Origin: Tubulanus polymorphus
Taxonomy: Eukaryota > Animalia > Nemertea
Reading direction: 5' to 3'
DNA: 64,000 bases
Assembly: GCF_964204645.1 (NCBI RefSeq)
Contig: NC_134035.1
Location: 8,836,451 to 8,900,450, forward strand
The first letter of the stretch is position 1. The number at the start of each line of letters is the position of its first letter. The notes under the pieces are model-generated. The model made no database searches. It was not told where the DNA came from and saw nothing but the letters and a program-made list of their open reading frames with translations. This document shows positions 1 to 64,000 of this stretch, in pieces. The position numbers were made by a program, and so were the translations under genes.

Positions 1-1424
1 ACGTTGGTGAAACCGCAGCGACTACTAGAGCGACCACTAGACTGATGCATAAGAAACTCAACACTAGCTAATGGGGAATAATTGCATACAAATTAACCGA
101 AAACCCTCTCGCCGAGCTATTTAATCAACGCGTCTATATTTCCGATGGGGATTAAAAGGTGAACATGCGACGTATTATCGCTGTGAAATATGCTGATTTG
201 TTTTTCGCGAATGCGGTACGCAATTGCGGATTGGCCAGGTATTTGGTTTACATCGTTCTCTCGGAAGTTCTGCGATGGTGAGACCCGACCAATAGCGACA
301 GATATCGTCCCAGACTCAGTCGGTTTTAACCAAGTCAAACCGTCGTTCCTTCTTCATCATCATTTTATAGGCTGGTGGCACCACCGACCTGGAAAACCCG
401 AGGAGTCAGAAAGGTCTAGGGAAAAAATCCGGGAAAACTCTCGGTCCAGTTTCACAAAAAGGTTTAACTCTTAAATCGGTTTAACTTCTTCGTGAATTCA
501 GTTTATCTTAAATCGATTTAGGCCTTAATCATTTTTGTGAAACTGGGCCCTGGCGAGTTTGTAAGAGTGGTATTTTCTTTGACCCGTGGGCCAACTCCAT
601 TCGTTTGCAATTGAGTTAATCCGAAGGTTAAAGTTAATACCAGTCGATAAAACCAGCTCCAGGGAATTTGGATAATGTTATTGACCACATGTTTCTTCAT
701 CAGTGTGGGATTCAATGAAAAATGAATCAATTGTAACATTTAAAACCTAGAAATTTCTCTGATTCACTCGGGGATTTGGTAAACTCAGGGACTTGTAAAT
801 AGGTGGAAAGTAGCCACTCCCTATATTCTTCAGTTATATAATGGCTCTGTCGGCGATATTGGATCGACGGTTACCATCCCAGTCGACAGTCGCTCTTTTA
901 ATCTACCTGGAATCAACCCGCAGCTCCGCCGCGTACTTACGTAGTGGCTACTAATTTTCTCCGATGAGTCCTCAGGCGATTAATAGCCTGTCGAAACACT
1001 CGACACGAATTTCAGCTTGTAATCAACGTTTATACGACCGGGCGACCGACCGAGCTCGGCGATCGCGGATTACTGCCGAACGACGGCCGTTTTATAGATG
1101 AAAGGTATAAATAATGGTTATTCATCGACGCGTTGATTGCGGTTATCTTGAGAAGATTGCCGGCGATTCGTCGATAATGCATCGTCCGTTGAGTCGGAAG
1201 GGTCTTCGCGAAGATGAAGATAGAAGCGCGGAAATCTTTGCGAAACGGTCTCGAAATCCTTTGAAATATGAAAGCAAAATCAGCGAGAGTTAATGTGCAC
1301 GTGATTACAGGCCACGCTGAATTATACGGCTTATAGCGGGACAATGATACTCACATTTCACCAAAGAGAGGGTGAAAAAACTGCTAGCGAAAAACTAAAC
1401 TATCGCTAAAACTAATGCTATTAA

Positions 1425-1798
1425 CCCTTTGACTAGTCAATTTCCAAAAGTGCTGGGACGGTTTTATAGTCTGGTATTACCTTTAACACAGCCCCAGGGT
1501 TAAAGGTAATACGATTCTGTAAAACCAGCCCCTGGAGATGATTTGAAAATTCTAAAATTCCACCTCAGTGCATTAAATAACAGGCATACCAATATATCGC
1601 ATCTACACCGCAGCGCGGTGTATCATTAGTTACTAATATTATAAATATAGTTACTAATAACTTTTTTCGACAGTTGCTGCTATCTTTCAGTAGGGATAAA
1701 AACTAATTACTGATGACATCAATACACTGTAGTGTGGTGTACTAGCTAAGTCCATCACCAAATTAATACACCGCACTGAGAAGTAGACATTGAAAAGG
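1425..1798. mobile_element. Degenerate piggyBac-like MITE with a nested inverted-repeat MITE (about 1455-1532)
   Basis: TTAA-CCCTTT at the left end and AAAAGG-TTAA at the right; imperfect TIRs. The inner element GGTTTTATAGTCTGGTATTACCTTTAAC...GTTAAAGGTAATAC recurs near 30622-30732. Confidence 0.45.
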
Positions 1799-2570
1799 TT
1801 AAAAAGTGCTCTTGTAAGCTATGCTAGCACTACCAAATTTCAATTAAACTCATTTAATGTTTCAAAGAGATCAAAAAGTACTAACTCGGCATACATTGTT
1901 CTACAATGAATACGGCTGCTTATCGACCCTCAAAGAGAGAGAAAGAGAGAGAAAGAAAGAAAGAAAGAAAGACTGCTATATTGAGAATTAATCTGCCTGA
2001 CGATCGTACGACAATAAATTGCGCGTTTTCAAATTACCTCGCCGTTGAAATTGATGCGACGCGTTATCGAACTTCGTTTATAATCGACGCAGAATTTCGA
2101 ACTCAAACGCAATCGGGGGCCACGCTGTGATGTGGATGGAAGCTAATTGCCCGAACTCAGCGTGAAATAATCATCGGTGGCTTCGACAGCGGCGCGGCGG
2201 CTGCGTTTACTTCATAATGCGATGCCCGATCACGTTTTATGTACTGAATATGATGGAAATAGAATAGGAATATTTGACGATCGTTTCTAGCCAGAAACAT
2301 TCTTTTAATGGTAGCGAAAGAACTAATCGTTGCGGTGAATTATCCGCACAATGATGCTATATAGGGGAACGTGTATATGGATAATTGGAATTAATGTTCC
2401 GACGAATGCCGCTTAATGTGGCCGATGTCTGGTTCTTTATAAGGAGAGATAAAGACTTGTTCATCGGGGAGAGACTTTCATCGGCGAGTGTTGTATCGGT
2501 CAACATCCCTTTAAACGGAGTAATTTTCACAATTTCCTATTTTTCGATGTATAAAGAATTTTTCGAGTGC

Positions 2571-3096
2571 CCCCACCTGACTCCAGTGGGTGTGATACAG
2601 TCCCCACCTGACTCCAGCGGGTGTGATACAGTCCCCACCTGACTCCAGCGGGTGTGATACAGTCCCCACCTGACTCCAGCGGGTGTGATACAGTCCCCAC
2701 CTGACTCCAGTGGGTGTGATACAGTCCCCACCTGCATCCAGTGGGTGTGACAGGGCCGGATTTAGGGGGGGTAGACTGGGTGGACTGGTCCATCCCCTTC
2801 GAAATTCGATGTGCCCTCCAAAGTCTGAAAAAAATTGTTTGCTAAGAAAATTTTTAAAAGACTAAAAATAGATACAAATGGGTCCTTATGAGAAAAGCCC
2901 TTCTGATTGTCCTAAATTTTCTGTGGGAGGGCCACCAGAACCCCTACTAATGTTTCGCTTGCAGCCCTCACATTGCCAAATCTGCCCTTTCAAATTAAGT
3001 GCCCATTCGAATTTCAAGGTCCACCCCTTTCAAAGGATCCTAGATCCGCCCTTATGTGATACAGTTCCCACCTGACTCCAGCGGTTGTGATGCAGT
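2571..3096. repeat. 31-bp minisatellite (CCCCACCTGACTCCAGYGGGTGTGATACAGT), about 7 copies, split by a MITE
   Basis: Units start at 2571, 2602, 2633, 2664, 2695 and 2726; the array resumes at about 3055 after the insertion. Confidence 0.9.
2751..3054. mobile_element. hAT-like MITE (CAGGGGCGGATCTA-type ends), 5-bp TSD TGTGA
   Basis: Imperfect 14-bp TIRs with TGTGA on both flanks; a truncated homolog lies at about 16087-16345. Confidence 0.7.
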
Positions 3097-3594
3097 TGTA
3101 ATGGGGCTCTACAGCAGGCTGCATAGGTGATAGCAGCAACGAAATAAGATTCTGAAAAAAATCAGTAATCCGAATCCGCAATATTCCAGCAGTTCACTTC
3201 ATGTGTCAACTATGTATTCGAAGAGGTGTCTTAAACATGTCTTAATCATGTTCTGTATCGCCTTCCGCTTTTTTGTAACTGGCTCAGTTCCCGACGCGTC
3301 GAGCTCAATGCCCTGTGACTGCGTTAAACAATCTTATCTATCGATTGCCATCTTCTATTCATAACTATTATCATTGCTTTATATCGAGACGTATACAATC
3401 CAAGGTAATAATTGATAAAGAACGAACTGGAAATATCGATCAACGCCTCGAGGGTCGACTCGGTCTAATTCAATTATCTCTCCCGAGATCAAAGACTCGC
3501 GAGCTACAGGTTTTTTTTTAAAGTTGTCGGCGAGTTTAGAAAGTCGGCACGCAGGGACCACAGTCTAAACTGTGAGTTCGAAGACGTTGATTAT

Positions 3595-3921
3595 AGCCAC
3601 GATCACGCAAGCATTTTTGGCCCGGGCCAAATTTGGCCCGGAACAACTGTTCACACGGGTGCCAAATGGGCCTGAGCCTGTTTGGCCCGGACCAAATTTG
3701 GCCCGACCAAAAACGTCGGACGAGGCCCGAGCCTAATTTTAGCACCAGACAAATCATAATGTTTGAATTGCAAGTGGCACCGGAAATGATCCACTTCGCT
3801 TTGTTTGAGCATTGTTGAGTATCGAGTGAATGGTTTGCGCGTGATCGTGACGACAAATTTGGCCCGAGCCTGATCGGTGCCAATTTGGCCCGGGCCGAAT
3901 CTTCTCCGTGTGATCGCGGCT
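3595..3921. mobile_element. Non-autonomous TIR element with internal GGCCCG repeats; second copy at about 8882-9196
   Basis: Inverted ends AGCCACGATCACGC and GTGTGATCGCGGCT; the two dispersed copies align by eye. Confidence 0.75.
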
Positions 3922-4827
3922 AATAATGAATAATAATAATGACGTTAAGCCGGTTCTATGGACGCGTCGTCGGGCGGCGTTCGCGCATTTATACGAAGCC
4001 AGAGATCATCATTAGCGCATTCGAATTGAAATGCAATTGCCCTTTAAAGTAATTGCATTACTTAGGCAAATTGCGTTCGTTTTCTCCATCAGTGATTTCT
4101 ATTCGACGCAGGTAGACGGGTTGAATAACGACTTCTTCACATCCGAATCAGCGACATTAGTTTTCGCTTTAGACTGCAGTACGGCAATATGCGCTTTGAT
4201 CGAAGCTACTTGTAGATATCACTCCCCCGCACTCACTCCCTCCTCTCACCTTCACCGCACTCTCTCGCGCCTTTCTTCCTGTGATTTGATAAACACACAT
4301 ATATTTCTAGCCTCGAGGACCTGCCCCCCTTGATCGAAATTATAAGACGATAAAATCGTCGATACTAATGGATGTTCGACATTTTTCAACTGCTCAGCCT
4401 CAGGTGTATTCATGACGGTTTATCGTCGAGATCAGACTCGACAGATGCGCGAGCGCGGTACTCTTTTACTTTTTACTGAACACTGAACACAATTCTCCCG
4501 GGGTCGATATCTGGCTTCTGTTTCGAATCTACAAAAAAAAACCTATCCTATGCTGTCTGCGCAAAACCACCCGTTCTGGTTCTGAAAGGTTTTTTCGTCG
4601 CCTTAATTCACTATACAGCTATATCTATATGCTATCATTGGTATCAATTGACCATCATCTTTTTTGAACAGGTAATTCCTGAATTCCTAACATATTTTGC
4701 TTATTGGTGGAGCAAGAAATTTAGCTGACCTCACTTTCATAACATCCTTTGGTATATATACCTTAACAGTATGGTCATCACGTGCTTGAATATGAAGTAA
4801 ACTTGTTTGAAGAATTGAAAACAAGGA

Positions 4828-5074
4828 CAGGAGTGGATCCAGGAATTTTGCTGGGGGGTTCATGCTTATTCAAATGGCCGAAAATGTTAAGAACTTGGCA
4901 TTCTGAGACACAGTCTGAGGTGTAATTGTTGGGGCTGTAATTAGCTGGGCTCGCTAGGCTTCTGCAATAAGTACATTTTACCTTCTAATCCTGGAAAGGT
5001 AGATCCCAAATTTTGAAAGAGGCTTTTAGGGGGGTTCACCGGCAACTAATGGGCTCCCTATAAATCCAGCCCTG
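4828..5074. mobile_element. hAT-like MITE, 5-bp TSD AAGGA
   Basis: CAGGAGTGGATCCA...TAAATCCAGCCCTG flanked by AAGGA on both sides. Confidence 0.65.
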
Positions 5075-5342
5075 AAGGAAACCATGAAATCTGAATGTCT
5101 GAATATTCTAGCAGATCACTACACAACATTAATATGCTGGTGACTTAATAGTTTAGGACTTTTGTTGCTGGATCAGTGAGTCTGCAGATAACACCGATGC
5201 ATTTCATGGTCGCATGACATGGTTTCATCGGGATTCAAACCCACCTCCTCTGGGTTGAGAATCAAATGCCTTATCCAATAAAACGTGATGTTTGATGTAG
5301 TTTTGCTATTGTTTTGATGATAATTTCTATTTCTCGTTGCAG

Positions 5343-8300
5343 TTTTTTATCTTCCTCTTCCTCATATTGTGCGGCGAGATATCAGCTGGTGTGTTGGCAT
5401 TCCTCTATAATCAACGGGTAAGTCTAATTTGTTAGAACACACGCGCGAGTCGTCTTTCTAATCCTACATTGATAACTTAATTTGTGGTCAGTCACGAACA
5501 GCCATCCATCGCATAGAACAGTTTCTTTCCTTCACGAATAGCCATCCATCATATGGAACAGTTTCTTTCCTCCTGAGTTCGAGCAGGCCAAAACCTCTTT
5601 CAGACTTTTAAGCAAAAGCGGAAACATTCAATTTGTTTCGTAGTTTACATAGCCAATAGTGATTGAAAATTTGAATGTTCCCAATACGGAATACCAAACT
5701 CTTTAAAGAACAAGAGAGTTTTACGAAGATGTTTAACTTGATAATGATGTGATACAACAATCCGTACGGACCTCAAATTTCGGCACAATACGACACCAGC
5801 CTTGGATTCGATAGCCTTAGAGGTTGTTGTGCCATACCATTTTTGAATTAACAGCGTTATGAAAATATTGAACTTTCGACTAAAACTCGCTAGTTTTCCC
5901 TGGAGTTCGCTTGTCCGCATCGGAAACATTGAATTCAATTTTCTGGTTTCGACAGTCGTGAAATGGATAATTCTATTATCAATTTCGTGAATTTCCGTCG
6001 CATCAATGACGATGTCTGTCGCTCGCGCGGTAGTTTCTCGCAGTCTCTCTCGCGCGCTGTTCCTGTCTTTTAATTAAACGTGCCGTATGCTCCTCGATCA
6101 TAAGCGGCCTCCCCGTCGGTAAATCCATTAACTTATTACCCGTCTAAATGCGCCCGCGTACGATGCAGTTTGCGCGGTTTTCGCAAATTGGAAACCGTCT
6201 CTTCTCGAAACCGTACCCGTTCCTGATAATAGCTGAAATTAATAATTCATCGAAACTCGTGCAACTCGAGAGTCTGAACGAAAATAGTTAAAATCCATTT
6301 GCTTCCATTTGCTGTTATCTTTAATTTGGGGGTAAAAAATGCTTTTGGAGCATTCCTGCCACAGCCAATTTTAGCGACATCCCGCCGAGGAATATAATGA
6401 GTAACAATTGAAAAACCATGGGGCATCCCGGTGTTTGAGTTATTGAGTTGTACGGTGGGAGTCTTGTTATAGCGACCCCAGATTTATTGGCAATTAAAAT
6501 CTCTCATCCCAAATAGGACAATTTTCAGTGTTTTCAGTAAGAAATCAACAAGCCAAGTCCCATTGAAAAACAGGAGGGTCCCATAATATGTCACGGTCCC
6601 TGAAACGATAGCTGGTTTGAAGAAACAGGCGGGTCCTTTACAAACAACAGACGGGTCTGGGACCTGGGACCTGGCTCTTATTGAAATCACTGATTTTGGT
6701 AATTTCATACTGGATATACTGATAGTATAGGTTTTAACAAACAGATTTTCTGGTCCTCTGAAGTAACCACGAGTTTCCACTGGATATAGAACTATTGGTT
6801 ATAAAGAACAGATTTTCTAGTGCCCCGGAGCTCACTTTAACGACGTTCCGCTGTATACCATCGAATGCAGTCCATATATTTAAGGCTAGCCCGACACATT
6901 GCTTTCCCAAAGTAAAAAACCATAAAATGTCAGGCCCGTATACACCCACTATTTTGGATGGGATGCAGATTTAGATAACGCAGAACTCATTTGACGATGT
7001 AGCCTGCAACAGTGTTCAAAAACTTGAAGGGTTTTAGATTCTATTTCCAGTCTATATTAGTGAACATATTCATATAACCAAGTCATTGAAATACTAATTT
7101 TATCTAATGAATTTTCTTTGACAAAAATAGCGGAACTGCGGCTCTTTTGGGGGGGGGTGTTGCGTTCGCACCCAATGCACCCCTTTAGGTACAGGCTCGA
7201 ATGTCCCCCCCTCCCTGATCCTCAGGGGCCAGTTGCACAGTCATGACTTAAGTCCAAAAGTGGTCTTAAATCTTAAGACTGGTCTTTAAAGTTGTTAGAT
7301 TAGCTATAGAACTAAGTTGGTCTTAGACTGGTCTTAAGTCTAAGCCATGACTATGCAACTGGCCCCAGGACAAGATCCGGACATTTTTGTCCGATGCCTC
7401 GGCACGATGACCGTGCTGTTGATTCGTATTATCAATAATCTACGGGTAACAATTATCGGCGCTGACCCACAGACCGACGACGCTTAACGCGATCCCCGTA
7501 TTGTGATAAACGACGACGACGACGACGCTGAGTACAATCGGTTTTTTACTGTGGCTGATTAATTCAACGCAACAACAACGGCTCATAATACGACGACATC
7601 ATCTCGTAGAATAGACTTAGTGTCTATGACAACAGTGGACACCACACGAACGATCTGAAGAGTTACTATGATACGGCTCATCTTTACCGGTTGTTCGCCG
7701 TCGTCGTTTGTACGATGATGGCGGTTGTGATGGCTATTTTCTTTTATTCGTTCGTCCGCCTGCCTCCTCATCAATGTCGTCGTAGCTTTAAGCTAACGAC
7801 TCTTTACATCCAATGATTTCCATTATTCATGCGCTCTCTCTCTCTCACTCTCACTCATTCCCACTCTCTCTCCTCTATCTCGTATAAGAGATATTGCTGT
7901 ACAGTACCAGCTGATGTAATCACCTTTACCGTGAAAGAATCCATATCACCGTTAAAAACAAACCTTTACGCCAAATCAAACGAAATCCCCCTATTGAATA
8001 GTCAATCCTTATTTCGACCTTTACTATTGACATAATGCCAGGACGTAGCCATACTTTTATAGCCTCGCAATTTGTTGATGATACATTTACTATCAAAAAT
8101 ACAGAGGCTTCTTGATTTATTTTTGGTACCATTCATATTACGCCTGGGCAAGGCTTCCTTCTAAAAAGTATGCACCCTTTGGGGTTCCTTTATGTCCTTT
8201 TTCTTTGCTACACTTTATCATGTAGACACATTCATATAATTTTTTTCCATCTATGATCTGACTGTACTTTTGGTGAATGTACTTATTAGCTTTCTCGAAT

Positions 8301-11300
8301 TTGTTCAGAACAAAATTCGAAATATTCGTGAAGATATGAATTCCTCCATTTCTCATCGTATCAATGAAGTTTCAATTCATATATTCATACATTTTTCCAA
8401 TTAACCCCCCCCCCCCAGAATATTGTTCCCATTCTGCAGATGTCAAAAACAGGACCATCCCATAACTAGTATTCATTTCAGAAAACCTCAATGAAGAAAC
8501 GGAACTCGATCTGCGCGAATTGCTAAATGTCGCCGATAGAAAATGTACATTTCATCTCCATTTCGCGAGTAAATAAGTAATGTCGATTACTCGACGTGAT
8601 GTGTGGTCATTTCCGGCGGTCGAGTAGAGAACATAAAAAACAATTACACAATATACGTTTCTATCCGGCGTCCATTAATCATTGAACGCACTCCTGAGGA
8701 TATTACCAGACCAATTACTCATCATAACTCTTCATTTATTTCGTCCATTGCCTGCTAACGATGATGACGACATCGCCGCGCTGGGTTTTCATTCCGATGT
8801 ATACACGCAAGTACAATGAAGGGTTTAATAACATTTAAGATTCTAACATTGTCTTTCGTGAACCCCACATTTTATTACTTTATCACATGAGCATTTTTGG
8901 CCGCTGCCTTATTTGATCCGTAACAACTGTACGCCAAATGGGCCCGTGTTTGTTTGGCCCGACCAAAAACGTCGGACCAGGCCCTGGCCAAATCTTAGCA
9001 CGGGTCAAATTCTTGCGTTTGAATTGCAACTGGTTTCGGAAATGACTCACTTCGCTTTGTTTAAGCATTGTTTAGTATCGAGTGAGTGGCTTACGCGTGA
9101 GCGCGCTCTCTAATTAGGCACGGGCCAAATTCAACTCGGGCCTGCTCGGCGCTAATATTCAGCCCGGGCCGAATCGTCTCCGCGCGATCACGGCTTACAA
9201 TATATACCGCTTTTAGTCGACGACTTAAAACATCTTTTACTCCCACGATCTTCGTGCGGCAGTACTTCGACTAAGAGCCTTTAATCGGTATCTCCGCTTA
9301 AGTCTATATCGAGCCGGTGCTTCTTAGCTGTCGGTTATGATTTGAAAATTTGCATCGACTGCGCGGCTTTTCCGGGCGCAAAAGGCTTTCGCCGATAGAC
9401 GACGACGACGATGATGACACATCATCTTTTACCCGCGTATACATGCAGAGTGAGAGAGGTACGTCGGTAGAGCTCTACCTCTCCGTGCGACGACGACGAG
9501 TGCATGCTTTAGACGGAGAGAAACACAATCTAATCTGAAACCGGCGCCCCGAGTATTCACCGCCGTTGCTAAGATACAAGTCCGCAGTGATTTTCGGTGA
9601 GAAGTAAAAGGAAATGGAAGAAATGAATGCGTTAAAGAGCTCGAGTAGTCACACCTTTTACTTTCGTAAATTATACGTTCAATAGCTTCCAGTCAGGGAA
9701 CGGAGCCGCCATTTTGTGAAATAACTTAAGTTTAACATTACGTCACCATAAATGTAAAATCTCATGTAGACTGAAAATTTTATCTAAAATACTAGAAATA
9801 TTTCCGATGATTAATAAATGGTTCCAATTGTGGGATTTAAGATTTATTGTTTCATCGCGGATATCGTGATCTTAAAATAGGGATTGAACCTGTTATTTAA
9901 TTGATCGGTAGATTTCGTTTGATTTTTTGATTCGGTGTCCCTTTTACAAACCAACCACGCCAGCTGGTAGTGAAACAGGGTTTAATTTTGAAATTGGAAA
10001 TCGAAGTACATTATAGTTGTTGTGTGATTGGCAGTTGAAGGAATTTACTGATTTTTGACATTATTACCGCGCCTATAAACCATGATGTTCATGTTTTTGA
10101 AGAGGATATCAATTTGTACCGAAATATTTTGTTGAATTTCGTTTATTTCACAAAATCGCATGCTCCTTTCGGGAACTCTTTCCTGCAATCTTGCACAACA
10201 GGACAGAATTAGCAGATATCTTTGGTTCGGCACGAGTCCGGAGATTTTTGGAATGAATAATATCAGTGTTTTCAATAAGAAATTAACAAGCCAGGTCCCT
10301 TTGAAAAACAGGAGGGTCCTATAATATGTCACAGTCCCGGAAATGAAAGCTGGTTTGAAAAAACAGGCGGGTCCTTTACAAATGACAGACGGGTTTGGGA
10401 CCTGGGACCTGGCTCTTATATGACTAACTGCTAGGTGCTTCCTACTAAAATTTGGGAAATATTACAGAAAAACAAGTGTGATGAATTGATCGACTATATG
10501 ACCCAGTAAATATACATGAAACTGATATGAAACTTTTTCAAAATTCTGCCTTTTTGTCACGAATGAATAAACCTCGTTATATAAACATATGCAACCAATG
10601 ATTTAAGCCTCAACACACGTGCGAATACAATTACATATAGTCGTAAAACATTTTTTCATTTTCGATTCAACAAAAACATCTGTGCCTCGCGTAGCCAGTC
10701 CGTCAAACGTATACCATTACTACACGTCGTTATCAACAGTAGATTGTATTGAAATTTTTCCGATTTAAAGATTTATCGACTAAATTCAAAGAAGACGCTT
10801 TCATTGATTTCGAGATTCACTGCGGGCTGTATTATTCCGTGTGTACGTATTCGATAGATCTTGTATTTTAGAACGCCACTTTCCGCCCGTTTACAAATCC
10901 CCCGAGTTTTCCCTGATGTGATTACACAAAATTCCGTGACTGAATCGGAGAAATTTCTACGTTTAAAATCCATTCATTTTTCATCGAATCACATACTGAT
11001 AAAGACACACATGGTCAAATAGCATTATCCGCGAATTCTTAGGGTTTTCCATATTTTTGGTGAAATTCGTCAAATTCTCTGAGTTTTCCCTGATTTTTTC
11101 TAGATTTTCTGATTCCGTGAGTTTTTCAGGCCAGTGGTCGCAAAACATATCACCATCCTCACTCTCCTGTTTGACTTGATGAGACAGGGGCGGATCTAGG
11201 GTCTGATTCAGGGTGGGGTACATCCCCAAAATAGGGCATATCATCATTATTAAAAGGACACCCCCGAAAGAAAGCTCTGAAAACCCTCTAACTCGTGGTT

Positions 11301-14300
11301 GGGTAATACGGACAAGAAGCTAATGAATTAAAACTTTTGTAGGTAGCAACATGTTAAGGGGGGTACGCACCCTCTGTACCCTCCCCTCGGTTCCGCCCCT
11401 GCGAGAAATTACTGTTTTCTATAAGTGGCTGAATATGTTTTCGAACGTGGCGTATTATTTCATGTATCCCGTACATCGCGTGTGCGCCGGTGTACAATAA
11501 ATTCCCCGACTAATTCATGTTGAAAAAAATCGCTCGTAACATCTCGCGCCGGGGAAACACCTGAGCTAACCGTTAGCGTACTGCGTTCTTTATTACTGTT
11601 TTATCGAATCGTAATCATCCAGCTACAACGTATATATACACGTATATTCATAGTCACCGAATACACGAACATCTGATTCCCGCTCCGAGGAATTACGGGT
11701 CTAGATTTTTTTTTTTCTCGTTTCAGATTGCTAAGAGTATTAACGACGGGTTTAAAAGGAGTGTCCAGAAAGACTACGGCGACCTCGGCCGCACTCAGTC
11801 GATAGACTACGTGCAACGAACGGTACGCTTCTGCCGGGGTATACTCGGTAGTGTCCTTCATATTTTTGACCACTTGTAAATCATCTTTTGAAAAGATTAT
11901 CAACATTACTAGTATATTACGATCTCAACAGCTGCACCTGAATGGTTGGATGATCGAGTTTTTGAAATGGTTTAATTTCATGGTTCCCACAGAACAGGGA
12001 AATTGGGAAAAACTTGGGAATTTTGAAATAATAATTCCTGGTTTGGAAATATTTGGGAATTTGAAAAATTCTCCTCATATCAGGGAAATATTTGGGAAAT
12101 TCATTACATTTCACGTATTGCATTTGCCAAGGGCAACTTTCTTCAGCAGTTTCCCTTGAAAATCGCCTTTATCAACCAGTCACCGCTAAAATGTTGAGTG
12201 AAGCATGACGATATGTGTTCATTTGCATTTGGGAAAATTGAAAAATCACCCATGAAATACTTGGGAAAAACTTGGGAATTTTGAATTCATATAACTGTGG
12301 GAACCATGTTATTTGCTAGAAATAAAGATGTGACATTTCCAGATCTCTATCCCTTTCAAACAAATATATAAGATCTGTGACCTTTTCATATAATCGCTTG
12401 AAACGTTGAATCCTTTTCTGTCTCCTTCTGTCCTGATATGTATGTTATCTTCTTTTTCAAATGTCCCCAGTTGAAATGCTATGAAACGCCGCATCGTTTG
12501 TCTCTACTTCTGCCCTGAAATATGAGAGTTACGTTCGTGTTTTTTTTTTCAAATGTCTTCAGTTGGAATGTTGCGGAGGCGAAAGTCCGTACGACTATCC
12601 AGCGTCGGATTGGTACAAAAACAACAACAACGGCCGTCTGCCGAAAACGTGCTGTAAGAAAGACGTCATGCATTTACAAGGTCAGCTAGAGGAGGCTTGT
12701 GACATGACCGGATTAGTCGACGAGAAACATTTAACGCCGGCCGCCCATCAAGTGGTAAGCTATAGCCCAGGTTTCACAGTTTTGAGTTACAGTTAACTCG
12801 GAGTTAAGATTCATTTTCAATGAGTTAACTCCAGTCAAATCTTTATGCAGAACTGTGGAACTGGGTCTTGATTAATGTCTGTCTTAAGGTAAAATCCTGA
12901 AGCCAGTTTTTTAGACTTGTGACACATTAGACTTGAGAAACATTAAACGCTGGCCACTCATCAAGTGGTAAGCTGTAGCCCAGGTTCCACAGTTTTGAGT
13001 TACAGTTAACTCGGAGTTAAGATAAGTCCGTTTTCAATGAGTTAAGTCTTAGTCAAATCTTTACACAGAACTGTGAAACTGGGTCCTGATTAATGTCTGT
13101 CTTAAGGTAAAATCCTGAAGCCAGTTTTTTTAGACTTCTTATGCCCCCCCCCCCCCCGGCACAACTTTAGTTGAGAGGGGGCATATAGATTTACTCACGT
13201 CTGAATACGCCACCGCCGCGAGGGGTGTTAACAGCCTAGAGGCTTTTGTCAACCCATTGTTATCAAACTCGGTACACGAGTAGGGCATCACCTCGGGCAG
13301 AACCCTAGCTAATAACAATGGCCACCAGAGGGCTGACATGACTAAATGATGGTTGAGGATTTAGCCCTAGGGGTAACTTTGATACCCAGTCAATGAAGGT
13401 GGGCCTGGTTGAGGATTTATCACTAGGGATTACTTTGATACCCAGGCTATGAAATCCAGCCCAGGGCTCTTCGTCTCTGTTAAAGACTAGTCAAGTCAAA
13501 TTTGAATGAAGCTCACCATTTCCTTACTTCTTTGTTGACTTTTGACTCAAGAGTTTCAATTAGCACGTTTTTATTGTTGTTTTTTTTTTACCTTAAGAGC
13601 CCAAAAACAGTGGAAAGCTGGTTCCTGATCAGTTTTAGGATTAGGAATTTTTTGGGGGTATTTCGAGGTATTTATTTTGTACATTGGTGAACCCGGTTCG
13701 TACTGAAGTTAGCCTTAGGGCTGAACCATAACCTTGGGGCTTCGCACTGTGCTATCAATAAGTTGCAGATTTCTAGAGAAATTGAAAATGTTCCCCAAGG
13801 GTTGTAGGATCCCCGCTGTGTGGAAAATTCAATAATGCCAGAATGTTTTTTTTTTTTGTGTGTAGAGTGTAGAGCCTCTGTGACTCGAAGGCATGCCAAA
13901 ATTGCCCAAGTCAGCATTGTCTAAATCTTTTTTCCAATGATTTGATCTCTCATTACCGGCGTATTTCAGGGATGTGGTCCGAAATTAATCGAGTTTTTCC
14001 AGGAGCACTTGCACATAATGATAGGAGTGAGTTTAGGAGTAGCTTCAATACAGGTGAGCAGAATGACGCGTAACCTCCCTTTTCTTTATAGCGACAAAAA
14101 CCGACGCGCTTCTAAGGTGTGGCTCGAAACCATAAATATCCGAGTATATGGACATCGTTGTAACAGGATACCATAAAAATATCTAATTCACAAATGAATA
14201 TGAGATACACCTGTAGAGCATCGCTGAGATGTCGCTTGTTTGTAATTGGGATGAAAATAGAAGAAATCTTCTTCAGTGTTCCATGTAACAGCTTTCCCTC

Positions 14301-15151
14301 GATGATTGATATCTATCCCATATTACTGATTTAGACGTGTTTCTTCAGTTTGCGGCAGTCTCCTATTTTCTAAAACTACCGTGTTGTCAAATTTCAATCC
14401 AGCATATACACTGTGTTTTATATATCCTGGCAGACGACCTAGAAAAAGTAAAGCCTGGCGGTGCGCACGTGGGCGATGTTTTCGAGCAATTCTCAAGTAG
14501 AGTTGCCATGTATGTGTGTGCAGCTGGAGATGCCAAGCAACTCACGAACTAGCCAATGAGTGAGCGAATAATTATCATGTGATACTTCCAAATATGGCGA
14601 CTTGCGGGGCAGAGCGCGACCATATTGACAAGTCACATGATATAGATATTTGCCCGGAAAAATAATCGCCTCTCCAGTGATAGCACACGGGAGATGCCAA
14701 GCACTCGATTGCTCAATAGACTACCCCAAAATCGATACAGTCGGGACCTCGAAATCGTTTTTTAACTTATTAGAAAAAAACTGAATAAGAAACAAGAAAT
14801 AACAAATAAGAAAAGTCTGGGTAGTGTTAAGGATAGAAATTTGCTTACAAAACCAATGAATTAATAGTTTACCGAGATAAACTGTACCGATTTAGTAGGA
14901 GTCAATTGTAATAAGGATATGAAAGCGATGAAGCAGATGCTTTCTCGAAATTGATCTCCTTTAAAATTCTTGAAAACTCTTTATATCCAGGAATAACTGA
15001 TCCGTAGCGTCCATGTACTAATGTTTGATTTTGTCACTATTTTCAGGTGCTCGGACTCATATTCTCGATCGTTTTGTGTTGCGCGTTGTGCAAAGACAAT
15101 TCGTACTCGTACGACAAACACGGCGAGTATATGTACAGTAAGGCCAATTAG
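5343..15151 (+). CDS. Tetraspanin (6-Cys EC2 type), 3' partial; TM1-TM2 exons not found in the window
   Basis: Phase-0 GT-AG exons: 5343-5417 (TM3, FFIFLFLILCGEISAGVLAFLYNQR), 11727-11822, 12563-12754 (LECCG...DW...LPKTCC...C), 13970-14053 (GCGPKL...GVASIQ), 15047-15151 (VLGLIFSIVLCC...SKAN*). CCG, PxxCC and GC are the tetraspanin EC2 signatures. Confidence 0.93.
6526..6692. mobile_element. MITE with CAGTG...CACTG TIRs, 5-bp TSD ATTTT; second copy at about 10264-10419
   Basis: TIR CAGTGTTTTCAGTAAG / CTTATTGAAATCACTG; the internal sequence is closely similar to the 10264 copy. Confidence 0.75.
7226..7365. mobile_element. PIF/Harbinger (Tourist)-like MITE, TSD CAG
   Basis: GGGCCAGTTGCACAGTCATG...CATGACTATGCAACTGGCCC flanked by CAG on both sides. 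Confidence 0.8.
11185..11401. mobile_element. hAT-like MITE, 5-bp TSD TGAGA/CGAGA
   Basis: Inverted ends CAGGGGCGGA and TCCGCCCCTG. Confidence 0.7.
11979..12308. mobile_element. Non-autonomous TIR element with internal TTGGGAA repeats
   Basis: Perfect 14-bp TIR CATGGTTCCCACAG / CTGTGGGAACCATG. Confidence 0.75.
12696..13138 (+). repeat. Tandem duplication (about 220 bp) of the tetraspanin EC2 exon 3' end, splice donor and intronic MITE
   Basis: 12696-12915 and 12916-13138 align; both carry CATCAAGTG|GTAAGC. Confidence 0.9.
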
Positions 15152-15205
15152 CAATTAAGGTCTCGTCGACAATGTGAGGAAGAATGGAGGGTCACGAGTC
15201 TATGA
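15149..15205 (+). other. Candidate stop-codon readthrough signal (TAG-CAA-TTA) and in-frame extension QLRSRRQCEEEWRVTSL*
   Basis: TAG 15149-15151 is followed directly by CAATTA; the frame stays open to TGA 15203-15205. Confidence 0.65.
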
Positions 15206-18200
15206 CCTCCGGCATACAAGTAGATTATTATTACAATTAATATTATTATTAGATACATCGGAATAAACCGCAGCAGCAGCAGCCGCTAGTTACTAGAATC
15301 CTACAGCACCGACTGAACTATCGATCGACTATAGATTAATAGTGAAATTGAATTAATATAGGGAGATTGTTTTTGCCGCCCTTTGGACTTCATTGGATTT
15401 CATCTACGATTAGTGTGAATCCAGACCGCAAGCGACCGGCGACAGACGTTCTGCTAGTAGATACTCTTTAGATAGAATCGCAAGCAACGACACCTCGTTA
15501 GGACTTATATTAAACGATATTATTACGTCGGTTTTTGCCTTCGCTCTTTGCGCGGGCGCGTGCGCGCGTGGAAAAAGAGACGAAAAACTGTTTAAAAAAT
15601 CGTACAACGTATAACTTTGCTGAAAAACACTACTTTAACTACTATTGATTTGTACAGAAATGCTTTTATTATAAATGTACGATGTCTGAATATGTATGTA
15701 TATATGTATGATGTATACTCAGGCCAGATTATTCTTATATTTGATATATATATGTAGAAAACAAGTAGCCAGCTGGCCCTGATGATCCTTCAAATCCTGC
15801 ATGTACTACTTCGATTTCGCTGTGCTATACGAAACACACACACGACGTACAAAGTGGATTCTAATGAACGGAAATTTGCGGACGCATTCTCTGTTTCAGT
15901 CATTTCGACGCACTTCAAGTTACTGACACATATTTGCATTTCGGAAATGATGATGTTAACATCCATATCGATGTGTCGGTAAATGCTTATTCAATTAGAA
16001 AAACGATTATGAATTATTCCTTTCAAAGAGAATTGTTATTCTAAAGATTTGAGTTGTGTATATGACTAAATATCTATATATTACAAAGGACTGATTAATG
16101 GGTGTTGACCGGGTGGGCTGGTCCACCCCCTTAAAATTCGAATATGCCCCCCAGAAAATCTGGAAAAGATTTTTTGCAAAGAAAATTATAAAAAGACCTA
16201 AGTAAATCTAAACGGGCCTGATAAGGACCAGAAAGCCCCTCTTCCTCTTAGATTTTCTGTGGGAAAGCCTGCGAAGTTTTGCTTGCACCCCTCGCATTGC
16301 CAAATCTGCCCTTTTCAAACTAAGTGCCCATTTCAATTTTCAAATGTGATGGGAAATTGATGTGAATTATCTAAATTAGACTATTGAATCGACGTTATGA
16401 AAGAAGAAACTGATTTCGATTACCTGGACCTGGTTCCACATTCTCGCGTTTTATTTTTCCCTCAAGAATTCTGCATTTAAATAAAAACTACCTGGTAATT
16501 TAGATAGTTTAATCCAACTCGCAACTGTGGAACTCGGTCCAGCTGTGCTATTATGTCTCGGAATCGATCGGTAAACGTTTTTGAACGTAGTTGAATCAAA
16601 TCAAAATTTTTATACGCGTAATCGAAAGAATGTTTAGAATTGATTTTAGAAATATTGCGTTATTTATATTTTCATATGTTTTCAAAGTACTTATACATTC
16701 TAGCTTTACTAGCGCAGTCCTCTCATCATTCCTGTACAATTTCATCCCTAGAAATCATTCCGTTATAAAGATTTTATATATTCGTGAACTTTTATTACGA
16801 TGAATGATAGATTCAGAACTGCTTTTTTTTTCTGGAGATGATATTTTTGGAAATCTAAAAGATCGTGTGCTTTTCGCTGAAAATCATTCCTGGATATAGA
16901 TTTTTATTATCGAAAATGGTCATAATGGGAACAAACGTTTTTATCTGGATAAGGCTGTGGCCTACTGACGTTTCTGTGTTTAATTGAGGTATCATTTTCG
17001 GAAAATTTTCCTTTTCTCGGATGACGAAGTCTGGGTTTTTTCGAACATTGCCATTTAACTTCAGTAGACTCCACTCAAGTGCAATCTATGACAAGGGTTC
17101 TTTAGACCATCTTTTAAAGAATATTATTATAAGTTGGATTACGGATTTGATGGACTTAAAACAATTAGAAAAATTGTTTTTCTTAAAAAAATCATTACTC
17201 AAAGAATTCATTACTAATTAAGCGATCAGGGAGGGGAATTTGGAAAAAAATTTCATATCTATGCTCAAAAATGAGGGAGTGGTGGGAAAAAATGAAAATT
17301 AAATTTTTTATTCCTAAAATCGGAAAAGTTCATCGGCGGATGGGTAATCCAACTTATTAAAAAAAACCAGCCTAAATTTGTCTGACTTCAGTGATATCTG
17401 AGTGTATCAGAAAAATATTCAAACCACTATTCCAATCGAACAGTGATCCGAAATCGGTCAGATCCGACTTGAGCAGAGTCTATTACTGTAGTTCATAGAT
17501 TGTTATTTTTAGTAAATGATAAGTCTCTGAAATCGTATTTGTACAGAATGTTAAACTCGATGACTCTTCCTTGCAGTTCTTCGGCGAAGTTTCGCTGCGC
17601 AGAAAAAACCAATTGATCTAAAATGAAATAAATTTGGCTCAACGGTGAAACTTATCTGAGAACTACGTGGATCCTCAATCCAGATATGAATATGTTAATC
17701 CCTGTGCATGTATATAGAACCTGTATAAATGTTACAAATTTGTCGACTAGGATCATATTTGTTTTCGAAATTCGACGGTACATTCTAATTTGATTACTAG
17801 AACTATTACGATATTATTTTTCGTTACGAAGCTCTGATCTAATTGTATATCGATACTATATTTATATTATTTAAAACTACCCTGGTATTTTCAGATTGAT
17901 TGATTTTAGATACTCAACGACTGTGCAATAGATGGAAAAATAACTCATTTATCTAGATATGAAACGCATTTTGTTCAAGAATATTTGAAAAATTTAACTG
18001 TAGCTAAAAAGACATCGTTTAAATGTAGCTATTCGTATTATGAATATTATCAACTATAGCATTTCATTGAATTCCTAATGTGCTTTACGTCAAAAAAAGT
18101 CTAGAATGAAATTGTTGCACAAATTCATATTTTAGCTTTTACTATAAAAAAGCACTGGCGGCTATGAGGTTTTTTTTACTAGAATTCTCTCTACCTTTAT

Positions 18201-18747
18201 AGTAAATATGTAAAAAAAATGTGGAAGAAATTGTATAAATTTACACATTTTTATTTTTATTAGAGTATGTATTTCTACATGTAAATGAGGTATTATATAT
18301 GCTTGAACTATTAGGCAAATTTCAGTCAGCGCTGTTCGAAATATAATCCAACAGAACACTTCGTAATCATCATCAGGCATTATTTGCTCATTTGCATGAT
18401 TTTATTCTTGACTTGACAATCTCCGCGTATTATATGAAATATGCACCATTGAAGTGAAATGATACAGCTTCATTGTAGTTTATTTGTTTGATGAGAACTA
18501 TGATATCTGTGGTGACTCTATTCAGTCACTTGAGCTGTTCCTCTTACAGAGACCTTCCTTAAAGCTGGAAGACATCTTCCTTAAAGCTGGAAGACATCTC
18601 TTCGAATATGCAGCTTGGACCCTGCACCCTGCTTACATTCAGGGCATCTCAAGCATTTTCTTCATCGAAAATGAATTACTAAAAACAAGAATGATATACT
18701 AAAAACAAGAAAGACGTTTCATCAGCTATTTAAACGATATGATGTAA

Positions 18748-19045
18748 GGCATCCCCGGCAGGGAGTCGAACCTGAAAGCATTGAGACTGCCACAGTATGA
18801 AACCCTACCACTCTAGACTGAGTGCGCAGCTTAGATGATGTCATTATTAGCCAATCAGATATCCCGTTTTATTTTTTCCATTTATATGATTATACAATAA
18901 GAAATCTGATTGGTGCCGCAAGTTTTCACGCAGTAAACCTGCATACCTCGTTAAGTGTGGCAGGGTTTCGTGCTGCTGCCAAGTCTGAATGCCTGCTGAG
19001 GGAGGATGGATTCAAAGTGGTTTATACCAGCAGGTTTAAACCTGC
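18748..19045. mobile_element. Dispersed repeat with long inverted ends; opposite-orientation copy at about 51565-51840
   Basis: Shared CCCCGGCAGGGA..GAACCTG end; the internal segments of the two copies are reverse complements. Confidence 0.6.
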
Positions 19046-20972
19046 AGAATGGCGAACTAAGGTTTTATGTATCTAAAATATGACTGATCATTTACCATAT
19101 GATATTAAGAGGATTTAAACAGATTTATATTTAGAATCGCTCATCAGCTGTCTCTGGTTTTATTCTTGTTTTATTTGCATGTGTGATGAAATTGTTACTA
19201 ATTCGAAGATTAATTTACTCTTTAGTTAGTTGCTTATTATGATTAACTTCCCGTGCTGTTTTTTTGTTTTTAATCATGAGTTTATCAATGTATATTTCAA
19301 TAAAATGTGCAATTGTGTAAAGATATTTTCTGATGTTTTCTATCTCCTTTATCCATGCGGGTTTATTGGTTTTAATAGCTTCTTAAAACTAAGAAATTAA
19401 CTATTGAAAATACTGGATGCAGAAATTGATGTCCATGGTCGACAATACCCGCTAAAAGATAACAACATAATAATCGCTTGTCAGAGTCTTTAAGCGGCCA
19501 TTGTGGCTGATTCGAGCCAAATGTTTTAAAAGGTCCTTGCAATATATATGCTATGCAAAAAAAAATATATTGCCTCGTTTCTTCGACGCGAAAAAACGAA
19601 AATTTCAAGCGAAAAAACACCAAAATGAGCGCAAAAAAAGAACTTTAGTTTCTTCGCGGAAGTGATTTCTCGTTCCTTCGCCCGACAGATTCGAAACGAA
19701 CGTCATTTCTTCTTTCGTTTCTTCGCCGCAAGAAACGAAAATTACCACGCGCCAAAATGCGAGAAGAAACGGAGCAAATATATTTTTGCATGGCATATTG
19801 CAAGGAATTTTTTTTTTAACTTGGCCCGAATCAGCCACCGCACGTAGATTTGCGAGACGGATTCCGAAAAAAAACATTAAAACAGCACCGAAACTACAAC
19901 TGGCAATTTCTCTTTTAAAAGGATCGAACAGAGTAAAGTACGTTTTAAAAGAAGTAAATTTGTCTGGGTATATATTTCTATTTTTGTTGTGGAGAGGGTT
20001 GGTGATTTTGTCGTTTTGGATGATTCGAGTAAGTATCGTTACCTGAAAAAGGAAGACATGGAAATTTAATTTGAAATCTAGTAGACTTAGATGCCACTTG
20101 TCTGTTTTGTACGTTATAAGGAAATTCAAATTGTGCTACTATTTTCGTTCACAGAAATTCCGCCATCGTTATTTGTAGGGGCAGCACTGAAGGGCCGAGG
20201 TCTAACAGTCTCACCACTTTTCTGTGGCATGCGAGGAATACGGATACTTTCTTTAGTCAAATTTCATTCATCGTCCAACACTAACTCATTTTGAATTATG
20301 TATTGTGTCAATTTGTAAGCTTAATTTTGAGTGGAATATACTTTTAAAAATGACATTTAAGCCATTTTTTATTGGAACTCTTTTCTCAGCGGATGTGTTA
20401 TAGCATCCGAAAAGCGACAGACTCACACGCCAGAGGAAGAATTTAAAGCAAATTTAATTTTCTTGTGACAGAGTAGCTTGCACTTGTCTCAGATCTCATG
20501 GACCAATAAATTTCATTTGTAAAGGATTCAATCTCGATTAAGACTCGATACCGACATTTTGACAAGTGCAGCGTGGCAATCTGGGACACTATGACGTCAT
20601 AAGTTGTTGCTGAAAATCCCCAAATCTTGAAAGAAGGTAAAAATCCCCACTTGACTTTGACTTGATTTTCCAGTATATTTCAAAGCAACATTTCATTTGC
20701 AATAACTGCAATATATTTGAACTGTGCAATGAAAGCTTTCGTTACGATGAATTATTACAATCAACAAAATTAACGAACCTTTTATTTGTGATATTTTCTA
20801 ATTCGAACTGGAATATTTATGAACTTAGGACTCATTAAACTTGAATAGGTCTGGTGCAGAATTTCCGAAAATTTGTTTCTTTTTTTTTAAATGCTGAAAT
20901 GACGCCTACCAGTCCTGCTTGGTCACTTAAGTGGGTATAAATTATAAGGGGAGAAAAAATATCTTTTTGGCC

Positions 20973-22055
20973 TTAGTTTCGTTGACATTTGGGGGGAACG
21001 GCCTTGACATCGTTTCGGAATCGTTTTCCGCCTCCTACACAGTACAGTAAGAAGTTTATACCATGGTTTACGTACAGCAGACCGGGAAGAATTTTGTCCA
21101 TGATTCTGTCCTTGCTATAAGACAATGAGTTAGTTGCACGGCGAGGCGGGAGGAGACGGGTCGACAGCCTGCGCACTAATATCCGCACTGTACGCGGAGC
21201 GACCAGACCGTGAATAACCGGGTATATTTTTTCCCTCTTTTTGAGCTGTTTTACTCGTTAAAATGTACCGCTTTTCCGTAGAAATAAATTAAAATTGAAC
21301 GTAATCGACACAAACAACAAGCTACGAGTGATTTGCTGTTGTAAACGTCGTTTGTCTGCTGCGCCAGAACTCGTCATTTGCCGATGTTTTCTCAAACTCA
21401 GGAAAATCATATTGGCTATGATAATTAGCACGCACGGTCCGAAAGCTAATTTCAGAATACCGGTCGGCGACCAATGCGTCATCGTTGCCTAAGTACGCCG
21501 AACACGCATAAATTCCCGCCCGAGGCCGCGTCGAGTGTCGTGCTGGAAAAGAAAAACGAAGGTATATGTCTCACGGACACACCGACGACCGTGTAGATAA
21601 CAAGAACCGATATGCGAGCGTTTATCATCGTATAAATCTGCGAAACTTTTAACGGCATCAGGATCGCCACACAGCGCTCGGCCGTCATCAGAAACACCAT
21701 CCAAGCGGCTGATGTGACACCGAGGTTACCGAGAAACACGCCCAGCTGACAATAGAACACGCGGATGTTGGGTGTCGTGAATCCGAGCCGTCGACAGATA
21801 GCCTAATCGTGAAGGAAAGCCAACAACAGAATCGTATCGACTATCGCCAGGTTCGCCACCAAGCAACTCATAGTCAGACACCGGTTCTCCTTATCGTCAT
21901 CACCGCAAACGATTAACAGTTACCGATAACGCTGGGTATGGCTAAAGCGAGGCTGATGATAAGTCGGGCTGTATCGACGACTGCTGTGTCGCATGCGGTC
22001 GTATTGAGTACCACGGCTACAGTAGTACCGGTAATCGCTCGCTCTCGGACCTCAT
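20973..22055 (-). pseudogene. Intronless rhodopsin-class peptide GPCR pseudogene (FMRFamide/sex-peptide-receptor-like)
   Basis: TM1 IPSVIGNC*, TM2 NLAIVDTILL, TM3 WMVFLMTAERCVAILMPLK, TM5 FGPCVLIIIAN, TM7 NHGINFLLYCVGGGKRFR. In-frame stops and several frameshifts split it across three ORFs. Confidence 0.85.
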
Positions 22056-22635
22056 ATTGTAGAGTCAGTCAATCTCAGCGCAGTTGGCAATCTATGATAT
22101 ACGACCAATTAAAACTGATACTGATACTGACACTGAAACCGGAACATACAACACACCTTCCCGAGATCAATTTAACGAAAAGTGTCACGGTTCGCCAGTT
22201 CTTAGTATAGTTGGATTTCGGCCGATCAGGTCGGAGATCATTCGATATTCAACAGCAGATTTGAAAATTAAATATGAAGTGAATTTGTGTTTCTGTGGTA
22301 TTTGGTTCCGGCAATATGTTGAACACATGCATTATTCAGTCAGTACGTCATAAATCTGTGTCTCTTCTATTTGCTGGTCTGTCTCATCGAAGATAGACAC
22401 CGATAACCAGTCTATTATTGCACTCAAATCCTTCTGTGGCATGTGAGTAACCAGTCCGTCGTTAACTGCATTTCCAAGGTCGTTGAGCTTAACATTTATT
22501 TCCCGGGTTATACGACTTAAAATTGACTTTAACTCTTCAAAAATTTGCCTTTTAGCTTGAATTGAGGTTGGATTTTTCAATATTCTTAATCCTTTTTATT
22601 TGGCCATGAAAAATTGTGAATTGTGAAAAACCGTG

Positions 22636-24712
22636 GGCGCTATTGCACTTTCGTACCCCCCTCCCAAAAATGTTTATTTTAGCATATTATTTATCAGTGA
22701 GGTCTTAGGAATAAAAATCAGTAATTTTTATCCAAAAAAACTTACTTTTTTTGGGTCAAAATTTTAATATTTTGGGCCTGAATTAGAGCCGTTTTTTGAC
22801 CGAATGAGACGCCATATTGGTTTCTCCGACTCCACAGTCGTGCTAACTACCCCCGAAAACCGTCCTATGGAGCACTCCCACTTTCGGTCAGAGAAAACTG
22901 CGGGATCGTGGTTTTCGGGAGTGTTACAACTCGTGTATTTTCATATGGATTATTTCAATGAAGCAAGCTAGTGGTTCAGGCATAGCCAGCCATTTCTTGG
23001 ATATTTAGGTTGGCCCTTAAAAGGGCCGTTTTGACGGGAGGATGACAGAGGGACTAGACGACTAGACGACATAAAGATCAGTTGCTATCTGATTCCAAAA
23101 GTTGAAATAGGCATGATCACCAAAACGTTGGACCCACATGAATTCGGCTAGGTAATCGGGTATCATCGCGCGATTTGACGGACCAGCCATCGCTTTAAAT
23201 TTCGCCTTGGCTCGCTGCCACATCGCCTCCACACGGTTTGTCGTTACGGCTGTGGCTGGGTCGACGAAGTTGTTATGGTTGACTGTGCCGTGTTGGTACC
23301 CCAGCTGGCCAATCTGATTATATGCCTGCCACATATCAGACCATATGGTGGAGCCGGGACGAATCCATCGTTGTATGATTGGCAACAGCGTGGCAGCATC
23401 TCTCCTGGGTACCGGTACAAGGAAACCTTGTTTCGTCTCTGCCTCGTAGCCACCGAATATCCACTGCTCCGCCACGATTCGTCCCTGGTTATATTTTCGC
23501 CGAGCAAAAAGAGATTCGTCTATTTCTACCAGTCTACCTGGTCCACCAAGCTGTGTCGGATGATTTACGAAGTAGGACACACAGACATCGCGGCAGAACT
23601 GATTCCAATCGACGATGGTATGCTCCGACTGTATTTCAAGCTCGTGCATGGTGTCGGCAACACTCATGCCACGGCTTGAACCAGCACTTCGGCTCCAGAT
23701 GTAGGTGAGCCCCAGCAGCTGCCACAAGTGAAGATGCGACTTCTCGAAAAAACTCCCACGTCGAATACTAAAAACTCGCTTGCATCGTCGTGCTGTACAT
23801 CTCCAAGCCACTCCGTCGACGTAACGCGCCATACCCTGTTCTCGGCATTGGCCTCCGCAGTTTGGACACACCATATTATTCGCCAGCAGGCCATGCTGTC
23901 TACACCAGCCGATCGTGTGTTCTCTGTCATCCTTGAAATTCGCGCCGATTTGAATCAACGAAACAAAGTCGAACTCTGCCAAATCTGGAACGCGGGCCAT
24001 CTTCTCGCAGAAATAAGACGTTATGAACGAATTGAGCAGACCCATGACGACTTATATACTATTCACCCGTGAGAAAATCCAGAAGTCTCACGGCCACCAG
24101 CACCGGGATTGCCTCATGTAAAGTCTTTGATCCTGGCTTGATTGACATGGGAACCAGTAACCCTTCCGATTTTTGTCACGTACGCAGAAGAAAATACATT
24201 CAAATTAAAAAATAAAATGCTCTAATTGCTGCAGAAAAAGAATAAACAAGTAGATGATACAAATTATAGCTTTGTTTATATTTTTCAAATGTATATTACA
24301 TATGTTCTATTTTTAAGAATCTGGTCACAGTTTGAAAATATTATAAACTTTATTTAACCGATCCCAATTAGCAAACGATGCGTGGGCGGGTTGCAGCGCT
24401 TGACATGTGTCAATCGGCGCGCGTCGCACGTGTCCGTTCGGTGACCGTAGCCGGAGCGCTCCATACGTGGGAGTGCTCCATAGGACGGTTTTCGGGGGTA
24501 GTTAGCACGACTGTGGAGTCGGAGAAACCAATATGGCGTCCCATTCGGTCGAAAAACGGCTCTAATTCAGGCCCAAAATATTAAAATTTTGACCCAAAAA
24601 AAGTAAGTTTTTTTGGATAAAAATTACTGATTTTTATTCCTAAGACCTCACTGATAAATAATATGCTAAAATAAACATTTTTGGGAGGGGGGTACGAAAG
24701 TGCAATAGCGCC
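22636..24712 (-). mobile_element. Merlin (IS1595/IS1016-type) DNA transposon, apparently full length
   Basis: TIRs 22636-22881 and 24467-24712 (246 bp, 2 mismatches seen) begin GGCGCTATTGCAC. Perfect 8-bp TSD AAACCGTG at 22628-22635 and 24713-24720. Internal transposase ORF. Confidence 0.95.
23062..24045 (-). CDS. Merlin/ISXO2-like DDE transposase (327 aa; the start may be the second Met, MARVPD)
   Basis: Zn ribbon CPNC...WRC...C; catalytic motifs VEIDES, IWSDMWQAY, HGTVNH.NFVDP, TNRVEAMW and YLAEFMW; uninterrupted ORF. Confidence 0.93.
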   Translation of the reverse strand: MGLLNSFITSYFCEKMARVPDLAEFDFVSLIQIGANFKDDREHTIGWCRQHGLLANNMVCPNCGGQCREQGMARYVDGVAWRCTARRCKRVFSIRRGSFFEKSHLHLWQLLGLTYIWSRSAGSSRGMSVADTMHELEIQSEHTIVDWNQFCRDVCVSYFVNHPTQLGGPGRLVEIDESLFARRKYNQGRIVAEQWIFGGYEAETKQGFLVPVPRRDAATLLPIIQRWIRPGSTIWSDMWQAYNQIGQLGYQHGTVNHNNFVDPATAVTTNRVEAMWQRAKAKFKAMAGPSNRAMIPDYLAEFMWVQRFGDHAYFNFWNQIATDLYVV

Positions 24713-24915
24713 AAACCGTGGCCAGAATCGTGGTCGGCGCAGTACAAACTAAAGTCTAACTCATTAGCAAATTAAGCCCCTCTACTCGACTCAATCGTCA
24801 ACGATGTACCCGGCCTAGGTTGTGCTGCAGTGGTTAGTCGCTTTACTGATTAGGAATGGGTTGAGACTCCAGAAACGTCCATTCCAGTCGTAAAATCATC
24901 CCTATATGCAACAAT

Positions 24916-25202
24916 CAATGGCGGATCCCCCCCCCCTATTGGCTATTTTTTCAAGCCACTAGTAACTAACTGGATGTAGCTGCAAATTCAAATTGCTTTA
25001 TGGAGGATTGACCGAATCTTCATCATCAAATGAATTATTTTCTTTCTATTAGTGCAAAATATGCTCTGAATGCCCCTCATTGCAGCTGTTTTTCCAAAAT
25101 GTTCTTGAAATGGCTCTGCACCTTCAGCACTCGTGCTGGAATGGCTTGGCCACCCATTTGATTTCATTTGCACCCCTTCTCAAAATGCTGGATCCGCCCC
25201 TG
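24916..25202. mobile_element. hAT-like MITE upstream of the STRA8-like start codon, 5-bp TSD ACAAT/ATAAT
   Basis: Ends CAATGGCGGATCC and GGATCCGCCCCTG. Confidence 0.6.
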
Positions 25203-25430
25203 ATAATTACATTCACTTTTGTGCTAATTTGGCATTATTGTACTCCAGTAAATGCAATATTGCCAACCTTGTCAGCATGCAAAATCGGATATTTTCACAA
25301 TCCACAATTGCCGTTTGGTATTAGCCTACCAACAATCAAGAAGTTTACAAACTAATATGATTTAAAAAAGGTTCGATTCCCGATTTTTCACTGATTTCAT
25401 AGAATCAACGCTGCCAATCCCCGGACCGCG

Positions 25431-28400
25431 ATGGATCAAGAGGCACCTACCAAAATCAAGCGACGAGCATCAGACGCAAAATGGAGAGCAAACATCGCTC
25501 ATTGCTACGACAGTTTGAAAAAGATAATACCAACACCGAATGATTACCCGCGAAAGAAAATACCAAAGGTAGGTTACGAGTTGACCAAAAGTATCATGAG
25601 TATGTCGAACAAGTCAGTTCCACTGTTGACTGTTCCCAGGTGGAATTGGAGTGTAATTTTTTATACAAACTTTATTCCTTTTTTTTAGGTTTTAGTTTTG
25701 AAAGAATGCAACCAACACCTGAATTTCCTGGAACAAACTATCACTTTTCTACTCGACGTCTGTGGTAGGTTTTCATTTCACGTGGGTTTGATTGTATTTA
25801 ATGCGGACTCGTCCTTGAAATTTTCTCCCTTAAAGAAAACTACTCATCATAACCAAGAACGATAATCATTTGGCTATCGTTTTTTTTTTAAATTTAGATC
25901 AAAGTAAATCAGATTTACAAAAATGCGTCACGCTCGATTCTCTGAAGGATGAATTCGCCTGCGCCGAACAGCACAGAAAAGAAAAGTATGTCTCGTTTCT
26001 GTCTTCATTTCAGTGTTCTCCATACAGGCTATGCAAGAATTTGAAGAGGCTGCATTCATTGTTAAATGTATGGCATCATGGGTGCTAAACTAGTTAAGGC
26101 TTCCGATCTCCCAAAAAATACAGAAAATTAAACTAAATTTTGATATAGGACACCTAAATCTTCTATTTTTCACATTAGCTCGATATATTTCAAAGTAATT
26201 AAATCAGCATTGATAGAATATTGATATCCACTCTCTGGTAGAATGTTTACGGTCGTATTTCCAGAGTGAAAGAAGGCAAAACTACTTGCAATAAACACTT
26301 GGCTTTTTTCAACGGGTCGAATATTTCGAGTTGTTGTGATTCGGAGCCGTCGTATCAGTTACCGAGTCCGTTTCTGAAATCGAGTGGACTTCAACTGTTA
26401 CCCGAATGGTAGGTGTATTATAACTGCGTTGAATGAAGATCTCGATTGAATCGGAAATTCCATTCCGCATTTCAACGAGATTTTACTAAAATTTCTCACT
26501 TTCAGTTTGGTTAACAGGAACCAGTTCTACAGTTTTGACTTTGGCAGGTTTTGATTGGTCTCTTTCGATTCTGGAATTCTCTTACAATGCATTCGTTTCG
26601 ACCAGAATACGCTCTACCTATTCCAGAAATGCTTTATTTGTTAATGAGGCTGGTAGGGAGGTGGTACTCCACAATTACAAATCCTAAACCGGAATACGTT
26701 CTATCAAAACCTGTCTTAGTTACAATCTGTTCACTTTCAATGAGTTCAGTAATCTAAAATAGTACCGGTACCTAGAACAGTGAAAATATTGAAAATGAAC
26801 TATTCTCAACTCAAAGAGTCTTAACTCACAACGGTGGAATCTGCAGTTGTGAGTTGAACTGAACTGGAAGTTAGAACCAGTTCGCTTTCAATGAGTTTGC
26901 AGAAACCAGGATCCAGTTCCACAGTCGTGAGTTAGAGTTAACTCTGGGTTAAAATGAGTTCATTTCCAATGATTTAAGTCAAATCTTAACTCAGAACTGT
27001 GGAACTGGGTCCAGTTCATTAGTTATGAGTTACTTGGTCCTTTTTCAATGGGTAAACTTTTCAATCTAAACACCCGGTTAACAGTTGAAAATATTGAAAA
27101 TGATCTCAAACTCATGAGTTTAAGTCACAGAGTGACGATTCTTGTTTATCTATTCTTGCAGGATGTTTCATCGAATGCGAGAAGATTTACAAATCGAACT
27201 GAACGATCGAATGAAACGTCGTCGCGACGTCGCGATCGATTCAATCATTCGCTACAATTCGGCCGCGTATCCGAGAACCAAAATACGAAAACTAACCCCG
27301 TTTACCGAACCGATCGCGAAGAAAGAACCCGATGAACCGGTGAATTCTTCGAGTGGAACCGCGTTAAAAACGAACAGTTTAACGATGCCGAGCGCTGATC
27401 GACCGTTGAATGCGGCGGAGGCTGAAATCGCCGCTCGCGCGTTGGATTTTGAAACTCCCGCGAAACAGTGTTCCTCGATGACTGAACCTGTAAGTACAAA
27501 CGAGGAAAATTTGTTACGAATTAATTATATGACGCCTTGAAAAGAATGTAGGATGTTTAAGGAAAAGTTTATGTGGCAATAGGACCGGATAGCCACTTTC
27601 CTGGACATCAAGGAAAAGTCTGGGAATTTTCTTCTAAAAAGTCCGGGAATATTGGAAAATAGCTAAAAAAATCAGGGAAAATGCGGAAAATTTGTTGAGA
27701 TTGCTAGCTCGTATTATTGTATAGCCTTATGAATTGAATTTGTTTCTAAATAGGAAGAGAATCGTGACTTGGTAATAACAAGCACTCCTAACGATAACGC
27801 TTCAGTCAATCGGCAATCTGCATTTCGGGTAAGAATTTTTGCACGCTCTCCGCTCGAAAGAAAATTAACGAATCGTCAAGTATGCTTTATTTATTATTAC
27901 GATGTTTAGATTCAAGCCGCATCACCGGGATTTACGCCGATTCCTCGACTGCCTCGAACTCCGAACAGTCGATCGGAATTTATCGCGAAGGTCGACGAAA
28001 GCGCGCATTGCTCCGAGTTAATGAAGGGTTTCGATGAAATCAGGTACGATCGCGGTCAGTCAAATCGGTTGCCTGTTAGTCTCCGGATCAAGTTTCACAG
28101 TTGTGAGTTTGAATACACTCATTTCATTTTCAATGAGTGAACTCTGAGCAAAATCTTAACTCGTAAGCGTGGAACTTGAGCAAAATCTTAACTCGTAAGC
28201 GTGGAACTGGGTGCTGAGTTTAACGCATACCGTAATTTTGTCTTGTTGCATAATTCTAGCTCGAAGATGCCGAGAACTCCAAAACGCCGAAGACTGAATA
28301 TCGAACCTAGTCGTCGAGTTCGTAGGCGTCTGCTGTTAACAACCTACGACAGGTATTTGATCGATGATATTTTCTCGATCGGTTTATTCGTCGAATTTAT

Positions 28401-30974
28401 TGAAGGAAATGCCTTAAGATTGATAAACGTGTCTATTGCAGCCCCACAAAGGTGAAAGAGCCGGTCGAATTGAGGAAAGAGCATCCCAAATGTAGAATTA
28501 GACTAGACCGGTGCGTATATTTTAGTATCTGATTCCACAATTCTGGATTAGATTGCATCTTAAAACGTCAGAAACTGGTTCTATAGAACTGGCGTTATCA
28601 TTAAATCATGGGTTAACTCAATTGAAAATGAATTTAGTTAGCCCCTGCATCAAAGGTAATACCAGTCGATAAAACCGGGCCCAGGAATGAATTTAATTGT
28701 CAAGAGTTAACCTACTTTGGAACTTGGTCCTTGTTCTTTCTTCTGAGAACTTACTTATTGGTTAATAGATTAATGAATGAACGCAATGATAAGTCTTGTT
28801 TTTAATTTCAATCTGCTGCTGTAGATTGTATCCTGAAGAACAAATGAAAACGAAGTCTAGCTGTGAAACGCTAGTGAGTCCGTGTAAACATGTCGATAAC
28901 GTCATCAGTTCGTCTTCTATCAGTGGGTAAGTACCATGGCACAGTTCCATCGAACCTTCAGTAATACCTTGGCTAGTTGAGAAAAAGATGGAGACACGTT
29001 TAGCACCTATCTGTAGAGCCAGTTTCCTAGTTCTGCGCCGCCGGAAGCAAGTTCATCATATCCGACAGCCTAGGCGCTTATCGTGCAAAGATACGCACCT
29101 ATTTTTTTCAAGGGGTTCGGGGGTCTTCGGAGAAATTTTTTAAGATATTTTTCAAAGGGTTACATTTCGTAGGCTCTGGGGCTATTTGGGACGATAGTTT
29201 TCCGGTATCCTGATTCAGGTTGATTGCGTCACTTCGTTTATGAATGTTTTAGACGCAGCTGTCATAGTCGATTAGAGATATGTTTGAAAAAATCACGATC
29301 GGCAAAATTATGAACTTATCAAAAAAATTATGAAATTATCTAATTGTGAACATGGTTCTAATACGGTTACCGATAACACTTTCCCATTCGCTATTTTCAA
29401 TAAAAACGTTCCGTGGTTTCCTCTTCAGTTATGCCGCCTTCCATCGACAAGTGTCCGAACAACTGCGAATCTATCTACCGCCCGAGAAGGTCAATTCTGA
29501 ATCGATGAACAACACGATATTAGAAGTTTGGAAACAACTTCCCGACGATCAGAGGAACGCGATGGTCGCCATGGCGATGATGGGCGAATTGAATAAATCG
29601 TTGAGCAAAGATTTGGACGATATACGCTTGGAACCGATTTGCGATGACGATTTTGTCGATGTAACCGCGCGATGTAAGTTGAAATTAAAGTAGAGTCCGC
29701 TTAATTCGGAACGTTCGGGACCAACAAAATTTATCCGGTTTACGGGAAATCCGGATTAAAAAGTCATTTTCTTGTGCGGTATATTTGATGAACAAATGGA
29801 CTGCAAATATTGTCCGGATTAAGCCAATCCGGATTTATTATATAGAGATTTTAGAGAAATTCATTAATAACACCCCTAAGTACTATCTGCTAATTCCATT
29901 AGAATAGAATTAGAATTTCTTAGTGCAGCTAGATAATTGTACTCTCCATTTTTCCCGGTTTTTTTCAGTCCAGACTTCACATGTGTTCAGTGTTTCACCT
30001 GAGACATTTTTATTGAAATTGATCTACAAACGCTAGACTTTAGACATTTTATCAGTAAATTTTTTAGAAGCGATTGTTGACACTTGTACTTTACAATACA
30101 ATGTTCGACTGTCTGAAGTGCAGGCTCAGGGCGGCAAATGATCAGATTTTTGTTTACAATTAAGTTTTCCCTTTTCCATGAAGTTCCGCATTCATTTTCA
30201 GCTAATGAAATAGACGCGGATGTGTTGTGCGCGGTGAATGATTTAATGAATGGTACCGTTCCGAACCTTCACGACGCTTTACCCCCTCAAACCGACGGAC
30301 AACATACGTCGCCACCAAAATTGAATCTCAGTACTCCCGATTTCAAGAATCTCGATTTGTCAAATATCAATGAGGTTTGTTTATAGCGACGACGCTTATG
30401 AGGATTTTCTTGTTGAGATTTCTATTTTCGTTACTGACCAATGTATTCCACTTTCAGTCATTGCCATGGGTATCCGGATTCGAAATGGATTTGTTCAAAC
30501 ATATGTTTGATGAGAAAACTCTAGAAGCATCTTCTCCGATTGCTCTGACACTAGTAAGTAAAATACAGTGGCCGCTTTTATAGAAGAGAACATCTTTAAT
30601 CCCGAGGTTAAAGATGTTCCCTGGGCCTGGTTTTATAGACTGGTATAACCTTTAACCCGGGGGTTAACTCAATTGATCATGAATTGAGTTAGCCCTCGGG
30701 TTAAAGGTAATACCAGTCTAACCAACCGGGCCCTTACTCTTGGGTTAGTTTATACCAGTCTACAAAACTGGCCCCATAATCCCTCACTAGTCTGATATGG
30801 GGTTAAGACACAGTTTCTCAGTGTTTAGGCCCCTCCTTACGATGGTGTGAAATATACGAATATTTGTCTATTTTTCAGGCTGACGCCGATGATTGGCAGT
30901 TGATCAATCCTCTTGATCTCAGTGTTCCCGTCAATAAACGGCTATCATTGAACCTCCCGCTGCATGAAGAGTAA
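25431..30974 (+). CDS. STRA8/MEIOSIN-family HLH + HMG-like transcription regulator, closest by recalled motifs to STRA8; 14 coding exons, 618 aa
   Basis: Phase-consistent exons: 25431-25568, 25689-25764, 25898-25985, 26265-26408, 27162-27489, 27754-27828, 27910-28043, 28260-28352, 28442-28510, 28825-28926, 29429-29673, 30202-30374, 30458-30553, 30879-30974 (1857 nt, open). HLH: RRASDAKWRANIAHCYDSLKKII...KVLVLKECNQHLNFLEQTITFLL...TLDSLKDEF. HMG-like: GYAAFHRQ...TILEVWKQLPDDQR. Confidence 0.8.
26910..27011. mobile_element. Abundant Harbinger-like MITE of about 105 bp (GACCCAGTTCCACAG ends, CWG flanks); further copies near 12765, 12978, 16426, 28085, 43880, 52826 and 55327
   Basis: Long inverted ends with internal GAGTTAACTC and TTTTCAATGAG; CAG flanks both ends here and at 52826-52933. 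Confidence 0.8.
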
Positions 30975-32209
30975 CCAAACTATGCTTCAAACCCAGAGCA
31001 GCGCATTTAATCGATTCCAGTTAAATCTTTGTTTGTTTTGATCATTTTCGAAATCTTTATACGTTGTTTTCATTTTGTTTAAGTATTCTATACTAGAAAG
31101 TTTTTTCATGTTTATTGTATCACTATTTAAATTGTTAAAGTTTAGTGTTGCACAACGGTTAATTTATTAGAATAATGAAAGTTCTGAGTTTATTTCTGTC
31201 TGATTTTTGGGCGAATCGAAAGTTTAAAGTACTTGCCAGAAAACCTTGTAAATGATGTTTACTTAGATGTTGTTGATTGATTAAATAAATTATTAGTTCT
31301 CGAATTAGATTGCTGTCTATGTTTGATTTTTTGGGATCTCCTGTCACGATGTCAAGAGCAGGATATGAATATGAATTTGGCCTTGAATTAAAATGTCAGT
31401 AGGGTATTGTCCTGTCGGTTCGTCACTCGTGACCGCGGTTTCGTGGTAATTGTACTTACCGAGTATCATGCCTGATAAGACTACCAATATAACCAAGAAA
31501 AATTGATACGATTTATTGATCGTTGTACAGTTGGTTGAAAGGTACTCTGCCATTTCAGGTTCTTGGCTTAAGAACCCGTGATAACGATAAAGTACGATAT
31601 TTCGTCAGAGCATTATCAATAAAACAGTCAATTATAACCTGACCCGATTCGCACTGCGTAAAAGACAAGTTATTCTCGTCTAAACAATTGATAATAGTTG
31701 AGGGAAGTTTTGGACGATTTTCATGACTTTGGCCATCATTGATAGGGTTTTGATTTCTGAATTTAAGTACTATCCTTGATTCAGCTTCAAAGACTTTTTC
31801 GTGTCAGACCCCTGTGAAAAATACCGATTGACAGATCCTAAACCGATTTTTGTATGTTGAATATGAATCCATCAAATATAAAGAAATCTAAGATTTTAGT
31901 TCATTAACTTAAAACCATTCAGTTATAGACTGGAAAGTGTCCCGTGCCCCAACACGTGAATACTGGATACTCGCGCATTACTCGCCCGCGAAGTTGAATT
32001 CGAAGTCGGGCCTACTCAGATACGGTATTAAACTTTATTCATCCTGATAATGTCAATTGTATAAGGATATAGAAAAACACGCATATTGATATACTATGTA
32101 AAAAAAAAAAAAAAATTTAAAAGGAAAAAAACGTATACAAAACACATGGAATCATTCAAGTCAGACACAGTTTAGAAATCAGGGAACAATTCCTGTCCAC
32201 TTGATAATA

Positions 32210-35200
32210 ACTACAATGGAAAAAAGAAATGAATGTCTCAATCTCTTCTGTTTCTGTAAACGCTTCAAAAGCTTCAACTCAAACAGTTAAAAAGGTTCTA
32301 AAAACCTTTTGAGAAATAATGTAGCAGCCCTCGAAATTTACTCACCACTGACTGACATCCGTTTGACAGGGATATTTGCAGTTTTACGGGGGAAAACGAC
32401 AGCGCACACAAGACTCAAAACACCTCTAATGGAAAAAAGATATGGATGTCTCAATCTTTTAGGATTTAATGTGCTAAAATATCCGGAATGATACTTTTTA
32501 AAATGTATCATATTCGGAGCTGAGTTTCTGTAAACGCTTTAAAAGCTTCAACTCAAACAGTTAAAAAGGTTCTCAATGTAATAACCTTTTGAGAAATGTA
32601 GCGGCCCTTTACAAACCTTAGCTGACTCATCCCGACAGCGACCCGTGCTGGACAGACTAGCCCCCTCTCCAGACCTACCGATGAAAACCGTGTGAACCCT
32701 GGACTAGTATCTGATTAGCAACGGCGGAGCCTCTGTCGAAATTCTTCTAACTAAAGCCTGGAAATTACCACCACTGACTGACATCCGTTTGACCGGTCTA
32801 TTACCGGTTTTACGGGAGAAAGAAAGCGAACACCAGATTCAAAATACCTCAAATGGAAAAAGAAATGAATGTCTCAATCTCTTTGACATTTTCAAGTGTT
32901 GAAATATCCAAAATGTTACTTTTCAAAGTGTATCATATTCGAAGCTAAGTTTCTGTAAACGCTTTAAAAGCTTCAACTCAAACAGTTAAAAAGGTTCTAA
33001 AAAACCTTTTGAGAAATAATGTAGCAGCCCTTGAAATTTACCACTACTGACTGACATCCGTTTGACGAGTATATTTGCGGTTTTACGAGGAAAACAAAAG
33101 CGCACGCAAGACTCAAAACACCTCCAATGGAAAAAGAAATGAATGTCTCAATATCTTTGAGATTTTCAAGTGTTAAAATATCCGGGAAGATACTTTTCAA
33201 AGTGTGTCATATTCGAAGCTGAGTTTCTGTAAACGCTTCAAATGCGTCAACTCAAACAGTTAAAAAGGTTCTCAATGTAATAACCTTTTGAGAAATGTAG
33301 CGGCCCTTTACAAACCTTAGCTGACTCTTCCCGACAGCGACCCGTGCTGGACAGACTAGCCCCCTCTCCAGACCTACCGATGAAAACCGTGTGAACCCTG
33401 GACTAGTATCTGATTAGCAACGGCGGAGCCTCTGTCGAAATTCTTCTAACTAAAGCCTGGAAATTACCGCCACTGACTGACATCCGTTTGACCGGTCTAT
33501 TTCCGGTTTTACGGGAGAAAAGAACGGAACACAAGATTCGAAATACCTCAAATGGAAAAAGAAAAGAATGTCTCAATATCCTTAAGATTTTCAAGTGTTG
33601 AAATATCCGGAATGATACTTTTCAAAGTGCATCATATTCGAAGCTGAGTTTCTGTAAACGCTTCAGATGCGTCAAATCAAACAGTTAAAAAGGTTCTAAA
33701 AAACCTTTTGAGAAATAATGTAGCAGCCCTTGAAATTTACCACCACTGACTGACATCCGTTTGACGAGTATATTCGCGGTTTTACGAGGAAAACAAAAGC
33801 GCACGCAAGACTCAAAATACTTCCAACGGAAAAAGAAATGAATGTGTCAATCTTTTAAGATTTTCATGTGTCAAAATATCAGGAATGATACTTCTCAAAG
33901 TGTGTCATATTCGAAGCTGAGTTTCTGTATACACGCTTCAAAAGCTTCAACTCAAACAGTTAAAAAGGTTCTCAATGTAATAACCTTTTGAGAAATGTAG
34001 CGGCCCTTTACAAACCTTAGCTGACTCATCCCGACAGCGACCCGTGCTGGACAGACTAGCCCCCTCTCCAGACCTACCGATGAAAACCGTGTGAACCCTG
34101 GACTAGTATCTGATTAGCAACGGCGGAGCCTCTGTCGAAATTCTTCTAACTAAAGCCTGGAAATTACCGCCACTGACTGACATCCGTTTGACCGGTATAT
34201 TTCCGGTTTTACGGGAGAAAAGAACGGAACACAAGATTCAAAATACCTCAAATGGAAAAAGAAAAGAATGTCTCAATATCTTTGAGATTTTCAAGTGTTA
34301 AAATATCCGGAATGATACTTTTCAAAGTGTCTCATATTCGAAGCTGAGTTTCTGTAAACGCTTCAAATGCGTCAACTCAAACAGTTAAAAAGGTTCTCAA
34401 TGTAATAACCTTTTGAGAAATGAAGCGGCCCTTTACAAACCTTAGCTGACTCTTCCCGACAGCGACCCGTGCTGGACAGACTAGCCCCCTCTCCAGACCT
34501 ACCGATGAAAACCGTGTGAACCCTGGACTAGTATCTGATTAGCAACGGCGGAGCCTCTGTCGAAATTCTTCTAACTAAAGCCTGGAAATTACCGCCACTG
34601 ACTGACATCCGTTTGACCGGTCTATTTCCGGTTTTACGGGAGAAAAGAACGGAACACAAGATTCAAAATACCTCAAATGGAAAAAGAAAAGAATGTCTCA
34701 ATATCTTTGAGATTTTCAAGTGTTAAAATATCCGGAATGATACTTTTCAAAGTGTCTCATATTCGAAGCTGAGTTTCTGTAAACGCTTCAAATGCGTCAA
34801 CTCAAACAGTTAAAAAGGTTCTCAATGTAATAACCTTTTGAGAAATGAAGCGGCCCTTTACAAACCTTAGCTGACTCTTCCCGACAGCGACCCGTGCTGG
34901 ACAGACTAGCCCCCTCTCCAGACCTACCGATGAAAACCGTGTGAACCCTGGACTAGTATCTGATTAGCAACGGCGGAGCCTCTGTCGAAATTCTTCTAAC
35001 TAAAGCCTGGAAATTACCACCACTGACTGACATCCGTTTGACCGGTCTATTACCGGTTTTACGGGAGAAAGAAAGCGAACACCAGATTCAAAATACCTCA
35101 AATGGAAAAAGAAATGAATGTCTCAATCTCTTTGACATTTTCAAGTGTTGAAATATCCAAAATGTTTCTTTTCAAAGTGTATCATATTCGAAGCTAAGTT

Positions 35201-38200
35201 TCTGTAAACGCTTTAAAAGCTTCAACTCAAACAGTTAAAAAGGTTCTAAAAAACCTTTTGAGAAATAATGTAGCAGCCCTTGAAATTTACCACTACTGAC
35301 TGACATCCGTTTGACGAGTATATTTGCGGTTTTACGAGGAAAACAAAAGCGCACGCAAGACTCAAAACACCTCCAATGGAAAAAGAAATGAATGTCTCAA
35401 TATCTTTGAGATTTTCAAGTGTTAAAATATCCGGAATGATACTTTTCAAAGTGTCTCATATTCGAAGCTGAGTTTCTGTAAACGCTTCAAATGCGTCAAC
35501 TCAAACAGTTAAAAAGGTTCTAAAAAACCTTTTGAGAAATAATGTAGCAGCCCTTGAAATTTACCACCACTGACTGACATCCGTTTGACGAGTATATTTG
35601 CGGTTTTACGAGGAAAACAAAAGCGCACGCAAGACTCAAAACACCTCCAATGGAAAAAGAAATGAATGTCTCAATATCTTTGAGATTTTCAAGTGTTAAA
35701 ATATCCGGGAAGATACTTTTCAAAGTGTGTCATATTCGAAGCTGAGTTTCTGTAAACGCTTCAAATGCGTCAACTCAAACAGTTAAAAAGGTTCTCAATG
35801 TAATAACCTTTTGAGAAATGAAGCGGCCCTTTACAAACCTTAGCTGACTCTTCCCGACAGCGACCCGTGCTGGACAGACTAGCCCCCTCTCCAGACCTAC
35901 CGATGAAAACCGTGTGAACCCTGGACTAGTATCTGATTAGCAACGGCGGAGCCTCTGTCGAAATTCTTCTAACTAAAGCCTGGAAATTACCACCACTGAC
36001 TGACATCCGTTTGACCGGTCTATTTCCGGTTTTACGGGAGAAAAAAGCGAACACAAGATTCAAAATACCTCAAATGGAAAAAGAAAAGAATGTCTCAATA
36101 TCGTTGAGATTTTCAAGTGTTAAAATATCCGGAATGATACTTTTCAAAGTGTCTCATATTCGAAGCTGAGTTTCTGTAAACGCTTCAAATGCGTCAACTC
36201 AAACAGTTAAAAAGGTTCTCAATGTAATAACCTTTTGAGAAATGAAGCGGCCCTTTACAAACCTTAGCTGACTCTTCCCGACAGCGACCCGTGCTGGACA
36301 GACTAGCCCCCTCTCCAGACCTACCGATGAAAAACCGTGTGAACCCTGGACTAGTATCTGATTAGCAACGGCGGAGCCTCTGTCGAAATTCTTCTAACTA
36401 AAGCCTGGAAATTACCACCACTGACTGACATCCGTTTGACCGGTATATTTCCGGTTTTACGGGAGAAAAGAACGGAACACAAGATTCAAAATACCTCAAA
36501 TGGAAAAAGAAAAGAATGTCTCAATATCTTTAAGATTTTCAAGTGTTGAAATATCCGGAATGATACTTTTCAAAGTGCATCATATTCGAAGCTGAGTTTC
36601 TGTAAACGCTTCAGATGCGTCAACTCAAACAGTTAAAAAGGTTCTAAAAAACCTTTTGAGAAATAATGTAGCAGCCCTTGAAATTTACCACTACTGACTG
36701 ACATCCGTTTGACGAGTATATTCGCGGTTTTACGAGGAAAACAAAAGCGCACGCAAGACTCAAAATACTTCCAACGGAAAAAGAAATGAATGTGTCAATC
36801 TTTTAAGATTTTCATGTGTCAAAATATCAGGAATGATACTTCTCAAAGTGTGTCATATTCGAAGCTGAGTTTCTGTATACACGCTTCAAAAGCTTCAACT
36901 CAAACAGTTAAAAAGGTTCTCAATGTAATAACCTTTTGAGAAATGTAGCGGCCCTTTACAAACCTTAGCTGACTCTTCCCGACAGCGACCCGTGCTGGAC
37001 AGACTAGCCCCCTATCCAGACCTACCGATGAAAACCGTGTGAACACTGGACTAGTATCTGATTAGCAACGGCGGAGCCTCTGTCGAAATTCTTCTAACTA
37101 AAGCCTGGAAATTTACCACCACTGACTGACATCCGTTTGACGAGTATATTTGCGGTTTTACGAGGAAAACAAAAGCGCACACAAGATTCAAAATACCTCA
37201 AATGGAAAAAGAAATGAATGTCTCAATATCTTTGAGATTTTCAAGTGTTAAAATATCCGGAATTATACTTTTCAAAGTGTATCATATTCGAAGCTGAGTT
37301 TCTGTAAACGCTTCAGATGCGTCAACTCAAACAGTTAAAAAGGTTCTCAATGTAATAACCTTTTGAGAAATGTAGCGGCCCTTTACAAACCTTAGCTGAC
37401 TCATCCCGACAGCGACCCGTGCTGGACAGACTAGCCCCCTCTCCAGACCTACCGATGAAAACCGTGTGAACCCTGGACTAGTATCTGATTAGCAACGGCG
37501 GAGCCTCTGTCGAAATTCTTCTAACTAAAGCCTGGAAATTACCGCCACTGACTGACATCCGTTTGACCGGTCTATTTCCGGTTTAACGGGAGAAAAAAAG
37601 CGCACAGAAGATTCAAAATACCTCAAATGGAAAAAGAAACGAATGTCTCAATCTCTTTGACATTTTCAAGTGTTGAAATATCCAAAATGTTACTTTTCAA
37701 AGTGTATCATATTCGAAGCTGAGTTTCTGTAAACGCTTTAAAAAGCTTCAACTCAAACAGTTAAAAAGGTTCTAAAAAACCTTTTGAGAAATAATGTAGC
37801 AGCCCTTGAAATTTACCACTACTGACTGACATCCGTTTGACGAGTATATTTGCGGTTTTACGAGGAAAACAAAAGCGCACGCAAGACTCAAAACACCTCC
37901 AATGGAAAAAGAAATGAATGTCTCAATATCTTTGAGATTTTCAAGTGTTAAAATATCCGGGAAGATACTTTTCAAAGTGTGTCATATTCGAAGCTGAGTT
38001 TCTGTAAACGCTTCAAATGCGTCAACTCAAACAATTAAAAAGGTTCTCAATGTAATAACCTTTTGAGAAATGAAGCGGCCCTTTACAAACCTTAGCTGAC
38101 TCTTCCCGACAGCGACCCGTGCTGGACAGACTAGCCCCCTCTCCAGACCTACCGATGAAAACCGTGTGAACCCTGGACTAGTATCTGATAAGCAACGGCG

Positions 38201-38844
38201 GAGCCTCTGTCGAAATTCTTCTAACTAAAGCCTGGAAATTACCACCACTGACTGACATCCGTTTGACCGGTCTATTTCCGGTTTTACGGGAGAAAAAAGC
38301 GAACACAAGATTCAAAATACCTCAAATGGAAAAAGAAAAGAATGTCTCAATATCTTTAAGATTTTCAAGTGTTAAAATATCCGGAATGATACTTTTCAAA
38401 GTGTCTCATATTCGAAGCTGAGTTTCTGTAAACGCTTCAAATGCGTCAACTCAAACAGTTAAAAAGGTTCTAAAAAACCTTTTGAGAAAAATAATGTAGC
38501 AGCCCTTGAAATTTACCACCACTGACTGACATCCGTTTGACGAGTATATTCGCGGTTTTACGAGGAAAACAAAAGCGCACGCAAGACTCAAAATACTTCC
38601 AACGGAAAAAGAAATGAATGTGTCAATCTTTTAAGATTTTCATGTGTCAAAATATCAGGAATGATACTTCTCAAAGTGTGTCATATTCGAAGCTGAGTTT
38701 CTGTATACACGCTTCAAAAGCTTCAACTCAAACAGTTAAAAAGGTTCTTAATGTAATAACCTTTTGAGAAATGTAGCGGCCCTTTACAAACCTTAGCTGA
38801 CTCTTCCCGACAGCGACCCGTGCTGGACAGACTAGCCCCCTCTC
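32210..38844. repeat. Complex tandem satellite of 274-bp (S) and 425-bp (L) units sharing a core of about 240 bp
   Basis: 19 recurrences of AAACARTTAAAAAGGTTCT spaced 274 or 425 bp (e.g. 33966, 34391, 34816, 35241, 35515); linker order S L S L S L L L S S L L S L L S L S L. Confidence 0.97.
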
Positions 38845-38864
38845 TCGGAAAGAACATTGATCAA

Positions 38865-39237
38865 ACAAGAGTTGTGATCCTACAAGAGTTGTGATCCTAC
38901 AAGAGTTGTAATCCTACAAGAGTTGTAATCCTACGTTGTAATCCTACAAGAGTTATAATTATACACGAGTTGTAATCCTACACGAGTTATAATCCTGAAA
39001 GAGTTTTAATCCTACAAGAGTTTTAATCCTACAAGAGTTTTAATCCTACAAGAGTTTTAATCCTACAAGAGTTATAATCCTACAAGAGTTTTAATCCTAC
39101 AAGAGTTGTAATCCTACAAGAGTTTTAATCCTACAAGAGTTTTAATCCTACAAGAGTTTTAATCCTACAAGAGTTTTAATCCTACAAGAGTTGTAATCCT
39201 ACAAGAGTTGTAATCCTACAAGAGTTGTAATCCTACA
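38865..39237. repeat. 17-bp minisatellite (ACAAGAGTTDTAATCCT), about 22 copies
   Basis: Visible tandem repeat directly after the large satellite. Confidence 0.95.
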
Positions 39238-39374
39238 AAACTTAGATCAAAATTAAAACCATTACCGGGTAACATAGAACTAACCAGAACTAAGAGACAA
39301 ATTCAACAGCTTGCGACTTAGAAATCAACTCCGAGTGGTTAGAGATTGCGACCGTCCGAAGGAAGATCAGCTGC

Positions 39375-40155
39375 TAGTATATTGTTGATATCGTATCATC
39401 ATCAGATGATGATACGATCTAAATGACCGACAACGCAACTACACTTCAGAAAATCCTTGAAATGTTAATCGCTTATGTAAAGTGAAAATTGGTAATTGAT
39501 ATTAGTAAAACTAAAGTTATTGCATTCGAAATTAAATAAAGTGAGACAGCCAGCGGTCCTGTATCGACGGGCTGTTATTTGATATACTGTATCTGAATTC
39601 TAACAGACTTGCCATGGATTGATGATATCAACCTCTAAATGTACGTATGAAATGTAGAATACCTCTGCATAGAATGAATACCTCTAGATACAGAATGTAC
39701 AAAATGATTCGAGGACAAGAACAATACTTTACATCATTATATGGTGAAGCCAAAAAATCTCACTCTGTAGATTTAGATGTTGCATCAACCATGAATTACC
39801 ATTAGAGACTCTGTGGTAGATATGGAAAAAAAACCACGGAACGAACGAGTTTGCAATAAATGCAAACTGAATACAATTGGCGCCGAATACCATTTTATAG
39901 TGGAGTGTGAATTTTTCAGCGATGTTAGGAATTTGTGTTTATCGAACAGATATAAAAAATTGTGCAAATCACTTCGAATTTAATCAGATAACAGTCTATC
40001 TAAATAGATTACTACTACCCGGCTGTTATAGCTAGAGCTTTTATTATGTACAAATTAGCCAGCTTCGATTCGTATATAGTTGTATTCATATCATATTTTG
40101 TTATGCTCGATCGGAAGAATTGTATATCTAGGAACAATAAACTAAACTTAAAGCT
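39375..40155 (+). mobile_element. Decayed, internally deleted non-LTR retrotransposon (LINE) fragment
   Basis: Broken frames give the RT tail LQKILEMLIAY...ISKTKVIAF and the C-terminal motif RFRC..NHELPLET.GRY..PRNERVCNKC....GAEYHFIVEC; it ends with AATAAACTAAACTTAAA. Confidence 0.75.
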
Positions 40156-41760
40156 ACACGAGTGACCGGCGATATAGAAACGCTTCATTCGCTGTCTTTT
40201 TTTCTAAATTGATGAAGCCTATTTATTTTGTCCAATAGATCCATTGCTTGTTCAATAATTCTATGTTGTTTTTATATATACTATAAGTTTAGATATGAAC
40301 GCACGTCGATAATAGGATCATCTTTTAAGTTGCAAAAGTTAAATATCAATGGTTTCTATACTCACCATTACTGGATCAGTTGACACATTACGGCTGAGTT
40401 GTTCTCTTTGTGGGCCAGTGGTTTGTGGAGCAAACATTCAAGTTGTTGTAGAACAATAAATATCCTTACAGTCGCGTTCCGAATTGAGTGTCTTCTTGCT
40501 TACGTCACATAGGTTATATAGAAGTTCGTTGAAGCATGGATCGTACCGCGCTGATATGACGTATTACCGCGAACCTGTGCACAAAAATGAAATCAGAGAT
40601 TTTAAAACAAAATCTTGCTATCGAAAGCCATACATTGTAATATCTTGAAAACATTGAATCATCCGGAATTTGCTGGATTTTTTCAACGAATTTAAAAAAG
40701 TATTGAATGTCTGAAATCATGAAACACGGGCCTTGTAAATGCTATGGATGAACAAGTCTCCCGATGTTGAATATTTCAGAGGATAAAATAAGTTAAATGT
40801 CGATTCTAAAAAGAACAATCGAATACAGTTTTCACAGAAAGAGTTTGACTGTTTGAGAGTTTAAGTTTAGCGCGTAAAATCAAAAGGAAGCAACAAAATC
40901 TAAACCGACACAAATTTTGTTTGATTTAGATCATTAAAGTATTGATAAAATCGAGAATTATACTTACTGTCTTCGATAGTTGTTCCATGCGAGAAACTTT
41001 CGTCGTTTGCATTTGTAGTACAAATTCAAAAGAAAGGTTTTAATAATTGAAGAACTCGGTGCGGTGCGGTGTCGTCGCCCGTGTCCAGTAGTTTGTGTTT
41101 CGCGCTAGAGTGACCAGAACTATATTCGGCCTAACGATTTTATACCGGAGGGCAAATAATCCTTCCGCCCAGATATAGTTCTTCAATAATTATATTTTGA
41201 CGCCCTAAATACAGAGGATAAACATCAAATCATGTGTTTATAACATGAAACATTAGCGGGTATTTAAAACCCGGTTTGCTGCTTATTGTGTCACCTATTG
41301 AACAAACCCTGAAATCATACACCACTGTATTTCATATCGCATTTAATGAAGGAATGCTTATAACAACTGTACATTTCGAAACTGTCAGAAAATCATCAAA
41401 ATGGCTGTCTGTGGCCGCTTTTAGCTATTCGGGCTATGGTGATACTTTAAAATAGGGTCCAAATTCTGTTAGAACATTTCAACATATCCCCCATGAAATT
41501 CATTGATAATTTCGGGTCCTCAGGCCGGACTCGAGCCCGGTTTGGATTTTCGCAATAATAACTAATTAGTTAGGTATCTTCTTCTCAGTGTTGTGAGAAT
41601 GACAGATCATTGAATAATGACTCAATGAGGTATGTATTTTCAAACTCAAAATTCTTTTTAATCAGTAGGGTAATCGGTACATTCCATCCCGCCACTGTTG
41701 AATACTCGCATATACCGTACAGTGCTGCCATCTTCAAGCTGGCAATCTGTCAAAACATCG

Positions 41761-41819
41761 AGGTCACCGGGTCGATATATGACGTCATAGAGAGATTTAT
41801 AAACAGAAAAGTCACATGA
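41761..41819 (+). promoter_or_regulatory. Putative TMEM86A core promoter: nuclear-receptor half-sites, CRE, TATA-like box, E/M-box
   Basis: AGGTCA-cc-GGGTCG 41761-41774, TGACGTCA 41780-41787, TTTATAAA about 41796-41803, GTCACATGA 41811-41819, all 110-170 bp before the ATG. Motif matches only. Confidence 0.4.
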
Positions 41820-41927
41820 AATCAGTACCACACACATGAACCAGTTTGATTGAACCAACAGTTCATTCACTCGTTGCACTAATACTATATAGATAGAGAA
41901 GCTCGACATAAAAAGCACGAAAACAAC

Positions 41928-42881
41928 ATGACGCGTCCACTTACAGTGGTAAGTGTTTTGCTGTTTTTTTATCTGCGTATCATTTTTAAATGAAAATTAA
42001 AAAGTGGATTTTGCCAATCCGCCATCAGGCATCAGCTGTTAAAAACTTTCTGTCACGAATCGTTTGTTTGGTTTGATTTGAATTCAGATTAAGCTACTAA
42101 ACGAGTATTTCAAGTTATAGCAAGTCCTTATATAATATTTAATTTCTCTCTGATATTTTCGCAGTTGAAGAGCGTCGGACCGAAGTTAGTTCCGTTTTTC
42201 AAAACGGTGGCGCTGTTCTTCGTGTTGTACCGCGGCGAATCGTACTCGTCGATATTCTACGCGATATTCAAGTGCCTGCCGATAATATCGTTGATATTTT
42301 TCGTCCTGTTGCACGGCATGAATTTCTCCGAGGTCTACTCGTATTCGCGACGCATCCTGATCGGTCTCGTGTTCTCGCTACTCGGCGACATCTGCATGGT
42401 TTATAAAACGGCCGGTTACTTCCTTCACGGCGTCGCTCTCTTCGGCGTCGCTCAGCTACTATACGCCTCGGCGTTCGGTATGCGCCCTTTTAACTTCAAG
42501 GCCGGCGGCGTGGTCGCGTCCCTCGGCGTAATAATCTACACGTTCGTTTTCTACCCGGCGATCACCGGTGTTTTATCGCCGGCGATCGGCGTGTACATGG
42601 CGCTGATCGGCGTAATGGTATGGCGCGCCGTTTCGCGCGTACAGCTATTCGACGACTTGTGGACGTGGACGAAGCTGTGCAGCTGCGGCGGCGCGATCCT
42701 GTTCGGGATTTCCGACATGATAATCGCGTTGGATAAATTCGTCATCGACATACCGCTGTCGCAGACGATCATCATGATCACGTATTACGGAGCGCAGTTG
42801 GGTATTACGCTTTCGGTCGTCGACAGTCACGTCGATTCCCTCATCGAAACGACGAAGCCGCGACCGATTAAGGTCGATTAA
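41928..42881 (+). CDS. TMEM86A: Lysoplasmalogenase-like protein (YhhN family), 245 aa
   Basis: Exons 41928-41948 (MTRPLTV) and 42165-42881; motifs KSVGPKLVPFFK, KCLPI, GLVFSLLGD, MVWRA, GAILFGISD, IMITYYGAQLGI. Confidence 0.93.
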
Positions 42882-43796
42882 AAAGACAGTTATCGCACGT
42901 AAAATAAACTAGGCCTATTAAGGACTACGAACTAGGAGCAGTAGACCTTCAGTATTATCATAACATCTTTTGAAAGCAACTGAAAGTTGTTGCTATTTTG
43001 AATGATCGCGTAAGTTTGGGTATCAATCTACAGCCTGGATCCAGCTCCCCCTCGACGTGAAGCGTTGGTACTCGGTTCTTGAAAACGCGTCGATAAAATC
43101 AGGTTCTTATAGTTCATTTTAGATTGAAAATGTCTCGGGTGAAGTACTGAACACAAGTGAAGTGCGGACGATCAGTTTTTGATTGTGTGCTGATAAGATG
43201 TCTTATGCCTGGTGTTCGTAGTTCATTTTCAATTAGCTATTTCTTAATGCTGAAAACATGTTTAGCGTGGACGATCAGTTTTTGAAAGTATCTGATAGAA
43301 TGTATAACATCTGGTTTTACTTAAAATGTGTCGGGTGAAATCCGAAGCCTGGATGATCAAAAATTAGAAGAAGGGCGATAAAATATCGAAAGGGGCTGCA
43401 GGGTCAAGGCAGCAGATTGATACCTATGTAAGCAAAAAAGGGGCATTTTAGATTGTTAATGATACTATAGGAATATAGCAATATTTGGTCTGTGCTGTGG
43501 CTGTCCTGTTGGTTGTAAAGCAGTTTCTCTCTTCAACGGAATATTCCGTCGATATTGAAGTTGCGCGTGTTGTACCGGAGTGGGATTAAATATAAACTAG
43601 CCAGATTTCACTCAGGGACATTTTTCTGTACAGTTTTATCCTCTTAAAACGAGACATTATTTGTAAAAAGTGTTTGTATCGATAACCGAGTAATGATTAA
43701 AAGGACTTGATGTAAATGATTACTTAGAATGGGGGGATAGCCTCTAGGTTTAAGTTCTATCCGATGCGTTTAAAAATGGTCTGTAACAAAAATCCA

Positions 43797-44035
43797 GGGG
43801 CTGCAGTTGCTCAAAAGATGGTTAGAGTTAACCAGTGGATAGTTGACATAGTGACGTTTAAATCTGAATTGTTAATATGGACCCAGTTCCACAGTTGTGA
43901 CTTAACTCTGAGTTAAAGTTAGTTCATTTTCAATGAGTTATCTCTTAGTCAAATCTTCACTCATAACTGTGGACCTGGACCTATAGTATTTATCCAGCAG
44001 CTTATCTTTGACCAACTTCTGAGCGACTGGCTCTA
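43797..44035. mobile_element. Harbinger-like MITE with a second MITE nested inside (about 43880-43980)
   Basis: Outer ends CAGTTGCTCAAAAG and CTTCTGAGCGACTG; inner GACCCAGTTCCACAG family copy. Confidence 0.6.
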
Positions 44036-46245
44036 GCATTTACGGTTTTTAATTGTAATTGAAATGTTTGGTTTTCTGCTTGAAAAATTGGCACGATATC
44101 CTTGTAAGGCACATGATACGTTTAAGTTAAATATGGGGTTAAGTGTCAAGCAAAGTTCATGGTTGCGTAATGTATAAGTATACTTTGGCTCATAATATAA
44201 ATGTCATGTAAGGTTTTTTTCACCAATATTTCTTAGCCAATATATGCGCACTGAATGTTTGGCGAGAGAATTAGAACACTTAGTTTTACCGGGATGATGA
44301 ATAGTGCAGATAGAGCCTATAGTGATAAATTAATTATAAAGGAACAAATAAGGTGTTGAAGAATAAGGCAGCGTTTTAAATTTGTCAATCAGATTTTGTT
44401 CGATACTTAAAAAGATAAAGGGTTTCTTTTCGTACATTCATGTCATCATGATCTATCTTTGACCTTTCCAACTTTTTTTCGGTTTGTTAGTTTCATCACG
44501 TGCGTGTACCATCGGTCATAATATTCTCAGCAAATTTGGCTAATGTCCATTAACTAGGGGCAGAATTAACCTAATGTTTTCTCCTAATTTGGCTGATGTC
44601 CATAAAGTAGGAGCTTAAACTAATTGTAATGTTTTCAATTCATTTTCACGGGGGGGGGGGGGGGGGCCCAATAGAACCCTTGAGCCATTTGGACTCGAGC
44701 CATATTTGTTGTTACGAGAGAATATGTTTGAATTATTATAAATCTGGCACTGAACTAAATTAAATTCTCTTGGGGGGATTCAATCTGATTTGTCGAGGTG
44801 CGCGTCATGTTTTGTTATTAAAACATTGATGGTCGAAATCCTGTTGTTCGCATCAGGAACAGCTGGTCCATTGTCAAGTCATTGAAAACATAATAATCCG
44901 CTGCAGAAAGGAAAATAAAACTAGCGTGTAAATATGTAGTACAGCTGCCTGTTTTCCAAATGAATCAAAGGCATTTAAGTCGCGAGTCGGATAAGATAAT
45001 TACGTAGATAACGTCACAATCTGCGAACATGTGCCTCGATTTCGATCGGAAAATATTCAGATTTCTGCATTTTAAGCGAAGATACATAACATATCAACAC
45101 GATAGAAGAGGTTCGCCGTTTTCTTATAACGGTATAAACGACATTTAAATACCGGTATTTATTTCATTTTGATGTACATAGTCTCTAGACGTGCGTCATT
45201 TCCACAATTTCATCTATCAATGCAAAATTATAATATATATATCTGTATATGTGTAAAGTAGATCGAATTGCTGTATTTTGTATGAATATTCTGTTCGTGT
45301 TATGAAAAAAGACTGTAATGTAAATATTTCAGTCGGTAGTCGGTGTTAGACCCGGTGAATGAAAGAATGAATAAAAGGATATTTGTATGAATTTTTTGTG
45401 CGCCCCAAAAATGTATTATTACTATAGAATACTACTGCCCCGATTGTCAATACTTCTATGTAAGGTTTCTAGACTATAGCTTCGTTTGATTGTTAGAGGT
45501 TGCCAACCTTTGCGATTTTTTTTTGTTCGCCAAACGAAAAGTGAAAATGAGTCAAGTCGTCACATGCTTTTTGTAATATCGTGTACTAATCTAATCTGTT
45601 TAAGTCGTGTCAACTTATTGTAACCTGAAGATTTTTTGTGTCACCACTAAAATACCAGATAAATTTTTTGATTCCAAAGTACATTTTAATAGCACACTTT
45701 ATTTCTATTGTTATAATGAGAATATATAGTATTGGAAGTTTAAAGTCTTACAAGCGAAGCACGTCTTACATATTTGTACTCATCGTTCTTGTTGTTGTTC
45801 ATAAAATTTTGAGAAATCTGAATAAATTTAGTGAATTTTCCTCAAAAACGATCTTTCGTTTTGATTCTTTTGCATATCGGGGGCATTAGAGAAACGAGAT
45901 ATGGATTCAGAGATCGACCCCTTTACTACTGAAGTTTATGAAGCCTCCTTATTGTATTACAACGACAATGATTACAATGATTATGGATAGATTGAGTGTT
46001 TTACCCATCAGAACTGGTTTCATACGTATTTCCACTTCAATTGAAAAAGGCGTGTAATCGCTTGTATTTCATGGAATTACCCGTTACAATGGTACACGTA
46101 TTGATTGATTCATTGGTGTAGATTTCCAGGTTTTGCTACTGACAAAACCCCGGGGGACATTTTTGAATAGACAGCGACAGCTAGTTACCATGGTATCATG
46201 ATGTAGTTAACCATGATAATAACTATTAAATCCATATGTGGAACT

Positions 46246-46445
46246 TGGTCCTGGTCCTACTGATGTCAACCAGGGGTCCTGGTCCTACTACTGTCAACTG
46301 GTGGTCCTGGTACTGCTGACATCAACTGGTGGTCCTGGTCCGACTGATGTCAACTGGGGGTCCTGGTCCAATTGATGTCAACTGATGGTCCTGGTAGTGC
46401 TGACATACTGGTGGTCTTACTGATGTCAGCTGGTAGTCCTGGTAC
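46246..46445. repeat. Degenerate 28-bp minisatellite (CTACTGATGTCAACTGGTGGTCCTGGTC), about 7 copies
   Basis: Recurrent GGTCCTGGT and GTCAAC motifs at about 28-bp spacing. Confidence 0.85.
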
Positions 46446-47140
46446 ACATTGATCGTGCAGTTTTTTCTAGGGCAGTGCTTTACAGATTCTCAGAAATGGA
46501 ACCACCTGTGTCGGTTGATTAGTTTTGTTCAATTCATTGCTGGGTGAACTCACTCCAGGGTTCTATATTTGACAACTGAACAGCTGTTGTATGACATGTA
46601 CTATAATACGCACATTATGACAACTGTTTTTGCGTGAATTTTTTCCCCGCGTCATATCGAATCATATGTTACGCCATAGACATCACCTATACAGCAAACG
46701 CATTCAAAGAAAAAATTGTCAAAAAAATATTTTTTTCCACGATAAAATGTTCTTTTATTCATATTCGCATCCGAAAATGTAACAATTTTTGATGTTATAG
46801 TTAGGCGTATAAAGGACTGAGGCAATGTCTGAGAGAATTGATCAATGTTTTGAAGTAACAACACACAAAATTTAGCATACTTGCTTCAGGCTTATGCAAT
46901 ACATACATCACTGGAACCATTACTTTATCTGACGAATTCATGGCGTACTGTAAGATATCTCATCTTTCTGATGAAAAAAATTCATTCAACTATCTATGAC
47001 TGGATGAGCTCTGAGGTTACTATTACTAACAACCACTGTCAGTGCGGAATAGCCCTCACTGTTTATAGAGTTCATTTGGTCGACAAATTTCAACTTCAAT
47101 GAACGAACTCGAATCTCTGATTTCAAACTTCCGAGTTCGT

Positions 47141-49300
47141 TCAACTAAATCGCGCTCTCTTTTTATATTTCGTGTTAGGTATTGCGTTGTGTTGTCTCAT
47201 TACTCGTACGGCTTCTCGTAAGTGTTTCGGTTGAAGGGGTCCTTCTTCATTTAACTTCTCCTTCATATTCAATGCTGCAAAAATAGAAAACAAAAAATAA
47301 AAAACATCATAAAAACAATTGAATAGGAGTTTTGCTTTTTTAAATAGAGAGCCAAGTGGGTGTCAGATATCTAGGAGTCTAGTGTCTTGAAACAAGAGAG
47401 TTCTATGGGCACTGAGTGGAGTGTCAGATATCTAGGAGTCTAGCGTTTTGAAACAAGAGGGTTCTATGGGCACTGAGTGGAGTGTCAGATATCTAGGAGT
47501 CTAGTGTTTTGAAACAAGAGGGTTCTATGGGCACTGAGTGGAGTGTCAGATATCTAGGAGTCTAGTGTTTTGAAACAAGAGGGTTCTATGGGCACTGAGT
47601 GGAGTGTCAGATATCTAGGAGTCTAGTGTTTTGAAACAAGAGGGTTCTATGGGCACCGAGTGGAGTGTCAGATATCTAGGAGTCTAGTGTTTTGAAACAA
47701 GAGGGTTCTATGGGCACCGAGTGGAGTGACTGATATCTAGGAGTCTAGTGTTTTGAAACAAGAGGGTTCTATAGTATTGGCAGGTGAAAGATACGTAAGT
47801 GATAACTGGTATCTACTGCATCACGGAAAACAAGACTGGTGAAGTCAACTATCAGTGAGTTATCCACCACTATTGGACCGATGTCTTTGAGGGTGATTAG
47901 TGAATAAGACAACTGAACATCCATAAAGGACAAAATTTTTGTAATCAAGAGATTCATTGAAAACAGAATATTCCAATGGGGACCCTGTACAATCCGATCA
48001 AATGAGAAACTACTATTTACCTTCTTCGACTATTTCACCGACATAAACTTTGGCAATTCCCGACATGGCTATCACTACATTCTGAGAGATGGATGTACCA
48101 GCAATAGACTGCATTAACTAGAAATGTAATTAGAAATCACGTTTCATTCAATTTCGAACAGATTTTAACGAGAAGACCCAATTATTATCATTAGTTACTT
48201 ACTCTTTTAACGGCAGCTTTCGGAAAAGCCGCTCGACGAAACATTTCATATCTGTTCAGCTGACTTTCCGAGAAATTAGACACAAGTAATCTGTGAGATA
48301 ATAAACATTTGTGACTCTATAATCAGGAAAGTGCAAGAGCAACAAACAAGCCCTGGCAAACTAATCGTTTGTAGTTTAGCTTTCATAATTGGATCAGCTT
48401 TAGTCTCATACCTAGCTGTTGTTCCCAAAAATTTTTTTTTCTTTTTTTAAGGTGCCATCAATTTGACAAGCTTTGGCTTTCTTTTGGCATCCTTGCTGTT
48501 ATATTGGAATTATTTACCACCCATTAGACTATTATATAGTGTAACTTACGTTTTTTCTACGTATAATGTTTTTATGTTTACTTGTAATTTCAAATCATTC
48601 AGAAATAAAGAATATCTATCAATCAATCAATCAGTTGTGAACCCGTAACAACGACTGGTATTCAGACGAGTTGGTTACCTAATCTTTGGTGGTAAGCTTT
48701 TATAATCGGATGTTTTAAAAATATCCGATCATGAAATTTAACGACAGACAAGGTCCTGACTACCCCCTTTTATCACACCATTAGAACGCCCTCCCCGTAT
48801 GATCTCGTCCATAAGATCGCAAGAACCCCCTGCAACACGTACTGCAGTTTTTGACGTTCTTCCTCTTGTTTGATTTTCCTGGATTTAGCCGCAGCCACTT
48901 GACCATCATCATTGCGCTCCTCATCGGCAGCAGCGGCAGCTTCTCCTTGAGTCGTCTTCGAGGTCGAGAGTGCGGCAGAAGGCGCAGTAGCTCCGCTATC
49001 GCCACTTGTCGTTCCACGATCCGAACTTTTCTTATCCTTTTCATCGACGACTGGCACCGATTTTTCGGTTTTTGGGGCTCCAGCATCTGTATTCTTAGAT
49101 TGCTGGAGGATAGGCTTTTCCTCAGCAGATTCCTCACAATTCGAAGAGGATTTTTTTTCGACTCGACTTTTTTCACCAACATTAACAACCTCCTGCATGT
49201 TCTCATCTTGCTCGAATTCGTCATTTTCTACTTTTATTTTCACTTCGTCATAATCTGTCGTTATTTTCACTTCTTCCACGATTTTATTTTCACAATCCAT
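47141..49300 (-). CDS. TAF11: TFIID subunit 11, 258 aa
   Basis: Exons 49300-48843, 48290-48203, 48117-48021, 47274-47141. Histone fold: [42 protein letters not shown]...[22 protein letters not shown]...[12 protein letters not shown]. Confidence 0.96.
47360..47772. repeat. 61-bp minisatellite, about 7 copies, in TAF11 intron 3
   Basis: Unit GTGTCAGATATCTAGGAGTCTAGTGTTTTGAAACAAGAGGGTTCTATGGGCACTGAGTGGA at 47360, 47421, 47482 and onward. Confidence 0.95.
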
Positions 49301-49651
49301 CGTTTAATACTGCACGAAAACTAAAAAGAACTTTTCTTGAAATAAATTTTGATTGAATTGATCGAGAAAGTTTGCTTGCCAGGGTCGGCTCATACAACAC
49401 AATTCAATAGAAGTTTATTGACGCTTGCATTTTACAATAAAGCCCTTCTTGATCATTGTTTTATATGTGAATAACTAGTTCTCAGTCTGTATCATTTGAA
49501 ACCTTTTTTGGCGATGGGTCAGCAGTTTTTTGTGGGTAATTTTGAAAGTTCGCTAGAGAGGGCAGCACCTGCCGTAAACCCGAAAGTGAAGTAGTTGTTC
49601 GCAGGAATTCATCATTTTATCACTGTTTAACACCGTTTATCACCGTTTATC
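49301..49651. promoter_or_regulatory. Putative bidirectional promoter between TAF11 and the TXNDC9-like gene
   Basis: Only 351 bp separate the divergent start codons. Confidence 0.7.
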
Positions 49652-52165
49652 ATGAACGAAGCCAACGAAAATCAACAACATGAATCGTTGACCGATGAGG
49701 TAAATACTAACCCCGCCCCGAGCAAGTCTCGATCACCAAATGATATTGATGATTTATTTTATAAAGAATTGTCAAAAATGTCAACAACAATCATACCGTG
49801 CGGCGTGTTTTCACCCCTGCACTAGCCCAATCTGAGATAATCCATAACTATCATCACCCGAAACACAGAAAATGCTTATAATGGGAACAGTGATTGTTTG
49901 GGCTTTCAGTTACATGTTATGTGCTGCTGAAGAAAGGCCTTTCTTGGCACCAAAACTTCTAAAAGTGAATATCACCATGGTAACAGCATCATAAACAACA
50001 ATCTCTTATCATTGCTGATATACCTTCAGCATAAGTGTATTAATGATGATAATGATAATTGTCATTTATATAGTGCAGGTATCCCAAAGGTCAACTGCGC
50101 TCCAAATTTGGTATTATTATCCCCCTCCTCCCAGCACGTAACTCTATTCCACGTATCAGTCAACTCTCCCTGCCCGGGGAGAGGTAACATCCGGGCAGCT
50201 GCTAGGTGCTCAGGAGTCATCTATCAGGCCAGGTACCCATTTACTCCTTGGGTGGAGAGAGGCAATGAGGATAAGTGTCTTGCCCGAGGACACAACGGTA
50301 CAGTGTTCGAACCCACGACCTGGCTTGCCAGAGTCGAACGCTCTAACCACTCGCAACCACAACCACTTGCTTAGCACGTTTATGAAGTTATCAAATAGAG
50401 GAAGACCGCGGCAGTGGTGACTGTGGACTTCAGGGATGTTTAATTCTCACTCTCTTCTGCTCCTCATTGTTGCAGCAATTGTTTGAGATGCTTGAAAATG
50501 AAGCAATGCCGGCGCATATAGAACACGCCAGACTGGAATCATTGAAACAAGAAATCAGACACGCTCATCTTTCTAAAGAAGGGCACGGAAAATATCGGTA
50601 TGTATAACCATTGATGAAACGCTATATACGTGTTGTAATGATAATATATAGAGAAATCCCACAATAATAGTGAAAAAATAATTGAAAGTCTGAAAATCTT
50701 GAACTAGTAATTTTTATATTACCCCCAGTTTGCTCCTCTAATCTGTTTAACTTGTTACCTGTTTGTATGTTAATTTTCCTTTAGTTCATATCACTTCTGA
50801 TTACTGGAATTAGTCTCTGGATTCTATATCGATTTCATAACTTATGTTAGAACTCAGTATTCTTGAAGAGGACTATCAGAAGATGACTATTAGTATACAG
50901 TTGAAATGTTGAATAAACTAGTACCTCGAGGAATCATTCTAAGACTTTGAATATTTTTTCGCCGTTATCGTGGGATTCTCTATAGGTAGTCAGTAACCTG
51001 ACTGTGGTTTAGTTTTGCGATCGGATATTTTCACAAACCACATATATAATCCGATTATAAAAAGCTTACCACCAATGATTTATAGGTAACTAACTACTCT
51101 ATAGGTTACATGTATATGTCTTATAGATATGAGAGCAGCGACTGCTTCGTCCATAATCCGAGTAATGAAGCGTCAATATTTATATTTCAGTGATCTCAGC
51201 ACGGAACAAGATTTCTTCGATTTATCGCGGTCTGAAGACAGCTGCGTAGTGCATTTTTATCACTCCGACTTCCGTAGATGCGCGATTATGGATAAACATT
51301 TGAGCGTGAGTATCCACGATTCTGTCGCTAATTCTGATGCCGCTTCATCCATTCTTCAGTTAGATATAATCGAGGTTTTGTGTTTTTATCTTAAGACGTT
51401 AGCGGAAAAATATTTCGAGGTGAAATTCGCGAAAATCAACGCGGAAAAAGCTGATTTTTTCAGGAAGAAATTGAGTATCCAAGTGCTGCCTACGGTTATC
51501 TGCTTTAAAAAAGGCATTGTCGTAAAAAGGTAATATGTTATAACATATTGCCAGGACCATGACATCCTCCCCCGGCAGGGATTTGAACCTGTGGCTTCGC
51601 TACACTCAGCCACAGCACGAAACCCTCCCACACTAGGCCGGGTGCACAGGTTTGCTGCATGAAAACTTGGCAGTACTGATCAGATTGCTTGTTGTATATT
51701 CGCTGAGATAAATTTCATGGAAGAACTATTCACGGTAAAACCCAGGCTGAAATAAAACGGAATATCTGATTTGCTAATATCAAAGACATCGAAGCTTCGT
51801 GTGCAGTTGCGCACTCGGGCTAGTCAGGCAGGGTTTTGAATTCTAATGAAAACGTGAAAGCCTAAAAACTAAAAATCTTTTTTCTAAATTTGATAATTTT
51901 TGCAGAATTCTGGGAGAGGGCAGAATGCGTGCTCCGAGTAATTTTAGAAAAATGAAATGCCTAAATACAGGTATTTATCGTTTCTTTCAGACTCACTGGA
52001 TTTCAAGATCTCGGAAGCACGGATGATTTCCAAACGTCTGAATTAGAAAAAAAGCTCGCTGAATGCGGTGTGATCAGTTTTGAAGATGAAGATGTTCATA
52101 AAAAGACTATATTCGGTCGACAATCCGTGAATAAACACGAAGATTCGGATAGTGATTCCGACTGA
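49652..52165 (+). CDS. Phosducin-like protein 3 / TXNDC9-like thioredoxin-fold protein, 197 aa
   Basis: Exons 49652-49699, 50476-50597, 51191-51305, 51396-51529, 51991-52165; motifs GHGKYRDL..EQDFF, VVHFYHSDFRRCAIMDKHL, KFAKINAEKA, IQVLPT, GFQDLGSTDDF; acidic tail. Confidence 0.88.
50041..50372 (-). mobile_element. tRNA-derived SINE (CORE/Meta-like central domain, L2-like tail)
   Basis: On the minus strand: A-box-like AGTGGTTAGAGC, B-box GGTTCGAAC, then TTGTGTCCTCGGGCAAGACACTT...CTCTCTCCACCCA...AAATGGGTACC; 3' end GCACTATATAAATG with (ATC/ATT)n repeats. Confidence 0.8.
50988..51096. mobile_element. Short dispersed repeat with AGTCAGTAACCT...AGGTAACTAACT ends; relatives at about 55883-56122 and 48630-48735
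   Basis: Shared CTGTGGTTTAGTTT..CGATCGGATATTTTCACAAACCAC and AAGCTTACCACCAATGAT blocks. Confidence 0.6.
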
Positions 52166-52578
52166 TTCTCACGCCGATTCCGACACTCGATTCCGTTTTG
52201 TTCACAATTACCGGATGGTACTAAACTACATACATTTCTTCATATTTCGTTCAAAACTTTTTTATACTGAATTTTTTAATGAATAAAATCTTTATTTATA
52301 TCATTTATTATGTCTGGAAGATACGAATTTAAAATTATCAATCATCGGTTTTTAGTTCCCTCTTCTTCTTTTGCTGTTGACTCGATGCCGACAATTTTTT
52401 CCCGACGATAAAGATTCCTTCTCGGAAACAAAACAAGAAATTTCATTCATACTAAACATATTTCATATATATTTTTCTATGTACAATAACACAAATAGCT
52501 GTATACAATGTATAAATATTCATTCTTTCGGCTAAAAAAGTCTACAAACAAATCTCTTGCGGTAAATATAGAATTGAA

Positions 52579-55500
52579 TCAAGCCGCAGATATCATTACA
52601 TTCTTGTTTTCGGCTCCACTGATAATACTATCGGTAGACTCGAGGTTTTTACGCAATCGATCGTTCACCGGTTGAATAGTGATTATTATCCAACCGAAAA
52701 CAGCTCCCGCAGCTCGTAGCGCGTTCATTATTCTCCACGTATTCAACGTCGCTTCAGATTCCTACAAATATATCGATGAATTTAGTTATGTTTTCATTTT
52801 CACGGGTATGTTGGTTAAAATGCAGGACCAAGATCCACAGTTCTGTGTAAAGATATAACTCCGAGTTAACGCATTGAAAATGAACTAATTTTGAATCGTA
52901 GTTAACTCTAACTCAGAACTGTGGAACTGGAGCCAGGAAACAACTCATCTATCGTAACATAGATCCATTCATGAACTTATTACACATTTATTACATAATG
53001 CTTACAGATCAATCAATCATTCCTGGATATAAAGGAGTTTTAAAGAAGAAAATTCAAAATATTGAGGAAGTGTCCGCATCACTTTCATATACCGAAGACT
53101 CAAACTAAATCAATACCAGCACTGTTTATCTCAGTAAACCATTAATTCCAAGGTTGTGTAAGCAAATTTTTATACTTTATAAATTATATGACTAACCTCG
53201 GTTTCTAATTCGGTAACCGTCTAATTGGGTAAACAAAAATCCTGGTCCAAACTGTACTGATTAAAGCGTAGTTTACCGTACAACTTTAAATATCTCCAAT
53301 TGACTATTTCTCAATCAGGAATTTTGCTCAAAGTGATTTCAAGCACGCTTAAAAGCATTTTTCTGTTTAGTTTTAAGGAATCAAGGAGTCGTAGGGACAA
53401 TAAACGGAAGGCAAGCCGACACTGACCTGTTGCGAACTCCATAAAGTGTTGTTGATATCCTCGAACAAGTTGATTTTATCATCGATCGCCGCGATACTCA
53501 AACTCAACATCATCGTGATGAAATAAACGATGCACGAAATCGCGCCGGATTGTAACGTGATGCAGCGCAAGAAAAACAGTCGCGTCGGTCGGCCGATATC
53601 ATAGCTGAAAAATACATACGATTCCAACAATCAAATATTACGAACAACAGTATACAGGATGGTTACTTGAAATGCACATTGTTTTCCTGGACTTTATCCA
53701 TCTACTAAGAAGCCAATCAATCAACACAGTCAAATACGTAAGACATAGATGGAAACAGTTTGATTGTATGCACAATCTAACAATCTCAATATATTTCCAT
53801 GACTTTTCCCTGATTTTTAGCTTTGTTACAAAATTCCCTATTTCTCACATCAACATGATATTTTAAAGAAAATAAAATTCCCATACATGTTTTAAGAAAA
53901 TAAAATTCCCTGATTTCCAGGCAAGTGGTCACCCTGCAGTATATTGAGGTGGTCGCTGGAATTAAACTTACCGATCGAAGGCGGAAACTGTACAAATGAT
54001 AAACAGTAAGTAGTAGAGAGCTTGCGTAGGTAAAGCGACGCGTTGATAGTGTTTCAAAAAGTCGATGTAATCGAAATTCAAAGCCAACACGAACACCATG
54101 ATGCAATGCCAGAACGCGAAACCGGCCAGCAACCCGTGACAGAATAGAGAAAACGTCTGGATAACCTTGTGCGTAGTCAGCGCCAGTGCCAGCGTCGTCC
54201 GGTCCGGTTGATCTAGGTATTCGTCGTCTAGTTGAGACTGTAATTCCTCCCACTTTCGAGCCAGTTTATCTTTGTTCTCGCTGCGAAATCCACCTTTTAA
54301 GTCCATAGTAAAGAAAATAGATTTTATAGACGCGATTCTAGTGAGAGTTTATTCTTTTAGCGAGAGTATTTGACTTCAAGAGTTGATCCTACGGTAAGTA
54401 CAGTCAACCGCCGATATACTGCCATCATCGGTGCGCAACAATTTGGGCGGTATATCGGGGATGTTTTACTATGTATTTGTAGAGAGATGTATATTGAGAA
54501 AACCTGACGGTATGCGGTGGTGACGGTACATGGGAGGACAGTACATCGGGGGTGTTTTACTACTATGTATTTGTATTGAGATGTACAATGAGAAAACCGG
54601 GCGGTAGCCAGGTGTGAGGGTGATATATCGGGGGGTTGACTGTATTTATGATAAGATAGGCAATAGCAGTTGGTTGACTTTTAAACCGACCTCTTTCCTC
54701 GATGAATAAACGCCCGACCGGTTGACTCTTCAGAGCAGCAGCCGTCGTTTGAGGCTTCGACGATTCATCCTCATCCTCCTCTTCATCTTCATCCTCGGTT
54801 TCTTTCGGTTTGTCGACGATGATGTCGTCTTTCAGATCGGCTAATTCCGCCGCTAATCCCTGATTTTCATGCGACTCTTCATCTCTATAAATTAGAGAGA
54901 ACGGATACGAGTTTTAACAATGAATGCAAGTATTTCACTCCACACACATTCTGGATCCAGTTTCAAAGTTAGGGGTAAGAATTTGAGAACAAATTGACTG
55001 TTCAGTTCATCCTTGTCATAGCTTTTACATGTTTGCCACACTGTAGTCAGTAACCTATCTTAATTCGGATGACTAGAGACTGCGCCCAGATTTCTCCGAA
55101 TTATGAATTATAGTTTATACAAGGTTCCAGGTTAAATGGACCGAATATTTCATCCGAATTAAATGGAAATCCAGATTGAAAAATGCAAATTAAGTAAGTT
55201 CCACTGTATAAGCCCATTTAATTGTAAAGACTTACCGACAAAGATTAAAGGTCACTAATAGCGACATCGATACCTGACCAGTTATCCTTAGAGATAACTC
55301 TTATACCGTATTTTTTGTTCCTCCAGGACCCAGTTCCACAGTTCTGAGTTAGAGTTAACTCTGAGTTAAAATTAGTTCATTTTCAATGTTTTAACTCCGG
55401 GTCAAATCTTAACTCACGACTGTGGAACTGGGTCCTGATGATGAGGTTTATAGTTTGAACCTCAAAACTGTAAGGTAATAAACTGTTTTTACAGAAGTAA

Positions 55501-56648
55501 TTGTGGGTTTTATTCGTTAACTTTATTTACACTGAGATTTACATCAGTTCACTGCAGTCATAACTCTTACACCATTACATACTTGAGTAGCTCAAGAACA
55601 ACACCCAAGGGGCCACAAGCGGTATAGACTTCAAAATTGTACGCTAAAAACAACAAAAATATTGGTGCATTCAATTTACCGGTAGACCTACCCGGAAGCT
55701 TCTACTGGTTTCTTCTTTTTGACTCTCTTCTTTTTCGGTTTCTCTCCGGCTGTTTCGCCGGTTTGATCAGCACCACTCAATAAACTATTCTGACTCCCGT
55801 GTGGTTCCTGTTGTAACAAATAAAAAACAGATCATCATCATTAAACAAACAAAAAAGAGAAAAAGTATGTTTCAGTGCAAGTTAGTCGGTAACCTGTCTG
55901 TGGTTTAGTTTCACGATCGGATATTTTCACAAACCACAAAAGGTTCGGCGTATTTCAAAAGGTACCAGTGCTAGTTTGTGAAGTAACCCATTAATTGTGG
56001 ACTGATGTCAATAGATAATACACTTTTGAAGCTTTACTTTTTCCAACAGTGTTTTGGCCCTTATTATCATTTATATAAGCTCATTCGATTATTAAAGCTT
56101 ACCACCAATGATTAGGTAACTAAAATGCAAGGGAGAAGGTTACAGCACCTCCTCAGTGTTGTTAGTCGTAATAAGGATTTCAGGTGAAGTCATTATGAAT
56201 GACGTACTTTAGTTTTTCTGCGTGGAGATCGTTTCCGTCGTCGCGGCGTCTCATCTAACTCATCGTCGGGTGTCGTTGCTCCATCCCTATCTTCGTCTCT
56301 CATTTTACTTCTTGGTCTCGTTCGTTTTTTCTTTATCGGTTCTTCGCCGTCGGTTGCCGTCATTGATTTGTCTTCGCCGTCTGGCGGTTGTTTCTTTGCA
56401 CCTTTCTTGCCACCAACAGCGGGTTTCTTTTTACGAGGAGTTGGCACTTTTTCGCTGGCATCTTTAGTTTCATCCAGGTTAGCCGAATTCTCGTCCGGTT
56501 TACTGGCTGAAGTTGGACGTTTTTTCTTTCTCTTTGTTTTCGGTTTATTTTCTGTCGGTTCTGCGGGTCCTGCGCCCTCGCCTGTACCCGCTAAAGGGGG
56601 CAATTTTCGACGAATTCCGTCCAGTTTGTTGCTATCATCGTCCGCCAT
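52579..56648 (-). CDS. TMEM237: Transmembrane protein 237 (ciliary transition zone), 477 aa
   Basis: Exons 56648-56208, 55807-55692, 54884-54691, 54293-53972, 53604-53427, 52761-52579. Lys-rich N-terminus; motifs SQPVGRLFIE, ALTTHK..FCHGLLAG.A.W, TVSAFDRYD, W...N.LR...A.FGW. Confidence 0.9.
53655..53936. mobile_element. Non-autonomous TIR element with 7-bp TSD CAGTATA
   Basis: CAGGATGGTTACTTG...CAAGTGGTCACCCTG flanked by CAGTATA on both sides. Confidence 0.7.
54401..54642. mobile_element. Tc1/mariner-type MITE, TA TSD
   Basis: TA-CAGTCAACCGCCGATATA...TATATCGGGGGGTTGACTG-TA. Confidence 0.8.
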
Positions 56649-57602
56649 TTTTAAACAAAAATATTGTAGCGCAGTAGCTGTAACGAATCGTAATGATAAG
56701 ATTGTTGCGCGGAGATTATTTATCGACACGAACAGACCTACTGCGGAAATAACCCCAATTAAACAAAAGAATGTTAAAAAGTCCTCGCCAAGAAACAAGA
56801 AATCAAACACATAAAATTCAATTATAAATATAATGTATTTGAATATTTATCATAATTCTAGCGTTCATACTCAACCCATTCAGCTTACAATATTTCGTAA
56901 TTTCGTAAAATACATTTCAACCATTCGTTAAACACATGTATAACAACTATATCATTCACAAAAAGTGCAAGAATTTACAAAAAGATTTAATTAAATAACA
57001 AAAATCACGGTTTGAACGTTCTTCATTCGATGTTTAATCGTTTCAATCAGTTTTGTTCAGATATGTGTAGATAATCAGATGTATTCTACATTTCATCGAG
57101 ATCTAAAAATGCTAAAACAATGAGGTGCGTGCAAGGAATCTTCAGGGATCCACCAAGTATTTCTCTAGTATTTCGTAACGTCACAGGTACTTGAATGACG
57201 TGGTTGGTGTATGAAAATGATGAAAATTTACCATAATCTTCATTTATAAATAGAAAATTCACCAGATTCGCCATCTTAATTGACCATGATGACAATTGTT
57301 TTGCCCATGATCCAATACACACTAATCGTCTATCTGTACTAAACCGATATAGTATAGAAAGGACATGTTGCGCATGTTGGGTAAATTCCTAACAAAGCAT
57401 AGCAGATGATCGAAGCAGAAATAACAAATCTCTGCAAGTCATCAAATCCCATATTCAAGTGCCTGTGACCAAGTATACCTTACAATTGAGTGGAAAAGTC
57501 AATTTTACAATCCTTTTTTTGATATTTGGATTTGATCGAACCTAAAAATCCAGTCCATCGAAAATGAACACATTTTGGCCTCATTGTTACAATTGCATGA
57601 AG

Positions 57603-60296
57603 TTATTCTTTTTTCTGTTGGGCTTTGATTTTCTTCAAGGCCTTTGCCCTCGGTCCGCTAAGAATCATTTTCGACAGCGTCATGTGCAGATCTTCTGGCA
57701 CTTGCAACGTGACCATGCTCTGAAAAATATGACATTGAAATACATACCGAGTACCTTTACAGGGTCCCTACAGATCACTCATTCCTGGATATGAGTTTTA
57801 AAGGAAAATTTCATATTTCGAGGAAGTTTCTGCATCACTTTCACATCCAAATTACTGTAGCCTCCTCCTAAATCGGTTCTGAAACCATTGGTTATATTAC
57901 CAAATTTTCATCCTTTACGCTACCAAAACTTGGTTGCTTAATTCAGTAACCGCCAATTAGGGTAAAAAAAGATCCTGTTTCCAACTATACTGATTTAGGT
58001 GTAGTCTACTGTACAACTTCTTAAGTATCTTATAACCTATTTCTCAAAATTGAAGGTGTATCAGGCATTTTGGACAAATAAAGGGAGTTTCAAGCACCTT
58101 CAAAAGCATTTTCTGTTTATAAGGAGTTTCTAAGGAATTAAGAAGTCATAGGGACCCTGTGTAGAGATCCTCTGCATGTTTTCAGTTTCCCACAGGGAGT
58201 GGATAAATGATCGTTTACCTGTAACGCATGTGACAAACAGCCGAATGTTCTTCCTTGTCGTCCAATCGTAGCCATCGTCTGTTCAACAAACGTTTTTGGG
58301 GTCGGAGCCATGAAATTCGAACGACGAATTCCGCTCAATTTCGTCGCGACGAAAAATGGCATCACGCACTGCAGAAAAAGACACAAATTACGCACGAACG
58401 ATTGAGAGAAAATAACGACTTTTCGTCGAAATTGATATCGAGAAACATAATACCTGAATTGTAATTCCTTTAGATTCGTATTCCTTGCGAAGTCCTTGAG
58501 AGAAGAAATCGACATAAACCTAAAATGATGAAAATCATACGTTAAAAGATTTTAAAGTACACTTAGTAACCCTAATACTCCTCACTCAAATACCCAGGCT
58601 TTGTTTGAAGCATCTTTCAAACCTGGCTACCTCCATTTGTAGTAGTTTTCAGCTCAACTCAAGTTATTGTCGAATGAACTAGAAATGATTCTTATTTTGA
58701 GTTATTTCATCATTTTCTGTGTGTGTGTGATTATCTTTTTATATCCTACTTAATTTCTCAATGTTTTATTGTACCTTAATGATTCTTATACTTTTATACT
58801 TTGTAAAATGCTGTGATTTAGGCCTAATTGAATTAGTACTGCGCTATATCAGAAGATAAATTAGCTTTCAAAGTAGTAGTTATTGCTCTCAAATAGTACT
58901 GGTAGCCAGAAGCCATATTCTTGTAAAAAGCGTAGCTCAGTTCCTTAGTTACTTTAACTAACTAAGTTAGTAAGCGTTTATGAATATGGTAGGCAGGTCT
59001 GCTAAATTGTTGAATTACCTTAGTAGCAGAGTACACGCTAAGTAGAGGTGTGGGCATCGCTCCTGATGCGGATGAAACATTTACGATAACTCCTTTTTTC
59101 TTTTCAACCATCCCTGGTAAAACTATACTGGTCATCTGAAAACAATAGAGTAATTTATCAGTAATTTCAAGACGAGCTTTACATGAAATCCCGAAGATCG
59201 ATACAATTCTTTCAGTGCGACTTACCATTGTTACAGAAGTCATGTTGCAGTGAATCATATTCAAGAAAAACTGAAAATGAATTAAGTAAAAAATGTTTTT
59301 TAAAGCGTAACCAAAATAATAAGTTGTCTATACAAATCCTAGCGCTAATCAATTGATTAATCGTTTACCTTTTCGCGGTTGGTTATTTCAGTAAAGTATT
59401 CTGGATATTGATAAGCCATGCCAACATTGTTCACTACAAAATAAACAAATATATAAATTATATTCTCTCATGCATCTGGACTGGGGCAAACATTTCCGCC
59501 GAAAACCGAAAACCTAACCTAGAATTCCGATATCGAGTCCATCTAAACCGGGTCTAATAATTGAATCGTAAATATCTGGTTTCGTGAAGTCAGCCGCGAT
59601 GACTTTTGTTTTCACTTTATGTTTTGCCTCTGAAAGAAATTGAAATACAAACATTGTTAACTTGCAACAAGCGTTTGTCAATTGATTATCAGAAATCAAA
59701 TTATGAAATGCTCACCAATTTCTTGCCCGACATCCAATAGTTTTTCATATGTTCGACTAATAAGAACCACATTCATACCAATCCGCGCTAGCTGGAAAAT
59801 CATATTTAGAAATTGTACATTTTGTTCTTGACATTGAACTTGAAGACAACTTATCTTACTAAAAAAGAAAACATTTTTTTCGAAAGTAATTAGTAATGAG
59901 CCGGGCAAGAAGAAGAGGAAAATACTGTAATCACCTCATGAGCGTAGGCTTTTCCTATTCCATCAGTAGCTCCTGTCACAACTATAGAAAATATAAAACT
60001 TAAAATGTATCCATGTAACCTAGTATAAGTATCCCTGTATAAGAGATGGACATGAAGAAGTGCCTGCGAAAAGAGGGTTAAATCGTTTTTATTTCCGGGT
60101 TCAACTTACCGGCCCATTCTCCACATTTCTTCAAATTTATAGCCGGCCCGAGGATGCCATTAAATAAATACAGCTGGGCAATACGGAATGCTTTCAGTAG
60201 AAGCTTTACGCTGTAATAACCGGACACTGCAGTGCCGATCAGAGTGAAAATCTGACTAAAATTGCCCAAAAAGTTCAAGTCGATGACCGCCCCCAT
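57603..60296 (-). CDS. HSD17B12: Very-long-chain 3-oxoacyl-CoA reductase (SDR), 326 aa
   Basis: Exons 60296-60110, 59981-59935, 59791-59716, 59629-59519, 59433-59369, 59270-59226, 59135-59019, 58519-58454, 58368-58219, 57719-57603; motifs GEWAVVTGATDGIGKAYA, ILVNNVG, NVSS, catalytic YSATK, P.FVATK; Lys-rich C-terminus. Confidence 0.95.
57760..58159. mobile_element. Dispersed TIR repeat of about 400 bp (CAGGGTCCCTA...TAGGGACCCTG); relatives at about 53003-53398 and, inverted, 14740-15014
   Basis: 11-bp inverted ends; GATCA..CATTCCTGGATAT block shared by the three copies. Confidence 0.7.
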
Positions 60297-60974
60297 TTTC
60301 TCAATTGTCGTAAAGAAAGATGGCTTCGCAGGAAACCTATTTATCTCTTAGCAAACCCAACTATACCGATAAAGAATTTCAATTTTCCGGCTCAATAACC
60401 GATTCTATTTATTTATTCATAATTTTTAAAGAACATTTCATATCAAACTTTGATCCTGAACGAATGACAGTTCGACGAGTTTGAAAGGTAGAGAAATCGC
60501 GGTACAGCGGTATCGCCGTAAATAGTGAGGTCCGCCCGTTGAATGTATTATGCGAGGCATAAAATTAATCAGCTCGGTCCTAATAATACATCGACCAGTT
60601 ACCGGTGGAGTATACTCAGTAATTAACAGGTGAGTTTGGGTGTAATTAGTGTGTCTTGTTAGTGTTAGTGTGTGTCGTGCGTGTGTTTGGATGTTATCGG
60701 ATTGTGTTTGAGTAGTGTATGAGTTGAAGAGACCGGGTCCGCTCTGAGCGGGGGCTGCATGCATAATGAGATGATGATTGACTGGCAGCGGCGGCGGTCC
60801 GACACGTGATGCTGACTGGCTGATGCTATGAATAGTCGACGTCATCACCAGGTCAATTACCGGCCAATGCTATGACCCGATTCTCTGAACAAAGATAGAG
60901 TAGACTAGAGCTGGTGCTGGGCATTGATGGTTGTTAGTTGTGCAGCATCTCGAGCCGTTGCAGGGAACGCTACA
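60297..60974. promoter_or_regulatory. Divergent promoter region between HSD17B12 and the DUF3504 gene, with a probable non-coding first exon
   Basis: 678 bp between start codons; donor CAG|GTGAGT at 60629/60630 and acceptor TGTGCAG ending at 60945. Confidence 0.55.
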
Positions 60975-62439
60975 ATGGCGGCCATTATGATCAAAACAGA
61001 GCCTTTGGATTTTGAATACGGAGATGCAGGAGGTGATGGTACAGCTTTTGTAATAGATGAAGATACGTATGTAGTGTTACCCACTGATGCCGATGACGTT
61101 ACTGATGGAGATATCAACGAGACCGGATTAGCTATAGGCGAACCTTACTCGCTGGTGAACGCCGATCAACTCGATTCCGATCTGACCGGCGCCGATTCGC
61201 TGCTCGCGAAGGAGGACTCAAGTTTGTTAGATCAGGCGTGCGTTCAGCTGTCGTCGCCGTCGGGAATCTCGACGCAAAACGCCACCAAATACGCCGTGTC
61301 GGTTTTCAAAGATTTCTGCGTCGGTAAAAGCTATTCGCCGGCCGCCGTCGACGAACTTACGTCGTCCTGTTTACAAGCGTTGTTGACGAGTTTCTATCAG
61401 GAAGTTCGCACGGGACGCGGCGCCCTCTATACGAAGAAATCGCTGCAGTGCATACGCCACGGGTTACAGCGCCATTTTCTGAACCTCGGCACGGGTATCG
61501 ACATCGTGAAGGACGAAGAGTTCAAAGACGCGAACGTGATTTTCGCGACCGTCTGCAAAGACCCGGCGCGCAACAACACGGCGCAGTCGGTTCAGATTCA
61601 AAAACCGCTTCTCATCAAATCGGACATAAAAAAAATCGAAACGTATTTCCTCGACTACGACAAATCGAACAAGAAACTGCAGCAGAAAATATTCTACGAT
61701 TTCATCACGTTTTTAGGGTTTAAAGGTCGCGAGGCGTTGCGACACGTGTCGACGGAGGTGTTCATCGTGCGCCAGGACGACACAGGTCAGAAATACGTGC
61801 TGCTAACGGACGGAACTAACTACCTCGGCGATCTGATCAGCGGTTGGAAGGAGGACGATACGGCCGACGTGAGCGGGGCCGTCATGTTCGAACGGCCCGG
61901 CGACCCGCTCTGCCCGGTGAAAGCGTTCGAATTATACGTGTCGAAGTTGAACCCGTGTTGCAATGCATTTTTTCAGTACCCGCGCGACACGTATTCGCGA
62001 ACCGACGGCGTCTGGTTCGAAAACCGTCCGGTCGGCAAAAACAATCTCGGTCAGATGATGCAGGTGATCTCGAAGGAGGCCGAACTGTCGCAGATCTACA
62101 CGAACTATTCGATACGCGTGACGTGTTTGAACGTGCTCGGCGAGTTCGGGTTCACGCCGTTCAGCGCGGCGATCTCGTCGAAGTACGCCGACTTCGCGAC
62201 GTTGAAACGACAGATCGCCGACACGGTCGCCGAGGAGCTCGGATACACGTCGGGCAGTACGTGTCGTACGAACGGCGAAGAGTACCGCGCGCCGCCGACG
62301 CCGCCCGTCAAAACGCCGACCGCCGCCATCGAAAAACGTACGTCGTCGAACAAAAAACGTAAGTCGGACACGCCGGTGCGCCGGACGCCGACGAAAAAAA
62401 ATAAAGTCGAAATCGTAACGTGCGACACTCCGGATTCTG
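60975..62439 (+). CDS. Crypton-derived DUF3504 (ZMYM/QRICH1/KCTD1-like) protein, first coding exon; continues downstream
   Basis: Likely start ACAATGGCG (MAAIMIKTE). Motifs LL.SFY.EVR...G..Y...SL...R.GL.R, LQ.KIFYD...LGFKGRE.LR, M......PLCPV..F..Y.SKL, WF...PVGKN.L..MM..IS..A.LS..YTN.SIR.T. Donor G|GTAAGT at 62439/62440. Confidence 0.85.
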
Positions 62440-64000
62440 GTAAGTATTCGATCGTTTACAGGGTTCCGCTGAAATTCAGACTAGTTCAAATAAGACTTGA
62501 GAAGACGGATCGAGGTCGGTTCTAAATTTCAGAATGGGCCATTTCTCCGCGTGTCCAGCTGGACCGGTGAGAATAGCTTAAATTCTTCGAAAAATATTGG
62601 TGTCTTTTGTTAATCGGTTGTATTTCTTGTCGGTAGTATTTTTCTTAGGTAGTATTTATTGGGAACGGATTAAGCATTAGCATTTATTTGAAAAGCCTGT
62701 CCTATATAGGTTAGATCTGTTCCATCGAATGGACCGAAAAGTCTGATCGAGGTTCATTCTAAATTTCAGAGTGGGCCGTTTCTCCGCGTGTCCAGCTGGA
62801 CCGGCGAGAATAGCTTAAATTCTTCGAAAACTACTGGTGTTAATTCGGTCAATACAAAGTATGGGTCAAATTAGTATTGACCACTAGCTGATATTGTGAA
62901 TGCAGTTTAAGGTGTAACCAGTTTATTCTGAGTTGGTCAAGGTTTATTGTTCTGCTGGTGGATGTATGTGGCAGGTGATTTTCCTCAGAGGCACAGTTGC
63001 TACGGGTTACAATTTCAATGCCCCTGTTATATGAGAATATTCGAGAAGGATTGAGAGCCTCTACGCGCGCGTTTAGTATGGCTAATCGATGATGTCAGGC
63101 CTGCTTAGAAACGTGTTAGAATTTCTCTTGAATCGCCCTGTTATTATAAGAATAGGACCCACTTTCATAGTTTGGGCCTCGCTTGTAGCAGCTGTGGCTA
63201 GTTGCGCGGTGCATCACATGCTAGTCATTGTGTATCGCAATGGTCTTTATGTAAGACCATCACTACTTTATTGATGCCCTATACAGATTATACGGGTTGA
63301 TCGTTACGCAGAATCGCCGAATAGAATGTATTGCGAAGTTCTGTGAGAATTAGGTTTTTCTATTATCTTGAGTGGTCGTGCTTGATCGATTCATCGAGTG
63401 ACTTTTTCCTGTTGAAAATTCGACCGCAATGCATTTAGTCTCCCTATATGATTGATAGTTGAACCTTTATTATTGATTTAGGCTGGATTACTGTATTAGG
63501 CAAAATGAACCTTTGTTCGATAAATAATACGGTGAAAAAATTAGGTCAAATGAGAAGCGATATAATTTTATCAGGAATCTATGCCCCCTCGTTGCGGATG
63601 CTATTTGATTTACTGATGGATCTGGTTTGTGGATATTTCGAGGGCTGGTTTTAAAGTACGGATGGACTCGGTATGCTATGCTATGCTATGCGATAATGGT
63701 AAAAGGCTGACATTTAGAGATGACCAATAATGTATGAGTCACGTATACGGCTAGTGTATAGCGGGTTACAGTACACTCTCTCTCTCACATACACAGTAAA
63801 CATCAGGCTTCTCTCAATAACTGCGGCGATGTATATGCTCTGTATACAGTACAACGCCTGCAGTCCGCCACTCTATTCATCTGTACTACTCGGCGCTCAG
63901 CTCTCGCTGCTGTAGCCATGCCTACAGGCTTTAGGAATTGATTTCATACACACTGACTGCTGACATAAGCATCAGGGCGGGGAACAGGCGGTAACCGTTA

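Follow-up and report, generated by a model that had tools for sequence, protein, structure and literature searches.

A candidate diverged relative of STRA8 in the spiralian Tubulanus polymorphus, with a bHLH domain and a predicted HMG-box-like domain

STRA8 is the trigger of meiosis in vertebrates. To our knowledge, the way in which non-vertebrate animals leave mitosis for meiosis is largely unknown, and STRA8 and MEIOSIN are the only animal proteins known to us that have a bHLH + HMG-like architecture. Current work treats the STRA8–MEIOSIN switch as a vertebrate matter (PMC13637641); the earlier non-vertebrate mention found is one sentence only, published in 2013, which reports an amphioxus Stra8 as a reciprocal best hit at 8e-09 (PMC3769385), so the description of STRA8 as vertebrate-restricted in the original prediction for this locus was slightly overstated. 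The HMG box of mouse STRA8 (residues about 216–268) was seen by fold recognition only, and the Glu stretch of STRA8 is not conserved between species (PMC6392498). Two papers describe the binding of RB by the LxCxE motif of STRA8 (PMC10600341; PMC13637641).

The window, i.e., the whole stretch of DNA analysed here, comprises 64,000 nt of the Tubulanus polymorphus genome. The original prediction placed in it a 14-exon gene encoding a protein of 618 aa, and this model is borne out by splice sites, an open frame and an identical RefSeq protein. The coding region lies at 25431–30974 of the + strand, with exons at 25431–25568, 25689–25764, 25898–25985, 26265–26408, 27162–27489, 27754–27828 and 27910–28043 (exons 1–7) and at 28260–28352, 28442–28510, 28825–28926, 29429–29673, 30202–30374, 30458–30553 and 30879–30974 (exons 8–14). 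AG acceptors and GT donors were found at 14/14 exons, the phases are compatible, and the exons sum to 1857 nt, corresponding to 618 codons and a stop, with no internal stops. The spliced model is identical in sequence to a public 618-aa RefSeq protein (P0001), entered as 'uncharacterized protein LOC141913169 [Tubulanus polymorphus]'; a phmmer search with exon 11 as the query also returned the LOC141913169 protein, 100% identical across the exon. When the genome was searched in six frames with this protein, every exon was re-found here and at no other locus, and no paralogue came to light. The strings quoted in the original prediction are also present in the protein, at residues 11–22, 29–33, 46–50, 56–64, 83–91, 416–422 and 444–457. 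The gene at 25431–30974 is confirmed as a real gene of T. polymorphus.

The bHLH domain (residues 8–69; 25452–25757, + strand), supported by Pfam scores and by matches to TAL1 and Twist1, is divided after residue 46 by a phase-0 intron (25569–25688), which leaves the loop on one side and helix 2 on the other. The HLH domain anticipated from the sequence is true but weak: the generic Pfam model PF00010 scores 22.2 bits with the whole protein and 24.7 bits with residues 1–115, above its gathering cut-off of 20.7 bits. PF23175 (bHLH_STRA8) is the sole bHLH model matched besides the generic one; it is outscored by the latter and falls below its cut-off of 25 bits, with 15.1 bits over the full length and 18.5 bits over residues 1–115, and no SOHLH-specific family is among the Pfam matches of the protein. 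In a control with other bHLH segments of the same genome, three of the 40 matched PF23175, at 13.2–14.1 bits, and none reached 15, the margin over the best of them being only 4–5 bits. The closest sequences with solved structures are those of TAL1 (E 0.02) and Twist1 (E 0.41), matched across helix 1, the loop and helix 2. In E-box-binding bHLH proteins of the TAL1/Twist type, a conserved Glu of the basic region contacts CANNTG; the HMMER alignment shows Ala in the column of this Glu of TAL1.

Behind the bHLH domain, exon 3 (25898–25985, + strand; residues 72–100), preceded by a phase-1 intron after residue 71, encodes an extra helix, predicted at residues 84–103 in the AlphaFold 2 (AF2) model of residues 1–115, which has a pLDDT of 48; the Foldseek matches of this model were histone-like only and are meaningless. 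An ESM Atlas structure search with residues 1–110 placed two chordate STRA8 clusters on top, at TM 0.78 (104 aa aligned) and TM 0.70 (99 aa), TM scores for short helical segments having little meaning in isolation. The STRA8 clusters align to residues 1–107 (104 aligned), and other bHLH clusters to about 76 residues. The Atlas searches covered 7.7 million clusters, all of them predicted models, and the Atlas model of the whole protein has a pLDDT of 0.43; both it and the AF2 models (46–48) are low in confidence.

The second region of interest, residues ~411–481 (28912–29627, + strand), is encoded by the last part of exon 10 and the larger part of exon 11, with the intron 28927–29428, of phase 2 and at residue 415, inside the range. 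The AF2 model of residues 400–525 contains three helices (411–431, 439–452 and 455–478), with a pLDDT of 63–70 in the core and a low-confidence mean of 46. A Foldseek search of this model against the PDB gave HMG boxes as top matches, all at E 0.35 or worse; VIA-align superimposed it on the HMG box of SSRP1 at Z 9.0 with an rmsd of 2.2 over 68 aa, and all of the top 40 chains were HMG boxes (Z 9.0–5). These comparisons indicate an HMG-box-like predicted fold and agree with the HMG-like segment proposed originally. The Pfam HMG models PF00505 and PF09011 gave no match at E up to 10, with either the whole protein or residues 400–525. In the ESM Atlas, residues 405–520 retrieved three STRA8 clusters first (TM 0.66, 0.50 and 0.56), followed by HMG_box clusters at 0.44. 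A feature search with the same residues again had a STRA8 cluster first, at 0.76, within the range attained by shuffled proteins, as are all the Atlas feature scores of 0.76–0.77; the shape search with the AF2 model of 400–525, an independent one, also put a STRA8 cluster first, with a weak TM of 0.36. As far as predicted models go, chordate STRA8 clusters are the closest structural neighbours of the N-terminal region and also of the HMG-like one, each searched separately.

Sequence searches were less productive. An exhaustive phmmer search among 1.84 billion proteins (E up to 0.001) found no other relative of the HMG-like exon 11, and neither this search nor database word searches reached any STRA8. 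These searches returned the protein itself only, plus one junk repeat protein, which was dismissed as a chance match; matches of residues 405–500 to PDB sequences in phmmer were likewise attributed to chance. The sole genome-wide match of PF23175 was also rejected as a chance one, being antisense to a 327-aa ORF that resembles a membrane receptor.

The linker of ~300 residues between the two domains is basic and Ser/Thr/Pro-rich. Exon 8 (28260–28352, + strand) carries Lys/Arg runs at residues 336–339 and 349–351, and the net charge is +7 to +8 in windows across residues 321–380; the runs may constitute a nuclear localisation signal. The C-terminal third (residues ~461–618, exons 11–14; 29565–30974, + strand) is acidic, with a net charge of −3 to −7 in each 40-residue window from residue 461 onward, and matches no Pfam family; it is a candidate activation region. 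L.C.E does not occur anywhere in the 618-aa protein, the sole near-form being FACAE at residue 91, and no Glu-rich linker was found, with 0 acidic windows between residues 100 and 400; the missing Glu stretch carries little weight, because it is poorly conserved even among vertebrates (PMC6392498). A search of the window for DR2/DR5 retinoic-acid response elements found none, which says little, as chance predicts the same.

We see an even chance that the protein belongs, in very diverged form, to the STRA8/MEIOSIN bHLH–HMG kind. The balance is just as even for the fuller reading, the most likely of those considered, i.e., a functional single-copy gene for a nuclear bHLH + HMG-like transcription factor that is a very diverged homologue in the STRA8/MEIOSIN clade, nearest to STRA8. 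The interpretation of the protein as STRA8-like in the original prediction is partly supported: the structural neighbours of both regions speak for it, and the sub-cut-off PF23175 score, the lack of a pairwise STRA8 sequence match, the motif absences (LxCxE and the Glu-rich linker), the greater length and the low confidence of the models count against it. It is possible, if rather doubtful, that the gene encodes a lineage-specific, fast-evolving bHLH protein unrelated to STRA8, with an HMG-like bundle that is independent or due to chance, and a likeness that is convergent or an artefact of predicted models. TAL1, followed by Twist1, as the top PDB sequence match and the higher score of the generic HLH model would suit a bHLH stemming from another group, as would the 13–14 bits reached on PF23175 by 3/40 ordinary bHLHs, the failure of every search to detect a sequence relative, the low-confidence models and the feature scores, which lie in the range of shuffled proteins. 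Convergence, however, has to account for two non-overlapping regions that each have STRA8 clusters first out of 7.7 million, in the same domain order as in STRA8. Moreover, other divergent bHLHs of this genome score 69–79 bits on their own subfamily models, and there is therefore no sign of another known subfamily here.

We consider it unlikely that the gene is orthologous to MEIOSIN (BHMG1), or to one bHLH–HMG ancestor existing before the STRA8/MEIOSIN split, and not to STRA8 proper. The two-domain order equals that of MEIOSIN, and this is the only such gene found, with no paralogue and, in six-frame family searches of the genome, no HLH match within 30 kb of an HMG_box match; in addition, MEIOSIN clusters may be too small for the Atlas search, so STRA8 could be just the nearest family on offer. 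However, all structural neighbours found are STRA8, with no MEIOSIN neighbour in any search, the HMG domain of MEIOSIN is described as conserved (PMC13637641) whereas HMG_box models fail here, and the six-frame family searches are so blunt that they overlook this gene itself, and a second diverged gene could escape them. That the locus is mispredicted or decaying, with no functional product, seems highly improbable. The four sequencing runs containing it consist of genomic contigs, in which the introns are present collinearly; no RNA run contains the gene, and it was not found in one small run guessed to be RNA of the same species. The listed differences between individuals include five amino-acid replacements and four silent changes in exons (9 in 1857 nt of exon vs. 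31 in 3944 nt of intronic and flanking sequence), the list being too short and too incomplete to indicate selection. On the other side stand 14 exons that remain open, with consensus splice sites, across 5.5 kb of repeat-rich sequence, the independent and identical public prediction and the recognisable folds of two regions.

Under the STRA8/MEIOSIN-type reading, the HLH would mediate dimerisation, as a homodimer or together with a different HLH protein, and the basic runs of the linker would carry the protein into the nucleus. The basic region and the degenerate HMG-like domain might together bind a non-E-box site, proposed because the basic region is devoid of the usual E-box-contacting Glu, and the acidic tail might activate transcription. 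A first protostome relative of STRA8 is credible but unproven, and a role in meiosis is something that we purely infer; that a STRA8-type gene persists in a spiralian near the limit of sequence recognition and still gates meiotic entry strikes us as improbable. The origin of the module would move back to early bilaterians if a protostome has a gene of this two-domain layout, and a concrete candidate would then be available for tests in a spiralian; should the likeness prove convergent, the gene would be just another orphan bHLH factor.

Among the known systems, the class A/B tissue bHLH factors TAL1 and Twist1 provide the best solved-structure sequence matches across helix 1, loop and helix 2, but the E-values are only 0.02 and 0.41, Ala stands here for the E-box Glu, and TAL1 and Twist1 have no HMG-like domain. 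MEIOSIN/BHMG1 shares with the worm protein the combination of a bHLH and a more C-terminal HMG-type domain within one chain, as well as long non-globular regions, and differs in its conserved HMG domain (PMC13637641), which has no Pfam-detectable counterpart here. Compared with STRA8, the protein is ~1.6–1.9 times as long (618 aa vs. about 330–393 aa in vertebrate STRA8 and cluster representatives), its linker is basic and Ser/Thr/Pro-rich whereas that of STRA8 is Glu-rich, and LxCxE, an above-cut-off PF23175 score and a pairwise match are wanting. At the same time, it resembles STRA8 in the atypical N-terminal bHLH followed by a further helix, in the downstream HMG-like domain visible at the fold level alone, in the acidic C-terminal part, in PF23175 as the sole subfamily bHLH match and in the STRA8 clusters that lie structurally nearest to both domains.

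The 14 exons of the gene, located by eye in 25380-31050 and then coordinate-checked by script, lie at 25431-30974 on the forward strand; AG ends each acceptor, GT starts each donor, the phases are compatible, and the exons sum to 1857 nt, an uninterrupted frame of 618 codons plus the stop. Exhaustive phmmer, queried with nothing but exon 11, retrieved P0001, a public protein of 618 aa from the palaeonemertean ribbon worm Tubulanus polymorphus that NCBI lists as 'uncharacterized protein LOC141913169'. Its sequence is exactly that of the original prediction, and the 14-exon open gene is confirmed. Exons were searched individually, and the whole-protein analyses are based on the public record. 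The window is part of contig 11 of a 268-Mb animal assembly, and a search of this genome placed every exon at the locus and nothing elsewhere at E up to 1, i.e., the gene is single-copy.

Several introns carry repeats. Segments 26852-27045 and 29956-30149 are very high-copy repeats, with summed word depths of ~115,000 and ~50,000 in the X1 sequencing-run contigs vs. ~40 in exons; numerous contigs link 269xx with 280xx-281xx by a jump. Intron 13 contains a palindromic MITE-like element (30623-30733; 55-nt arms, 85% complementary), highly repeated in the genome as judged from contig word depth in the thousands, and intron 9 contains its partial copy (28588-28682, 78% identical). One X1 contig differs from the window by 24 letters and two gaps over 510 bases (29328-29837) and, with its introns more densely affected than exon 11, probably represents a second haplotype. 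On the opposite strand, 1.4 kb upstream of the start codon, an intact ORF (23062-24045, 327 aa) encodes an ISXO2-like transposase domain (PF12762, 74.5 bits). Further along the forward strand are two more ORFs. One (42165-42881, single exon, 238 aa) belongs to the YhhN family (PF07947, 139.6 bits), which includes animal TMEM86 lysoplasmalogenases. The other (60924-62525, 533 aa) lies where the G+C content is higher and matches DUF3504 just above the cut-off (30.3 vs. 29.7 bits) and QRICH1 below its own (21.3 vs. 30.8 bits); this pairing occurs in domesticated Crypton-type elements, a possible origin of the ORF.

The STRA8-type bHLH proposed from the sequence was upheld as an HLH domain, but only in part as a STRA8-type one. 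The generic Pfam model PF00010 scored 22.2 bits on whole P0001 and 24.7 bits on residues 1-115 (cut-off 20.7), and the only other matching bHLH model was the STRA8-specific PF23175, with 15.1 and 18.5 bits, respectively, below its cut-off of 25. Among 40 other bHLH segments of the same genome, taken as controls for this sub-threshold score, three matched PF23175 (14.1, 13.2 and 13.9 bits) and none reached 15; the gene thus has the top PF23175 score of the 41, by a margin of only 4-5 bits, yet the lowest generic HLH score. Controls with low generic scores reach 69-79 bits on their own subfamily models (NCOA, HIF1A), whereas the bHLH of P0001 has no clear subfamily home. The only genome-wide six-frame PF23175 match, L001 (G000:C8:12950500-12950604, 16.8 bits), was rejected as a chance match because it is antisense to a 327-aa ORF resembling a seven-helix membrane receptor.

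The HMG-like segment has no relative by sequence: exon 11 and its surroundings matched no Pfam model at E up to 10, phmmer with exon 11 (E up to 0.001; 1.84 billion representative proteins) found no relative, a word search with the region found none at E up to 10, and PDB sequences gave chance matches only. Its predicted fold does match HMG boxes. AlphaFold, run on residues 400-525 as a single sequence, gave a model of poor overall pLDDT (46; core 63-70) with three helices (411-431, 439-452 and 455-478); the best Foldseek PDB rows were nearly all HMG boxes, with E never below 0.35, and VIA-align ranked the SSRP1 HMG box at Z 9.0 (rmsd 2.2 Å over all 68 residues), followed by SOX30 (Z 8.2), the top 40 chains all being HMG boxes and unrelated folds appearing from Z 4.7. 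The support for a predicted HMG-box-like fold is good but not conclusive, since Z < 8 is frequent with small helical models. The HMG box of mouse STRA8 was also detected solely through fold recognition (PMC6392498).

The ESM Atlas holds P0001 with its own model (whole-protein pLDDT 0.43). For residues 1-110, the two top-ranked clusters are chordate STRA8 (TM 0.78 and 0.70 over 104 and 99 aa); AP-4, TFE3, Myc and others align over ~76 residues (TM 0.5-0.6). For residues 405-520, the three closest clusters are STRA8 (TM 0.66, 0.50 and 0.56 over 94, 81 and 92 residues), true HMG-box clusters following at TM 0.44; a feature search also placed a STRA8 cluster on top (weak, 0.76), and so did an Atlas search with the AlphaFold 2 model of 400-525, in which TFAM and SOX18 came next and no TM reached 0.4. 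Among 7.7 million clusters, two non-overlapping regions thus independently picked one and the same small family, which is the strongest evidence of homology, with models predicted on both sides and an uncalibrated ranking.

The chances appear evenly balanced that P0001 is a bHLH-HMG protein of the STRA8/MEIOSIN clade, with STRA8 as its closest relative: the HLH, the HMG-like predicted fold and the structural neighbours speak for the original interpretation, and the sub-threshold PF23175 score, the missing LxCxE motif (nearest form FACAE, residue 91) and the lack of a Glu-rich linker against it. An unrelated orphan bHLH, a reading that the STRA8 neighbours of both regions speak against, is less likely but deserves serious weight. 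That P0001 is instead MEIOSIN or an ancestor preceding the split is unlikely; it would agree with six-frame scans in which canonical bHLH and canonical HMG-box matches never came closer than 30 kb to each other, and therefore no obvious separate MEIOSIN-like gene, a negative that says little because these scans miss the P0001 gene as well, while the structural ranking names STRA8. A dead locus or wrong model is highly improbable given the intact frame; the X1-X4 contigs at the locus read through introns and are genomic, and a small run from 2015, presumably of RNA, gave no match there.

Any meiotic role, as originally suggested, would follow by analogy. In current work the MEIOSIN-STRA8 axis is regarded as vertebrate, and vertebrates alone are compared (PMC13637641); a 2013 paper gave an amphioxus Stra8 reciprocal best hit (8e-09; PMC3769385), and the literature searched contained no protostome STRA8 report. 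Also at odds with vertebrate STRA8 is the much greater length of P0001. Its linker is Ser/Thr/Pro-rich rather than Glu-rich and contains three runs of Lys/Arg (167-170, 336-339 and 349-351); its C-terminal third is acidic. Among solved structures, the sequences closest to its bHLH belong to TAL1 (E 0.02) and, more distantly, Twist1 (E 0.41); TAL1 has an E-box-contacting Glu, whereas the aligned residue of P0001 is Ala. Mouse STRA8 binds a non-E-box motif (PMC6392498).
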